Below the pieces are notes generated by a model, which was not told where the DNA came from, made no database searches, and saw nothing but the letters and a program-made list of their open reading frames with translations. A stretch of 63,208 bases of DNA, filler included, from Reclinomonas americana ATCC 50394 (lineage: Eukaryota), in assembly GCA_048213135.1 (NCBI GenBank). It is 7 parts of 4 records of this genome, joined end to end, with 100 filler letters (N's around TTAATTAATTAA, not from the genome) between each part and the next. Parts side by side here need not be neighbours in the genome. Positions count along the whole stretch, not along the records: positions 17,375 to 30,358 come from PS015305.1; 6 more parts are not named here. One strand, written 5' to 3'. This document shows positions 1-63,208 of this stretch, piece by piece. A program made the translations under genes and the position numbers. Within the stretch, counting starts at the first letter, position 1, and each line of letters opens with the position of its first letter.

Positions 1-993
1 GGGCGTTCAGCACGCGAGGCACACGAGCGCAGGGAGACTACACGCAACATTTCCGCCTCCTCGTCGGGTCCCGTAGCCCACGCCGCATCGGTGACCGATG
101 GCAGCACGCCCTCGCGCACCATCTGCCGCACTCGAGTGAGGAGGTTTCTCCATTCCTCGCGGATCTCGGCCGACAGCTGCGTGGGCGGCGACGGCGCCGA
201 CGACGACGACGACAAGCTGTCGCCGCCGCCGTACACGCACTGGCACAGCAAGTGAAACACCTCGCAGTTTCCATTGTCAACTGGGTCGTGCGCTGCACAA
301 TGGCCCCCATGGTGAGCTCAGGCCGCCAGCAACAAAAAACGAAATCATGCACACGCAACGATTGGCCAGGAAGTCGACGGGCGGCACACGCGACACATCC
401 GGCAAGTGCGTGTACACCAGGAAGAACGACAGCTCCAGCAGCGTGTTGATTGTGTGCATGTCGAACACGGGAATGTCGTCGAGCGTCACTGTGCGCGCAG
501 TGTCAACACTCCTCGCATATCCTCGACGACACGACACGAGACGACGCACCGCAAGCATACACAAAGAGATCCCAGCCGAATGTGAACGGCGGCATCTTCT
601 CAAAGTCACTGTGTTTGCCAGGAAGCGAGTGAGTGAGTGACCGAGCGAGAGAGGGCGTTGAGAGAGAGAGAGAGAGACTGTACCTGTGCGAGGGAGCAAC
701 GATACGCTCAAACAGTCGCCGATACTTGCGCGACATGGAGAGCATCACAGTCCACCACGCCGCAAGCTTATCGTACGGATCGCCGTGTGTGCGACTCAGC
801 GAGCGCAGAACGAACTTGGGGCTGCACGAAGCGCGAATGGGAAGGGAAAGGGAGGGAGTGAGTGAGCAGAAGGGTCGATTATCCTCACAGTGAACTGGCG
901 AGTGTGTGTGTGTGCGACTGACTCTGTCTATCGACTCATTCGTTGCTTCTCTCCACTCTTCCCATCCTCTCTCTCCATCTCTCTCTCTCTCTC

Positions 994-1066
<73 letters not shown>

Positions 1067-1815
1067 TAGNNNNNNNNNNNNNNNNNNNNNNNNNNNNNNN
1101 NNNNNNNNNNNNNNNNNNNNNNNNNNNNNNNNNNNNNNNNNNNNNNNNNNNNNNNNNNNNNNNNNNNNNNNNNNNNNNNNNNNNNNNNNNNNNNNNNNNN
1201 NNNNNNNNNNNNNNNNNNNNNNNNNNNNNNNNNNNNNNNNNNNNNNNNNNNNNNNNNNNNNNNNNNNNNNNNNNNNNNNNNNNNNNNNNNNNNNNNNNNN
1301 NNNNNNNNNNNNNNNNNNNNNNNNNNNNNNNNNNNNNNNNNNNNNNNNNNNNNNNNNNNNNNNNNNNNNNNNNNNNNNNNNNNNNNNNNNNNNNNNNNNN
1401 NNNNNNNNNNNNNNNNNNNNNNNNNNNNNNNNNNNNNNNNNNNNNNNNNNNNNNNNNNNNNNNNNNNNNNNNNNNNNNNNNNNNNNNNNNNNNNNNNNNN
1501 NNNNNNNNNNNNNNNNNNNNNNNNNNNNNNNNNNNNNNNNNNNNNNNNNNNNNNNNNNNNNNNCAGTTGATCCTGTGAGAGAAAGAGAGAGTGAGTGTCT
1601 GTGAGAGAGAAAGAGTGAGAGAGGTTTGCGTGTCTGACAAAACATCGCTCTGCGCAGGGAAAGTCGATTGTTGAACGAGCTCCATCGTGCGCTGTCGCGC
1701 GTTCTCCGACACGCCCAACTGTGCGCACACACTCACACAATGAGCGATTGTGTGTGAGAGTGTGAGAGTGTGTGCGCGTGTGACTGACCTTTGCACACAC
1801 TTCGTCAGCGCTCAT
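1..1815 (-). CDS. RBR: Retinoblastoma-related (pocket) protein, N-terminal part; runs off window start
   Basis: Spliced exons read MSADEVCAK|LGVSENARQRTMELV...TVMLSMSRKYRRLFERIV...FTFGWDLFVYA...MHTINTLLELSFFLVY. This resembles the RB/p107 N-terminal region (KKYxxIF...LFNFCWTLFVY...YHLLL). GT-AG introns; N gap 1070-1563. Confidence 0.7.
999..1064. repeat. (GT)n microsatellite; representative of many intronic (CA/GT)n and (GA/CT)n tracts (e.g. 3571-3621, 5465-5530, 17485-17527, 30482-30522)
   Basis: Direct dinucleotide runs, often adjacent to assembly gaps. Confidence 0.95.
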
Positions 1816-2182
1816 CTTCTTACAATTCGCACACGCGCGCGCGAAACGAGAAGAGCGATAACGATCGGTGTGTGTGTGTGTGTGAGTGAGTGAGAGAGCG
1901 AGAGTGTGAGCGATCGATTCGTGTGTGGTGTGCTGTGTGTGTGAGAGAACGAGTGTTTGTCCTCCACGACCAACGAGAGCCGCCACAAGCAATCAAAAAA
2001 ACGCGGGAAAATCGATACCCTCCATACTTTCTCCTTTTTCGTCGTCGTGCGCACAACGAGGCTGCAGAACGTGGCTGACAGCGAGGATGGCGAGGAGGAT
2101 GATGGTGATTGCCGGCACGGGTACATTCGCTGAATATATGTACAAAAAAGTTTCGATATCGGACTTTTTCTGTCTGTCTGTT

Positions 2183-3570
2183 CTACGAGTTGCGCTGCGT
2201 GGACATGCAGAGGCTGAGCTGGATGATGGCGCGAATGGAGGCCTCGAGCGCCGGCGTGGACATTTCGGCGTGCTCGTCCGGTCGTTGCTCGTACCCTGCA
2301 CAGTGAGTGAGAAAAAATCCCGACAGGAGGAAAGAGAAGTTGACGGCGTACCGGAGATGAAGCCGGCGACCATGGTGTCGCGAAGTGCCCAGCGCAGTCT
2401 CATTTGTTGCGCAGTGAGGCCGCTGCCGGCGTCCAGCGCAAACAGGCCCGTGTTCACCTCCTGCGAGCAGAGTGGCCGTGAGCGAGAGAGAGATATTTGT
2501 GTGCAAGTGTGAGAGACAGACCTCGCCGCCCAGCGCGCGCTGCAGCTCGCGTCGCTCCGACTGCACCCACGAGTCAAAGAGTGAATGGTCGCGCTCGTTC
2601 GTGTACTTGGAGATGAACTCGCAGCGGTGGAAGGCCATGTCAAAATCTGCGCGTGTGTGTCGAGGAATCAGCAACACACGTGGTGGCGAAGACGGTGGAG
2701 CAGGCCAAGTCACGCACCGACTGGGGCCAGCAGCTGGCCGTTCGGTTGCTGGCAGCACAAGGGGTGTGAGTGGAAGCAGACGCAGTGGTAAAATGAGTGG
2801 GTTCACACACATACCGGCGGCAGCACGACAAAATTGTTGACGTGCGAGTTGCAGTGCGGCTCGGCCTCGTTGTGATCGGCAAAGTAGCCCCACGAAATGT
2901 CGTTGCGCTCGAGCAGAATCTTGAACTCACCACACTCGCGACCGAGGCGCCAGTACAGATAGGGCAAGTTAAAACCGCCGGCGTGTGCCTGAGAGTCAAA
3001 AAAGTCGGTGCCTCCGTCACACAGACGACATCACAGGCGACGTACAAGCGTCTCACAGGCTTCGCGCCACAGGTGATGCATGTCGGCGGGCAGATCGACG
3101 GGTGGGGAGCCACCGTCGGGTGCGTGCATGCGCAGCAGGCACGGGGCGGCCAGCAAATCCACCAGTGCGTCGGGTTTCATCTGTGCGTTGAAGGGGGGAT
3201 ACGTGAGCGTCACTGGCAATCGACGAACACTCTCTCGCATGTGACGCACTCTCCATGTCTCCTTGGCGGCCCCCGTCACCGAGTCGATGCGATCGGCGTC
3301 CTTGGCCACCAGCAGCTGGTCAACTTGCGGATCAATCTGTGCGCCCATGACGACGACGATGATGAGTGACGACACTCCCTCTGACGAACAGACAACCAAG
3401 CACGCAACATCGGCAACCAGCAGCGGAATGGCCAGCTCGGCACCGGCCAGCAAGTGCGAGGCCAGCCGCTTCTCACCGTGCGTTTTGAACACCACACAGT
3501 ACTTGTCGAGCCGCCGGTCCGTGTACGTCTGCACCGTGCCGCACACCGTCACATCTCGCTCTGTGACACG

Positions 3571-3623
<53 letters not shown>

Positions 3624-4665
3624 GAATCTCCCACAGTCCAGGCGCCGGCAGTTTGACCTCGTCATCCGTCCACATGCTCTCGCCCTCGCCACCCGTGAAA
3701 ATGTTGAGATCGTGAATGTCGTAGCGCCACACGCACACCGGCTCGTTGCCACACACACGACCGTACTCGGCCTGCAGCAACTTGCCAATCTGCTCACTCA
3801 TGAGCAGCTCACGAAAGGCTGTCTGCAGCAGCGCGCATCCTCGAATCTCCCAGTCCAACTCCATCACCGTGTCGCCGCCAAACAGCTCGGAGAACACCTG
3901 GATCTCGCGAATGGGGAAGCCCGGATACGGGAAGCGGAAGTTGCTGCCGCCATTTGACAGAGAAGACCATGAGAAGCAACACGTATGTGCAAGCGAGTGC
4001 GTGCGGAGAAGATACGAAACGGCGCATCCACGTAGTTGCCGCAGCCCTTGAGACGATAAAAGCCGACCTCGCCTGCACACAACAGGGTGAGGCAGTGACC
4101 GCCAGTCACGCAGTGGCAAGAGGCAAGTCACCAGTGTGATCATCGCACAGAGGCAGAATGGCCGATCGCCCGCCTGATCGCAGCCCGCGGACAGCTCCCT
4201 CCGCGGTCTTGAGCAGCGGCTGGCGTAACAGTGGAGGCAGAAGCAGCACTGCAACCCACTCACTCAGTCAGTGTCTCTCACAGGCAGTGACAGATAGACC
4301 ACTCAGAGCTTTCTCGTCACCATCGTCGGGTCGGAAGACACGCAGCGGATCGGCCGCCGGAATGCAATTCAGTGCAAAGGTGAGTGATTGATCCGCATGC
4401 GCATCACGAGAGACGGAGAATGGTCGCGCGCGCAGCTCCAAGTTGGCTAGACCACTCTCCACACGAGTGTCATACTACAGACACACGCGCGAGAATGTGT
4501 GTGTGTGACTGAGTGGGGGAGAGAGAGTCAGAGTGAGTACGCAACAGCCACTGCGCCTGGCACATAGGCAAACGTCTCGCCTCCACCGCCTCCGCGAGAG
4601 CAACCGGCGACACTCAGACGCACTTCAGTGGTGCCAAACAACAGGCGAGACTCTGCGCTCAACAT
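2183..4665 (-). CDS. Uncharacterised multi-exon protein with SelO/YdiU-like kinase-fold motifs
   Basis: Spliced motifs in order: RSGGRSAIL, FYRLKGCGN, EIRGCALLQTAFRELLMSE, GEKRLASH, ISWGY..HCNSHVNNF, LLAPVD|FDMAF. These parallel SelO GDGRA, LKGAG, GRAVLRSTIRE, SHxRFG, HGVMNTDN, DYG. Start codon tentative. Confidence 0.55.
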
Positions 4666-4717
4666 TGATTGTTTTACTGCCTGCTTGTCCTCTTCTGTCT
4701 GTCGACCTTTGTGGACT

Positions 4718-5464
4718 TCACTGGTCGCCCTCATCGCCCGCATCAAACATGTTGCGCAGTCGAGCCGCCTGTCGCATCTCTCGTTGCCGCAGGTTCTCCT
4801 CCACAGCAGGCAGCTTGCTGCGCACAGAACGCAAGCAGATCAGTCACTCACCCAAGTGACTTGCAAAAAACACAAAAGACCTCAGTGCTGCATGCGATGG
4901 ATCCATGGCCGCCAGTGCCAGCAGGTTCTCACGTGCCTCGCCCCACGCGCCATGCTCAATTGCAGCTTCCGAGAGACGCACAAAGGCTTTCGCGTTCGGC
5001 GCCACCTCCAGACTCTGTGTTTCGTGCGCCGTTGTCAGAGTCGAATGAAGACTCGACTAGACCAAAGGACGTGCCTTCTTTCCNNNNNNNNNNNNNNNNN
5101 NNNNNNNNNNNNNNNNNNNNNNNNNNNNNNNNNNNNNNNNNNNNNNNNNNNNNNNNNNNNNNNNNNNNNNNNNNNNNNNNNNNNNNNNNNNNNNNNNNNN
5201 NNNNNNNNNNNNNNNNNNNNNNNNNNNNNNNNNNNNNNNNNNNNNNNNNNNNNNNNNNNNNNNNNNNNNNNNNNNNNNNNNNNNNNNNNNNNNNNNNNNN
5301 NNNNNNNNNNNNNNNNNNNNNNNNNNNNNNNNNNNNNNNNNNNNNNNNNNNNNNNNNNNNNNNNNNNNNNNNNNNNNNNNNNNNNNNNNNNNNNNNNNNN
5401 NNNNNNNNNNNNNNNNNNNNNNNNNNNNNNNNNNNNNNNNNNNNNNNNNNNNNNNNNNNNNNNN

Positions 5465-5533
<69 letters not shown>

Positions 5534-5662
5534 GGGAGTGAGCAAGTGAGAAGGCAAGGGCAGTAGGGAGTGAGGGAGTAAGCGAGTGAGACAGACAGTA
5601 CGTTAATGCATGTGCTGCTGCTGAGCAACTCGACACCGCGACATCACCCAAGTCGAGTTGCT

Positions 5663-5693
<31 letters not shown>

Positions 5694-6149
5694 CTTCACT
5701 TCTCTCTCCACTCTCACTCTCCGCTCACATTGTACACATCCATCATCACTTGCTTCCAGCGCTCTTGCAGCGGGCCCTCCACGTCAGCTGCACACACAGT
5801 GTGAGTGCGAGAGAGACAAGTGAGAAAGTCTCTCACGCAAACACACCAGGCGAAGGCTGCTTCTGTTGCGATGGAGGCACTGAGCCTCCACCGCCTCCGC
5901 CAAACAAGTCCGTCGGCATCCGCGAGTCTCGGAAGAAGCCCAGGCACTGTCACATGTCATCAGCACGCACACTCAAGGAAGAGAGACAGAGAGAGACGCA
6001 CAGACCTTCTTGTACTCAATGACCGCCAATCGCGACTCACCCGCGCGGAACAGCTCATTCCCGCGCACCTTGCACGCCTCACACCACTCCAACCGCCCCT
6101 CAGGTGTCACAGGAAGGCCTTGCACAGGCGGATCAGCTGCTGCGGACAT
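4718..6149 (-). CDS. TPR protein (TTC9/FKBP-TPR-like co-chaperone type); interrupted by gap
   Basis: MSAAADPP...CKVRGNELFRAGESRLAVIEYKK|CLGF...; later SLEVAPNAKAFVRLSEAAIEHGAWGEARENLLALAAMDP...RLRNMFDAGDEGDQ*. Confidence 0.7.
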
Positions 6150-6187
6150 CGATTCTCCTTGCTCTCAGTCACTCAGTCAATCACTCA

Positions 6188-9100
6188 ATGATGGGCGCGA
6201 TGGACGACACGGACACCGTCGTGATCGTTGTGAGTGACTGCACAATGAGCGAACAGTCGCCGCAGATCGAGCTCAAGTACTCAGGGCGCGTATTCCTTTG
6301 GCCTTTTCTCGCTTTACACAAGCGCTTTCGCTGACACTGTAGCCTCCTCGCGCACAGGAACTTCTGGTACGCGGTGGAGACAGCTGTGCCGACGTCCTCC
6401 GATGTGTCTGCCTCGTCTTCTGTGTCGCCCACTCAGCGTCGAGACGAGCTGGCCAGGCGGTTTGTGATGTAGGTAGTCGACTACTGTGTACGCGCGCACT
6501 GCTCACTGGCTTGTGTAGATCGGCGGAGCGTGTTGGGTGCGAGGAACGCGGCAAGGCCAGCACGTGGAGGACAACGGCGGTGGAGGAGGCGGAGAAGTAT
6601 GCTCAGGAGACTGTGGTGAAGAGGTGTGCGGCTCCTGATCCCCCTGCTCCCACGTCCCCCCACTGCTGACTTGCAGTGCGAAGTGCCACCAAGCTGTTGC
6701 AGGATCTGGAGCCACATCATCGCAGTGCGTTGTTGCCTTCGTCGCCGGTGGGCATGACGTCGCCGGAGCGACAGGTCAAGTTCTCGGCGACGACGCAGCC
6801 GGCGTCCTCTGCGTCGCGTGTGATGGCGGGTCGGCTGCGACCGGCCGATGTCGTGCCGATGCCGTTCAAGGACGATTCGGTCGACGAGTTCTGGCGCGAT
6901 CGCAAGGACGCCTATCGACGCATGATGGAGGAAGGTGTGCATCCGAGTAACGACGCGTTGTGTGATTCCCTCCCTTCCTCCCTCATGGTCCGCGCTGCAG
7001 CTGTGATCCCGTCGTACGTGGCGCCGGAGACTCCGCAGATGCCGCCACCGGGATCGTTGTCGGCGCCGATGAGCGCGTCGCGATCGGCGCGGAGTGCGTC
7101 GTCCAGTGTCAGTGCACGCGATATGAGTGGTGGGGGAGGCGGTCACGAACCGGTGGAGATGCGTCGACTGACGTACGTGGCCGACCAGCAAAACACGCTC
7201 ATTCGCACGCTGCGAAAACAGTTGGAGGATGCGCAAAAGGCGGAGCGCGATGCCAAGTCGGTGCTCTCGCAGATGGATCGCCGCCTGCTCGCCAAGTTGC
7301 ACACGCTTTTCTACACAGGATCGCTTCGGTTGACTGACCCGATCGATTGCACAGGGACATTGACGCGAACCTGCTGAAGCGCAAGGATCGAGTCGACTGT
7401 CATGCGCCACTCACCGCGATTCTGCACGAGCCGCCACCCGATCAGCCGCTCATCGGTCAGTGTCTCTCTCAGTGGGTGTGATTGGTATCTCTCTCTAACA
7501 CCACCACACGGCGATGCAGAGGAGGCCGCCAATCGCATGCGCTCGCGAAAGCTGGCCGAGCTGAGACCACAGACAGCGCGTGCTGGTGGCACAGCGGGCG
7601 CGCGGCGAACAGTGTCCGAGAGCCCAGCAGCAGCGCCAAGGGTTGGTGCACCGTGCATACAGGCGTTTCTGTAGCCGCAACTCGCATTCTCACACCGCCC
7701 GCCACAGATACGCCGGAGTCGTCTGACGCGCGCCGCCGACATGGCCAGCAACAATGTGCTGATGAAGAAAGTGCATGAATTTGGCGATGTGCAGGTACGC
7801 AGCAGCGCTCTTCCTGCTCCCATCATCAATCTCACGTTGGTTCTTCCGTGCAGGCCGACTTGTCCTCGGTCTGGCGCGCCGCACACAACCAACTCAAGTC
7901 GGCGGAGAAGACCGTGCGCAACTTAGAGGAGAACATTGCTGAAGGCAGTCTACGAGCCTCCATCGATCTCAAGATCGAGAGCGGCACCACCACGCCCATT
8001 GAGGAGTTGCCGTCGTCGATTGGAGCCTCTCCACTCAGCGGCGGCACCCCGAACATGTCGCCGACTCGAGACGGCGGCGGTGCTGGCGATGGCGCAGTGA
8101 GTGCCACATCTTACTCGTCCAGTCGCTGTGGCTTCGGTTGACACTGACTTTTATTATTTGCCGCAGAACCAAGGGGCTGCTGGAGCTGCATCACTCACGG
8201 CGAGCCTGGCCAAGCTGCTGGCCAGCACGTCAAACTGGGAGCGCGAGCAGACCATGCGCAACAACGCCGGCCTTGTGCGTCAAATGCGGGCACTGACGAG
8301 CGAGGTTTGGAGGCTCCCCCCTTGTCATGGTTGATCGGAGTTTCTCACCGTTACGCCGGGCACACAGATTCGAGACTTGCAAGTCATGGTGCGCAACCGC
8401 ACGAGTACCAAGAGCGAGCTGCCGTCTCTCCTGTTAAAGACCAGCCGCCAATTGGAGGAACTCGTGGACCTGCTCGAACTGCGTGTCAAGAGGCGGCCGG
8501 ACATGGAGTTGCGTCTACCATGCCTTGCTCGCCATCAACTCGTTCTGCACATGTCGCTGACTCGCATCGACGCAGTCCGTTCGAACACGGCGACGGTGCC
8601 GCGGGAGGGGACGGCGCGTCGGGAGCATCGGGAGGGGCTGGGAAAGCCGGCGACGGCGATCGTGACGGTGGTGCCGGTGGTGGTGGTGGTGGACGGCGGG
8701 CGCTGGGCGGGGAAGCCACACAGGAGATCTTCCGTGCCGCTTTCGAGGTGGTGCAGCACCTGGACCAGCGACCCAATCTCAGTGACCGCGCTCGCATGTT
8801 GACGCACTTGATTTACGCCAATCTGCGCGAGGTGGCTGCGAAGCACTGTCTTGGCATTGGTGGAGCGTCGACTGTGGCCAGTGGCGGTCTCGTTGTCGCA
8901 CAGTCGTCGTTGCCGAATGGGCCGACCGTGCTCAAAGTCGTCGACGACGACGAGGACTCGGCGTCGTATGTGAGCGAGGAGCTCATGTCCAGAGTCTCCA
9001 CGCCGGGTGCGCGTAGTTCGTTCTCGGTGGCCGCTCCACAGACGCCGAGTGCGCGACGACCGAGCTCGGCGGCCGAGTCTGCACTCGGCGGTCAGGGCCG

Positions 9101-10065
9101 TCGCAAGATCATTCCGCCGACTGCGGCATTTGAGTGGACGCAGGATGAGGGCACGGCCGATCTCATGTTCCTGGCGAGGTCTGAAGGCGTGCATGGACTC
9201 GCACGCATGTTCAGTGGACACTCACTTACCCTCCTTTCCCCCCTCCAGTAACACACGAACGCTGCTCGTGTCGCTCATGCAAGAGCTGGTCCGCCAGGGA
9301 GACCTGATGTTCCAGGAGACGGAGGAGGCCAAGAAGCGCGCCGAGGCCGAGGTCGTTCAACTGCGCCTCAAGCTGCACGACGTCGAGGATCGCTACAATG
9401 AGCTGGTGGCGCAAAAGAAGGCTGCAGGTCGGTTGTACTCATGACGCAAGAGTGTGCTCTGTGTGTGTGTGTGCTGAAACACCGATGTGTGCAGAGGCGG
9501 CAACGGCACGACAGCAGGCGCTTTTCGAGGCACAGCTGCAGCAACAGCGCGCTCAGGCCGACGCCGTGGTGGCCTCGGTGTCGGTGGCCAGCACGGCAGC
9601 GCAGACATCGGCCGGTGTCGTCGCGCGCTCCGAATGGACGGAAAACAATGGCGAGCCGCCGTTCAAGTCGGCGTGGACACTGACACTGATTCCGGTGCCG
9701 CAACGCGGACCGGCGCCGGTGGTGGTGGCCTCGGCGCACACCGACGCACCATCCAACTCGGACGATGTGCTGGAAGATGGTGCCGACGAGGAGGAACGTC
9801 GGCAGCGCCAAGTGGCCATCATTGCCGCCTTGCAGCAGGAGGTGAGTGGGGGGCGCAGGGGTGGTGGGGTGAGAAAAATGGTGACTGACGACTGTACAGA
9901 GAGAGAAATCCGCACAGCAAGTGCAGGCGCAGGTGCTGATGGCGCGCACCGTCACCAGCTCGGCTGCACAGCAGCATCGCAAAGAGGCGAAGAAGGTTTG
10001 CTTGCTCTGTGTGTTTGTGTTTGTTGGGGCCGGTGTGTGCAGTACGTAATATGGTCGTCCCGTGT
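6188..10065 (+). CDS. Large multi-exon coiled-coil protein of unknown function (5' part; ends at gap)
   Basis: Long codon-biased exons with heptad-rich segments (QQNTLIRTLRKQLEDAQKAE; AEVVQLRLKLHDVEDRYNELV). Start uncertain (6188 or 6245). Confidence 0.55.
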
Positions 10066-10600
10066 NNNNNNNNNNNNNNNNNNNNNNNNNNNNNNNNNNN
10101 NNNNNNNNNNNNNNNNNNNNNNNNNNNNNNNNNNNNNNNNNNNNNNNNNNNNNNNNNNNNNNNNNNNNNNNNNNNNNNNNNNNNNNNNNNNNNNNNNNNN
10201 NNNNNNNNNNNNNNNNNNNNNNNNNNNNNNNNNNNNNNNNNNNNNNNNNNNNNNNNNNNNNNNNNNNNNNNNNNNNNNNNNNNNNNNNNNNNNNNNNNNN
10301 NNNNNNNNNNNNNNNNNNNNNNNNNNNNNNNNNNNNNNNNNNNNNNNNNNNNNNNNNNNNNNNNNNNNNNNNNNNNNNNNNNNNNNNNNNNNNNNNNNNN
10401 NNNNNNNNNNNNNNNNNNNNNNNNNNNNNNNNNNNNNNNNNNNNNNNNNNNNNNNNNNNNNNNNNNNNNNNNNNNNNNNNNNNNNNNNNNNNNNNNNNNN
10501 NNNNNNNNNNNNNNNNNNNNNNNNNNNNNNNNNNNNNNNNNNNNNNNNNNNNNNNNNNNNNNNNNNNNNNNNNNNNNNNNNNNNNNNNNNNNNNNNNNNN

Positions 10601-12038
10601 TACGACTCAAACTCGGTGCGATTGCAGCGCAGCAGGTCGACGGGGATCAAGGGTTTCGCTTCGGAGATGGGGCGACGAGCCGGTGGCGGCACCACATGGC
10701 ACAGATTTTCCACGTAGAGCCACACAAACTCGTCGAGTGTCATCAGTACCTGATTCTCCGCGTCCAAGAGGAGCCTGTGTGCGACAAAGAGTGAGCATGG
10801 CGAGAAATGCAGAGCTCGTAAACGCGGCTGCTCAACTTTTCTGTCAACGACAGCGCCCGCATCTCCTTGTTGCTCTGCACCTCGGCCTCGTGCACCATGT
10901 GATTCAGCTGCTCCATGTACATGGCACACACTTCGCTCTCGTCGACGGACGAGTTGGCGCACTGCGACTTGATCACTGCGCGCGCCGTGTGGATCGGCAA
11001 CTTGGTACCGGCACCGCGCAACGTGTAACCCACGTCCTTCAGGCGCGTCAACAAGTCGCTAGGCACATCCACAGTGAGGCGAATGAAAGCACATAATATT
11101 GGCTGGTCTGCGCTAACGCAACATGGTGCGCTGCATGTAAAACTCACGCAGTTCCGAGAAGAAGAAGCGGTGGAACAGATCGGCGCGCCAGTTCTCTGCA
11201 CTGCGTCCGTACATCTCCAGCGAGGCGATAAAGTCGATCAGATGCTGCGCGCAAGCAAGGTGAGGAATCGTTGGTGGTAGCACAGACACATGTGACAAAT
11301 GTGTGACGCAACACTGGTGCACAGTCGAGGCACTGCGTACTCTTGAAGGAACATCTGGTCATCATCACACACATGTCAGTCAGTCAGTGTGAGAGGTCAG
11401 TCGTCCACGCATTGTTACGAACCTCCTCGAGAGCCATGGGGATCAGCATGTCGAGTTCGGTGTTGGCCAGCGCCGGTGGCAACCAGGCCACTGCCGCCTT
11501 GGCTGCCCCGCTTGCCCACAGACCGTACATGGCGGCGATCTTGCGCATGACCCACGGCGATGGGCGCACCGTGATCTTGTGTGTCTCTGCATGGAGAGTG
11601 AGTGAGTGAGGGTGCTGTGACAATCTCCCTGTGATGAAGAGAAACGACTCACCAACATCCAGCGGACCACGAACACGACCGAGCAAGTAGGCCAGCACGA
11701 GTCGCTGCAAGGGCGTCTGTCGCGCCAACAGCTCATCCAGCGTTGTCTGGTCCAACTGCACCTCCACAGGCTCGGCTTCGTCTGCAACAGAAGAAGTGAG
11801 GAATACAGCACACACACACACACACGGCGTCACTCCTTGCCACAGTACACACCTGCAACATTGCTGCCCACCATGGTCTCTACTGCTGTCGTCTGTGTCG
11901 CAACGGCGTCGGCGGACGGCGAGCCCAGTGGCGACGACGGACCGACACCAGCCAGTGCGAGTGGCGGCGGTGATGCCCCGCGACCCGCTGCCGCAGCGGC
12001 CGCACTGGTCGGCGAGGATGCCGATGCGGTGAATTGCT
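10601..12038 (-). CDS. Internal exons of an unknown protein on a gap-bounded contig; probably the inverted middle of the 6188-12991 gene
   Basis: Exons WVMRKIAAMYGL.., LIDFIASLEMYG..RADLFHRFFFSEL, VLMTLDEFVWLYVENLC are open at both gaps, with no start or stop in the contig. Confidence 0.5.
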
Positions 12039-12058
12039 NNNNNNNNNNNNNNNNNNNN

Positions 12059-12991
12059 TGTATCGCGCATGATTGGAGCGTTTGTCGGCATGCGAAACAT
12101 GGCGCTGGAGCAGGTTCGTTTCAGGAGAGAAGAGAGCAAGAGAGAGAAGATGTTGTGTTGACACATACCATTGCACAGGAGCGGCTCCATCGTGAGGCCA
12201 CTGCGACCTCACCAGACAACCCCTCCTCGGCCTCGTCGTCCAGGCGTGCCGTGGACTCACTGGCCTCCACCGACCCGGCCATGCTGCGCATGTGGGAGAT
12301 CAAGCTGCTCGTCATGCTGATTTCGCCCACGGTGGACACGTCTTTGGTGCGTCTCGCGTGTTTCTTCTCCCAAATACTCCCCCCCAAAAGGAGACACGCA
12401 TGACTGACCCTCTCTCTGCAGCTTCTGGATGTCATGATCTCGTTCTTCGACCTCACCGGATCCAGGAAAGAGATTCAAGAGCCTCTGCCACCTGGACGGC
12501 ACCTGCTCGCCACCGAGGAGTTCGCGCTGACGCCTAGCGAGCTGCAGCGCTTCCTCATTCACGTGCTCGACAGTATGCGTCTGCAGGCGTACCCCGACGA
12601 GGTGCCGCCACTGCCGGCGGTGCGTTCCATCGCTCACGTGGAAAGGGGGCGCAAGAGCTGAGTTCTCACGCACATTTTGTTGGCAACGCAGGTGCTGCGA
12701 GTCATGTACTCGAACAGCAGCCGCCAGCTGCCTCGACTCGACGTGTGGTACCCCGTAGACGCCGCCAGCATGACTTTTGCGGCCTCGGCACTCACCGAGG
12801 AACTTGCACTGCGCGAAATGGATAGGTTAGACCGTGAGCATGACGACGGAGACGACGACGACGCTGGTGATGGCGACGACGGCCGGCGATCGTCGCCGAG
12901 CCGTCTTGGCAAGGACGAAGCCAGCTTTGTTCGGCCCGGTGGTGCGCGACAGATTGTGGTTAGCACGCGGACTGCGGCCGCGGGAACGTAG
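12059..12991 (+). CDS. 3' exons of an unknown protein (acidic C-terminus)
   Basis: Exons AMLRMWEIKLLVMLISP|LLDVMISFFD..|VLRVMYSN..EHDDGDDDDAGD..AAAGT* joined by GT-AG introns. Confidence 0.55.
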
Positions 12992-13428
12992 TACAGCGAA
13001 GGAGCAATGGGTGGTGATACGAGCGAGGCGAAGGGGAGGCTGTTTTTCTTTCGCCCGGCAGCTTCGAGGACGATGGTGAGGCGCGACAAGTTGTGATCTG
13101 CCTGTGCTGCATAGGTGCAGCAGTGTGCCACACCGCGAGGGTGGTGAGAGCGAGGCGAAGGGCGAGGCCAGTTCGTTTGCCCACGGACTCGACAGCCAGC
13201 AGCTGTGTATGCTAGCAGATCGCAGGGGTGTGCGAGGATCAGTGCAGTAAGCCGCCCGGGCGGAGAGTCTCCTCCACTTGAATCGCCCTGTGGACAGATG
13301 GTTGTGCTCCGAGATCACACTCGCGTTGTTGATTGACTGGAGGTGGTACGTAGTGATGGCTACCAGTGGAGCGCCACAATGACTTCTTCATTCACCGAAA
13401 CAGATGAGAAAAGTGATGAAAATGGCTC

Positions 13429-13806
13429 TCACTGAGCAGACAAGACCGAGCCATCGTCGCCCTCAAACAACGCGCGGTATCGAGATTGTCTGTCCTCATC
13501 GTTTCCGGCCGTCACCAGAGCGTCGCACACTTGTGAGAAGATGATCGGGCGCATGTTGGAGTCGCTGGCGACGTCCATCAGTGTCACCATGCCCTCGACC
13601 GCCCGCTCGTAGTCCTCATCGCGTTGATGAACACGAACTTGGTAAAGTCGCAACCCTTTCAACGTGGGTTCATGGCTCTTTCGGAAGGGGTCGGCGTGGA
13701 TGAGTGACTCGAGAGTGCGAAGGCACTCCTCGGGCCTGGTCATCGGCTGGTACGCGCATCCAGGTTCCATTGCTTGATCCTCCACGACCACCTTCTTCGA
13801 GCTCAT
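13429..13806 (-). CDS. Small single-exon hypothetical protein (125 aa)
   Basis: ATG at 13806, MSSKKVVVEDQAMEPGC...VLSAQ*; protein-like composition; no family recognised. Confidence 0.45.
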   Translation of the reverse strand: MSSKKVVVEDQAMEPGCAYQPMTRPEECLRTLESLIHADPFRKSHEPTLKGLRLYQVRVHQRDEDYERAVEGMVTLMDVASDSNMRPIIFSQVCDALVTAGNDEDRQSRYRALFEGDDGSVLSAQ

Positions 13807-14045
13807 CTGTGATACCTCAGATATGTACGACCTGCGCGACAGCGTGCAAAACAGAGACAACTTCGCGAAGTGTGCTGTCAAGTCGCGTTCCCCCCGCTGC
13901 TGCCGCACGATCACAGCAGGCAGAGAGTACCACGAGCGAGGAGCGAGCTCGTACAACTGCAGTTGCCTTTGAGAAGAAGACAACTAACTTCGGTTGAACC
14001 GCAATTCATCCCTCCTCACTCACTTGCTTCCTCTTGCGCGCACGC

Positions 14046-17000
14046 ATGTCACAACAACAACAGCTGCACGAAGTGCAGCAGTACACGGGCCACACTGCGG
14101 CCGTGCACCAACTTGCCGTCTCCCCACACTTTGACGCGCCACCACACCAACTGGTGGCGACCGCGTGTGGCGACAAGCAAGTCCGCGTGTTCGCCAGCGA
14201 CACAGGCGCCCTGGTGAGCACACTCGACGGAGGCACCNNNNNNNNNNNNNNNNNNNNNNNNNNNNNNNNNNNNNNNNNNNNNNNNNNNNNNNNNNNNNNN
14301 NNNNNNNNNNNNNNNNNNNNNNNNNNNNNNNNNNNNNNNNNNNNNNNNNNNNNNNNNNNNNNNNNNNNNNNNNNNNNNNNNNNNNNNNNNNNNNNNNNNN
14401 NNNNNNNNNNNNNNNNNNNNNNNNNNNNNNNNNNNNNNNNNNNNNNNNNNNNNNNNNNNNNNNNNNNNNNNNNNNNNNNNNNNNNNNNNNNNNNNNNNNN
14501 NNNNNNNNNNNNNNNNNNNNNNNNNNNNNNNNNNNNNNNNNNNNNNNNNNNNNNNNNNNNNNNNNNNNNNNNNNNNNNNNNNNNNNNNNNNNNNNNNNNN
14601 NNNNNNNNNNNNNNNNNNNGAGGTCACGGACTCCGAGTGCCCGCCAAGCACGCCAACACAGCTGCCCGTGCGCACATCCCACACACGCGCCTCGTCATCT
14701 GCACGCCAAATCAACACCTCTGACAACATTACGACAACGCATACGAGACAAAAAAGCACCTTTGTAACCGCTGACGATAAGCGACCCATCGCCCGACAGC
14801 GCCACGCAGATGACCACCGAGGTGTGTCGATCGAGCACGCGATCCATTGTTCCATGCTGCAGCGACCACAAACGCAGACGCCCATCTCCGTGCCCGACAA
14901 CCGCCGTCAGCTCTCCCGCCGGCAACAGCGCCAGTGACCACACCTGCCAGTCACTCTGCACGCGACGCACAAGCTCGCCACTGTCCACTCGCCACACCGC
15001 AATCGACTTATCATTCGAGCCACTGACCAGCAGCTCATCATCGGCGGTGACCGACAGCGCAAACACTGCGTTGGAGTGCGCGCGAATGACGCGCACAGAC
15101 GCGCCCGTGTCGGCGTTCCATTGACGAATGGTGTTGTCAAAGGAGCCACTGAAGACAAAGTGCGCAGAGTGCGTCATTGCCAGTGCCAGCACACTGCTGG
15201 TGTGGCCTTTGCCGCGCCACACCATCGCGTCTCCTCCCTCTTGTTGTTGTTGTTGCAGATGCCACATCATCACCTCGTACTGTCCTTGCCAGCCGCCGCC
15301 ACTGACCAGCACGTGTGCATTCGTGGGCGAGAACACCACAGAGCGCACGGGACCNNNNNNNNNNNNNNNNNNNNNNNNNNNNNNNNNNNNNNNNNNNNNN
15401 NNNNNNNNNNNNNNNNNNNNNNNNNNNNNNNNNNNNNNNNNNNNNNNNNNNNNNNNNNNNNNNNNNNNNNNNNNNNNNNNNNNNNNNNNNNNNNNNNNNN
15501 NNNNNNNNNNNNNNNNNNNNNNNNNNNNNNNNNNNNNNNNNNNNNNNNNNNNNNNNNNNNNNNNNNNNNNNNNNNNNNNNNNNNNNNNNNNNNNNNNNNN
15601 NNNNNNNNNNNNNNNNNNNNNNNNNNNNNNNNNNNNNNNNNNNNNNNNNNNNNNNNNNNNNNNNNNNNNNNNNNNTGTCGCGTTCTTGCATGATGGGCGC
15701 ATTGTGAGTGGTTCCGAGGATCGCACGGTGCGCGTGTGGGAGCCTGGTACGTTTGCCCTGCTCCACCGTCGTCGCATGGTGTCGCTCACTTTCTCTCTCT
15801 CTTGAAAAAAACAAAGTTCCACCAGAGGTCACGGCCGCTGCTCGACGACCGTCCATATTTGGCGCGCACGAGCGCATGGCCTCGGCGCCGGCCTCGCTGT
15901 TGGAACGACAGTCGAGCGTGCTGACAGTGTCGTGGCCGGCCACACCGCACCCTCCATCCGACGGCGCAACACCAGGAGAGGCAGCCACCACCGTTACCGC
16001 CGCCGCTCCGCCCTCGCTGCCGCCACTGTCTCTTGCAAGATTAGCGACACCACCGGCACCACAACAGACATCAACCACCACCGCCATAGCCCCCTCACCG
16101 CCCATGTCGGCGCGTGGCACGCCGCGTCGCGCCACTGTGGTCCCGGCGCACCCTTCGGCCGACTACAAGCGCTGGCAGCAGCAAGTGGAGGCGCTGACGG
16201 CGGGGCTGCACGACGAACGCGTGCAGCGTGCTGCGCTGTCGCAGCAGCTGGACACCACCACACAGCAGCTGACCGAGTCGGAGAAGGCGCGACTGGCGGC
16301 GCAGCACGCGGCCAACATGGCCACCATGCAGCTCGCCTCGGTGAGACAGCAGTTGACGGCCACGCAGCAGCGTGCTGAGACGGCAGAGTCGCGCCTGCAG
16401 CTCGCGCAGCGGCAGATGGAGGAGGCTCGCGAGCAGCTGAGCATGTCGGAGCTGTTTGCGGAGACGGCACTGGGAAGGATGCGTGAGGCGCTGAGCGCCG
16501 TCGAGGTCGAGCGAGAACCGATGCTGCGGGAGATGAGCGAGCTGCGGTGTGCGCTGGAACAGGCGCGTGAGATTGACGAGCACATGCAGGAGCGAGTGCG
16601 TGTGCAGCAACAGCAGATTGATTTGTTGCAGCAGCAAGTCGCCCAGTTGCAAGGTTCTCTTTCAGACAACAATGGAAGAGAGTGAGTCGGCTTCTGCTAA
16701 CTTTGTGAATACGTGTGTATACGTGTGTGAGCAGGTGGCAATGCCAGCCAGCTGCGTGTGTATTCGTGGGAGGAGCTGCAGGCGGTCACCGAGTCGTTCT
16801 CGCCGCGGTACATGATTGGCGAGGGCGGCCAGGGAAAGGTGTACATTGCGCTTCTCGGGGACGACGAGGTGGCCATCAAGGTGTTGGATACGAGCACTGC
16901 GGTGGCGAGGGGGTCGTTTGAGGCGGAGGTGGGGAGGAGGAAGGGGAAGGGGGATGAAGGGAAAGGGGGGAGGGGGAACAGGGAGGAAGATACGGTACCA

Positions 17001-17481
17001 GCATCGTTCCTGCGTCGCCCTCTCTTTAGAACGTGTATGTGCGTGTCTGTCTATCAGTGTGTCTGTCACTCTCTCTCTCTCTCATACACACTCCTTCTCT
17101 GTCTGTCTGCCTCCTGTTCCTCTGGCAGTTATTTGATGCATGTCTCTCAGAAGGCGAGTGATTTACACTTCTGCTGCCTGCCAGCCTCTTCACGAGGTCT
17201 TTCATTCCAGCTGCGTCGTCGATCTAGCTCTGCTGATATTTCTCTCTCTCTCTCTCTCTCTCTCGTCTCTCTCTNNNNNNNNNNNNNNNNNNNNNNNNNN
17301 NNNNNNNNNNNNNNNNNNTTAATTAATTAANNNNNNNNNNNNNNNNNNNNNNNNNNNNNNNNNNNNNNNNNNNNTTACTCTCGTCGTCCGTCGTCCGACG
17401 CCGTCCTTCCTACCGTACGGTACGTTTCGTTACTTACCTACGTCTCGCGTCGTCGTCGTCTACGTCTCTCGTCTCGTATAT

Positions 17482-17532
<51 letters not shown>

Positions 17533-18532
17533 CCTCTTGGACAAACGGAAATCCCTGACACGTCGAGGAACACAGATCAAAACTCTTGGTCATTTGCGAC
17601 ACCGCCGCCTCGTGCCGCTGCTGGGGTACGCCATTCGCACCGAGCCGGTAACGGAACAGTGCCTCGTTTACAAGGCCATGAAGTGCGTTTGCACTCATGT
17701 CTTCCCCTTCGCTCGCTTTCTTCCGATCACCACCACTGAACCCCTCCATTCACAGTCGTCTCGATCTGGAGGCCCGGCTGATGCGCTGTCCACCGGGAGG
17801 TGAGCCACTGACGGTGCTGCAGCGCGTGCAAATCGCACTGGGCATCACAGAGGGTGTGCTCTTTTTGCACAAGGTATGAAGCACACTGCCAGTCAGCAGT
17901 CCACATCAACAGAGAGCTTACCCCTTGCAGCACGACGTGGTGCACCGCGATTTGAAGCCCTCCAACGTGCTGCTCGACGACCGACTGGAGCCGTGCCTGG
18001 CCGACTTTGGTATTGCGCGTATCTTTGACGAGGGCGAGGTAGGAAGGAAAAAAGATTGTCGCGTTCTTTTTCGCGCTGACATCGCACCCTTGCAGTCGCG
18101 CACCACAGCCTCACTAGGCTCCCCCTTCTACGTGGATCCGCTGACACTGCAAACGCGTCGCGTGCGTTTCTCCACCGACATGTACGCGCTGGGCGTCATT
18201 CTGCTGCAGCTGCTAACCGGCCGCAGTGCGCGTGAAGTCGTCGATATTGCTCCGCGGTGGGAACGCGCACTGGCCACGCTCAATGTCAAGGACGAGGCGG
18301 ACGCGGCGGCGGGCGTGTGGGATGAGCAGGTGGCGCGACTCATGCTCGAGCTTGGTGTCACGTTGCGTTGTTGTGCGGGTGTGAAGGGTGTTGTTGGGGG
18401 CGAACGAGGTCTCATGTCGGTGACAGGTGCATGTCGCTGTTTGTTGATTCGCGACCGTCAGCGATGGACGCGTACGCGGTGATGCAGCGGGCGAGGGATT
18501 TGTGTGGTGGTTACACGAGGGAGATTCTATGA
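14046..18532 (+). CDS. WD40 repeats + coiled coil + RLK/Pelle(IRAK)-type Ser/Thr kinase (WD40 middle part on inverted contig 14620-15354)
   Basis: WD40: GHTAAVHQLAVS..GDKQVRVF, IVSGSEDRTVRVWE. Kinase: YSWEELQAVTESF, IGEGGQGKVY, VAIK, LRHRRLVPLLGY, CLVYKAM, HRDLKPSNVLLD, DFG, GSPFYVDP, DMYALGVILLQLLTGR, RPS. Linkage across gaps inferred. Confidence 0.8.
14620..15354 (-). CDS. WD40 repeat exons (gap-bounded contig, likely mis-oriented part of the WD40-kinase gene)
   Basis: GHTSSVLALAM..SGSFDNTIRQWN, AHSNAVFALS..SGSNDKSIAVWR, RHTSVVICVALS, ARVWDV..GHSESVT; open at both ends. Confidence 0.8.
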
Positions 18533-19313
18533 AGAGGATTTCATCAGAAAGCAATTCCATGACACCAAATTACAATAATGCGACAAACGTCCACAAATTC
18601 GAAGTGTTGCGCGCGACAATCGATCACGCGTCACAAAAACAGGAAACCCCTGCTGCTACCATCAAGGTTGGTGCTCGTGTGCACGGTTTGCAAGCTTGTC
18701 GGACTTGACCACCATGACAACTTCTTGTCCGCCGGGTCCCACCGGCAATGGTATATTTGTGTGGTCACGACCANNNNNNNNNNNNNNNNNNNNNNNNNNN
18801 NNNNNNNNNNNNNNNNNNNNNNNNNNNNNNNNNNNNNNNNNNNNNNNNNNNNNNNNNNNNNNNNNNNNNNNNNNNNNNNNNNNNNNNNNNNNNNNNNNNN
18901 NNNNNNNNNNNNNNNNNNNNNNNNNNNNNNNNNNNNNNNNNNNNNNNNNNNNNNNNNNNNNNNNNNNNNNNNNNNNNNNNNNNNNNNNNNNNNNNNNNNN
19001 NNNNNNNNNNNNNNNNNNNNNNNNNNNNNNNNNNNNNNNNNNNNNNNNNNNNNNNNNNNNNNNNNNNNNNNNNNNNNNNNNNNNNNNNNNNNNNNNNNNN
19101 NNNNNNNNNNNNNNNNNNNNNNNNNNNNNNNNNNNNNNNNNNNNNNNNNNNNNNNNNNNNNNNNNNNNNNNNNNNNNNNNNNNNNNNNNNNNNNNNNNNN
19201 NNNNNNNNNNNNNNNNNNNNNNNNNNNNNNNNNNNNNNNNNNNNNNNNNNNNNNNNNNNNNNNNNNNNNNNNNNNNNNNNNNNNNNNNNNNNNNNNNNNN
19301 NNNNNNNNNNNNN

Positions 19314-20141
19314 GGGAGAGAGGAAGACAGTGAGTGAGTGTGACGTGGCGCACGCGGAGAACGCGAGCGAGTGAGAACTGACCTCAATGAGCTCTCTAAT
19401 CTGCGTGCGTGTGAGGTCTCCATGATGATGATGATGATGGTCGTTGCAGTATGAGAAGGTCAGAAGCGCTGATGCGAGTGTGCGTTGAATCCTCCTCTCT
19501 CCTCTCCCCTTCGTTGCAAAAATGAGTGAATGCGGAATGATGCACTGCATCTCGGTCACCGAGATTCATGGTATTTTCCATTTGTTCGCGGAGTTTGACG
19601 TCAAATTTCGGTGGCGCATTCTCGCTGCGCACCCTCGCAGACTCTCACAGACCTCGCGGCTGGCATCTTTGGCCGTCGCGAATGTGCACTGCACCTCTCT
19701 GTGGTCTGATACGGTGCGGTGCGCGCTCGGATTCTGGATGCAGCATCGCANNNNNNNNNNNNNNNNNNNNNNNNNNNNNNNNNNNNNNNNNNNNNNNNNT
19801 CTCTCTCTCCCCTCCACAACAGATGGGCGCCCGATGACATTGCCCGCGCCAAGCGCCTCGCGGCAGTGCCCCCAAACGCGCGCGAGTGGATGGAACTTGG
19901 CGCGCGGTTATCCCTTGCCGCCCGCGGCCTCGCCCCGCCCGTGCACACCAACACACTCTCGCCGGAGCAGGCGCAGTACGCGAGATTATTCACACTGATG
20001 ATCACGGGGCGCCTGCAACCGCCTCCACCCTCCGCGCAACAACACCAACAGCAACAGCTTCGATTGAGCGCGGCTGCGGCGGCGGCTGCGGCGGAGAGCG
20101 CAGAGTCGCCTGCGGAGTCAATGTCAGACGGGGCTGCGTGA
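19314..20141 (+). CDS. 3' part of a hypothetical protein
   Basis: Final exon WAPDDIARAKRL...[24 protein letters not shown] followed by an AT-richer 3' region; upstream exons broken by gaps. Confidence 0.4.
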
Positions 20142-21788
20142 ATGCCCTTCTGTTAGTAATAGTGTGTGTTAGTAGTGTGTGATGATACAAAATTAGGTGT
20201 TTTTTGTTATGGATAGAGCGTGTGTGTGTGCGATGTGGAGCTCGCTGCGGCTGTGTGTGTGAATCTATAGTACGGCTTGGTGAGCGGGTGAATGGGCGAC
20301 TTGAGACGCAACAGAATATATGCGTTGATGGCGAGTGTGATATCGAAGATTTCCACGAGTGGGCGGTTTGAAAATAGAATCTTTGCTGGTGAGCTGTGTG
20401 GAAGCGTGGCGACTGCCGTGTGGTAGTGCGCTGTGGTGGTGACGCGGAGTCTGGCATGTGCGTGTGGTCAGAGTCACTGGCTCGTGAAAGAACACTGGAG
20501 TGGGCGAATACAAAGTTTTCGGTGCGGTATTGCCCGATCCAAATTGGGATACGAATCCGGATCGGGATGCCTTTGTGGCGGCAACAGCAACTGCAGTAAT
20601 TCAAACGACGACACAGCTGCGTCAAGATCGACATCTTGCGTGGGCACGAGCACCGGAAAGTGAGACATCTCGGAAGAAGTCCAAGTGTCAAAGTTTGTAA
20701 TTGACGTGGACAGAAACGCTGCGCATGCGCAGCGGCTCGTGATCTTGCATTACAGCACTCACCGCGTGCATGCAAGTGCGTGTGGAATAGAGTACGGACC
20801 AGGAAGTCTTATTTGTTTCGTGTCCTGCAGCGCGGTCAGTCAGAACGGATTTTGAAACCTTGATGAGCCAGAGAATTGTCGTTGGCGGAGCTGACTCGAG
20901 TCAAAAGGGACGTGCCGCTGAACTGCGCGGGTCTGCCGACCTGGACCCGGAAGACCGCAAGACGTGCAACGAGATCGTTCATTCGGGAGACACCGTCGGC
21001 CAGTTCAGCAAAACTTCCAACTCATTCCGCGATCCCTCTAACACATTCGACTCGAAGGCGGAGGCTGCTCTTGTTGCCATCGAGAAAAAGCATCGTTGAC
21101 ACAACCCGCACTGTGCAGCTTTGTGAAGCCATGGCCATGCCACTTGATCGTGATGCCGGCGCCGCGGCCGGCTAGACTTAGAGCTCTCTGCCTCCTCTTC
21201 TCCTGCATCATCTAGTTCACCAACTCAACGAGAATGTGTAATACAAGACAGCCTTTCTTTGTTATGTGGATCTGAACGCTTGAAGAGCAGCGCTGCGCAG
21301 TGTGATGAGAAAGTATCCAAAGTACACNNNNNNNNNNNNNNNNNNNNAGGCACTGATCATGAAATCATGCATGTGAGAGGATGAATCGTGCGTCGCATCA
21401 TTAACGTAGACAGAGAACTGCGCCACAAGCACACAAGGAGATGAATCACATAGGGTAGGAGAGAAAGCGGTTGCATTGTATATTTCTCCGGAGCATGTGT
21501 GTTCAGAGAGACCTTGTTGTTCCCAGTCTTTCCTTTCGCAGAAGAATACACTGAGTGCCAGCGATGCGTCCACGCCAGAGTGTCAGACGTTCCGCGTACA
21601 GCGCTGTCAATCGACTTCGTCAAACCTCCTACGAGAGCGCAGCGCATGCGAACGCAGCGCAAAAGAGAATTGGCGATCACTGGTAGATGCTCATTGTTGT
21701 ATTTGTCAGTGAAGTTTCTATTCTATGGTGATGTTGTGGACTTGGCCACCAAGGCAACTGCAGCTGTCCGCTCTTGCAATGTGCAGCC

Positions 21789-24700
21789 TCATCGCACGCG
21801 CACATATATTCTCGGCAGATGCTCCGGTCCGTCCTCCTCGTACTCCATGCGCATGCCTTCCGGGTCACGTTTCCTCACCACAGAGCCATCACTGCAATAA
21901 AATCACCATGCGCGTGAGTGAGACAAATCAATTCACCGCTGCGGTGCGGTGCAGACGGCTACTACGCAACGGTGCCGACACCAAGAACTCAATAATGCCA
22001 GACGGGTCCACGTGCAACTTGTTCTTCTTCACCACATTCTCCACGAGCTCAAGCAGTGGCTTGTCCAGCTCTCCGCGGCCACCGCGAGCCCTGAAGGCGA
22101 AGAACCATATCACGCAGTCCTCTCGCGCCACCGAGATTGCCTCGATGTTCAGCTCGTGCTCCGCCTTCATCTTGTCCAGGAACTGCCAGGAATGCACACG
22201 CGTACGCAGAACATCTGTGAGAACGACTGTATGCACTATACAACCGGCTCCCACCACCGATCGCGATGAACCTGCTGCAGCGTCAAACCACGCGCGTCCA
22301 CATGCACGTTGTCCCACAGCGTGAACGTGTGGTCGCCACTCGCACCCTTGTAGCTCCACTGCACGTTGCGAAAGAAAAAGGCACACCAATCAGTCATAAC
22401 ATTACCGCTCCAGAAAATAGTCCAACATACACTCTCACCTTCGGCGCCTCCATCAGCTCCTGCACGGTGAACATCAGCGTGCCGAGGTTGACCGTCGACT
22501 CGCGAATTGCCGAGTTTGGCCGGCCAGACCAGATCTGCACCCAGCAGCAGCAGCAGTCAGTCAACCGGAAAGTGCCAGCTCGGCGCAACTGAAAATCCAC
22601 TCACCTTCAGCATCTCGAAGCTCGCATAGCCGCAGATCAAAGCCGTGCTCGTCACAGTGGCCGGAATCACGCGACCAGCAACGAGCTTGACCTTCATGCG
22701 GTCTGCTGTGTCGATGCGGTACATGGTGGCACGAATGTTGGATACGGCCATCAAAAAATCCACGTGGTAGTTGAGGTCGTTGTCCTTCTCGAACTCATCG
22801 GCGGTCACCGCCGGCGAGATGTCGCTCGGCGACGGGAGCGAGCTCAGCAGGGCGTTCGGATCGAACTCCTGCATTAGCGACACGTCACTGGTGTGAGGAA
22901 CTCGACACACACGCGCTCCTATCACACGCTTTACAAACCGCCGAGTTGCTGAACGCCTTCACGTTGACGCGCGAGGCGATCTCCAGCACCAGCGCCTTAC
23001 AACGATAGCTGTCCAGATGAAGCTCCGACGGCACAGCAATGCCGAGAGTCTTGGCACGCAGCGCAGTCGCCGTCACCTGTGCACCAACCCGCCATGAGTA
23101 GGGCAATTGCAACAAGCCAACGACACGTTGTCGTGCACCAGGAACTGCACGTGCAGCGGGTTCGTCGGGTCGAACGGCTGCTCCGTCGGATACCTCTTGC
23201 AACCACTCCAGAATGGCGTGCCTGCGATAATACCCCGAGTCTGTAAGCCACCAAGTCACATGGCAGGCAATGCCGGCACAAGACTCACCGTCACGGTTCT
23301 TGGCATCACGTGGGTACCACGAGTGCCACTGCAATGCCGAGTGCACAAACTCCCTCTCGTACAGGTTGCGCGCCCATGCCACGCAGTCATCCAGAGAGGC
23401 GCAGCGGTTCTCGGCGCTCAGAATGCCAGCCAGCTTGCGGGCAACCTGCGACACACCACATTGACTTCGACGTCAGCATCTCCCCCATTGGCTCCGACAC
23501 ACAAGATCGCCTCAACGCAACATCCACTTGCTCCGTCTCCGGCATCTCCTTCATCTTGTCCAGGAAGGACTGCGGGTTGTTGCGGTACTCGGCCACAGTC
23601 TCTGGACAGTCCACAAAATGCTTGTGGAAGACTAACCAGAGAGCGTACAGGATGCAGTGCTCGATCTGCAATTCGAGGCCGTGTCAGTGCTACAAGTTAA
23701 CACCTTCGAACAGCACAGCGAAGCAACTCACCAGCTGAATGCGAGCAAGAACAAGAAGGGAAAACACATGTGAGATTATTGTTTGGCGAACAGAGTTTCA
23801 GATATCATTCGATGACACACGTACTGCGCACATGACACCACCAACGGTCAGCATGCAACGCACTAGCAAGTCACGCGTACACACGCAAGTTACGTACAGG
23901 GAAGCTGAGTAATGTGTCCTTCTTGGCCGTCGGTGGGTTAACCTCGCGAAAGAAGCCGTAGTTGACAGAAAAATCAGGGATCACAATCTGCAAACGGTGG
24001 CGTGAGACACCGCCAATCGTGACGCACTCCGAAACGCCAGTGAACTCACACAGCTGCGCACAGCAAAGCCTTGTGAGCGAAGGACAACGAGGAAAACCAG
24101 CAGGGAAGAAACACACACCAGTAGCACTTGACGGATTCCGCATTGACCTCAACGAGCGGCTTGCGGAACTGCACGCAGCGGTCGTCGACGTACAGGCGAG
24201 CCTGGCGGTTGTCCAGTGCATTCACCACCATATCCTTGTCCTCCCAGAAGGCACGGTCGAACAGGTCTGACGCCCACACAAAGAGTTTTGACGACAAGGG
24301 TACAGTACATCACATGCATGGCCTGGAATTCTCAACGTACCTTCAGTGGCCGGTGCCACCATCTGCTGCAGTGCCGTGGTGCGCATGTTCGGGTTCATGT
24401 TGCCTGCTTGTTGACATGCGGCTCTTGCCTTGGAGCACTGTTTTTTTTCCATCTCGTAGAGTCAGGCAAGACAGACCGATCAACAGCACGGCACACGTTG
24501 CACGCAACACCGATATGCTGCTGGCGGAACAGGAACTGGCGATTGGGCTTTGCGAACTCAATCGTGTCCATGTCGGCCACAGTGATGGCACCACCGTCGC
24601 TGGCAACAAAAACAAGCAGTGAATCCACAGCACCAAGGAGTACAAAACAGCGGCGACACGAACCCGCAGCCCACGCCCATCATCGCAAAGTCCTTCAGGT

Positions 24701-26974
24701 ACTCGCAACCGAGAGCTGCAGGAAGCAAGCACATCACCAATCAGCAAGCGAGCAACGGAAACACTCGCTTCTTCCTTCTCACATACGCACTCACCACCAG
24801 CGCCGACTAAAAAGATCTTTTGTCGCAGAATGCGCTCCTGTGCAGCCCTGCCAATCACCGCAATCTGTCCGTCGTAGCGGCTTCCAATCGGTGCCAGCTC
24901 AGCCTCCGACAGCGGCTCCTCCGGTAGCACCTCCACAAAGTCCAGGTACATGAGCTGGTGCAGCGGCTGGTACCTCTGCGTCACAGCCTTCTGTGCCTCC
25001 TGCGCTGCAAGAGCTCCCAACACCGACGCCTGTTGTGGGGCAAGGAGTTCAAATCTCGCCTCCAGTCTTACTCTCGTCCTGCCCCCTTTGCAACGCACCA
25101 TCGGGTTCAAGTCGCCCTGCGAGTACAGCGCCAGCTTGCGGACCACGTCCTTGTTCACCTCCTCGAACGGCATCTCCGAGCGCACCGGCACGATCGGCGA
25201 GCCTGGCACAAACTGCACCCGAGTGGCCGCAAAGATCGCCTCCGCCTTTTGCACCACACGCTCCGCCTCGGCCACATGGCCCGGAGTCGGTAGACGACCG
25301 TTCTCGGCCACAAAGTGCGACAGCGCCAAGAAGCCAAAGTGCAGCGACTCCGAGTTGCACGAGAACATCTTTATCAGATCCGACTGCACAATCGGACCCG
25401 GATTCTGCAGCACGTCGCGAAGAGGACGCTGCAACAACAACAACAGGGAAGAGAATGAGCAACACTCGCACAAACTCGGAACGTGATCATTCGCAGTGAG
25501 TGGGCTGACGCAACGAAGGAGAACGGCATCGGCTTCTTCACACCCTTGACAAAGCCACTGCCGCCAAACTCGCCCTCGTGCGGGATCATGCCGATCGAGA
25601 ACGTAGTGCTGTCAATGATGGTGACTTTGAACTCGTTACCGTTCAGACCCTCAATACCGTCGACGTCCTGCACCGACGAGTGTCAGCAACTGGAAGGCAA
25701 TCCACACGCAACACAACACACACAGCACCTTGAACGACACAGTGTCGCCGTCCTGCAGACCGTGGCTCAAGATTTCGTCGGCCACGCGGATGCGCACCAC
25801 ACCCTTCTGTCCGACACTGTGGCCGGCCTCGTCGTACATCGGGATTGCCTCCTGTAGTCACGGCCCGAGTGGTTGTCAGAACACTCCCAAGTTGCTTGTG
25901 AGTGTGGCCTCACACAACGCAACAATCATCTGCACAGGGAGCTCCTGGAACTCCTCGCCGTTCAGATCGTTGCACACAAAACCGTGGCCAAAGTCCGCAA
26001 ACAGCATGGCAAACGGACCTGCGTGTACACGCCCAGTGAGAATTCTCCGTTCCTTCTCTTGGCCTCTAGCCAGCATTACCACTCACCGCGCGACTGTGCA
26101 ATCACCACCTTCAGGCCCTTGTCGTGGCACCAGTCGGCGAGCGCCAGCAGATCGGCATCAATGTTAGTGTCACAGATCTTGTGCCAGTACAATGTGAGCG
26201 ACAATGGATAAGAGACAGGCCAAGGGAAAGTGAGGGGTACGCACCACTAGGCAGTCGTAGATGGAGCGGCCGTCTGGGTGCAGGTTCTCGGACTTTTTCA
26301 GGAAGTCGAACAGGTCACCAGTCTCTGCACAGCCACGCACATAAGCAAAGTGAAAAGAGAGGGGCTGGAGTGGTAGTGGTACGCACCGAGGTGAGTGTTG
26401 ACAGTCGGGTTGAGCTCGTGTATTCGTGTGAAACAAGCATCGGCGCGGTTCTTGCCAATGTCGTCCTCCGACAGCGCAAACTGTTGTGTGCGTGTGAGAG
26501 AGTGTGATGCAGCGTGTTTGAGCAGCAGTGCACAGGGGGAACCTGCGACGAGAGATCCATGAACGTGGTCACGCGCGTGTCATGCAGCACAATGGTGTCG
26601 ACGCGAGTGTGTTGTCTGCAGGAGCTGGTGCCAAGCATCGCCATGGGCGCACTTCGAGTCAGCATGATGTTCTTGGCTGTGCGTGAAACAGCAGCGAGTG
26701 AGTGAGGAGACTTCATGCTCTCTTCTCTCTCTCTCACGAACCGACTTCTGCGCCCACGCCATTCAGGCCCGACACAATGTACTTGATCCTCTTGAGGGCG
26801 TAGACGTCGCCGCGACCGAAAGACGCAGCGACATGGGAAAACTGTGACACGAGGAGAGGTGTGAGGAGATGATGAGTGTGTGGGAGAGAGAGAGAGAGAG
26901 AGAGAGAACGGGGTGTGACAGTGAACCTTCTCCTCAGCGGCAAGCAGGAAGAGATCGCGATGGCCGGAAGACAT
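21789..26974 (-). CDS. Ubiquitin-activating enzyme E1 (UBA1/UBA6-like), full length, but catalytic Cys replaced by Asp
   Basis: GLNGVGAEV|AKNIML, DLSSQ|FALSEDDIGKNRA, SRYDGQIAVIG, FLVGAG|ALGCEYLK, DMDTIE..NRQFLFR, NALDNRQARLYVDDRC, FEKDNDLNYHVDF..SNIRATMY..AGRVIPA, UFD-like end ..LPRIYVRVR*. More than 20 introns. Confidence 0.92.
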
Positions 26975-27134
26975 GCTTTCGAGCACAAGGTGGTTCGAAA
27001 GTGCGAGGACGCATCCTGTCACTTTACGAAAGTATCCTGTCACGGACGGAATTGTGGTGATGTGGAAGGTCGCTGCAAGCAGCTGGTAAGAGCAGAAGAG
27101 TTCCGCTGCATGTACGGCACAATCACGCTCACTT

Positions 27135-27190
27135 GATCGCGATGTCGATCCGGATATCGATATTTTCGAATTCGAATCGATATCGCGATC
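27135..27190. promoter_or_regulatory. Imperfect palindrome/hairpin in the divergent E1 / cytochrome b5 reductase intergenic region
   Basis: Arms 27135-27155 and 27170-27190 match at 18/21 positions; contains TATCGATA. The regulatory role is inferred from position only. Confidence 0.4.
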
Positions 27191-27652
27191 GGTTTTTGGC
27201 AGTCCTCGACCTCCAGGAGTCGGTCCTGTTTGCCGCCGCATTAACCTCTAGCAGCACCTCCTTTGTCACCCTATCCCACACCTTCGATATCCCGATACGT
27301 CGGCTGCAGCTGCACGAGCCGACGTCGATCTTGAATTCGAAGTTGATACGTCTCTTCGGCTTTCTCTCTCTATCCGTGTGTGTCTCAGTCTCCGGTGCTC
27401 ACTCGACGGTGATCTTCATGCAGTTGTGTTGCTGATTAGCTGAAGTGGTTGTCGACGTCGTTGCAATTACAAATGTCGCGATCGATTATCCACGGAGCCA
27501 AGCAGTCCACAGTGTCACAGCATATCCTTATGCATGCGCGTACTACATTCTCCCTAGCTCATAAAGAGAATTTTAATCGAAAAGACACCGGCATCGGAAA
27601 TTCAAACAAAACTCCGACACATTCATTTCTTTCACACTTTTTGCATTTGCTC

Positions 27653-28507
27653 ATGCTCGCCACCATCATCCGCCGTCGCGTTGCACACATTGTTGCCGCC
27701 CTGAGTGGTGTGGGCGCCACTGCCACTTTCGCCACGTTATGTAGTGCATGCATTGTGCATGAAAGTGACACAAAATGCATGTCAAACACACACGCACATG
27801 CACACACACGCACACTCTTTCTCTCTGTGTGTATGTGTGTGTGCGTTCGTTTGTCTGTTTCTCTCTCTCTCTGTGCAACCTCAGGCATTCGCTGTCTTTC
27901 TTTCGGTTACTCACTGAAGTGTCTGGTACACTCCCTTTCTCACTCACCTTGACTCTCTCTGCAGTCTCATCCTCTCATTGTAGCCCTGCATTCTGCCTCT
28001 CTCTCTCTCTCTCCACTCTCTCATTCATCCATTCTCCCATTATCATCCTGCATTCACTGTCTCTCTCTCTCTCCCTTCTCACACCCTCTTTCACTCTTTG
28101 CAGTGTGACTGCCTCCTCCACGGCCGCTGCCTCGTCGCCTCCAGTGGCGCTCAGCAAGGACGAGTTCCGCCCGTTCACTGTGCAGTCGGTGGACAGAGTG
28201 ACGCACAACACTGTGCGTCTGCGCGTGGCACTGCCGAGCAGTGAGCACGTGTTGGGACTGCATGTGGCCTCGTGCTTGGTGGTGAGTCACACCGGGAAAA
28301 AGAGAGAGGGAAAGAGAGAGAGGGAGAGATACAGTGAATGCACGAGACGGAGAGCATGAAAGCCCGAGTGTGCATTGACAATGCGACTGATACAGCGAAT
28401 GCCTAAGCTGCAGAGGGGACGAGAGACAGTGGATGCCCGAGGCTGCAGAGAGGGGCGGGGAGTCAGGGCTTGCCCGAGACTGTCGACNNNNNNNNNNNNN
28501 NNNNNNN

Positions 28508-28538
<31 letters not shown>

Positions 28539-30477
28539 AGAGAGCACGCCGAGACTGCAGATGGGAGACGAGAGACAGCAGAATGCCGAAGTTGCAGAGG
28601 GCGAGAGACAGCGAATGCCCGAGGCTGCAGAGAGTGACAGAGAGCCTGAGGCTGCAGAAGAGTGGACGAGTAGCAGTGCTGCTTGCGACTGCCGATGGGA
28701 GACAGGGAGGGGCGAGAGACAGCGTATGCCGAACTGCAGAGAGATGCCGCTGAGTGGGAGTGCCAGTGAAAGCTTGTAGCTGCAGGGTGAGAGAGAGAGA
28801 GTGAATGCCTGATGCTGTACAAGATGGAATGCCTGGTTGCTGAGNNNNNNNNNNNNNNNNNNNNNNNNNNNNNNNNNNNNNNNNNNNNNNNNNNNNNNNN
28901 NNNNNNNNNNNNNNNNNNNNNNNNNNNNNNNNNNNNNNNNNNNNNNNNNNNNNNNNNNNNNNNNNNNNNNNNNNNNNNNNNNNNNNNNNNNNNNNNNNNN
29001 NNNNNNNNNNNNNNNNNNNNNNNNNNNNNNNNNNNNNNNNNNNNNNNNNNNNNNNNNNNNNNNNNNNNNNNNNNNNNNNNNNNNNNNNNNNNNNNNNNNN
29101 NNNNNNNNNNNNNNNNNNNNNNNNNNNNNNNNNNNNNNNNNNNNNNNNNNNNNNNNNNNNNNNNNNNNNNNNNNNNNNNNNNNNNNNNNNNNNNNNNNNN
29201 NNNNNNNNNNNNNNNNNNNNNNNNNNNNNNNNNNNNNNNNNNNNNNAAACACAGTGAATGCTGAGACTGCGGCGCGAGAGGGAATGCTTCAGGATGCAGG
29301 GTGAAAGCAACAGTGAATGCATAAAGCTGCGGAGACAGTGAAAGCCCGAGTTTGCAGAGAGAATCAGTGACTCTTGGGGCTCCACGAGAGCAGCGTTTGA
29401 CTGTCGTAATCATCACGCTCACTCTCCACTCCTTCCCTTCGCTGCAGGTCCGCGGCCCCGTTGGCCCCAACAACGAGATGGTCGTCCGCCCGGTGAGCAC
29501 CTCCTTTCCCATTCCACTCCTCTCTCCCCTCCTCTCTCACACCCCGCCCCACGCAGTACACTCCCACCTCCGAGTCCGACGCTCGCGGCTTCTTCGACCT
29601 GGTGATCAAGGAGTACCCCGATGGCAAGCTGACGCCGTACCTGGCGCACCTCAAGCCCGGCGACACGCTGGAGGCCAAGGGTACATGGGCACGGTATTTT
29701 ACCCTCACCTGCAGTTCGTCTCCAACTCATCTGTGTGCCGCACGCGCGTGACAGGTCCGTTCCCCAAGATCCAGTACACGGCCAACATGAAGAAGAAGAT
29801 TGGTGAGCGACGAATGTGCTTCTGTCTGGTGTCTTATACTGCCACTCACGTTGGTTTCGTTGACAGGCATGGTTGCTGGTGGCAGTGGTGAGTGATCATT
29901 CGCATGCCTGCATCAATTGTCGTCGTGCAGTGTCGCCAACTGCGTGCACGATGCAGGCATCACCCCGATGATTCAGGTCATTCAGGAGATTGTGCGCAAC
30001 CCCGAAGACCGTACCGAGGTCACCTTGGTGTTTGCCAACCAGTCGGTGTGTGGTTCTCGTGCGCATGCATTCATTGCTTTTCTATTTCTCACGCGATGTG
30101 TGTGTGCAGGAGGCCGACGTGATTCTGAAGGCATGCGTTTGAGTCGTCGTGAGCGCCTCATCTTGAGAATCCTTCTCACCTCCTGCGTTTTTGCCAGGAC
30201 TACCTCGACGGCCTGGCCAAAAAGCACTCTCGCGTTGCGTTTTCGTACTCGCACCGCACCTCTGATTCGTTCTCGTGCCAACACCCGACCGTTTGCTCGA
30301 CAGCTGAACGTTGTCTACATCATCGATCGCTCCAAGAACCCGGCCGAGTGGAAGGGCCNNNNNNNNNNNNNNNNNNNNNNNNNNNNNNNNNNNNNNNNNN
30401 NNTTAATTAATTAANNNNNNNNNNNNNNNNNNNNNNNNNNNNNNNNNNNNNNNNNNNNGCGCACTTCCCTCCCACCA

Positions 30478-30527
<50 letters not shown>

Positions 30528-30944
30528 AGCGGTCACAAGGGCTTCTGCTTCGTCCCTCTCCCTCCTCCTCTCTCTCACCCCTCTCTCTACCTTACCCCAC
30601 TCTCTCCCCATCCTTCCCCCTCCCTCTCCCCATCCCTCCATCCCTATCCCTCCCCCTCTCCCTCTCCTTCACCCCCCTCCCCCTCTCCTCTCAATCCACT
30701 TCTGCCTACGCAGAAGTACATGCCGGCGCCGAGTGACGACAGCATGGTGTTCGTCTGCGGTCCGCCCGGCATGATGAAGGCGAGTGAGGGTGAACGAACG
30801 CAAGCGTTGCCAGTTATCGATCATCTCAACTATGTGTATGCACAGGCCATCTCCGGCGAGAAGAAGAGCCCCACCGACCAGGGTGACCTCGACGGCGCAC
30901 TGAAGCGCCTCGGCTACAACCAGAGCCAGGTGTACAAGTTCTAA
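27653..30944 (+). CDS. NADH-cytochrome b5 reductase (MCR1-like, probable mitochondrial)
   Basis: [92 protein letters not shown]; basic N-terminus MLATIIRRR. Confidence 0.93.
27860..29370. repeat. Degenerate intronic repeat family (core ~CTCTGCAGCCTCGGGCATTCRCTGTCTC) in cytochrome b5 reductase introns 1 and 2
   Basis: Several + strand copies at 27870-28065 and more than 10 minus-strand copies at 28330-29370. Confidence 0.75.
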
Positions 30945-31138
30945 TCGTGCGGGAGGGACACACACACCTAGATCTAGACTCGGTTCAGACTCATAACACC
31001 TCACTCAAAAACAACCACTCCTCGACCGCACCCCACACCCCCGTGGCGAGAGAATTATAAAAAAAGATGAGCGAGCGTGGCATTCTTCCAACAAATGGCT
31101 TGATTCCTTTAGTTGTTAAACACACGCAGATTACAGTC

Positions 31139-31579
31139 TTAGAAGTCGGACTCCAGGTCATACTCGTCGTCGTCCATCGTCAGCGTCGTCCGATCGTCAT
31201 CAGTGACAGATGAACCCTGGCCATATCGGTTGAGTATATACACAGACAGGAGAAAGGAAAAAACTCCTCCCTCTATTTCATACCACAAACGAGCTGGCAT
31301 CGTCGAGTGTCATCGCTATCGATGGTCTGTGCGCCGAGGCGTAGATGTTTTCCTTGTCGGGCACCATCTTCACGCCGAGTTCACGAATGTAGTCGGCACC
31401 GGCGCCATGCAGCCATCGATCCATGTCGGCTGCCAGCACGGCGGCATCGGAGGCCTTGGCGGCGAAGCGACGAATGAGAATGGTCGGCTTCACGTTGATC
31501 TCCGAGGCTTGCCAAGTCACGGCGCAGAACAGCGTGTCCTGAACACGATGGTCAGTGTACACAGGCACAGCGGGGGCCC

Positions 31580-31610
<31 letters not shown>

Positions 31611-34600
31611 CTTCTTCTTCTCCCTGTTCTTCTTCTTCTCCTTGCGCTTGTTGCCCTTCTACTCCACCTTTTCTTTCCTCTTGTACTTCTGGTCACACTC
31701 ACCTGCCACAGCTCCTGCAGCTCGCCAAGAGTCAGAATCGGGCGGAGGAACGGCATGCGCGGTTTTGTGGCCTCGAGCTTGAGCAACTCGTTCTTGACGA
31801 CCTCGGGGATGTGTTGCTGCACCTCGGGCCTGTCGAGTTTCATCATTTGCACCTGCGAGACTTGCATCGCATGACCGTGCCCACGCGAACCATGCCCGTG
31901 TGCAATCGGTGGCACCTGCGACGAGTGCGATCAGTCAGATGCATCCACACCCCGTCTCCCCCTCCCTCACATGTCCGACACACACCGCCATCTGATATCG
32001 CATCATCTCACTGGTGAAGCGCTCGTCGTAGGTGCGACGCCACGTCGCCATGGCGGGGAAGTACGCATCACGAGCCTTGCGATACTCGGCACGATGATCG
32101 CGAACAAAGTTGGCCACCATCTCCAACGCACGAGTGTGCATCGGTCGCATGTAGGGAATGAGGGCTGCGAAATCCTGGCACGGATCGCCACCCGCCATAC
32201 TCATACGGCGCGCTGCATGCGATGCTCTTCTCGGCATCTCCTCCGCTGCGATTCGCACCGTCCGTTTGGACGTGGAGCTGCGCGCGCGACACCAAAGTTT
32301 TTCAGCAATCGGTCGTCATCCACCGAAACACCTAAAGGGACGCACGATTTGGCAGGCTTCTCTTTCTTTTCTCCGACGGCGGGAGCCTCGGCCAGCACTG
32401 TGCTGCCGCGCTGTCCACGCCGTTCTCCAGACGCGCCGGCAACATTACTTGCTCGACGGCCGATAATGGCCTGCGGCAACAGCTCGCCACTCTGTGATGA
32501 TTGGAAAACAACACTGGCACGGTGGTTGGTCGAGGCAAATCGTCCCTCCGCCTGCATATGCACATGTCAGAGCGTGAGGCATGTGGTACTGCACACATAG
32601 AGAGTGTGTTTACCAACACATACCGGTGAACGAGCTGGTCGAGAGACCGGCATGAGTGCACTGTGCGGCTTGAGCATGACCGTGAGGAACTGTCGGAAGT
32701 ACCACGACCACTGGCACAGCATGAGGTCGCGGCGCGCCTTGGTGATGGCCGACAGGTCGTGCATGTTTCGTTGGATGCGATACACTGCACGACGACAGGC
32801 GAAATGTGATGTGAGCCTACCTTGCTAGAAGCCCTTGTGCGGACATGGTTCTCCACTCACCGTGCAGCATGTACTGCTGAATGCGATGCCGCACCTCCGA
32901 GGCGGCAAAGAGCGTTCGCAGGAAGGAAATGATGCGCGCAACCATTCGACGCTTGCGGAACACACGACGACCAATTGCCAGTTGCAATGCAGCCCTGCAC
33001 ACAGTTGTGTTTGAGCTACGATGACTAAATGGTTACGCTGAAAGCGTGAAACCACTGGCGGAACCTGTGCAACACGGCGGCAAGACGGCGCCCACGGAGC
33101 CGACTACGCAAGAGTACCCGAGGGTAGAATAGCCTCTGGATGACGAGAGCCGCATGCTCCAGGCGACGACGGCGTGCAAGTGCAATCCGTGACATCTGCA
33201 ACACAATTTTTGTAAGTGGACGGTTCTTCTGCTCGTGCATCTCAAATATGACGCACCCGTAATCGCCCCGCCCAGTGCAGGACTCGCGGAAAGAGCTCGG
33301 CAAAGTACAGCCAGTACATTTGCCGGCGTTGTCGCTCATTCTGTGTCTGGATGGTCTCCTTGCGCTCCGACGCCTGTGGGAGGTGATGCTTGTAAGCACA
33401 GAGAGACATAGAGAGACTCAATCCTCAGAGACAACAAGGACCTCCAACATGCGGTACTCGAGTTCCTGTCGCATGCGTTCCTGCTTCTCCGCGCGCTCCT
33501 GTTGCAGTTGGGTGTGGCGGCCGAGCACCTTGGCCATGCGATCCTCCTCCATCAAGCGCTGTTCAACGGCAGCAGCGTGCATGAGATGATCACCGAGAAA
33601 ACCATCCAACCCACCCGTTCCAAACACGCACCGCCTGTTCACGTTGTTCGTCGCGGACTTCTGGATGAACCGCCTCGAATTTGTTCTCCTTGACAAAACA
33701 CTTGCCCTCTCGAATGCGATTTTCACGCTTCTCTTTTCGTTCCTCCTCGTACGTCTCTGTGCGTAGTGAAGATGAGTGTGGCTGCATGAGCATTCTGGCG
33801 GCAGTATCTACAAGAGACCACGAAACTGCACCGCTGGAACAGCTGCACAACCTCTTCTGGGTGCGCCGAAATGTCGGCCAATCGCCTCTGCAGTTTCTCT
33901 GAAGTGGTAATGGTTGTCGCAGGTTTTGGTTTTGTTTGCGTGCGCGTCACTGCCGGCGCTGACAAGCCACGACGCCGTGTTTGTCGAGCCCAGGCCAGCA
34001 AGACATCGACATCTGCGCGTCGATGGGTATCAGCGTGTGCGACAGCAAGAGTGCAACGTGCGGCACTGTCATCTCGCAACTGTCTTCGAGCTGTGCTCCT
34101 TCGGGCAACGTGGGAACTGTGTCGTGCGAGAAGCTTGCAGTCGCCGCCGCCTGCCATGATGCGTGAGAAGCATGCACACCATGCGTACAGGAGACGACAT
34201 GTCCCATTACCTGCTCTTGCCTGGTGGCAGCCGCCTTGCGCATGCGATTCTTGATGGCGGAGATCTCGTCGGAGGACTTGTTGGTCGATCTTGGCGCTTC
34301 GCGCTCGGCAGCCTCGGCTTGCTTTGCACGACGAGCCAGCTGATGACGAGAGCAACAGTGAGTTTCAGTCACACACACACTCACAGTAGTTTCTCAAATG
34401 GCTCGTACCTGTGCGGCTTCGGCCATCTGCGTCATGGCCTGTGACACCGGATCCAGTGTGGCCATGTCTAGTACCTGCGTGACCTCGGAGTCGAACAGAC
34501 CACCCGGAACCGGACCACGGCCTGATGTCATGCTTTTCGGTGAGCCAACAATTCACACCAATACAACACGGAGACACACACGCAGCCGCACCACTCTTCA

Positions 34601-35897
34601 TGTGCTTGTTCCACTCCTCGCTCATTCGCATTCGCGGGGAAACTGGCGCACTCTTGGACGACTCGCGTGCATTGCCACCTGAAGACAAGTTCCGTGAACT
34701 GGCGTTGCGACCGCTCGCTGAACTGGAGCGCGCCAGCGGATACGGTTCTGTGGCGGCTGAGCGACTGGAGAGACTTCCCGAGGCCGTGATAAAGAGATCG
34801 TTGTCGAAGAAAGCCTTGTGAATGCGACTATGTAATACACGAGTCAGTGGTGAGCTTGAAAAAAGAGAGACAAGCAGAGGCACCCACCGATTGGCTGATG
34901 CTGCGGCGGCACTCAGTGGTCGCGACAGTGACGATGTCTGTGGCGGTTGCACGGGCTTGTAGCGACCGAACGTGGCCAGATCGGTGTCGTCCAGTGAGCC
35001 AGCTGCGCGGATCACCGCCTGTCGAGTGCACATCCACCACCACCATCATGAGAACAGACATGGAGGGCCGATAAGTGTGTGAGCTGCGCGCAACGTTGAG
35101 ATCCTCCACCAGCGGACCTGGAGTGGGAATCGGGCGATCCACACGAGGCGTGCGAATGCGGAACGAAGCGGCTGGAGGCTTGCGAAAGAGCATCGAGTGG
35201 CGATCCTCATCCAGCATGTCCTGCGCGGCGAGAAGATGAGTTGTGGTATTACGACACACCAACGCCACTAAACACACACACACACACACCAGCGGTAGCT
35301 CCATTCTCGGCTTCATCTCGTTGGTCGAATGCAACAAGCCGTCTTGCAGACTGCACACAAAAGCACAGTCAGCTGCTGCTGTTATTGCTTTCGATATCTC
35401 GTCACATGCACGCACCGCAAGTCGGGAATCGGCGAAGTGGCCTGCGTCGGAATACGCAAGTGCCACGGCGCCGACAAATGATGCGTCGACGGCTGCATCG
35501 GCTTGCTGCTTCCCGCCGTACTGTTACTCGCCGTCCGCGAATGCACTGCGGACGCCGATCGGCCTCGCGTTCTCGACGTGCCTGGCGCACTCGTACACCG
35601 CGGCGACGGCAACGGCGACTGATGAATCGCATACGCTCCTCGGCCAGAGTTGGCGGCTGTGCGAGGCCGCGAGTACGCAGACACCACAGTGGCCGAGACT
35701 CCCGGCGGTGGCGGTGTCGGCAATCGCTGCTGCGTCTTGTTCAACAGTTCGAGTTGCAAGCGAAAGTCCTCATTGGTGACCAGCGATCCCTGTCGCGCAT
35801 GTCAGTCGCTCGTGATCGTTTAAAGAGAGAAAGTGATGGAAAAGCGATGGGAGCGAACCCGAGCAACGCTTTGCCGACGCGCAGCCGCATCGGTCAT
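31139..35897 (-). CDS. Large multi-exon hypothetical protein: low-complexity N-terminus, coiled coil, IQ-like segment, poly-Lys, acidic tail
   Basis: Exons EQRLMEEDRMAKV..ERMRQELEYRMLE, EHAALVIQRLF, KKKKWAPAVP, ..DDDEYDLESDF*. Boundaries approximate. Confidence 0.55.
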
Positions 35898-37326
35898 GTA
35901 AACTGCATCGTTGACAATGAGGTTGAGCAGATTCACCAAGCGGAAAAGAACTGCCCTTCCTGTCACACTCTTGCTCTCTGTGACGCACACGCATGAATGC
36001 TCTCTCCTGTGCACACAGACAAGCGTTTCTTCTCCCCGTCTCGATTGGTTGATGAGTCGCAACGATAGTAACGTGTGTCTTCTTCCAAACACCATGCGCG
36101 ATCACTCTTCTCATCTCGCACAGAGAGAGAGAGAGAGCACACACTCACTCAAGCACATATCTCTCTCTTCACACGTACAGCAACACACATGCACTTTTCT
36201 CGCACGACAGTTCACGAACAGCGCCCGTAATCGACAACTCTCTCTCTCTCTCTTGCCTCTCACTCTCGTGTCACTCTCTCTCGCGCACACAGAGAGAGAA
36301 GAGAGCGGCACACAGAGAGACACACTCAAAGACAGACAGGCACGCGCACCTCTTTCTCAACACACCTGTTTCGCAAAATGGCCGTTGAATGATCGTTCGA
36401 TTTTCTACCAAATCAATATTTCCTCCCGCACTTTGTGAGGCAAACACACCACTTTCACAGCATGCACCGTGTTGAGTCGTTTGAGGCGCTCACGCGAGAG
36501 GAGGATGCGTGCGATTGCACTTTGCGTGTGAGTGTGTGAGTGTGAGCACAGTGTGTGTGTGTCTTTCTTCTCTCACTCTTTGCACTTGACAGGGTGAAGT
36601 CACACTGGTGTGGCCCATGGATGAGGTGCAACAGCAACTGCGATTCACTATGACAGGTGCAAGAGAGAGAGAGAGAGCGAGAGAGTGAAGAGAGAGAGGA
36701 GTGAGAGGGGAGACAAGAAAGAGTGACAAGAGAGTGCGTGAGAGAGTGTGTGCGAAGAGAACGCGAGTAGAGAGTGAGAGAGGGATGAGAGAAGAGAGAC
36801 ACATGCACGCAGACAGAGGAGGGAGCGAGAGTGCGTGCATTGTATGTGTTGTTTGTCTCACTCACTCTCTCTCTCTCATATCTCTCTCTCCCTTTCCTCT
36901 TTCCCTCTCACACTCTATAAAGCATGTGTATGTGTGTGTGAGAGAGAGATAGAGACAGAAGACTGAGAAGAGAGAGAAAGAGTGATAGAGAGAGAGTAAG
37001 AAGAGAGTGTTCGATAATACGATGCACATTCACTCACTCCTCTGTCTACGTGTATGTGTGTTAGCAAGAGAGTGTGTGTGTGTGTGTGTGTGTGAGTTGT
37101 CATGTTAAACACACAGATTTCTCCTCTCCCTTCTCCTCATCCTCTCCCTCCCTCTCCCTCTCCCTCCCTCGCATGGCTCTGCGCGTTTCATGATAGACTT
37201 GGTGGCGGTCGGAATGCGCACTCAAGTCAACGTGTTTGCGTGTGGTTTGTGGGCCGACAAGCTCTCGGCGATTGCCACTCAAGTTTCGCTATTGTTCTTC
37301 CGCACGGTCATCAACAAAGGCCTTAC

Positions 37327-39944
37327 ATGCTACATGTGAAACAAAAAAAGGACATTGTGGAGATCACGGGCGCTGCGGTGCGCGTGTCGGGCGACAGTGC
37401 ACCGGATTTTGACGAGTGTGCGTTTGAGTTGGTGCTGGAGAGCAGCAATCGAGCGGTGTTTGTCAAGCTTCAGCATGGGAGCACGAATAGTGTGCTCAGC
37501 TCGGTGTCGCTGAGTGAGCCGAGTGTTGTCGCCACCACGGGTAAGCGGCGTCTCGATGCCACGGAAGGTGCGTGCTGTGTGTGTGAGGCATTGTGCTTGT
37601 GTGTGTGTGTTTTTGCTGCTCACTGCATCGTGTAGCCCTTCTATCGGAGCTGGCCAGTGGTGAGGGAAGGAAGCGGAAGCGACAAAAGCTGGCGACGGCG
37701 CCTGCCGATGATTCTGACTTGTGGACTGTCGATCGCATCATTCGTGGAGTGGTGAGTGTGACGCAGAACCGCGATTCCCGGGAATGCTCTCTTTTTCATG
37801 CGTGGTGCAGACGGAGCGCGCACATTCTGTTCCCGAGATCAATTTGTATGCGGTGGTGTCGGATGTGGTGTTCCCGCGACTCACCAGCACCGGCAGTGCG
37901 TCTTTCAACTCGGTGACCGTGGTCGACTCGTCTTGCGACTCGGCGGCACCCATGAAGCGAGTGGAGTTTGTGTTTTTCGCTCAGAATCGACAGCCTCTCT
38001 GCCGCGTTGGCGATGTCTTGCGCGTGCGCCGAGCTGAGGTGTGTGCTGTCCACTCTCCCATGAATGCCGTGACTCTCACCTCCTCCTCCTCCTCCTCGCA
38101 GGCGAGTCGCTTCAGGGGGACGGTGCAACTAAAGACGTACGGTTCTCCGTCTGTCACCAAGTGGGTCTTCATGCCGTACGAGCTCGCCGTGTCAGACGAA
38201 GAGCTCGATCCGATGACGTATCCCGAGGCCCGCAACGTGACCGCGTCAGATCGCGAGAAGTTCCGGGCCACGGCCCTGTGGGGGCGCAAGGCTCTCAGTG
38301 CCCACCCATGTTGCGTCTCTCTCTTTCTCTCTTTATCGTGCGCGTGCCACTCAACCCTTGGGGTTTCTTCGCGCAGACATGGATCGACAGTACCTGCGGC
38401 CGCTGAGCATGCTGCAGACGGTGTCCTTTGGCGACGTGATCGGCTTGGTGGCCGACATTAGCAGCTCACCGGGAAGCACGATCGTGTATCTGTGTGACGG
38501 GACCGAGAAGGTGCAACCGGGAGTCTCACAGCTGCAATTGCCCGCCAATCCACGTCTCGGCGGCCAGCCGTTTGTTTTGGCGTGCGTACTCCTCTGCTTG
38601 CAATCTGTACTTGCCCGCCGCCTCACCTCTGTCTCTTTTGCGCAGTGTATATCATTCGCCAATGAAGGAGTACGCGGCGTCGTTGCAGCTGCAGCAAGTG
38701 GTACGGGACTATGATTTTCGCACACTGGCAATGTTGGTTGATGACCGTGGGATTGCCTGCAGGTCAAGGTGCGCAACGTCAAGTTCTCGGACCTGTCGCC
38801 ACACATGCGAGCTCAGGATCGTTCCTCGATTGTGCCCGTGCCCGACTGGCACGTGGAGTCTCGTCGTGTGTTTGAGTTGCGCATGCCACCCGCATCGTTG
38901 TTGTTGCTCGTTTCACTCACATGGATCCACCAGCGAGGTGCGAGTGTGGCGCGCGAGGAGACTACAGGAGGTGGGTGACGAATGTACGCACCGTCGCTCT
39001 CATTTCGTGCTGGCACTCACCAAGTTGTCTGCAGATTGCTCAGCAGCAAGCCCCGGCCCCTGTCCCCGCCCCAGCTCCTGCCGCCGCCTCCGCCGCCGTC
39101 GACTCACCCATCTCCGCTGCGCCAGTGGCCGACGCACCAGCGCGTGTGATGCCTCTGCCGCCGCTGACGGGCTCGTTTGAGATGAGCCGCATCCAGAACC
39201 CGCTGACGAGTTTCGCTTCTCCCATGTTGTTGGTGTCGCTGTGCCGTACCTTTCCTTATACCGTGCGCAGCTGTATCCGCGTCCACGCCGCACACGTGCA
39301 CCATGCGGGAGGTGCTGTGGAATGCACAGACACCCAACAAGTTCCTCTGTCACTGCCTCATTGTCGACTGGTACCCGCGATCTCTCGACGAGTGCATTCT
39401 GTCGGCATGCCCCGCTTCGTTGGCACAGTTGCGTGCATTGCGCATGTCGACACGCCTCTGCTGTCGCTTTTTTTGCTGACGTACGCGCGTGCTTCTGTGC
39501 AGTGAGCTGGAGGCCGGAGGTGAAAGTGGCACCATGCGCTGCCGCGAGTGCGGCGAGGTGGAGCTGTGTCGCGAGTTTGTGCTGCAGCTGAGATTAGAGG
39601 ACAGCTCGTCTGGGGTGTGGGCGTACGTGGCCGGCAAGGAGGCCGCACGCTTCTTTGGTCTGCCCCTGTCGACGCTGGTGGCTGCCGACGGCGGCCCTCT
39701 GCGGAAGAAACTGGAGCAGCGGCTGCAGCGCGTCGTCAAGTCCAAGCAAAAGTGCAATGTGTGCCTCCAGTCGTACTTGCGCCTCGCCGACGCCGGACAG
39801 ACGCACGAGCGCAACAAACCCGACTGCAAGCGCTTCCAGGTGTTTGGCACGGCGCTGACACCCGCCTCCCTGTTCCCCAGCGACGAAGACAATAGTGGCG
39901 ACGGAGACGGCGACTGTGACATGGACATCAGAACAGGAGATTGA
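37327..39944 (+). CDS. POT1: Protection of telomeres 1 (telomeric ssDNA-binding OB-fold protein)
   Basis: OB1-like INLYAVVSDVVFPRLT..VTVVDSS..VFFA..VGDVLRVRRA; C-terminal OB PNKFLCHCLIVDWYP..CRECG..FVLQLRLED..GKEAARFFG..CLQSY..RFQVFGT. Start uncertain. Confidence 0.8.
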
Positions 39945-39986
39945 AAAAGAGAAAGACCCATGCTGCGCGAATGTGTCTCAAGCCGT

Positions 39987-40888
39987 TCATGGAACTCCTC
40001 TTGCACGTGCCGATGCAGCGGCGGCGGCTGCTGCTGTTGTGTGTGCACCAGAGGACCTGCCACTGCCTGTCGTTGACGTCGCCGTCGTCGCACCCGACGA
40101 CCCAGACGCTGTCGAGTTCGCCACTGACGCCTCCGCCGACGCCGCCGCCGCCGCACCAGCCGCCTGCGCTGCTGCCGCGGTTCCTGCAGCTGCCCCCACT
40201 GCCGCCTGCACACCCGTCACCTGCTGATCCGTCACCGTCCCACCGAGTGCCGACTCCGCCGCAGCCACCTCCATGGCATCCCGCATACGATTGGCACGAT
40301 AGAATTGCCAAAAGTTGCCCTGCTGCTGGTACAAGTAGTCGCGAAAGTGCGGATTGCTGACCTCACGCCTAAAGTTCCCATCCTGCAACAGCTCCAGAAA
40401 GAACAACGAGTGCGGATAACTATGGGGCGTCATACACAGTGAGAGCATGCTTGTAAAGGCAGGCAGGCAGCAGCTGCGATGGTGGTGCGCAACATGATGA
40501 ACTTTGCATACTCTGGCTCCTTCCAGTACAACAGATAGTCGAGATAGTTGAGGAACTCTTCTTTTTCAAAGTATCCCTGTCCAGCGAGCCCTGTGCACAG
40601 ACGCAAAGTGAGTGAGCGTGAGAGAGCGAGAGAGGGCAGTGAGATGAGTGCTTGTGCTTGTGTGTGTGTGTGTGTGCACACTCAACAATGCAAGTACACA
40701 GGATTTGCCAGCCACTGCAGGAACTCCAGTTCCATCTCAAAGCGGATCTTGTCTCGTGCAAGCGCCACCTCCTCCTCGTCTTCAGGTGCAGACGCAGCAA
40801 CACTAAAGCACACAAAACAGAGTGAGCAAGAGAGAGAGAGAGACAGAGAGGCACACACACGCACACACACACACCGCTTTCTTTGCAT
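39987..40888 (-). CDS. MED31: Mediator subunit 31 (SOH1)
   Basis: RFEMELEFLQWLANPVYLH|LAGQGYFEKEEFLNYLDYLLYWKEPEYAKFIM|YPHSLFFLELLQDGNFR; Ala-rich tail. Confidence 0.95.
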
Positions 40889-40971
40889 GTGATAAGTAAA
40901 GATTGACAAGTTGGTTGATCGACTGGTCTCTCAACACCCTTCTCTCTCTTCTTGTCTCTCTCTGTGTGTGC

Positions 40972-42431
40972 ATGTTTCGTCGTCGAGCAGCGGTCACTGA
41001 GCACGCGAGCATTGCCTCGTGGAGCACGCTCTTTGCTGAGCTTGATGTCGCGCGAGGCAGACAAGTGCTCCCGCCAAAACAGGTCTCTCACTCTGCCTCT
41101 CATGTGCTCTCTGTGCCTTGCTGACACTCTCTCTGTGCTGTGTTACAGGACCCACTCAAGCGTTTCGTGCGTTTCCCGGTCAACGAGTTGCGTTTGACTG
41201 TGTGTGTGTTTACACAAGACCTTTTTTTTTTATTGTGCTCACACATGGCGTGCATCACAGGCGACACAATGGCATTGTGAAGGCCTGTCAGAGAGGACCA
41301 GTGAGCATTCTTCACATGCATGTGTGACTGACAATAGTCTGTGTGTGCAGATTTGGTCGGGGGATATGACTCGTCTCGCAGTCGATGCCATTGTCAATGC
41401 GGCGAACCACTCGTTGTTGGGCGGAGGAGGCATTGATGGAGCTATACACTCGTTTCGCATGTGTCTTGTGTCTCTCATGCGTGCGTGTGTGACTGACTGC
41501 GAGCGACTGACAGTGCGGCGGGATCGGGACTGGTGGCCGAGTGTCGTCGACTTGGAGGGTGCGAGACTGGCGATTGCAAGATCACGGGCGGGCATGCGTT
41601 GCCGGCCAAGCATGTGCTGCACACTGTGGGACCCATCTGTGAGTCCCCTTGTCTACTCTTGTGTCTTGGCCTTCTCTGCTGAACGCGATGTGTGCAGGCC
41701 GTGGAAGCAATCGACGGTGCGTCGAGGGCGGATCGGACTATGCCGATCTCGCGTCGTGCTATCGCCGATGCCTGGCGGTGGCCAAGGAGAACGACCTGCA
41801 CTCGGTGTGCTTTTGCTGCGTCAGCACCGGCATCTACGGTCAGCACTCCTCTCTCGTCTTGTTGGCAGTCTTTCACTGCTATTGTCCTCTCCCTCTCTCT
41901 CCCTCTCTCTCTCTCTTCCCTCCCTGCGTGTACTTTCCCCGTCTCACAATCCGCGCAGGGTACCCACCGGACTTGGCCGTGCACTGCGCACTGCGGACGG
42001 TGCGCGAGTGGCTCGACGCCGACGAATCACGAGCGGCGCAGTTCGAGTCCATTATCTTTTGCACGTTCCTCGCCAGCGACGAGCGCCTCTACCACGAGTG
42101 GGCTCCCTACTACTTTCCCGTGATCCCCGTCGAGGAGGTGGCAGTGGAGCCGGCGGCTGCCGCACTGGCCGCCGCCTCTGCAGTCGAGGAGTTCCCGCCG
42201 ACGCCCATGCCAGGCGACAACAGCCCGGGCGCGTTTGGTGACGACGACGACGACGGAGCCGCTGCTGCTGCTGCTGCTGCATCCGGCTTCACCGCCGCCG
42301 ATGTCGACATGGACGGCGAGGAAGACGAGGAGATGGAGGAGCTGGCACGGATCCACGTCCCGCAACGTCCGCTCTCACCGCCGTCACCGCCGCCTCCACC
42401 GCCACCGGCCGCGCCACCAGCCGACGAGTAA
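40972..42431 (+). CDS. Macrodomain protein, MacroD1/D2-type ADP-ribosyl hydrolase
   Basis: [76 protein letters not shown]. Confidence 0.93.
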
Positions 42432-42547
42432 CGCACAACACAACGATATGACGAAGAAGGAGGAGGAAGAAGACGCTCATGATATGACACTGGTCATAAA
42501 CGAACGATGATTGCTGTCCTCCCTCCCTCCAATCTTCGACCCTGACC

Positions 42548-45500
42548 ATGGACGAGGGAGACGATGGTGAAGGCGACAGTGCTGGTGGCAGCAGCAGCGA
42601 CGCACCTCCACGCCGCTCCTCGCCACCGCGTCGCCGCAGCATCCTCGCCGCCTCTCCCCCTTCCACACGCACGACTCCACACACTCCTCGCACACGCGCA
42701 CGCCGCGTCGACGTCATCGACGGCCTCCTCATTCACGGCTCTCTCTCCGCCTCCTCTGTCTCCTCCTCCACCTCAACCTCCTCTACAACCACCATTATGC
42801 GTCCACGTCGATCCACTCTCAAATCCGCCTCCGCCTCCGCCGCAGTCAATCGCTCGCTGACATTCACTGACCAGCGCATTGTGCATTACTCGCCTGCTTC
42901 GGCGGCTGCGGCGGCTGCAGCTGCGGTTAGTGCCTCACCTGCGTCGCCTTTAAGTGCGTGGTCGCGATACTTGCTGGCCTCCTCTGTCGAGTCAGAATCG
43001 GGACATGCACCGGTTGGTCGCGTTCTCTCTGTCTCTCTGCGCGCGATCGTTCTCTTTTGCTCAGTTGGAGCTTGTAGGATCTATTGGTCAAGGTGTTTGC
43101 GGAGAGCGAGCGTGCGATGTTTGAGCAGGAGCATAGGGCGCTGTTGGAGCTCAATGATCGCATTCCTCATCGTGTTGTGGTTCGTGCTGCTGTTGATTCT
43201 GTCGCTGTGGGGAAGCACTGTTGTGAAAAAGAAGGTGAGTGCAGCGATTGCACGAGGCGCGGACGTCGCTTGGGCAGGCGTCGAGTGGGCTGGTGCTGGC
43301 GAGACCGGTGTGTTCGTTGGCTGAGCGCGTAAAATCACTGGCCGCCAACAGGTGAGCTCAACGAGAAGCGAGTGAGCGACGGAGCGGCGAGGCTCTTACG
43401 TCGATGCGCGCAGTTCGGGCCCGGAGCTGCACAGATTACGACGCACGCTGGTCGCCGATATGTTTGCTTGTGTGGCGGTGAGTGTCGAGCTGTCGTTGTT
43501 GTCGCTGCGATGCTTATGGATGTCGTTGGTCGGTAGGAACTGCATGAGACGACGCCGTTTGTGTGGCTCCACTGTGACCTCGATAGTTTTGCGTTCTTCA
43601 CCGATGTGGAGGAGGGCGGCGAGAGGCTCGGCATGATCAATTTTGAGCAGGCTCTTGAGCGCGGTGAGTGTTCCCACGATCGTCCAGCGGTGATGCCAAT
43701 TCACTCACTCCACTGGCGCAGGGCAAGCGCTGCCTGTGGCGGAGCGCGTCTCCGAGTGCACTCCACCCGAGCTTGTCTGCAGCAGTGCCTTTCGTGCGTC
43801 GTGTTGTTGTTTGTTTGCGTGCCCTCTTTCCACAGCTGAAATCGTTCCGCTGTCCTTTCTCTTGAAGACATCCGAATGGCGGCGCCGTCGGCCGATGTGT
43901 GGAGCCTCGGTCTGTGCGCCCTGAAAGTGTTGTGTGGATCCTCCTGGTTCTCGAGTGGTACACTGACGGCGACGCGAGTTGTGTCTCGAGTCTGCTTCAC
44001 GCCTCACTGCCTGCTTGCTCACCTCCGCTTGCGCACCGTGCAGGTCGACGTTGTCGCAGTTCTGCGTGATCGTGACTCCATTGCCGCGGTTCGTGTGTGC
44101 TACTGCAGTTGGCAGTGACTGAGGTGCCTTGCTCGCTCACTCACTTCCATGCAGCTCTTCTCGAAAAACAACCTGCGCACTCGCTACGGCTTGACTGTGG
44201 ACGAATCGACGCTGCTCTCCAGGATGCTGTGGTGCGACTTTCATCCTCCCGTTTCTCTTGTTTGTGTTGCTGCCGATGCATGACTGTTGTGGTGGTGTGC
44301 AGCTTTGATCCCGCAGAACGGCAGCCGTTGCAGAGACTACGCGACACGGAGGCCTTTTTCCGAGGTTCCGTTCCCGTGTGCGTCAAACAAGATGCGTCAA
44401 TGCACTCATCCTCCTCGTACAGATGTCGGACCCACGCCAGTTCCCCGTCTTGTGTATGTTTCTCTCCCCCTGCGTAGCTGTCGCCTTGCGTGTAATCTCA
44501 CTACCGTGCTGCATGCAGTCGACCGGCAAGTGGCCTGCCTGTGAGCTCGCCGAGTCGACCCCGCCGACGTCCGGTGGTGGCGGACTCGTTGCGCGACGAA
44601 CTGCGATTTCTCAGCTTGCAGGCAGCCGCCGCAGCGCAATGCTTCCCGTCGCTGTGTTTGCTGCTGCCGCCGGATCGTACGACGTGGTACAATCGGCCAA
44701 AGAACTCGTTGGTTTCCACACAGGGCTTGGTCAGTCATTGCACTCCCCTTCCCCGGGCGCTCATCATTCTGGTCACTCATGCGCGTGGCCGTGCAGCGTG
44801 CGCATTTCTTGTGCGAATTCCAGCTGGCGCAGTTGCCGAGGGGCATGAACAGTCCACCGCTGGTTCGGCCCACCGACCTCGCTGGTATCACTGTGGATGA
44901 TGAGGTTTGTCACTGTGCAGATGTGTGGTAGACGCTGTCTCGATTGCGCGTCGTTGATTTACCGGCTGTGGGCAGTTGATTGTGCCGCTGTGGCATCCCA
45001 CTGCGCACGAGGGACTGGATGTTGCCATGGACAGCGTCAAGCTGCGCACACTGAGACCACTTTTCAACGGAACTCTGCGGGTATGCGTTTTGGCAGACCA
45101 CAGCCTCGTCACCATCGTCGTAGATTGACTTTTGTGGTGCGTGCAGACATTGTGTGCGGTTGGCGCTCGGCACTGCTCGTGTGGATTTCCCACGGAGGAC
45201 AGTGAGCTTATTGCGGATCTGGCTGCGGAGACGTACTTGACTCTGGCAGGAGAGTGCGGTGTGGATGTCGGCATGGTGGATCCGCGTGACGAGTCACACC
45301 ACGCAGCGGTGTTGAATCGGAGGTGTGCATTACTATGGGTAGGAAGTGGCTCTCCCTTATGGTCTCATGTTTCTCTTTCTTTCTCGTGCGGCAGCGGTGA
45401 GGCACCCATTGACGTGCTGGACGCGGCCGTGGAGGACAGTGTCTCTGTGGTGCCGAGTACCGCACAGCCGCAGCGCTTGCCGCAGTTTCGTGACGCAGCT

Positions 45501-46686
45501 GACAAACCCCATCACATACACGCAGCTAACCTCCCGCTGCAGAGACTCACTCGCCGCCGTGGTCGATACGCTCGGCCTGTCGGCCGCCAATGTCGGAGCA
45601 CCGATAGCGGGACTCAGACCAGTGCTGATCGCGCGCCCAGGTGAGCGTCTGCCCGCCCTCCGTCGTCTCACGAAGCTGCTTCCTCATGCCAGTCGCCACA
45701 GGGTGTCCGGCCGGAACCACTGGCGAAGTGCTGTGGTGTTGCGACGATCACGCTGCGCTCATCGGTTTGTGTGTGTGAAGCGGTCACGCACGTGAGATAT
45801 CCCTCTCCTCATACCGTCTCCCTTCCCTCTGATAGACTCGTGGAACTCGGAGCGTGGAATCGAGGAGCACCGCTTCTTTGAGCACGCCTTCGAGGTTGCC
45901 GGGTGCGGAAATCGCTTTCGTATCGCCGTTACCGCCGCAGAGATTGCCAAGGCATCGCTCGCGGCACGTCAGTCAGAGTTGCGTCACGCGAGCGGTGCAT
46001 CCCTCTCTTTCGATAGCAGCGTGCTCACTCGCGCGATGCCAGAATGGTGGCGACCGACACGCCGATTGCACTCGAACTGCCGCATCCGCACATCTCACCG
46101 TACCCGTCCGAGGGCGGCAAGCGGGAGCGCGCGGCGTGGAATCTCATCTATGGGCCAGAGTGGGACGAGAACCGTGCGTACGTGATCAGCCATTGTGTGA
46201 CAGGGTGGGTGGTGAAGCGAGGCCACCGATTCAAAACCTGGCGCCGCCGCTTTGCCGTGCTCCAAGGAACTTCCTTTAAATATTACAAGGTACGCACCGC
46301 CCGTCGCTCTGCACCTCGGCTCCGCACACCGACCGACACACTGTGATTGTATGCTTCTTTTGCAGGACAAGGAGCGCTGGCAAACTGGCGGCAAGCCGAG
46401 TGGATCGGTGGAGGTAACCGAAGAGACGAGCGTTCGGGTGAGTGGAGCGAGAAAGCAAGTCTCTTGCTTATTTCATCGCCTCCTCAACGTGGTGTGCCAG
46501 GTGGACGACGGCGAATTCGCCGACATGGGCAACCTGCAGTGGCCTCTCGCCGTCGATCTGTTCCAAGAGGACACCGGTCGCCTAAAAATCTACTACTTCC
46601 AGCTGAGCAGCGCCATTGAGAGGCGACACTGGCTCGACTGGTTCGCCGCCAGTGCCGAGTACGCAGCCTGGGTGCGCAGCACATAA
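42548..46686 (+). CDS. Multi-exon protein with a degenerate kinase-like domain and C-terminal PH domain
   Basis: PH: GWVVKRGHRFKTWRRRFAVLQGTSFKYYK..PSGSV..ERRHWLDW. Kinase remnants: VKVF..FEQEHRAL, WLHCDL, INFEQA, ADVWSLGL, DPAERQP. Single-gene continuity not certain. Confidence 0.6.
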
Positions 46687-48214
46687 ATGCACACGGATAA
46701 TTGTTTAATTCATTTGCCCCCATCCGCTGCATCGCCACCATCATCCACTGCACAGTATCACATTCTGGACCCGGAACCAGCACCATTCACACTTGTCGCC
46801 CCCGCCGCTGACATTGCTGTCAGCGGTGTGGCAGGAATCGATGCCGCAGCTATCGTCCCTGGTGACGCGGCAACCGACACGCCAAACGAGATTAACGAGC
46901 TGCCGAGGTGCTTGTAGAACTGATACACTTTCCATCTGCACGGCGTGAATGACACACCTGCAAAACCGAACACTGCAATGCACTCACTCCACGCAACTGC
47001 GCTCGTTGCAAGTAGCAAATGTAATCGAGCCCTTGCCAGTTGACATACCTGTGATCGGTCGCGCGCGCATCGTCAAGACCTGTCACGCACGAAACAGANN
47101 NNNNNNNNNNNNNNNNNNNNNNNNNNNNNNNNNNNNNNNNNNNNNNNNNNNNNNNNNNNNNNNNNNNNNNNNNNNNNNNNNNNNNNNNNNNNNNNNNNNN
47201 NNNNNNNNNNNNNNNNNNNNNNNNNNNNNNNNNNNNNNNNNNNNNNNNNNNNNNNNNNNNNNNNNNNNNNNNNNNNNNNNNNNNNNNNNNNNNNNNNNNN
47301 NNNNNNNNNNNNNNNNNNNNNNNNNNNNNNNNNNNNNNNNNNNNNNNNNNNNNNNNNNNNNNNNNNNNNNNNNNNNNNNNNNNNNNNNNNNNNNNNNNNN
47401 NNNNNNNNNNNNNNNNNNNNNNNNNNNNNNNNNNNNNNNNNNNNNNNNNNNNNNNNNNNNNNNNNNNNNNNNNNNNNNNNNNNNNNNNNNNNNNNNNNNN
47501 NNNNNNNNNNNNNNNNNNNNNNNNNNNNNNNNNNNNNNNNNNNNNNNNNNNNNNNNNNNNNNNNNNNNNNNNNNNNNNNNNNNNNNNNNNNNNNNNNNNN
47601 NNNNNNNNNNNNNNNNNNNNNNNNNNNNNNNNNNNNNNNNNNNNNNNNNNNNNNNNNNNNNNNNNNNNNNNNNNNNNNNNNNNNNNNNNNNNNNNNNNNN
47701 NNNNNNNNNNNNNNNNNNNNNNNNNNNNNNNNNNNNNNNNNNNNNNNNNNNNNNNNNNNNNNNNNNNNNNNNNNNNNNNNNNNNNNNNNNNNNNNNNNNN
47801 NNNNNNNNNNNNNNNNNNNNNNNNNNNNNNNNNNNNNNNNNNNNNNNNNNNNNNNNNNNNNNNNNNNNNNNNNNNNNNNNNNNNNNNNNNNNNNNNNNNN
47901 NNNNNNNNNNNNNNNNNNNNNNNNNNNNNNNNNNNNNNNNNNNNNNNNNNNNNNNNNNNNNNNNNNNNNNNNNNNNNNNNNNNNNNNNNNNNNNNNNNNN
48001 NNNNNNNNNNNNNNNNNNNNNNNNNNNNNNNNNNNNNNNNNNNNNNNNNNNNNNNNNNNNNNNNNNNNNNNNNNNNNNNNNNNGTGGAGTCGCGAGTGGT
48101 CGGTGCCTTGCACAACTACGCAGCAAAGAACTTGCGCAAGACACTCTAGTGCGTTGCGCTGCTGCTGCTGCTTACCTCACTCTGTGCTTTCTGTCTCGCT
48201 GATGCTTTCGGGCG

Positions 48215-48334
48215 ATGAGTAGTTCCATCATTGTCGACTGGATCCTTGGTATCTTCTATGCGCTGTCGTCGTTGGCGGTGTTGGCGTGGGCGGCCTCGTA
48301 TGGATTGGATCCCACAGTGACCACGACCACGTCG
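48215..48334 (+). CDS. First exon with N-terminal transmembrane segment; possibly the CANT1 type-II anchor
   Basis: MSSSIIVDWILGIFYALSSLAVLAWAASYG followed by a GTGAGT donor; its link to the apyrase is inferred. Confidence 0.45.
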
Positions 48335-48594
48335 GTGAGTGCTGTGTCGATGTGTGACAGGCGAGTGATCTCGCCTCATTGTGATAGCAGGTGGTCATGT
48401 CGCAAGTCGTGTCTGTGCCCATGTGGTGAGTTGTCTGTCTGTCTGTCTGNNNNNNNNNNNNNNNNNNNNNNNNNNNNNNNNNNNNNNNNNNNNNNNNNNN
48501 NNNNNNNNNNNNNNNNNNNNNNNNNNNNNNNNNNNNNNNNNNNNNNNNNNNNNNNNNNNNNNNNNNNNNNNACACACACATGTAACATGCACAG

Positions 48595-48721
48595 TGAGGA
48601 GGACGAGCAGGAGAACCAGGAATCCTTCCTCAGCGTGCTCGACGTCACCGGCCCCGGTCGCGTTGTCATGGAGGACGTGCCAGTCGGGCACATGAAGTAC
48701 GAGGGCCTCGAGTTTTTGTGA
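48595..48721 (+). CDS. CANT1: C-terminal exon of CANT1-type apyrase
   Basis: SEEDEQENQESFLSVLDVTG..KYEGLEFL* matches the family C-terminus (KYEGIEFI). Confidence 0.8.
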
Positions 48722-48789
48722 GAGTGAACAACGAACAACTTAGTGTGAAAGAGAGAGAGAGAGCGAGCAACACAGCAGCAGCAGCAACC

Positions 48790-49273
48790 ATGTTCAAAGG
48801 CGCTCGTCGCATGTCGCTCATGCGAATTCCCGGTCACGAGTTGACCGATCTCGACATTCCTCTGCTCGAGCTCGACACTGACTCCACAGGTAGGAGACAG
48901 ACAGAGTGAGAGACTGAGAGAGATGGTGTGTTCAGTTAGAAGACTCACCAAATTTTCTCGCGCGCACACACACACTCTCTTTGCAGGTCTGACGCCCACT
49001 GTCGGCTCCAACACCGCCCTCGTGCGCATCCGCAACTACGACGATCTCTTCCTCGACACAGACGCATTCGCGCCCATTGAAACGCGTGTCATTAGCGAGG
49101 ATGTTGCGCGCGCAATCACTGAGCTCACTCAGTCAACGCAGTCACTAGCTCATGTTCGTTTCACACACATGCAGGTGATCTTCCGCATCAAGCGACACGA
49201 TATGGCCGCGCATAAGCGAGGAGCACTGGCGATTATGTTCATGCTGCCAGCTGCGTATCCTCGCGATCGACAT
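48790..49273 (+). CDS. Hypothetical protein, 5' exons
   Basis: MFKGARRMSL..|..VRIRNYDDLFLDTDAFAPIETRVISED|VIFRIKRH; two GT-AG introns; ends at gap. Confidence 0.5.
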
Positions 49274-49599
49274 NNNNNNNNNNNNNNNNNNNNNNNNNNN
49301 NNNNNNNNNNNNNNNNNNNNNNNNNNNNNNNNNNNNNNNNNNNNNNNNNNNNNNNNNNNNNNNNNNNNNNNNNNNNNNNNNNNNNNNNNNNNNNNNNNNN
49401 NNNNNNNNNNNNNNNNNNNNNNNNNNNNNNNNNNNNNNNNNNNNNNNNNNNNNNNNNNNNNNNNNNNNNNNNNNNNNNNNNNNNNNNNNNNNNNNNNNNN
49501 NNNNNNNNNNNNNNNNNNNNNNNNNNNNNNNNNNNNNNNNNNACGTCAGCATCCGCTGCGTGCGAGACGATGCAGAGAAAGCGGGCGCGACGAGGGGAC

Positions 49600-50655
49600 C
49601 TTTTGATGAGAAGCACCCAGTCGGGTCGATTGGGGAGGAACTTGCAGGAGGAGAAGCCGCGACGGGGAACCACCGAGCCAACGTGTTGCACGTTGATCTT
49701 CTTGAAGCTTTCGTCGGTGGAGAGCACCACGTTGGAGCCCTGGTGACAATCGCTCATGAGAATCGTGACAACGAACAGCTTGTGTCTCTCTTGTGAAGCG
49801 TACCTTTTCCAGATCAGTCTCCTCGGTGTAGGGGTCGGTGGAGACTCGCCGAGGGAAAAAGTACCACTGCCGACGATGTGGATTCCAGCATACTAACGCA
49901 ACAAGAATGAGGCACACGCGAGCGAGAGAAAGTCGACCAAGAGCAACGTGCGCGTTACCGGCTTCGTGAATCATGTATCCCGGCCGACTGGTGCCGGTGG
50001 CCTCGCGTAGTCTGTCGTAGATGCTGATCCAGTTGTGGTGTTGCACGCGGCCGTGCGCGTTGACCGACTTGGTCCACATGAGACCGGTGGATGTCACCGC
50101 ACCGGTCTTTGCGTCAATGTACTCCTTGCCTTGCGAGCCGACGATCAGCTCGCCGTCTTTGACAGACGCCCATTCTATCTTGAAACCCTGCGAACAAGTA
50201 ATGTACACGTTAGCGACCACGCACGCACACTGTGCTTGCTTGACTATTTTGTCGCACCTTTGACTGATGGCCGTCACCGTCGGCCAACACATACCGCGGC
50301 ACGGCAACCACACTCTTGACGTGCCCATCCGTGGTGCGCTTCTGCACCAAGTCGAACAGAATACCCGTGCGATCGTCGCCGGCCAGCAGCTCTCCGCGAT
50401 ACCACGCCAACTCGGACAACTCCATGCCGCGCCCGGCCTCGTTGTGTTCACTCAAAACCGGCACCTTGCAGCACACAAAGAAAACGTCAGCAACAGCAGC
50501 AAAGCGCAACATACACGGTGGGGAGTCGGGGCATGCGGCCGTACCTCGCCATCCTCGTTCAGTGGCACCCATCGAATGGCAGGCGGCGATTGCGCCAGAT
50601 CCAAGAATCCGTACTTGAGCATTGATCGGAATCGTCTCCGTTTCTCATCCTGCAC
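49600..50655 (-). CDS. CANT1: Calcium-activated nucleotidase/apyrase, central exons (gap-bounded contig)
   Basis: GRGMELSEL, DDRTGI, LADGDG..K|GFKIEWASVKD, VGSQGKE, PGYMIHEA, WYFFPRRVS, RGFSSCKFLP. Confidence 0.93.

Positions 50656-63208: not shown

Follow-up and report, generated by a model that had tools for sequence, protein, structure and literature searches.

Catalytically dead relatives are familiar among the E2s, in the form of the UEV proteins, and among the deubiquitinases; in the case of E1s, the only ones known to us are half-size regulatory subunits. NAE1/APPBP1 and SAE1/AOS1 are ThiF-fold E1 half-subunits without a catalytic Cys or a working nucleotide site, and they play structural or regulatory roles, as does the inactive adenylation domain of UBA1. 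The half-subunits give the Arg finger to the catalytic subunit, whereas the protein described here, the E1 of Reclinomonas americana ATCC 50394, is full-length and retains neither the Arg finger nor the Cys. The article listings searched showed no account of a full-length E1 having lost its thioester cysteine. The residues at stake have been studied in Uba1 of S. pombe: passages of PMC6681703 describe the ATP phosphates as held by Arg22, Asn471, Arg474 and Lys487 and give Asp537 as the Mg ligand, and they also mention the pseudosymmetric inactive adenylation domain within UBA1. In the same passages, the E1 thioester is absent for the Uba1 mutants N471A and C593A, and adenylate formation is abolished for the R21A mutant of the SUMO E1.

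With the canonical enzymes, human UBA1 (PDB 9mc4/6dc6) and S. pombe Uba1 (PDB 4ii2), the Reclinomonas E1 shares a single-chain architecture and its length. It differs from them by an Asp at the position of Cys632/Cys593, a His at the Arg finger, a Lys at the equivalent of Asn471, ADMD in place of TDMD, EVNA in place of ESGT, two residues fewer before IEH (missing from the SFP-IEHC spacing), and a C-terminal domain which falls under the Pfam UFD cut-off. The gene lies at 21789..26974, on the minus strand, of the window (the whole stretch of 63,208 nucleotides that was analysed), and encodes a UBA1-type protein of 1092 codons in 25 exons, from an ATG at 26974-26972 to a TGA at 21791-21789. The model of 3279 nt has no internal stop and GT-AG borders at 24/24 introns, 21 of which measure 61-89 nt; its GC content by codon position is 0.60/0.39/0.77. 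The exons were obtained from a spliced protein-to-DNA alignment to P0170, a transcript-like protein from Logan, and the junctions were then refined by eye. The start exon was placed manually, and the automatic alignment was overridden by eye at the exon 3 acceptor (restoring AKNIMLT) and at the end of exon 8 (SFK). Doubt attaches to three junctions of the model, namely the acceptor of exon 3, the donor of exon 8 and a 34-nt intron.

All exons being on the minus strand, the putative start exon, exon 1 (26927..26974), reads MSSGHRDLFLLAAEEK; its frame continues into exon 2, and a GT donor comes directly after it. Exon 2 (26742..26841) begins the inactive adenylation domain and carries FSHV at the YSRQ/QSRA site. 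Exon 3 (26543..26676), which reads AKNIMLTR...VLHDTRVTTFMDLSSQ, is uncertain: the automatic model used another acceptor at 26624, and ours was preferred because AKNIMLT resembles the AKNVILT of the closest relatives, at the price of a 16-residue insertion. The remainder of the inactive adenylation domain and the FCCH domain occupy exons 4-9 (25515..26480; by spliced alignment, 26480-26387, 26324-26245, 26177-26087, 26018-25924, 25851-25729 and 25667-25515). Exons 10 and 11 (25428-25099 and 25029-24795) encode the four-helix bundle and the start of the active adenylation domain, exon 11 closing with the first half of GAGALG; the homology of the protein fragment P0016 also stops at the 69-nt intron of this region. 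The second half of the retained glycine loop is in exon 12 (24664..24715, aLGCEYLKDFAMMGVGCg). Exon 13 (24509..24599) reads DGGAITVADMDTIEFAKPNRQFLFRQQHIG and matches Pfam ThiF; exon 14 (24341..24437, CSKARAAC...) keeps the phosphate-binding Lys (codon 24429-24431); exon 15 (24115..24266; ThiF, 4.7e-10) keeps NALDN, with the Asp codon at 24211-24213, and ends in KCYWC. After exon 16 (23898..23987), with the crossover loop and the Cys loop, exons 17-21 (22605..23665) encode the SCCH domain and the return to the adenylation domain. By spliced alignment they lie at 23665-23499, 23416-23289, 23221-23139, 23076-22935 and 22900-22605, the last two separated by the doubtful 34-nt intron (22934-22901). 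Exons 22-25 (21789..22534; by spliced alignment, 22534-22439, 22358-22272, 22182-21971 and 21891-21789) encode a divergent domain at the C-terminal UFD position and the stop codon. The exon-bearing ORF pieces have Pfam matches to ThiF, E1_FCCH (25374-25682), E1_4HB (1.5e-10, exons 10-11) and UBA_E1_SCCH (three pieces). With E=0.0067 and 17.5 bits, where the cut-off is 25, the E1_UFD match is the one weak element in an otherwise UBA1-type domain order which is collinear with P0170 over the full length of the latter.

The loss of the catalytic cysteine is located in exon 16, which translates as IVIPDFSVNYGFFREVNPPTAKKDTLLSFP. Its CAG/ATT acceptor and CCT/GTACGT donor show that the segment at 23898-23987 singled out by the first-pass annotation is exactly one exon. 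The thioester position is occupied by GAC, Asp, at 23916-23918 (the reverse complement of gtc), two base substitutions away from the Cys codon. When the spliced Reclinomonas protein is aligned by MAFFT with 177 other full-length E1s, this column is Cys in 175 of the 178 sequences, the exceptions being the Reclinomonas E1 (D), P0069 (R) and P0092 (S); the Cys of P0170 in this column aligns with Cys632 of human UBA1 (PDB chain 9mc4_A). The loop P-x-C-T-L-K-x-F-P has thus lost its Cys, reading KKDTLLSFP against KSCT[LI]K.FP in P0170 and in two further relatives, P0074 and P0058. No alternative Cys-bearing exon was found by a six-frame regular-expression search of all 63 kb of the window, which gave one unrelated match (33667), and the introns flanking exon 16 contain nothing E1-like; the splicing event restoring PxCT that had been named as a possible refutation therefore finds no candidate exon in this window. 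Translation and alignment agree with the Asp reported earlier, and together with the 25-exon model they bear out a UBA1-type E1 of full length that lacks the catalytic Cys. A single sequencing error had been judged unlikely, rightly in our view, since the adjoining residues and further active-site motifs are altered too, which goes beyond a slip at one base.

Further changes lie in other active-site motifs, among them the residues holding the gamma-phosphate. At the arginine-finger block, the alignment gives LYSRQL as the consensus, AQSRAA in the relatives and KFSHVA in the Reclinomonas E1, where the His codon is at 26833-26835 in exon 2. In exon 13, A-K-P replaces S-N-L (24545-24553), with the Lys codon 24548-24550 at a site which is Asn in 172/172 canonical sequences, and TDMD becomes ADMD through a T to A change (codon 24575-24577). 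In exon 15, EVNAES replaces E[SA]GT, the N-A codons lying at 24139-24144. Both gamma-phosphate ligands, the Arg finger (FSHV) and the first Asn of SNLNRQ (AKPNRQ), are therefore changed. The core of the nucleotide pocket is retained, namely GAGALG, ADMD, NRQ, the phosphate Lys (K in 172/172 canonical sequences) and NALDN; its GxGxxG, DMD, NRQ Arg, phosphate Lys and NALDN Asp have the roles assigned in passages of PMC6681703. FSHV for YSRQ, IEFAKPNRQ for IEKSNLNRQ, the preservation of GAGALG and NALDN and the uninterrupted frame had all been noted from the raw sequence, and model and alignment confirm them.

The distribution of these losses was quantified on 138 near-invariant columns, defined by an invariance of 93% or more across 180 other full-length E1s. 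The Reclinomonas E1 loses 18 of them, 10 in a lineage-specific manner, and 7 of these 10 are changes to motifs of the active site (TDMD T>A, SNLNRQ>AKPNRQ, ESGT>EVNA and C>D). Lineage-specific losses thus affect 7/38 motif columns versus 3/100 others (Fisher p=0.0047, for a motif set chosen post hoc), and when all losses are counted, 8/38 motif columns versus 10/100 others, the difference is not significant (p=0.096). P0170, P0074 and P0058 lose 2/38 motif columns each; of the 180 ordinary E1s, 134 lose none and one loses 8. Domain by domain, the identity to P0170 is even (0.40-0.63), and it amounts to 120/137 at near-invariant columns versus 513/1023 overall; apart from the altered residues, the protein is conserved to the same degree as its Cys-bearing relatives.

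The Reclinomonas E1 is the one Cys-less member of a small divergent clade and not a lone oddity, which is new here. The clade comprises P0170 and two proteins of Spironema sp. BW2, a hemimastigote (P0074 and P0058, from EukProt). In a quick LG+G4 tree of 104 rows, kept from 178 by dropping those at least 62% identical to a kept row, the Reclinomonas E1 groups with P0170 (SH-aLRT 100), and the four-member clade with P0074 and P0058 also has an SH-aLRT of 100, on a stem of 0.33. P0170 is 50% identical to the Reclinomonas E1 over 1023 aligned positions and matches human UBA1 over residues 23-1033 (E=2e-184). The clade members share with the Reclinomonas E1 an N-terminus alignable to AQSRAA (KFSHVA in the latter), a PD..NYGF...PP crossover loop (PDFSVNYGF.EVNPP in Reclinomonas and PDFSINYGF.EVNPP in Spironema), QY or LY where ordinary E1s show QW (IEHC is followed by LY in Reclinomonas and QY in the clade, the Y being shared), an S where ordinary E1s have the G of LGTKG, and the absence of a Pfam UFD match at E<=0.001, also for P0170 and P0074. 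In contrast, P0170, P0074 and P0058 keep the Cys, the Arg finger, SNLNRQ and the G-T, all of which the Reclinomonas E1 has lost: among clade-typical motifs, the N-terminal Arg has become His and the Cys loop KSCT has become KKDT. As all three relatives keep the Cys, its loss is specific to the Reclinomonas lineage.

The Reclinomonas branch has a length of 0.50 versus 0.35 for P0170, and selection on it may be mildly relaxed. Relative-rate tests against P0170 gave 114 versus 89 unique changes with P0074 as outgroup (chi2 3.1, p about 0.08) and 97 versus 78 with P0058 (chi2 2.1), neither being significant; the protein as a whole evolves at about the pace of P0170. The protein searches, two of which scored the best 7999 and 8000 word-sharing candidates so that absences are weak evidence, returned nothing closer than P0170 (50%) and P0016, a fragment of 118 residues (55% over 93 residues); in one large protein search there were 0/728 matches at <=1e-30. 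A profile search with whole proteins and exon pieces, using a poor profile on the best 8000 word-sharing candidates, added no clade member, and literature searches aimed at other topics found no name or paper for the clade. Spironema being a hemimastigote, we note that jakobids and hemimastigotes are both named as carriers of the mitochondrial type II secretion system (T2SS).

The reading that we favour, with a confidence evenly balanced between belief and doubt, is that the Reclinomonas E1 would be a maintained, catalytically dead pseudo-E1 derived from this rare divergent clade. Of the features expected of a pseudoenzyme, the loss of catalytic residues, an intact ORF and even conservation across domains were observed. 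With 25 exons, GT-AG introns, no stop and even domain conservation, the ORF looks maintained. The maintained non-canonical E1 proposed by the first-pass annotation is supported in this respect, through the intact ORF, the GC3 of 0.77, the even conservation and the lack of significant rate acceleration, and is not supported in respect of the relocated Cys that it offered. The consequences may be pictured as follows. The change of Cys to Asp in the jakobid lineage would prevent any E1~UBL thioester; with the Arg finger turned into His and the Asn into Lys, adenylation would probably be poor or absent; and the protein would probably be kept for a non-catalytic role relying on its conserved fold, conceivably as a UBL- or E2-binding scaffold, decoy or regulator. 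If a maintained pseudo-E1 is the true reading, the start of a UBL cascade may be regulated by a non-catalytic look-alike.

The same losses could come from early decay of a young unitary pseudogene or of a redundant duplicate, whose ORF and splice sites would be intact for want of time, and the finding would then be ordinary. We consider this unlikely, although several observations lend it weight: the catalytic Cys, the Arg finger and the Asn are all gone, a 2-residue deletion adjoins the Cys loop, the branch is slightly longer than that of P0170, the protein itself is absent from the matches in the protein collections searched, and P0074 and P0058 of Spironema show that the clade can duplicate, so that a Cys-bearing copy could exist elsewhere in the Reclinomonas genome. 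However, at least 8 changes occurred at near-invariant active-site positions, of which Cys to Asp takes two base changes, compared with just 3 lineage-specific losses at the other 100 near-invariant columns, and zero stops, frameshifts or lost splice sites occurred over 3.3 kb and 24 introns. Had neutral decay lasted long enough for the active-site losses, more losses elsewhere, together with stops and frameshifts, would be expected, which disfavours a pseudogene.

It is less probable still that the protein remains an enzyme without an E1 thioester, which would adenylate a UBL and pass it to an E2 cysteine or to a sulfur or amine acceptor. Transfer of this kind is attributed to MoeB/ThiF-type enzymes and to some E1-like enzymes of prokaryotes that have no Cys. 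The retention of GAGALG, ADMD, NRQ, the phosphate Lys and NALDN means that adenylation may survive; both changed phosphate ligands are now basic (His and Lys) and might still hold phosphate, and the crossover loop is very close to that of Spironema. Against this, passages of PMC6681703 report that SUMO E1 R21A and Uba1 N471A abolish adenylate or thioester; TDMD has also lost its Thr, SNL its Ser and Leu, and ESGT its G-T, and the ancestral mechanism used a Cys, judging from the Cys-bearing relatives. The earlier suggestion of an adenylation-only enzyme is thus weakened by the replacement of the Arg finger by His and of the SNLNRQ Asn by Lys.

Returning to the pseudo-E1, a wider and very improbable scenario would make the clade an old unnamed E1 paralogue of a few deep-branching protists carrying the mitochondrial T2SS, maybe activating the orphan UBL Gcp4 of that system; the Reclinomonas copy of this paralogue would now be a non-catalytic regulator or adaptor and, being without the Cys, cannot itself act as the functional E1 of the species. 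The GspE ATPase of the mitochondrial T2SS is encoded in the same joined window, 33 kb away, and differs from the published GspE at a few residues. The co-occurring proteins in PMC8134430, an article whose data-availability statement names partial R. americana assemblies, include no E1, and "ubiquitin-activating" and "UBA1" are absent from its main text and 10 supplementary files. Two "ThiF" matches in file 5 of that article are chance letter strings in the sequences of other proteins. No clade member from Naegleria or other T2SS carriers was present among the best 7999/8000 candidates scored, and a Naegleria E1, P0185, scores like ordinary UBA1s. The small Cys-bearing clade itself offers a candidate for a ubiquitin-like pathway, so far uncharacterised, in deep-branching eukaryotes.

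A relocated catalytic cysteine (in KCYWC, given as KCYCC in the first-pass annotation, or in IEHC) forming the thioester instead is exceedingly improbable. The second C of KCYWC is indeed a single additional Cys shortly before the crossover loop, but its position is unconserved (in P0074 and P0058 a Cys follows three residues further on, in P0170 there is none), the first C of KC is common to these three proteins, which also carry the normal Cys, IEHC/IDHC is found in ordinary Cys-bearing E1s, and neither motif is on the mobile Cys loop; the proposal is thus unsupported. Equally hard to credit is a sequence or assembly artefact of a gap-rich draft genome, for although the window holds 26 N runs (5068 bases in total), the gene sits in an N-free stretch between those at 21328-21347 and 28488-28507, and its many independent changes are in-frame substitutions over four exons, not indels or one base.

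Two other predicted proteins show that apparently Cys-less full-length E1 copies arise repeatedly: P0092, a transcript of Protostelium nocturnum with Ser at the Cys position, and P0069, a predicted protein of Dioscorea zingiberensis with Arg, are full-length UBA1 homologues which sit elsewhere in the tree, among ordinary UBA1s. The source of P0092 is a transcriptome assembly. They are more degraded, losing 31 (P0092) and 34 (P0069) of the 138 near-invariant columns, versus 18 for the Reclinomonas E1, and P0069 is also without NALDN and the glycine loop, both of which the Reclinomonas E1 keeps.

The reverse strand of positions 23898-23987 encodes IVIPDFSVNYGFFREVNPPTAKKDTLLSFP, and since its edges carry an acceptor (CAG/ATT) and a donor (CCT/GTACGT), the segment is exactly one exon. 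Pfam matches of the surrounding reverse-strand ORF pieces to ThiF (two that reach or exceed the cut-off), to E1_FCCH and E1_4HB, and in three pieces to UBA_E1_SCCH, place this exon in a UBA1-type E1 gene. The gene model was obtained by aligning P0170, the closest full-length relative, to positions 27300-21500 with a purpose-written spliced protein-to-DNA dynamic programme, and was adjusted by hand at three places: the start exon (26974-26927, minus strand; MSSGHRDLFLLAAEEK) was placed by eye, the exon 3 acceptor was chosen to restore AKNIMLT (AKNVILT in the relatives) and the exon 8 donor was placed by eye after SFK. The resulting 25 exons comprise 3279 nt: 1092 codons uninterrupted by a stop, followed by TGA. 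GC is 0.60, 0.39 and 0.77 at first, second and third codon positions. Each of the 24 introns is GT-AG, 21 of them spanning 61-89 nt and one, of 34 nt, being doubtful; the reading frame is thus as free of disruption as the first-pass annotation had claimed. The two longest introns, of 127 nt (23988-24114) and 232 nt (23666-23897), flank the Cys-loop exon on the minus strand. Neither was found to contain E1-like coding, and the 63,208-nt window holds neither a second E1 nor an alternative Cys-bearing exon by which splicing could restore the cysteine. Although the scaffold is gap-rich, the gene itself contains no N; the closest N runs are at 21328-21347 and 28488-28507.

The spliced protein was aligned with 177 full-length E1s (940-1210 residues). 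The catalytic column, where Cys632 of human UBA1 (PDB chain 9mc4_A) aligns with the Cys of P0170, is Cys in 175 of the 178 proteins, the exceptions being the Asp of the window protein, an Arg (P0069) and a Ser (P0092). The Asp previously proposed for the thioester position is therefore real in the alignment; it is encoded by GAC at 23916-23918, which reads gtc on the plus strand. The loop around it reads KKDTLLSFP, versus KSCT[LI]K.FP in the relatives P0170, P0074 and P0058, so that Ser, Cys and Lys are each altered.

No close orthologue was present in the collections searched, and an exhaustive representative search with a 211-residue piece (24796-25428) gave 728 matches, none at 1e-30 or below, with a best score of 103 bits. 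P0170, with 1098 residues, comes from Logan and shares 513 of 1023 positions with the window protein; its contig, at 3466 nt, is too short to hold introns as well and thus probably represents a transcript. P0074 and P0058 are proteins of the hemimastigote Spironema sp. BW2 (EukProt names), paralogues of each other, and P0016 is an ENA fragment of 118 residues, 55% identical to the window protein, which has the same unusual four-helix-bundle insert and whose homology ends exactly at a window intron. A tree (IQ-TREE quick search, LG+G4, 1000 columns) was computed on 104 rows, chosen from the 178 by removing those that shared 62% or more identity with a row already retained. It joined the window protein to P0170 (SH-aLRT 100), P0074 to P0058 (97) and all four in one clade (100) with a stem of 0.33. 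Pfam E1_UFD had no match at E<=0.001 in P0170 or P0074 and reached only E=0.0067 at the C-terminus of the window protein. Together, tree and missing matches indicate a distinct, divergent E1 branch, within which the Cys loss is specific to the window's lineage. The Cys-bearing members form a small group whose proteins have AQSRAA at the N-terminus and PD..NYGF in the crossover loop and lack a Pfam UFD match.

The pattern of change was quantified over 138 columns with an invariance of 93% or more across 180 other full-length E1s. The window protein loses 18 of them, P0170 9, P0074 13 and P0058 18, and the other Cys-less proteins P0092 and P0069 lose 31 and 34. Of the 18 losses in the window protein, ten occur where P0170, P0074 and P0058 all retain the consensus: three in SNLNRQ (S>A, N>K, L>P), two in E[SA]GT (G>N, T>A), T>A in TDMD, C>D, K>R, I>V and one gap. 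Among these ten, seven fall in the 38 active-site motif columns (glycine loop, TDMD..SNLNRQFLFR, phosphate Lys, NALDN, ESGT and Cys loop) versus three in the other 100 (Fisher p=0.0047, for a motif set chosen post hoc); for all 18 losses the split of 8/38 versus 10/100 is not significant (p=0.096). Over the same 38 columns, 134 of the 180 ordinary E1s lose none, 22 one, 14 two, 9 three to five and 1 eight. At the Arg position of YSRQ, a motif that reads QSRA in the relatives, the window protein has His; it keeps GAGALG, ADMD, NRQ, the Lys and NALDN. The annotation had thus correctly described the Arg loss, the divergence of SNLNRQ and the retention of GAGALG and NALDN.

We favour, with about an even chance of being right, a maintained full-length E1 that would be catalytically dead and might act non-catalytically, for example by binding UBL or E2 in a scaffolding, decoy or regulatory capacity. 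A young pseudogene or a duplicate in decay comes second and seems unlikely. The window branch does show a mild excess of changes in Tajima-type counts, with 114 unique changes against 89 for P0170 (outgroup P0074, chi2 3.1) and 97 against 78 (outgroup P0058, chi2 2.1), neither being significant at 0.05. The open reading frame and every splice site are intact, identity to P0170 is 120/137 at near-invariant columns versus 513/1023 overall, and the domains are evenly conserved, with identities to P0170 of 0.40-0.63 that do not fall below those between Cys-bearing members. The crossover loop (PDFSVNYGF.EVNPP) is near-identical to that of Spironema (PDFSINYGF.EVNPP). A degraded active site on a conserved scaffold fits a pseudoenzyme better than neutral decay, which is not proof.

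The function of the altered residues can be read from S. pombe Uba1, for which the portions consulted of Hann et al. 2019 (PMC6681703) describe coordination of the ATP phosphates by Arg22, Asn471, Arg474 and Lys487, of Mg by Asp537 and of the nucleoside by Asp463, Met464 and Leu536. There, N471A forms no E1~Ub thioester, C593A is inactive, and a SUMO E1 carrying the corresponding Arg-to-Ala change cannot form the adenylate. Mapped by DMDxIEKSNLNRQ spacing, Asn471 would correspond to Lys and Arg22 to His in the window protein, so that two of the four phosphate ligands appear altered and the remaining pocket kept. Given these mutant data and the changes at the Cys, Asn471 and Arg22 equivalents, the protein is predicted to be unable to form a thioester. 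It could still be an adenylation-only enzyme that hands the adenylate to another nucleophile, since His and Lys could still hold phosphate and the nucleotide pocket is otherwise intact; we hold this to be less probable again than decay. A relocated catalytic Cys, also suggested by the annotation, is very improbable: relatives that retain the catalytic Cys also have the KC cysteine, the additional Cys has no position conservation and IEHC is common. Equally improbable is an assembly artefact, because C->D takes two base changes, Ser and Lys also differ and two residues are deleted ahead of the invariant IEH, changes that, taken together, one sequencing slip cannot explain; the annotation had argued likewise from the substitutions.

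The literature searched yielded no description of a naturally Cys-less full-length E1, which does not prove absence. Two further full-length UBA1 homologues nevertheless lack the cysteine, P0092 (a Protostelium nocturnum transcript, EukProt; Ser) and P0069 (a Dioscorea zingiberensis predicted protein, NCBI; Arg, also without NALDN and glycine loop), and the phenomenon is therefore probably recurrent. The weight of the finding hinges on expression data.

Elsewhere in the window, an ORF at 59434-60600 (plus strand; Pfam T2SSE 4.6e-23) encodes a GspE-type secretion ATPase in a eukaryotic, intron-bearing context, its apparent single intron coming after ...QVIPDS. Two of its peptide words recur in the supplement of Horvathova et al. 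2021 (PMC8134430), both in a table row and in an alignment line that carry the label RaGspE; the sequence printed there is near-identical to the ORF, differing by a few residues and one intron. This match assigns the window to that jakobid (Reclinomonas americana) or a near relative. This gene for the ATPase of the mitochondrial type II secretion system lies 33 kb from the E1, counted along the window. Gcp4, a novel ubiquitin-like protein, co-occurs with that system, and the text and supplements examined of the same article list no E1 among the co-occurring proteins (PMC8134430). Among the best word-sharing candidates scored, no member of the E1 clade came from Naegleria or from any other organism with the system. 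A link between the divergent E1 clade and Gcp4 is speculation, with very little probability.

Ferredoxin-reductase-type oxidoreductase exons (29497-30357, plus strand; Pfam FAD_binding_6 5e-12, NAD_binding_1 4.5e-5) lie upstream of the E1 on the opposite strand. Pfam also identified pieces of an ankyrin-repeat and PH-domain protein (60637-62622), CNOT1 HEAT repeats (53119-53712) and an apyrase (49549-50451), all on the minus strand, and of a protein kinase (17880-18479, plus strand). The window contains 26 N runs (5068 bases), several of which form pairs of 44 bases each, separated by 12 bases, and may reflect masking instead of assembly gaps. Microsatellites of the (CT)n and (CA)n types are frequent in introns and intergenic DNA.

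Follow-up and report, generated by a model that had tools for sequence, protein, structure and literature searches.

Two coding exons of an E1-like gene of Reclinomonas americana ATCC 50394 are separated by 232 nt in the DNA analysed here (the window, a stretch of 63,208 nt in which parts of several records are joined). How is this gap removed: as one intron, or as three introns with two exons of a single codon each between them? The original prediction placed two consecutive single-codon micro-exons there on the minus strand, and on re-reading both the pattern and its coordinates are exact. It is very likely, judging from the sequence evidence below, that the gap comprises three GT-AG introns of 74, 86 and 66 nt around the one-codon exons TAC and CTG.

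Structure of the E1-like gene

The UBA1-like E1 gene occupies positions 21790–26974 of the minus strand, starts with the ATG at 26974–26972 and is interrupted by at least 26 short introns; no run of N falls in it (21348 to 28487). Its structure was built with spliced alignment to the transcript-derived E1 P0094, and the 26-intron model gives one open frame of 1064 codons, the 3′ end of which (last intron and last exon) is provisional. Pfam searches of single exons returned E1_4HB (1.5e-11), ThiF (7.2e-09) and UBA_E1_SCCH (2.3e-15, 4.1e-07 and 8.8e-05), and the domain set of a UBA1-type E1 is present, with two ThiF-type adenylation repeats, the four-helix bundle and the SCCH domain. Together with the 38.8% identity of the protein model to P0094 over 1025 alignment columns, these domains bear out the earlier identification of the locus as an E1 gene.

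The catalytic Cys of UBA1-type E1s, which precedes the FP of the SCCH start by six residues, is missing from the protein model. At this position in exon 16 the alignment has an Asp (GAC), with Cys in 10 of 10 aligned homologues, and “E1-like” is therefore the better name for the gene. In a protein with Asp for Cys, the constraint on the micro-exon segment might be weaker.

Both exons next to the gap were located by homology. Exon 16 (23898–23987, 90 nt, minus strand) ends with ...SFP and matches residues 582–611 of P0094 in tblastn with 60% identity, and exon 17 (23522–23665, minus strand), which begins with IEHC, starts at position 4 of the Pfam SCCH profile.

Putative introns and micro-exons within the gap

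On the minus strand, the upstream exon ends with ...TTCCCT at 23898 and ATC GAG CAC is read from 23665. Intron a (23824–23897, 74 nt, GTACGT...GCGCAG) has a donor score of 3.1, an acceptor score of 5.4 and a total of 11.2, and carries a CTGAC branch-like motif at 23847–23851, the A of which lies 25 nt from the 3′ end. Next comes the predicted micro-exon 1, TAC (Tyr), at 23821–23823, for which splice signals and simulations argue and whose Tyr matches P0094 and the homologue L001. Intron b (23735–23820, 86 nt, GTGTGT...ATTCAG) is weaker than the other two (donor 1.9, acceptor 2.3); its CTCAC branch-like motif at 23770–23774, with the A 37 nt from the 3′ end, is followed by a T-rich tract. The predicted micro-exon 2, CTG (Leu), at 23732–23734, scores highest among all AG-NNN-GT composite sites in the window, and intron c behind it (23666–23731, 66 nt, GTGAGT...TTGCAG) has a total of 17.7 and a CTGAC motif at 23683–23687, with the A 19 nt from the 3′ end. 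All three introns are in phase 0, and in each of them the proposed CAG acceptor is the first AG after the branch-like motif. CTG ranks first and TAC fourth among the preferred codons in the seed set of codon usage.

The reading frame is kept by all four combinations of including or skipping TAC and CTG, so that frame cannot discriminate between them. One of these combinations is the removal of the gap as a single intron (23897–23666), whose internal AG-NNN-GT sites would be chance or cryptic ones; ...TTCCCT would then be fused straight to ATCGAGCAC..., and the protein would read FP-IEH, two residues short. The outer signals of such an intron are good (donor 3.1, acceptor 6.1, branch motif 6.2), and a homology-guided spliced aligner, run with an ordinary intron penalty, took exactly this intron, in keeping with the earlier expectation that predictors would miss the micro-exons. 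That the catalytic Cys is already missing from the protein also speaks for it. The homologues, the intron lengths and the internal signals, treated in turn below, speak against it.

A different question is whether the three segments might be tandem-duplication copies of one intron plus three bases, with signals owed to descent and not to use. This reading was considered since AG-NNN-GT junctions would arise of themselves from a duplication of this kind. No evidence favouring tandem duplication of the sub-introns was found: a, b and c differ in length and in base composition (GC of 0.55, 0.41 and 0.52), and their pairwise local alignments are no better than those of shuffles, 94, 67 and 88 of 300 of which reach the score. 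We regard this origin as extremely improbable.

Homology at the FP-IEH junction

The claim that FP and IEH lack two residues between them is upheld by tblastn, the Pfam profile, the alignment and the homologue counts alike. In tblastn, residues 582–611 and 614–647 of P0094 match the flanking exons and residues 612–613 (YH) are left out; in the Pfam SCCH profile, Pro611 of P0094 falls on position 1 and the IEH exon sets in at position 4; and the alignment with homologues has two empty columns between FP and IEH. Exactly two residues stand between FP and xxH in 33 of 33 full-length E1 homologues. A single intron would delete two residues at this very place, whereas inclusion of TAC and CTG restores the conserved spacing.

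The closest homologues read FP-YH (P0094) and FP-YI (L001, an intronless metagenomic E1 and the sole locus from the metagenome scan). Tyr is the first residue after FP in P0094 and L001, and in 10 of the 47 motif-carrying proteins; Leu is the second in just 2 of the 47. Searches with either flanking exon, FP or IEH, as query brought up no close relative; a word-based protein search with a conserved exon as query gave one match, the 178-aa fragment P0002, which lies outside the micro-exon region.

Intron lengths, splice signals and chance expectation

The 21 confident introns of the E1-like gene measure 61–89 nt, a range that contains all five proposed sub-introns, namely a, b and c at 74, 86 and 66 nt and the upstream d and e (described below) at 65 and 62 nt. 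The gap left unsplit is 2.6 times as long as the longest of the 21, which argues against the single intron. Judged on these introns of the same gene, the micro-exons thus have complete GT-AG introns of normal length on both sides, and the prediction of typical length plus a CTGAC or CTCAC motif in each sub-intron holds. Their donor, acceptor and branch scores stay within the range that leave-one-out scoring gives for the 21 real introns, and the summed score is 23.9, against about 21.5 expected for two real junctions, as worked out from the leave-one-out lists. The splice-site models were trained on the 21 introns of this gene alone, 5 of them placed by eye, and 0/21 in the same gene is the sole bound on the prior probability of an intron of 232 nt. 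High-scoring donor-acceptor pairs are enriched at 60–89 nt, over a background too high to bound the count of 100–300-nt introns.

Are the internal sites better than chance would supply? The bare AG-NNN-GT pattern is common, with 580 sites at 113,536 positions (both strands, focal region excluded), that is 5.1 per kb, and about 1.2 are expected per 232 nt, a point on the side of the single intron. The bare pattern is no more than chance, but the full arrangement, with its quality and spacing, exceeds chance. When acceptor, donor and branch are scored together, the CTG site reaches 13.9, matched by 0 of the 580 sites elsewhere, and the TAC site 10.0, matched by 30 of them. Among 20,000 dinucleotide shuffles of the 232-nt interior, 154 contain any legal 3+3 parse (sub-introns of 55–95 nt) and 1 reaches the observed combined score. 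Markov-simulated interiors reach the observed 3+3 score in 0 of 20,000 cases, and in 15 of 20,000 if any in-frame exon-size pair is admitted (at most 11 nt each, sum at most 12); robustness runs, with retraining on 16 introns or length limits of 45–120 nt, gave 0, 2 and 3 of 10,000. The internal sites of the TAC/CTG pair are better than those in comparable sequence, and with such quality and spacing in at most 3 of 10,000 shuffles and nowhere else in the window, we consider the single 232-nt intron very improbable.

The scan for internal sites, proposed genome-wide in the original prediction, covered both strands of the 63-kb window. Eleven triples pass the filter, 10 of which are variants of the TAC/CTG locus (best sum 39.2); the sole one outside it, at 60580–60339, scores 26.0, and TAC/CTG is the only good 3+3 triple. 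The other micro-exon candidates of the window were judged by frame context, and protein-like flanks were seen only for 11339–11334; this candidate was rejected too, as the chain prefers a 21-nt exon there (11354–11334).

When an ab initio chain was built from signals only, with 12 as the threshold for each intron, CTG was retained and TAC skipped (163 + 66 nt). This is what one would see under partial or regulated use of the sites, either with CTG real and TAC skipped, leaving a 163-nt intron and FP-L-IEH, or with both as alternative cassette exons in several isoforms. The CTG site is indeed far stronger than the TAC site (13.9 versus 10.0), every combination is in frame, and the plant coding micro-exons described in PMC8831610 are mostly included yet often alternative. 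However, a 163-nt intron lies outside the 61–89-nt range, chance would place a site of TAC quality at the 41 allowed positions only about 0.01 times (from 30 sites in 113,536 positions), and the homologues require two residues, the Tyr being shared with the closest relatives. Partial use is hence improbable, and inclusion of both codons is the reading we prefer. As for the ab initio chains in general, those from codon usage alone left the strands indistinguishable, a chain with a tblastn bonus read through introns, and the one with splice models still contained many doubtful long “introns”; the ab initio chains were excluded from any estimate of long-intron frequency.

A third candidate micro-exon upstream

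A further candidate, absent from the original prediction, was found 230 nt upstream of the TAC/CTG pair. The 4-nt segment CTGT (24050–24053, minus strand) is a probable third micro-exon, with support equal to that of the pair. It would be flanked by intron d (24054–24118, 65 nt, GTGTGT...GCGCAG, phase 2), with CTCAC at 24077–24073, and intron e (23988–24049, 62 nt, GTGAGT...TTTGCAG), with CTCAC at 24006–24002; the unsplit alternative here would be an intron of 127 nt. That another “long” intron so close by splits likewise is a further argument against the single 232-nt intron.

The three candidate micro-exons, of 4, 3 and 3 nt, lie within 390 nt, around the would-be active-site loop of the E1-like gene.

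Proposed splicing mechanism

From the splice signals, their statistical excess and their fit to the homologues, all of which are observed directly, we infer that three ordinary spliceosomal phase-0 introns are removed, with constitutive inclusion of TAC and CTG. The mRNA would then read FP-Tyr-Leu-IEH, and the two-residue spacing of E1s at the start of the SCCH domain would be preserved. Each intron of 60–90 nt would presumably be recognised across the intron, by its donor, a CTSAC branch site and the next AG after that, and exon recognition would be dispensable in such intron-definition splicing of this organism. The three introns are probably excised sequentially, because an exon of 3 nt has no room for U1 and a 3′ splice-site complex simultaneously. 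The simplest order would be 5′ to 3′ during transcription, and after each step the micro-exon would already be joined to an exon of normal size.

Stepwise excision through internal acceptor-donor composite sites is known from the long introns of Drosophila, in which recursive splicing takes place at zero-length exons, the ratchet points (bioRxiv 10.1101/290007). The ratchet points described there are AG|GT and retain nothing, whereas the TAC and CTG sites keep three bases each, and the “long” gap is just 232 nt. Recursive splice sites were rejected for the present locus: TAC and CTG lie between AG and GT, and no GT stands at the beginning of the joined sequence, so that the donor is not regenerated.

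Comparison with known micro-exons

The nearest parallels reported in the sources cited here come from plants and animals. Land plants have ultra-short coding micro-exons of 1–15 nt: APC11 and VPS55, for example, have exons of 1 nt, and a rice transcript contains adjacent exons of 5 and 12 nt (PMC8831610; see also MEPDB, PMC12409088). As described there, the plant micro-exons resemble TAC and CTG in being coding exons of constitutive type, far below the size that an exon-definition complex can span, with ordinary GT-AG flanking introns; they likewise keep a conserved protein motif whole, have been overlooked by reference annotation and are sometimes adjacent. In contrast to TAC and CTG, which are predicted from DNA alone, they are proven by RNA-seq and RT-PCR and conserved across species. 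The flanking introns reported for the plant cases are longer and often “detained”, whereas here two consecutive one-codon exons would lie in a protist between introns of about 60–90 nt.

Animal micro-exons measure 3–27 nt and include a 3-nt exon of Ncam (PMC8042270). In C. elegans, micro-exons with flanking introns of 49–58 nt are independent of PRP-40, a result taken to mean that short introns are spliced through intron definition by default (PMC8378409). The likeness to TAC and CTG lies in the size, down to 3 nt, and in the published model of intron definition, easiest with very short flanking introns. The animal micro-exons treated in these accounts are mostly neuron-specific regulated cassettes between long introns, whereas TAC and CTG are probably constitutive and belong to a housekeeping-type gene. 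Micro-exons in a row are reported for RPS24, with three consecutive ones of 3, 18 and 22 bp (PMC12207440), one of them thus as short as ours; in that vertebrate gene they are alternative exons at the C-terminus, whereas TAC and CTG would be two single-codon exons inside a conserved domain.

Implications for splicing and gene annotation

Hardly any test of exon-independent (intron-definition) splicing is harder than two one-codon exons side by side. If the proposed parse is true, the spliceosome can take out three complete introns around exons of 3 nt, with no exon as a foothold, and this removal has to be ordered and stepwise. Does this reflect a general property of the organism? Strict intron definition, with a narrow optimum at about 60–90 nt, unconstrained exon size and exons of one codon or less regular genome-wide, seems to us unlikely on present evidence. 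Were exon size unconstrained in this way, more than 1% of exons genome-wide would be expected to be shorter than 10 nt, most annotated “long introns” would be chains of unit introns, and the organism would be a natural system for the minimum exon size of the spliceosome.

The sequence argues that TAC and CTG are very probably a rare extreme of a known phenomenon overlooked by gene finders. Micro-exons missed by annotation are already well documented in plants and animals. For the present gene, a standard gene model would leave out two residues where the SCCH domain begins, and it would probably contain a poor donor 230 nt upstream, and such annotation errors may be systematic in intron-dense protist genomes.

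Gene model of the E1-like gene

The Pfam families E1_4HB, ThiF and UBA_E1_SCCH are matched by translations of single exons of the gene, and an exhaustive profile search with its most conserved exon (P0001, 88 aa) gave 2235 proteins at E ≤0.001. Among full-length relatives that share the local signature (…PDFS.NYG…EVNPP…), the best is P0094, whose 1024-aa sequence was predicted from a EukProt transcript of Spironema sp. Twenty-one introns that we regard as confident were obtained by homology-guided spliced alignment to P0094 and our own reading of the three frames, with the aligner picking 16 of the 21 identically. After removal of these introns and the five sub-introns described below, an in-frame sequence of 2940 nt begins with the ATG at 26974. 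This 26-intron model has an open frame of 1064 codons, with 38.8% identity to P0094 across 1025 columns of the alignment (700 bits). At the 3′ end (about 21790–22180, minus strand), a candidate last exon ...YVRVR-stop (to about 21792) resembles the E1 C-terminus; an in-frame GT-AG intron linking it to the preceding exon was looked for in this interval and not found.

The confident introns are all 61–89 nt long. By our count, 12 of the 21 contain CTGAC or CTCAC within the last 45 nt, and 20 end in CAG, the sole exception being the AAG end of the intron at 26244–26178 (minus strand). The donor consensus of the gene is weak past GT: the unusual heptamer GTTGCGT begins four introns (donors 25923, 25514, 24508 and 23521, minus strand), and GTNCGT starts several further ones. 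The base composition of the window alternates between about 60% G+C in genes and 32–46% between genes, and both introns and spacers contain microsatellites of the (CT)n and (CA)n types. The 26 N runs of the window total 5068 bases, and none lies between 21348 and 28487.

Two putative single-codon exons

The sequence agrees exactly with the minus-strand layout of the original prediction. The upstream exon ends ...TTCCCT at 23898 and is followed by intron a (74 nt, GTACGT...GCGCAG, 23897–23824), the putative micro-exon TAC (23823–23821), intron b (86 nt, GTGTGT...ATTCAG, 23820–23735), the putative micro-exon CTG (23734–23732) and intron c (66 nt, GTGAGT...TTGCAG, 23731–23666), and the downstream exon starts with ATC GAG CAC from 23665. 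The sub-introns had been said to be of typical length and to carry a CTGAC/CTCAC branch-like motif each, and both statements hold: compared at gene level, their lengths lie within the range of the 21 introns of the same gene, against 232 nt for the unsplit form, and the motif is found in all three, with a CAG acceptor that is the first AG past it.

Weight matrices for the donor (9 nt), acceptor (15 nt) and branch motif (7 nt) were derived from the 21 introns. The donor/acceptor scores are 3.1/5.4 for intron a, 1.9/2.3 for intron b and 5.4/6.1 for intron c, and the branch scores are 2.7, 6.2 and 6.2; all lie inside the leave-one-out ranges of the confident introns (0.4–5.4, −1.1 to 6.6 and 1.1–6.2 for donor, acceptor and branch motif). 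Intron b is weak, and a chain chosen from signals only left out TAC, which counts against use of both codons, as does the derivation of the matrices from one gene. Partial or alternative use of the two codons is a further explanation, which we regard as improbable.

By tblastn, residues 582–611 of P0094 fall on 23987–23898 and residues 614–647 on 23665–23564, leaving residues 612–613 (YH) with no partner in the flanking exons. In the Pfam SCCH profile, position 1 is Pro611 of P0094 and the IEH exon begins at position 4. The claim that Tyr-Leu would supply exactly the two residues present in homologues is borne out by a MAFFT alignment with ten homologues, which has exactly two empty columns between the FP and IEH exons, and by the spacing of two residues between FP and xxH in all 33 proteins of at least 700 aa among the matches listed (26 by strict pattern, and 1, 5 and 1 from further inspection). 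The FP-xxH motif occurs in 47 of 151 proteins examined, with N (17), S (11), Y (10) and H (6) at the first residue and A (12), K (8), N (6), M (2), L (2), I (1) and V (1) at the second. The two sequences that most resemble the E1-like gene in this region have FP-YH (P0094) and FP-YI (L001, an E1 without introns from a metagenome contig), so Tyr is the first-place residue of the relatives; Leu at the second place is, judged from the proteins compared, a conservative replacement for Ile or Met. In our seed set, CTG ranks first and TAC fourth in codon preference. A single 232-nt intron with the internal codons unused would delete two residues at an invariant spacing, and since such a deletion is improbable and Tyr agrees with the relatives at the first place, this counts for real use of the codons.

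Chance occurrence of the splice signals

The bare AG-NNN-GT motif is no more frequent than expected by chance (580 sites among 113,536 positions beyond the focal region, or about 1.2 per 232 nt); it is the surrounding features that are unusual. None of these 580 sites attains the score of the CTG site (13.9), and 30 attain at least that of the TAC site (10.0). With a statistic summing four internal site scores and two internal branch scores, each sub-intron being 55–95 nt, the focal 3+3 locus scored 23.91. Among 20,000 Markov-simulated interiors, none reached this value as 3+3 (any legal parse, 381) and 15 did when all in-frame exon-size pairs were permitted; one of 20,000 dinucleotide shuffles attained the 3+3 score. 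With a 16-intron training set or limits of 45–120 nt, 0, 2 and 3 per 10,000 attained it. When the window was scanned on both strands for trios of candidate introns spaced 3 + 3 nt, each intron with a total of at least 8, 11 triples emerged, 10 of which are variants of the focal locus (best sum 39.2). The sole triple elsewhere, at 60580–60339 (minus strand), is weak (sum 26.0 versus 39.2).

Tandem duplication was also considered as the source of the sub-intron signals. Alignment scores between introns a, b and c were reached by 94, 67 and 88 of 300 shuffles; because the sub-introns lack mutual similarity, the signals were not copied in this way, and duplication was rejected.

The likelihood of the DNA signals under the single-intron model is about 1e-4, which likewise counts for real use, and we consider that model improbable. 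Both the TAC and the CTG codon are, on this evidence, very probably used as exons.

A probable third micro-exon

The adjacent upstream junction independently has the same architecture, which counts for the micro-exon reading. It can be split into intron d (65 nt, CTCAC motif, 24118–24054, minus strand), a 4-nt exon CTGT (24053–24050) and intron e (62 nt, CTCAC motif, GTGAGT donor, 24049–23988). The unsplit alternative is a single 127-nt intron whose GTGTTT donor at 24114 scores −0.2, under all 21 leave-one-out values. The two readings give equal protein length, with Cys-Cys versus Trp-Cys, and the MAFFT alignment has two empty columns here too. The split form was attained by none of 20,000 shuffles at 4 nt and by one of 20,000 for sizes of 1, 4, 7 or 10; it was selected by the signal-only chain, and the CTGT site ranks second of all intron/micro-exon/intron pairs in the window, directly behind the CTG site. 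CTGT is a probable 4-nt micro-exon. For a neighbouring gene whose family is unassigned, the signal-based chain places a predicted exon of 21 nt (11354–11334, minus strand) between introns of 68 and 89 nt, and a 6-nt alternative (11339–11334) scores well too.

The catalytic position

In the exon at 23987–23898, a GAC codon (Asp, 23916–23918, minus strand) sits at the catalytic Cys position of E1 enzymes, aligned opposite Cys in 10 of 10 homologues. Asp likewise occupies this position in P0119, a UBA1-like protein of a tick. The E1-like gene may be a thioester-dead E1 paralogue. With Asp in place of the catalytic Cys, the segment may be under less constraint, which counts against the micro-exon reading.

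Mechanism and known micro-exons

Each unit intron of 60–90 nt would hold its donor, branch site and first-AG acceptor inside itself, and could hence be paired across the intron. U1 base-pairs with the three final nucleotides of an exon. A 3-nt exon would offer no simultaneous room for U1 and the factors at the upstream AG, so removal would have to be stepwise: once intron a is out, the FP exon extended by TAC would be a normal 5′ exon with respect to intron b, and likewise onward. We infer stepwise, intron-defined removal of the unit introns. According to PMC8378409, exon definition of very small exons is blocked by steric interference, and C. elegans micro-exons with flanking introns of 49–58 nt are included without PRP-40, an independence interpreted there as default intron definition of short introns. 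These data fit the proposed mechanism.

Tiny exons are already documented. PMC8831610 describes proven plant coding micro-exons of 1–15 nt, among them 1-nt exons and an adjoining pair of 5 and 12 nt, which are mostly absent from annotations; Ncam has a 3-nt exon (cited in PMC8042270), and RPS24 has exons of 3, 18 and 22 bp in a row (PMC12207440). The literature searched yielded no example in which single-codon exons stand two in a row, and none in a protist. In a wider reading, which we hold to be rather doubtful, exon size would be unconstrained throughout the genome of Reclinomonas americana.
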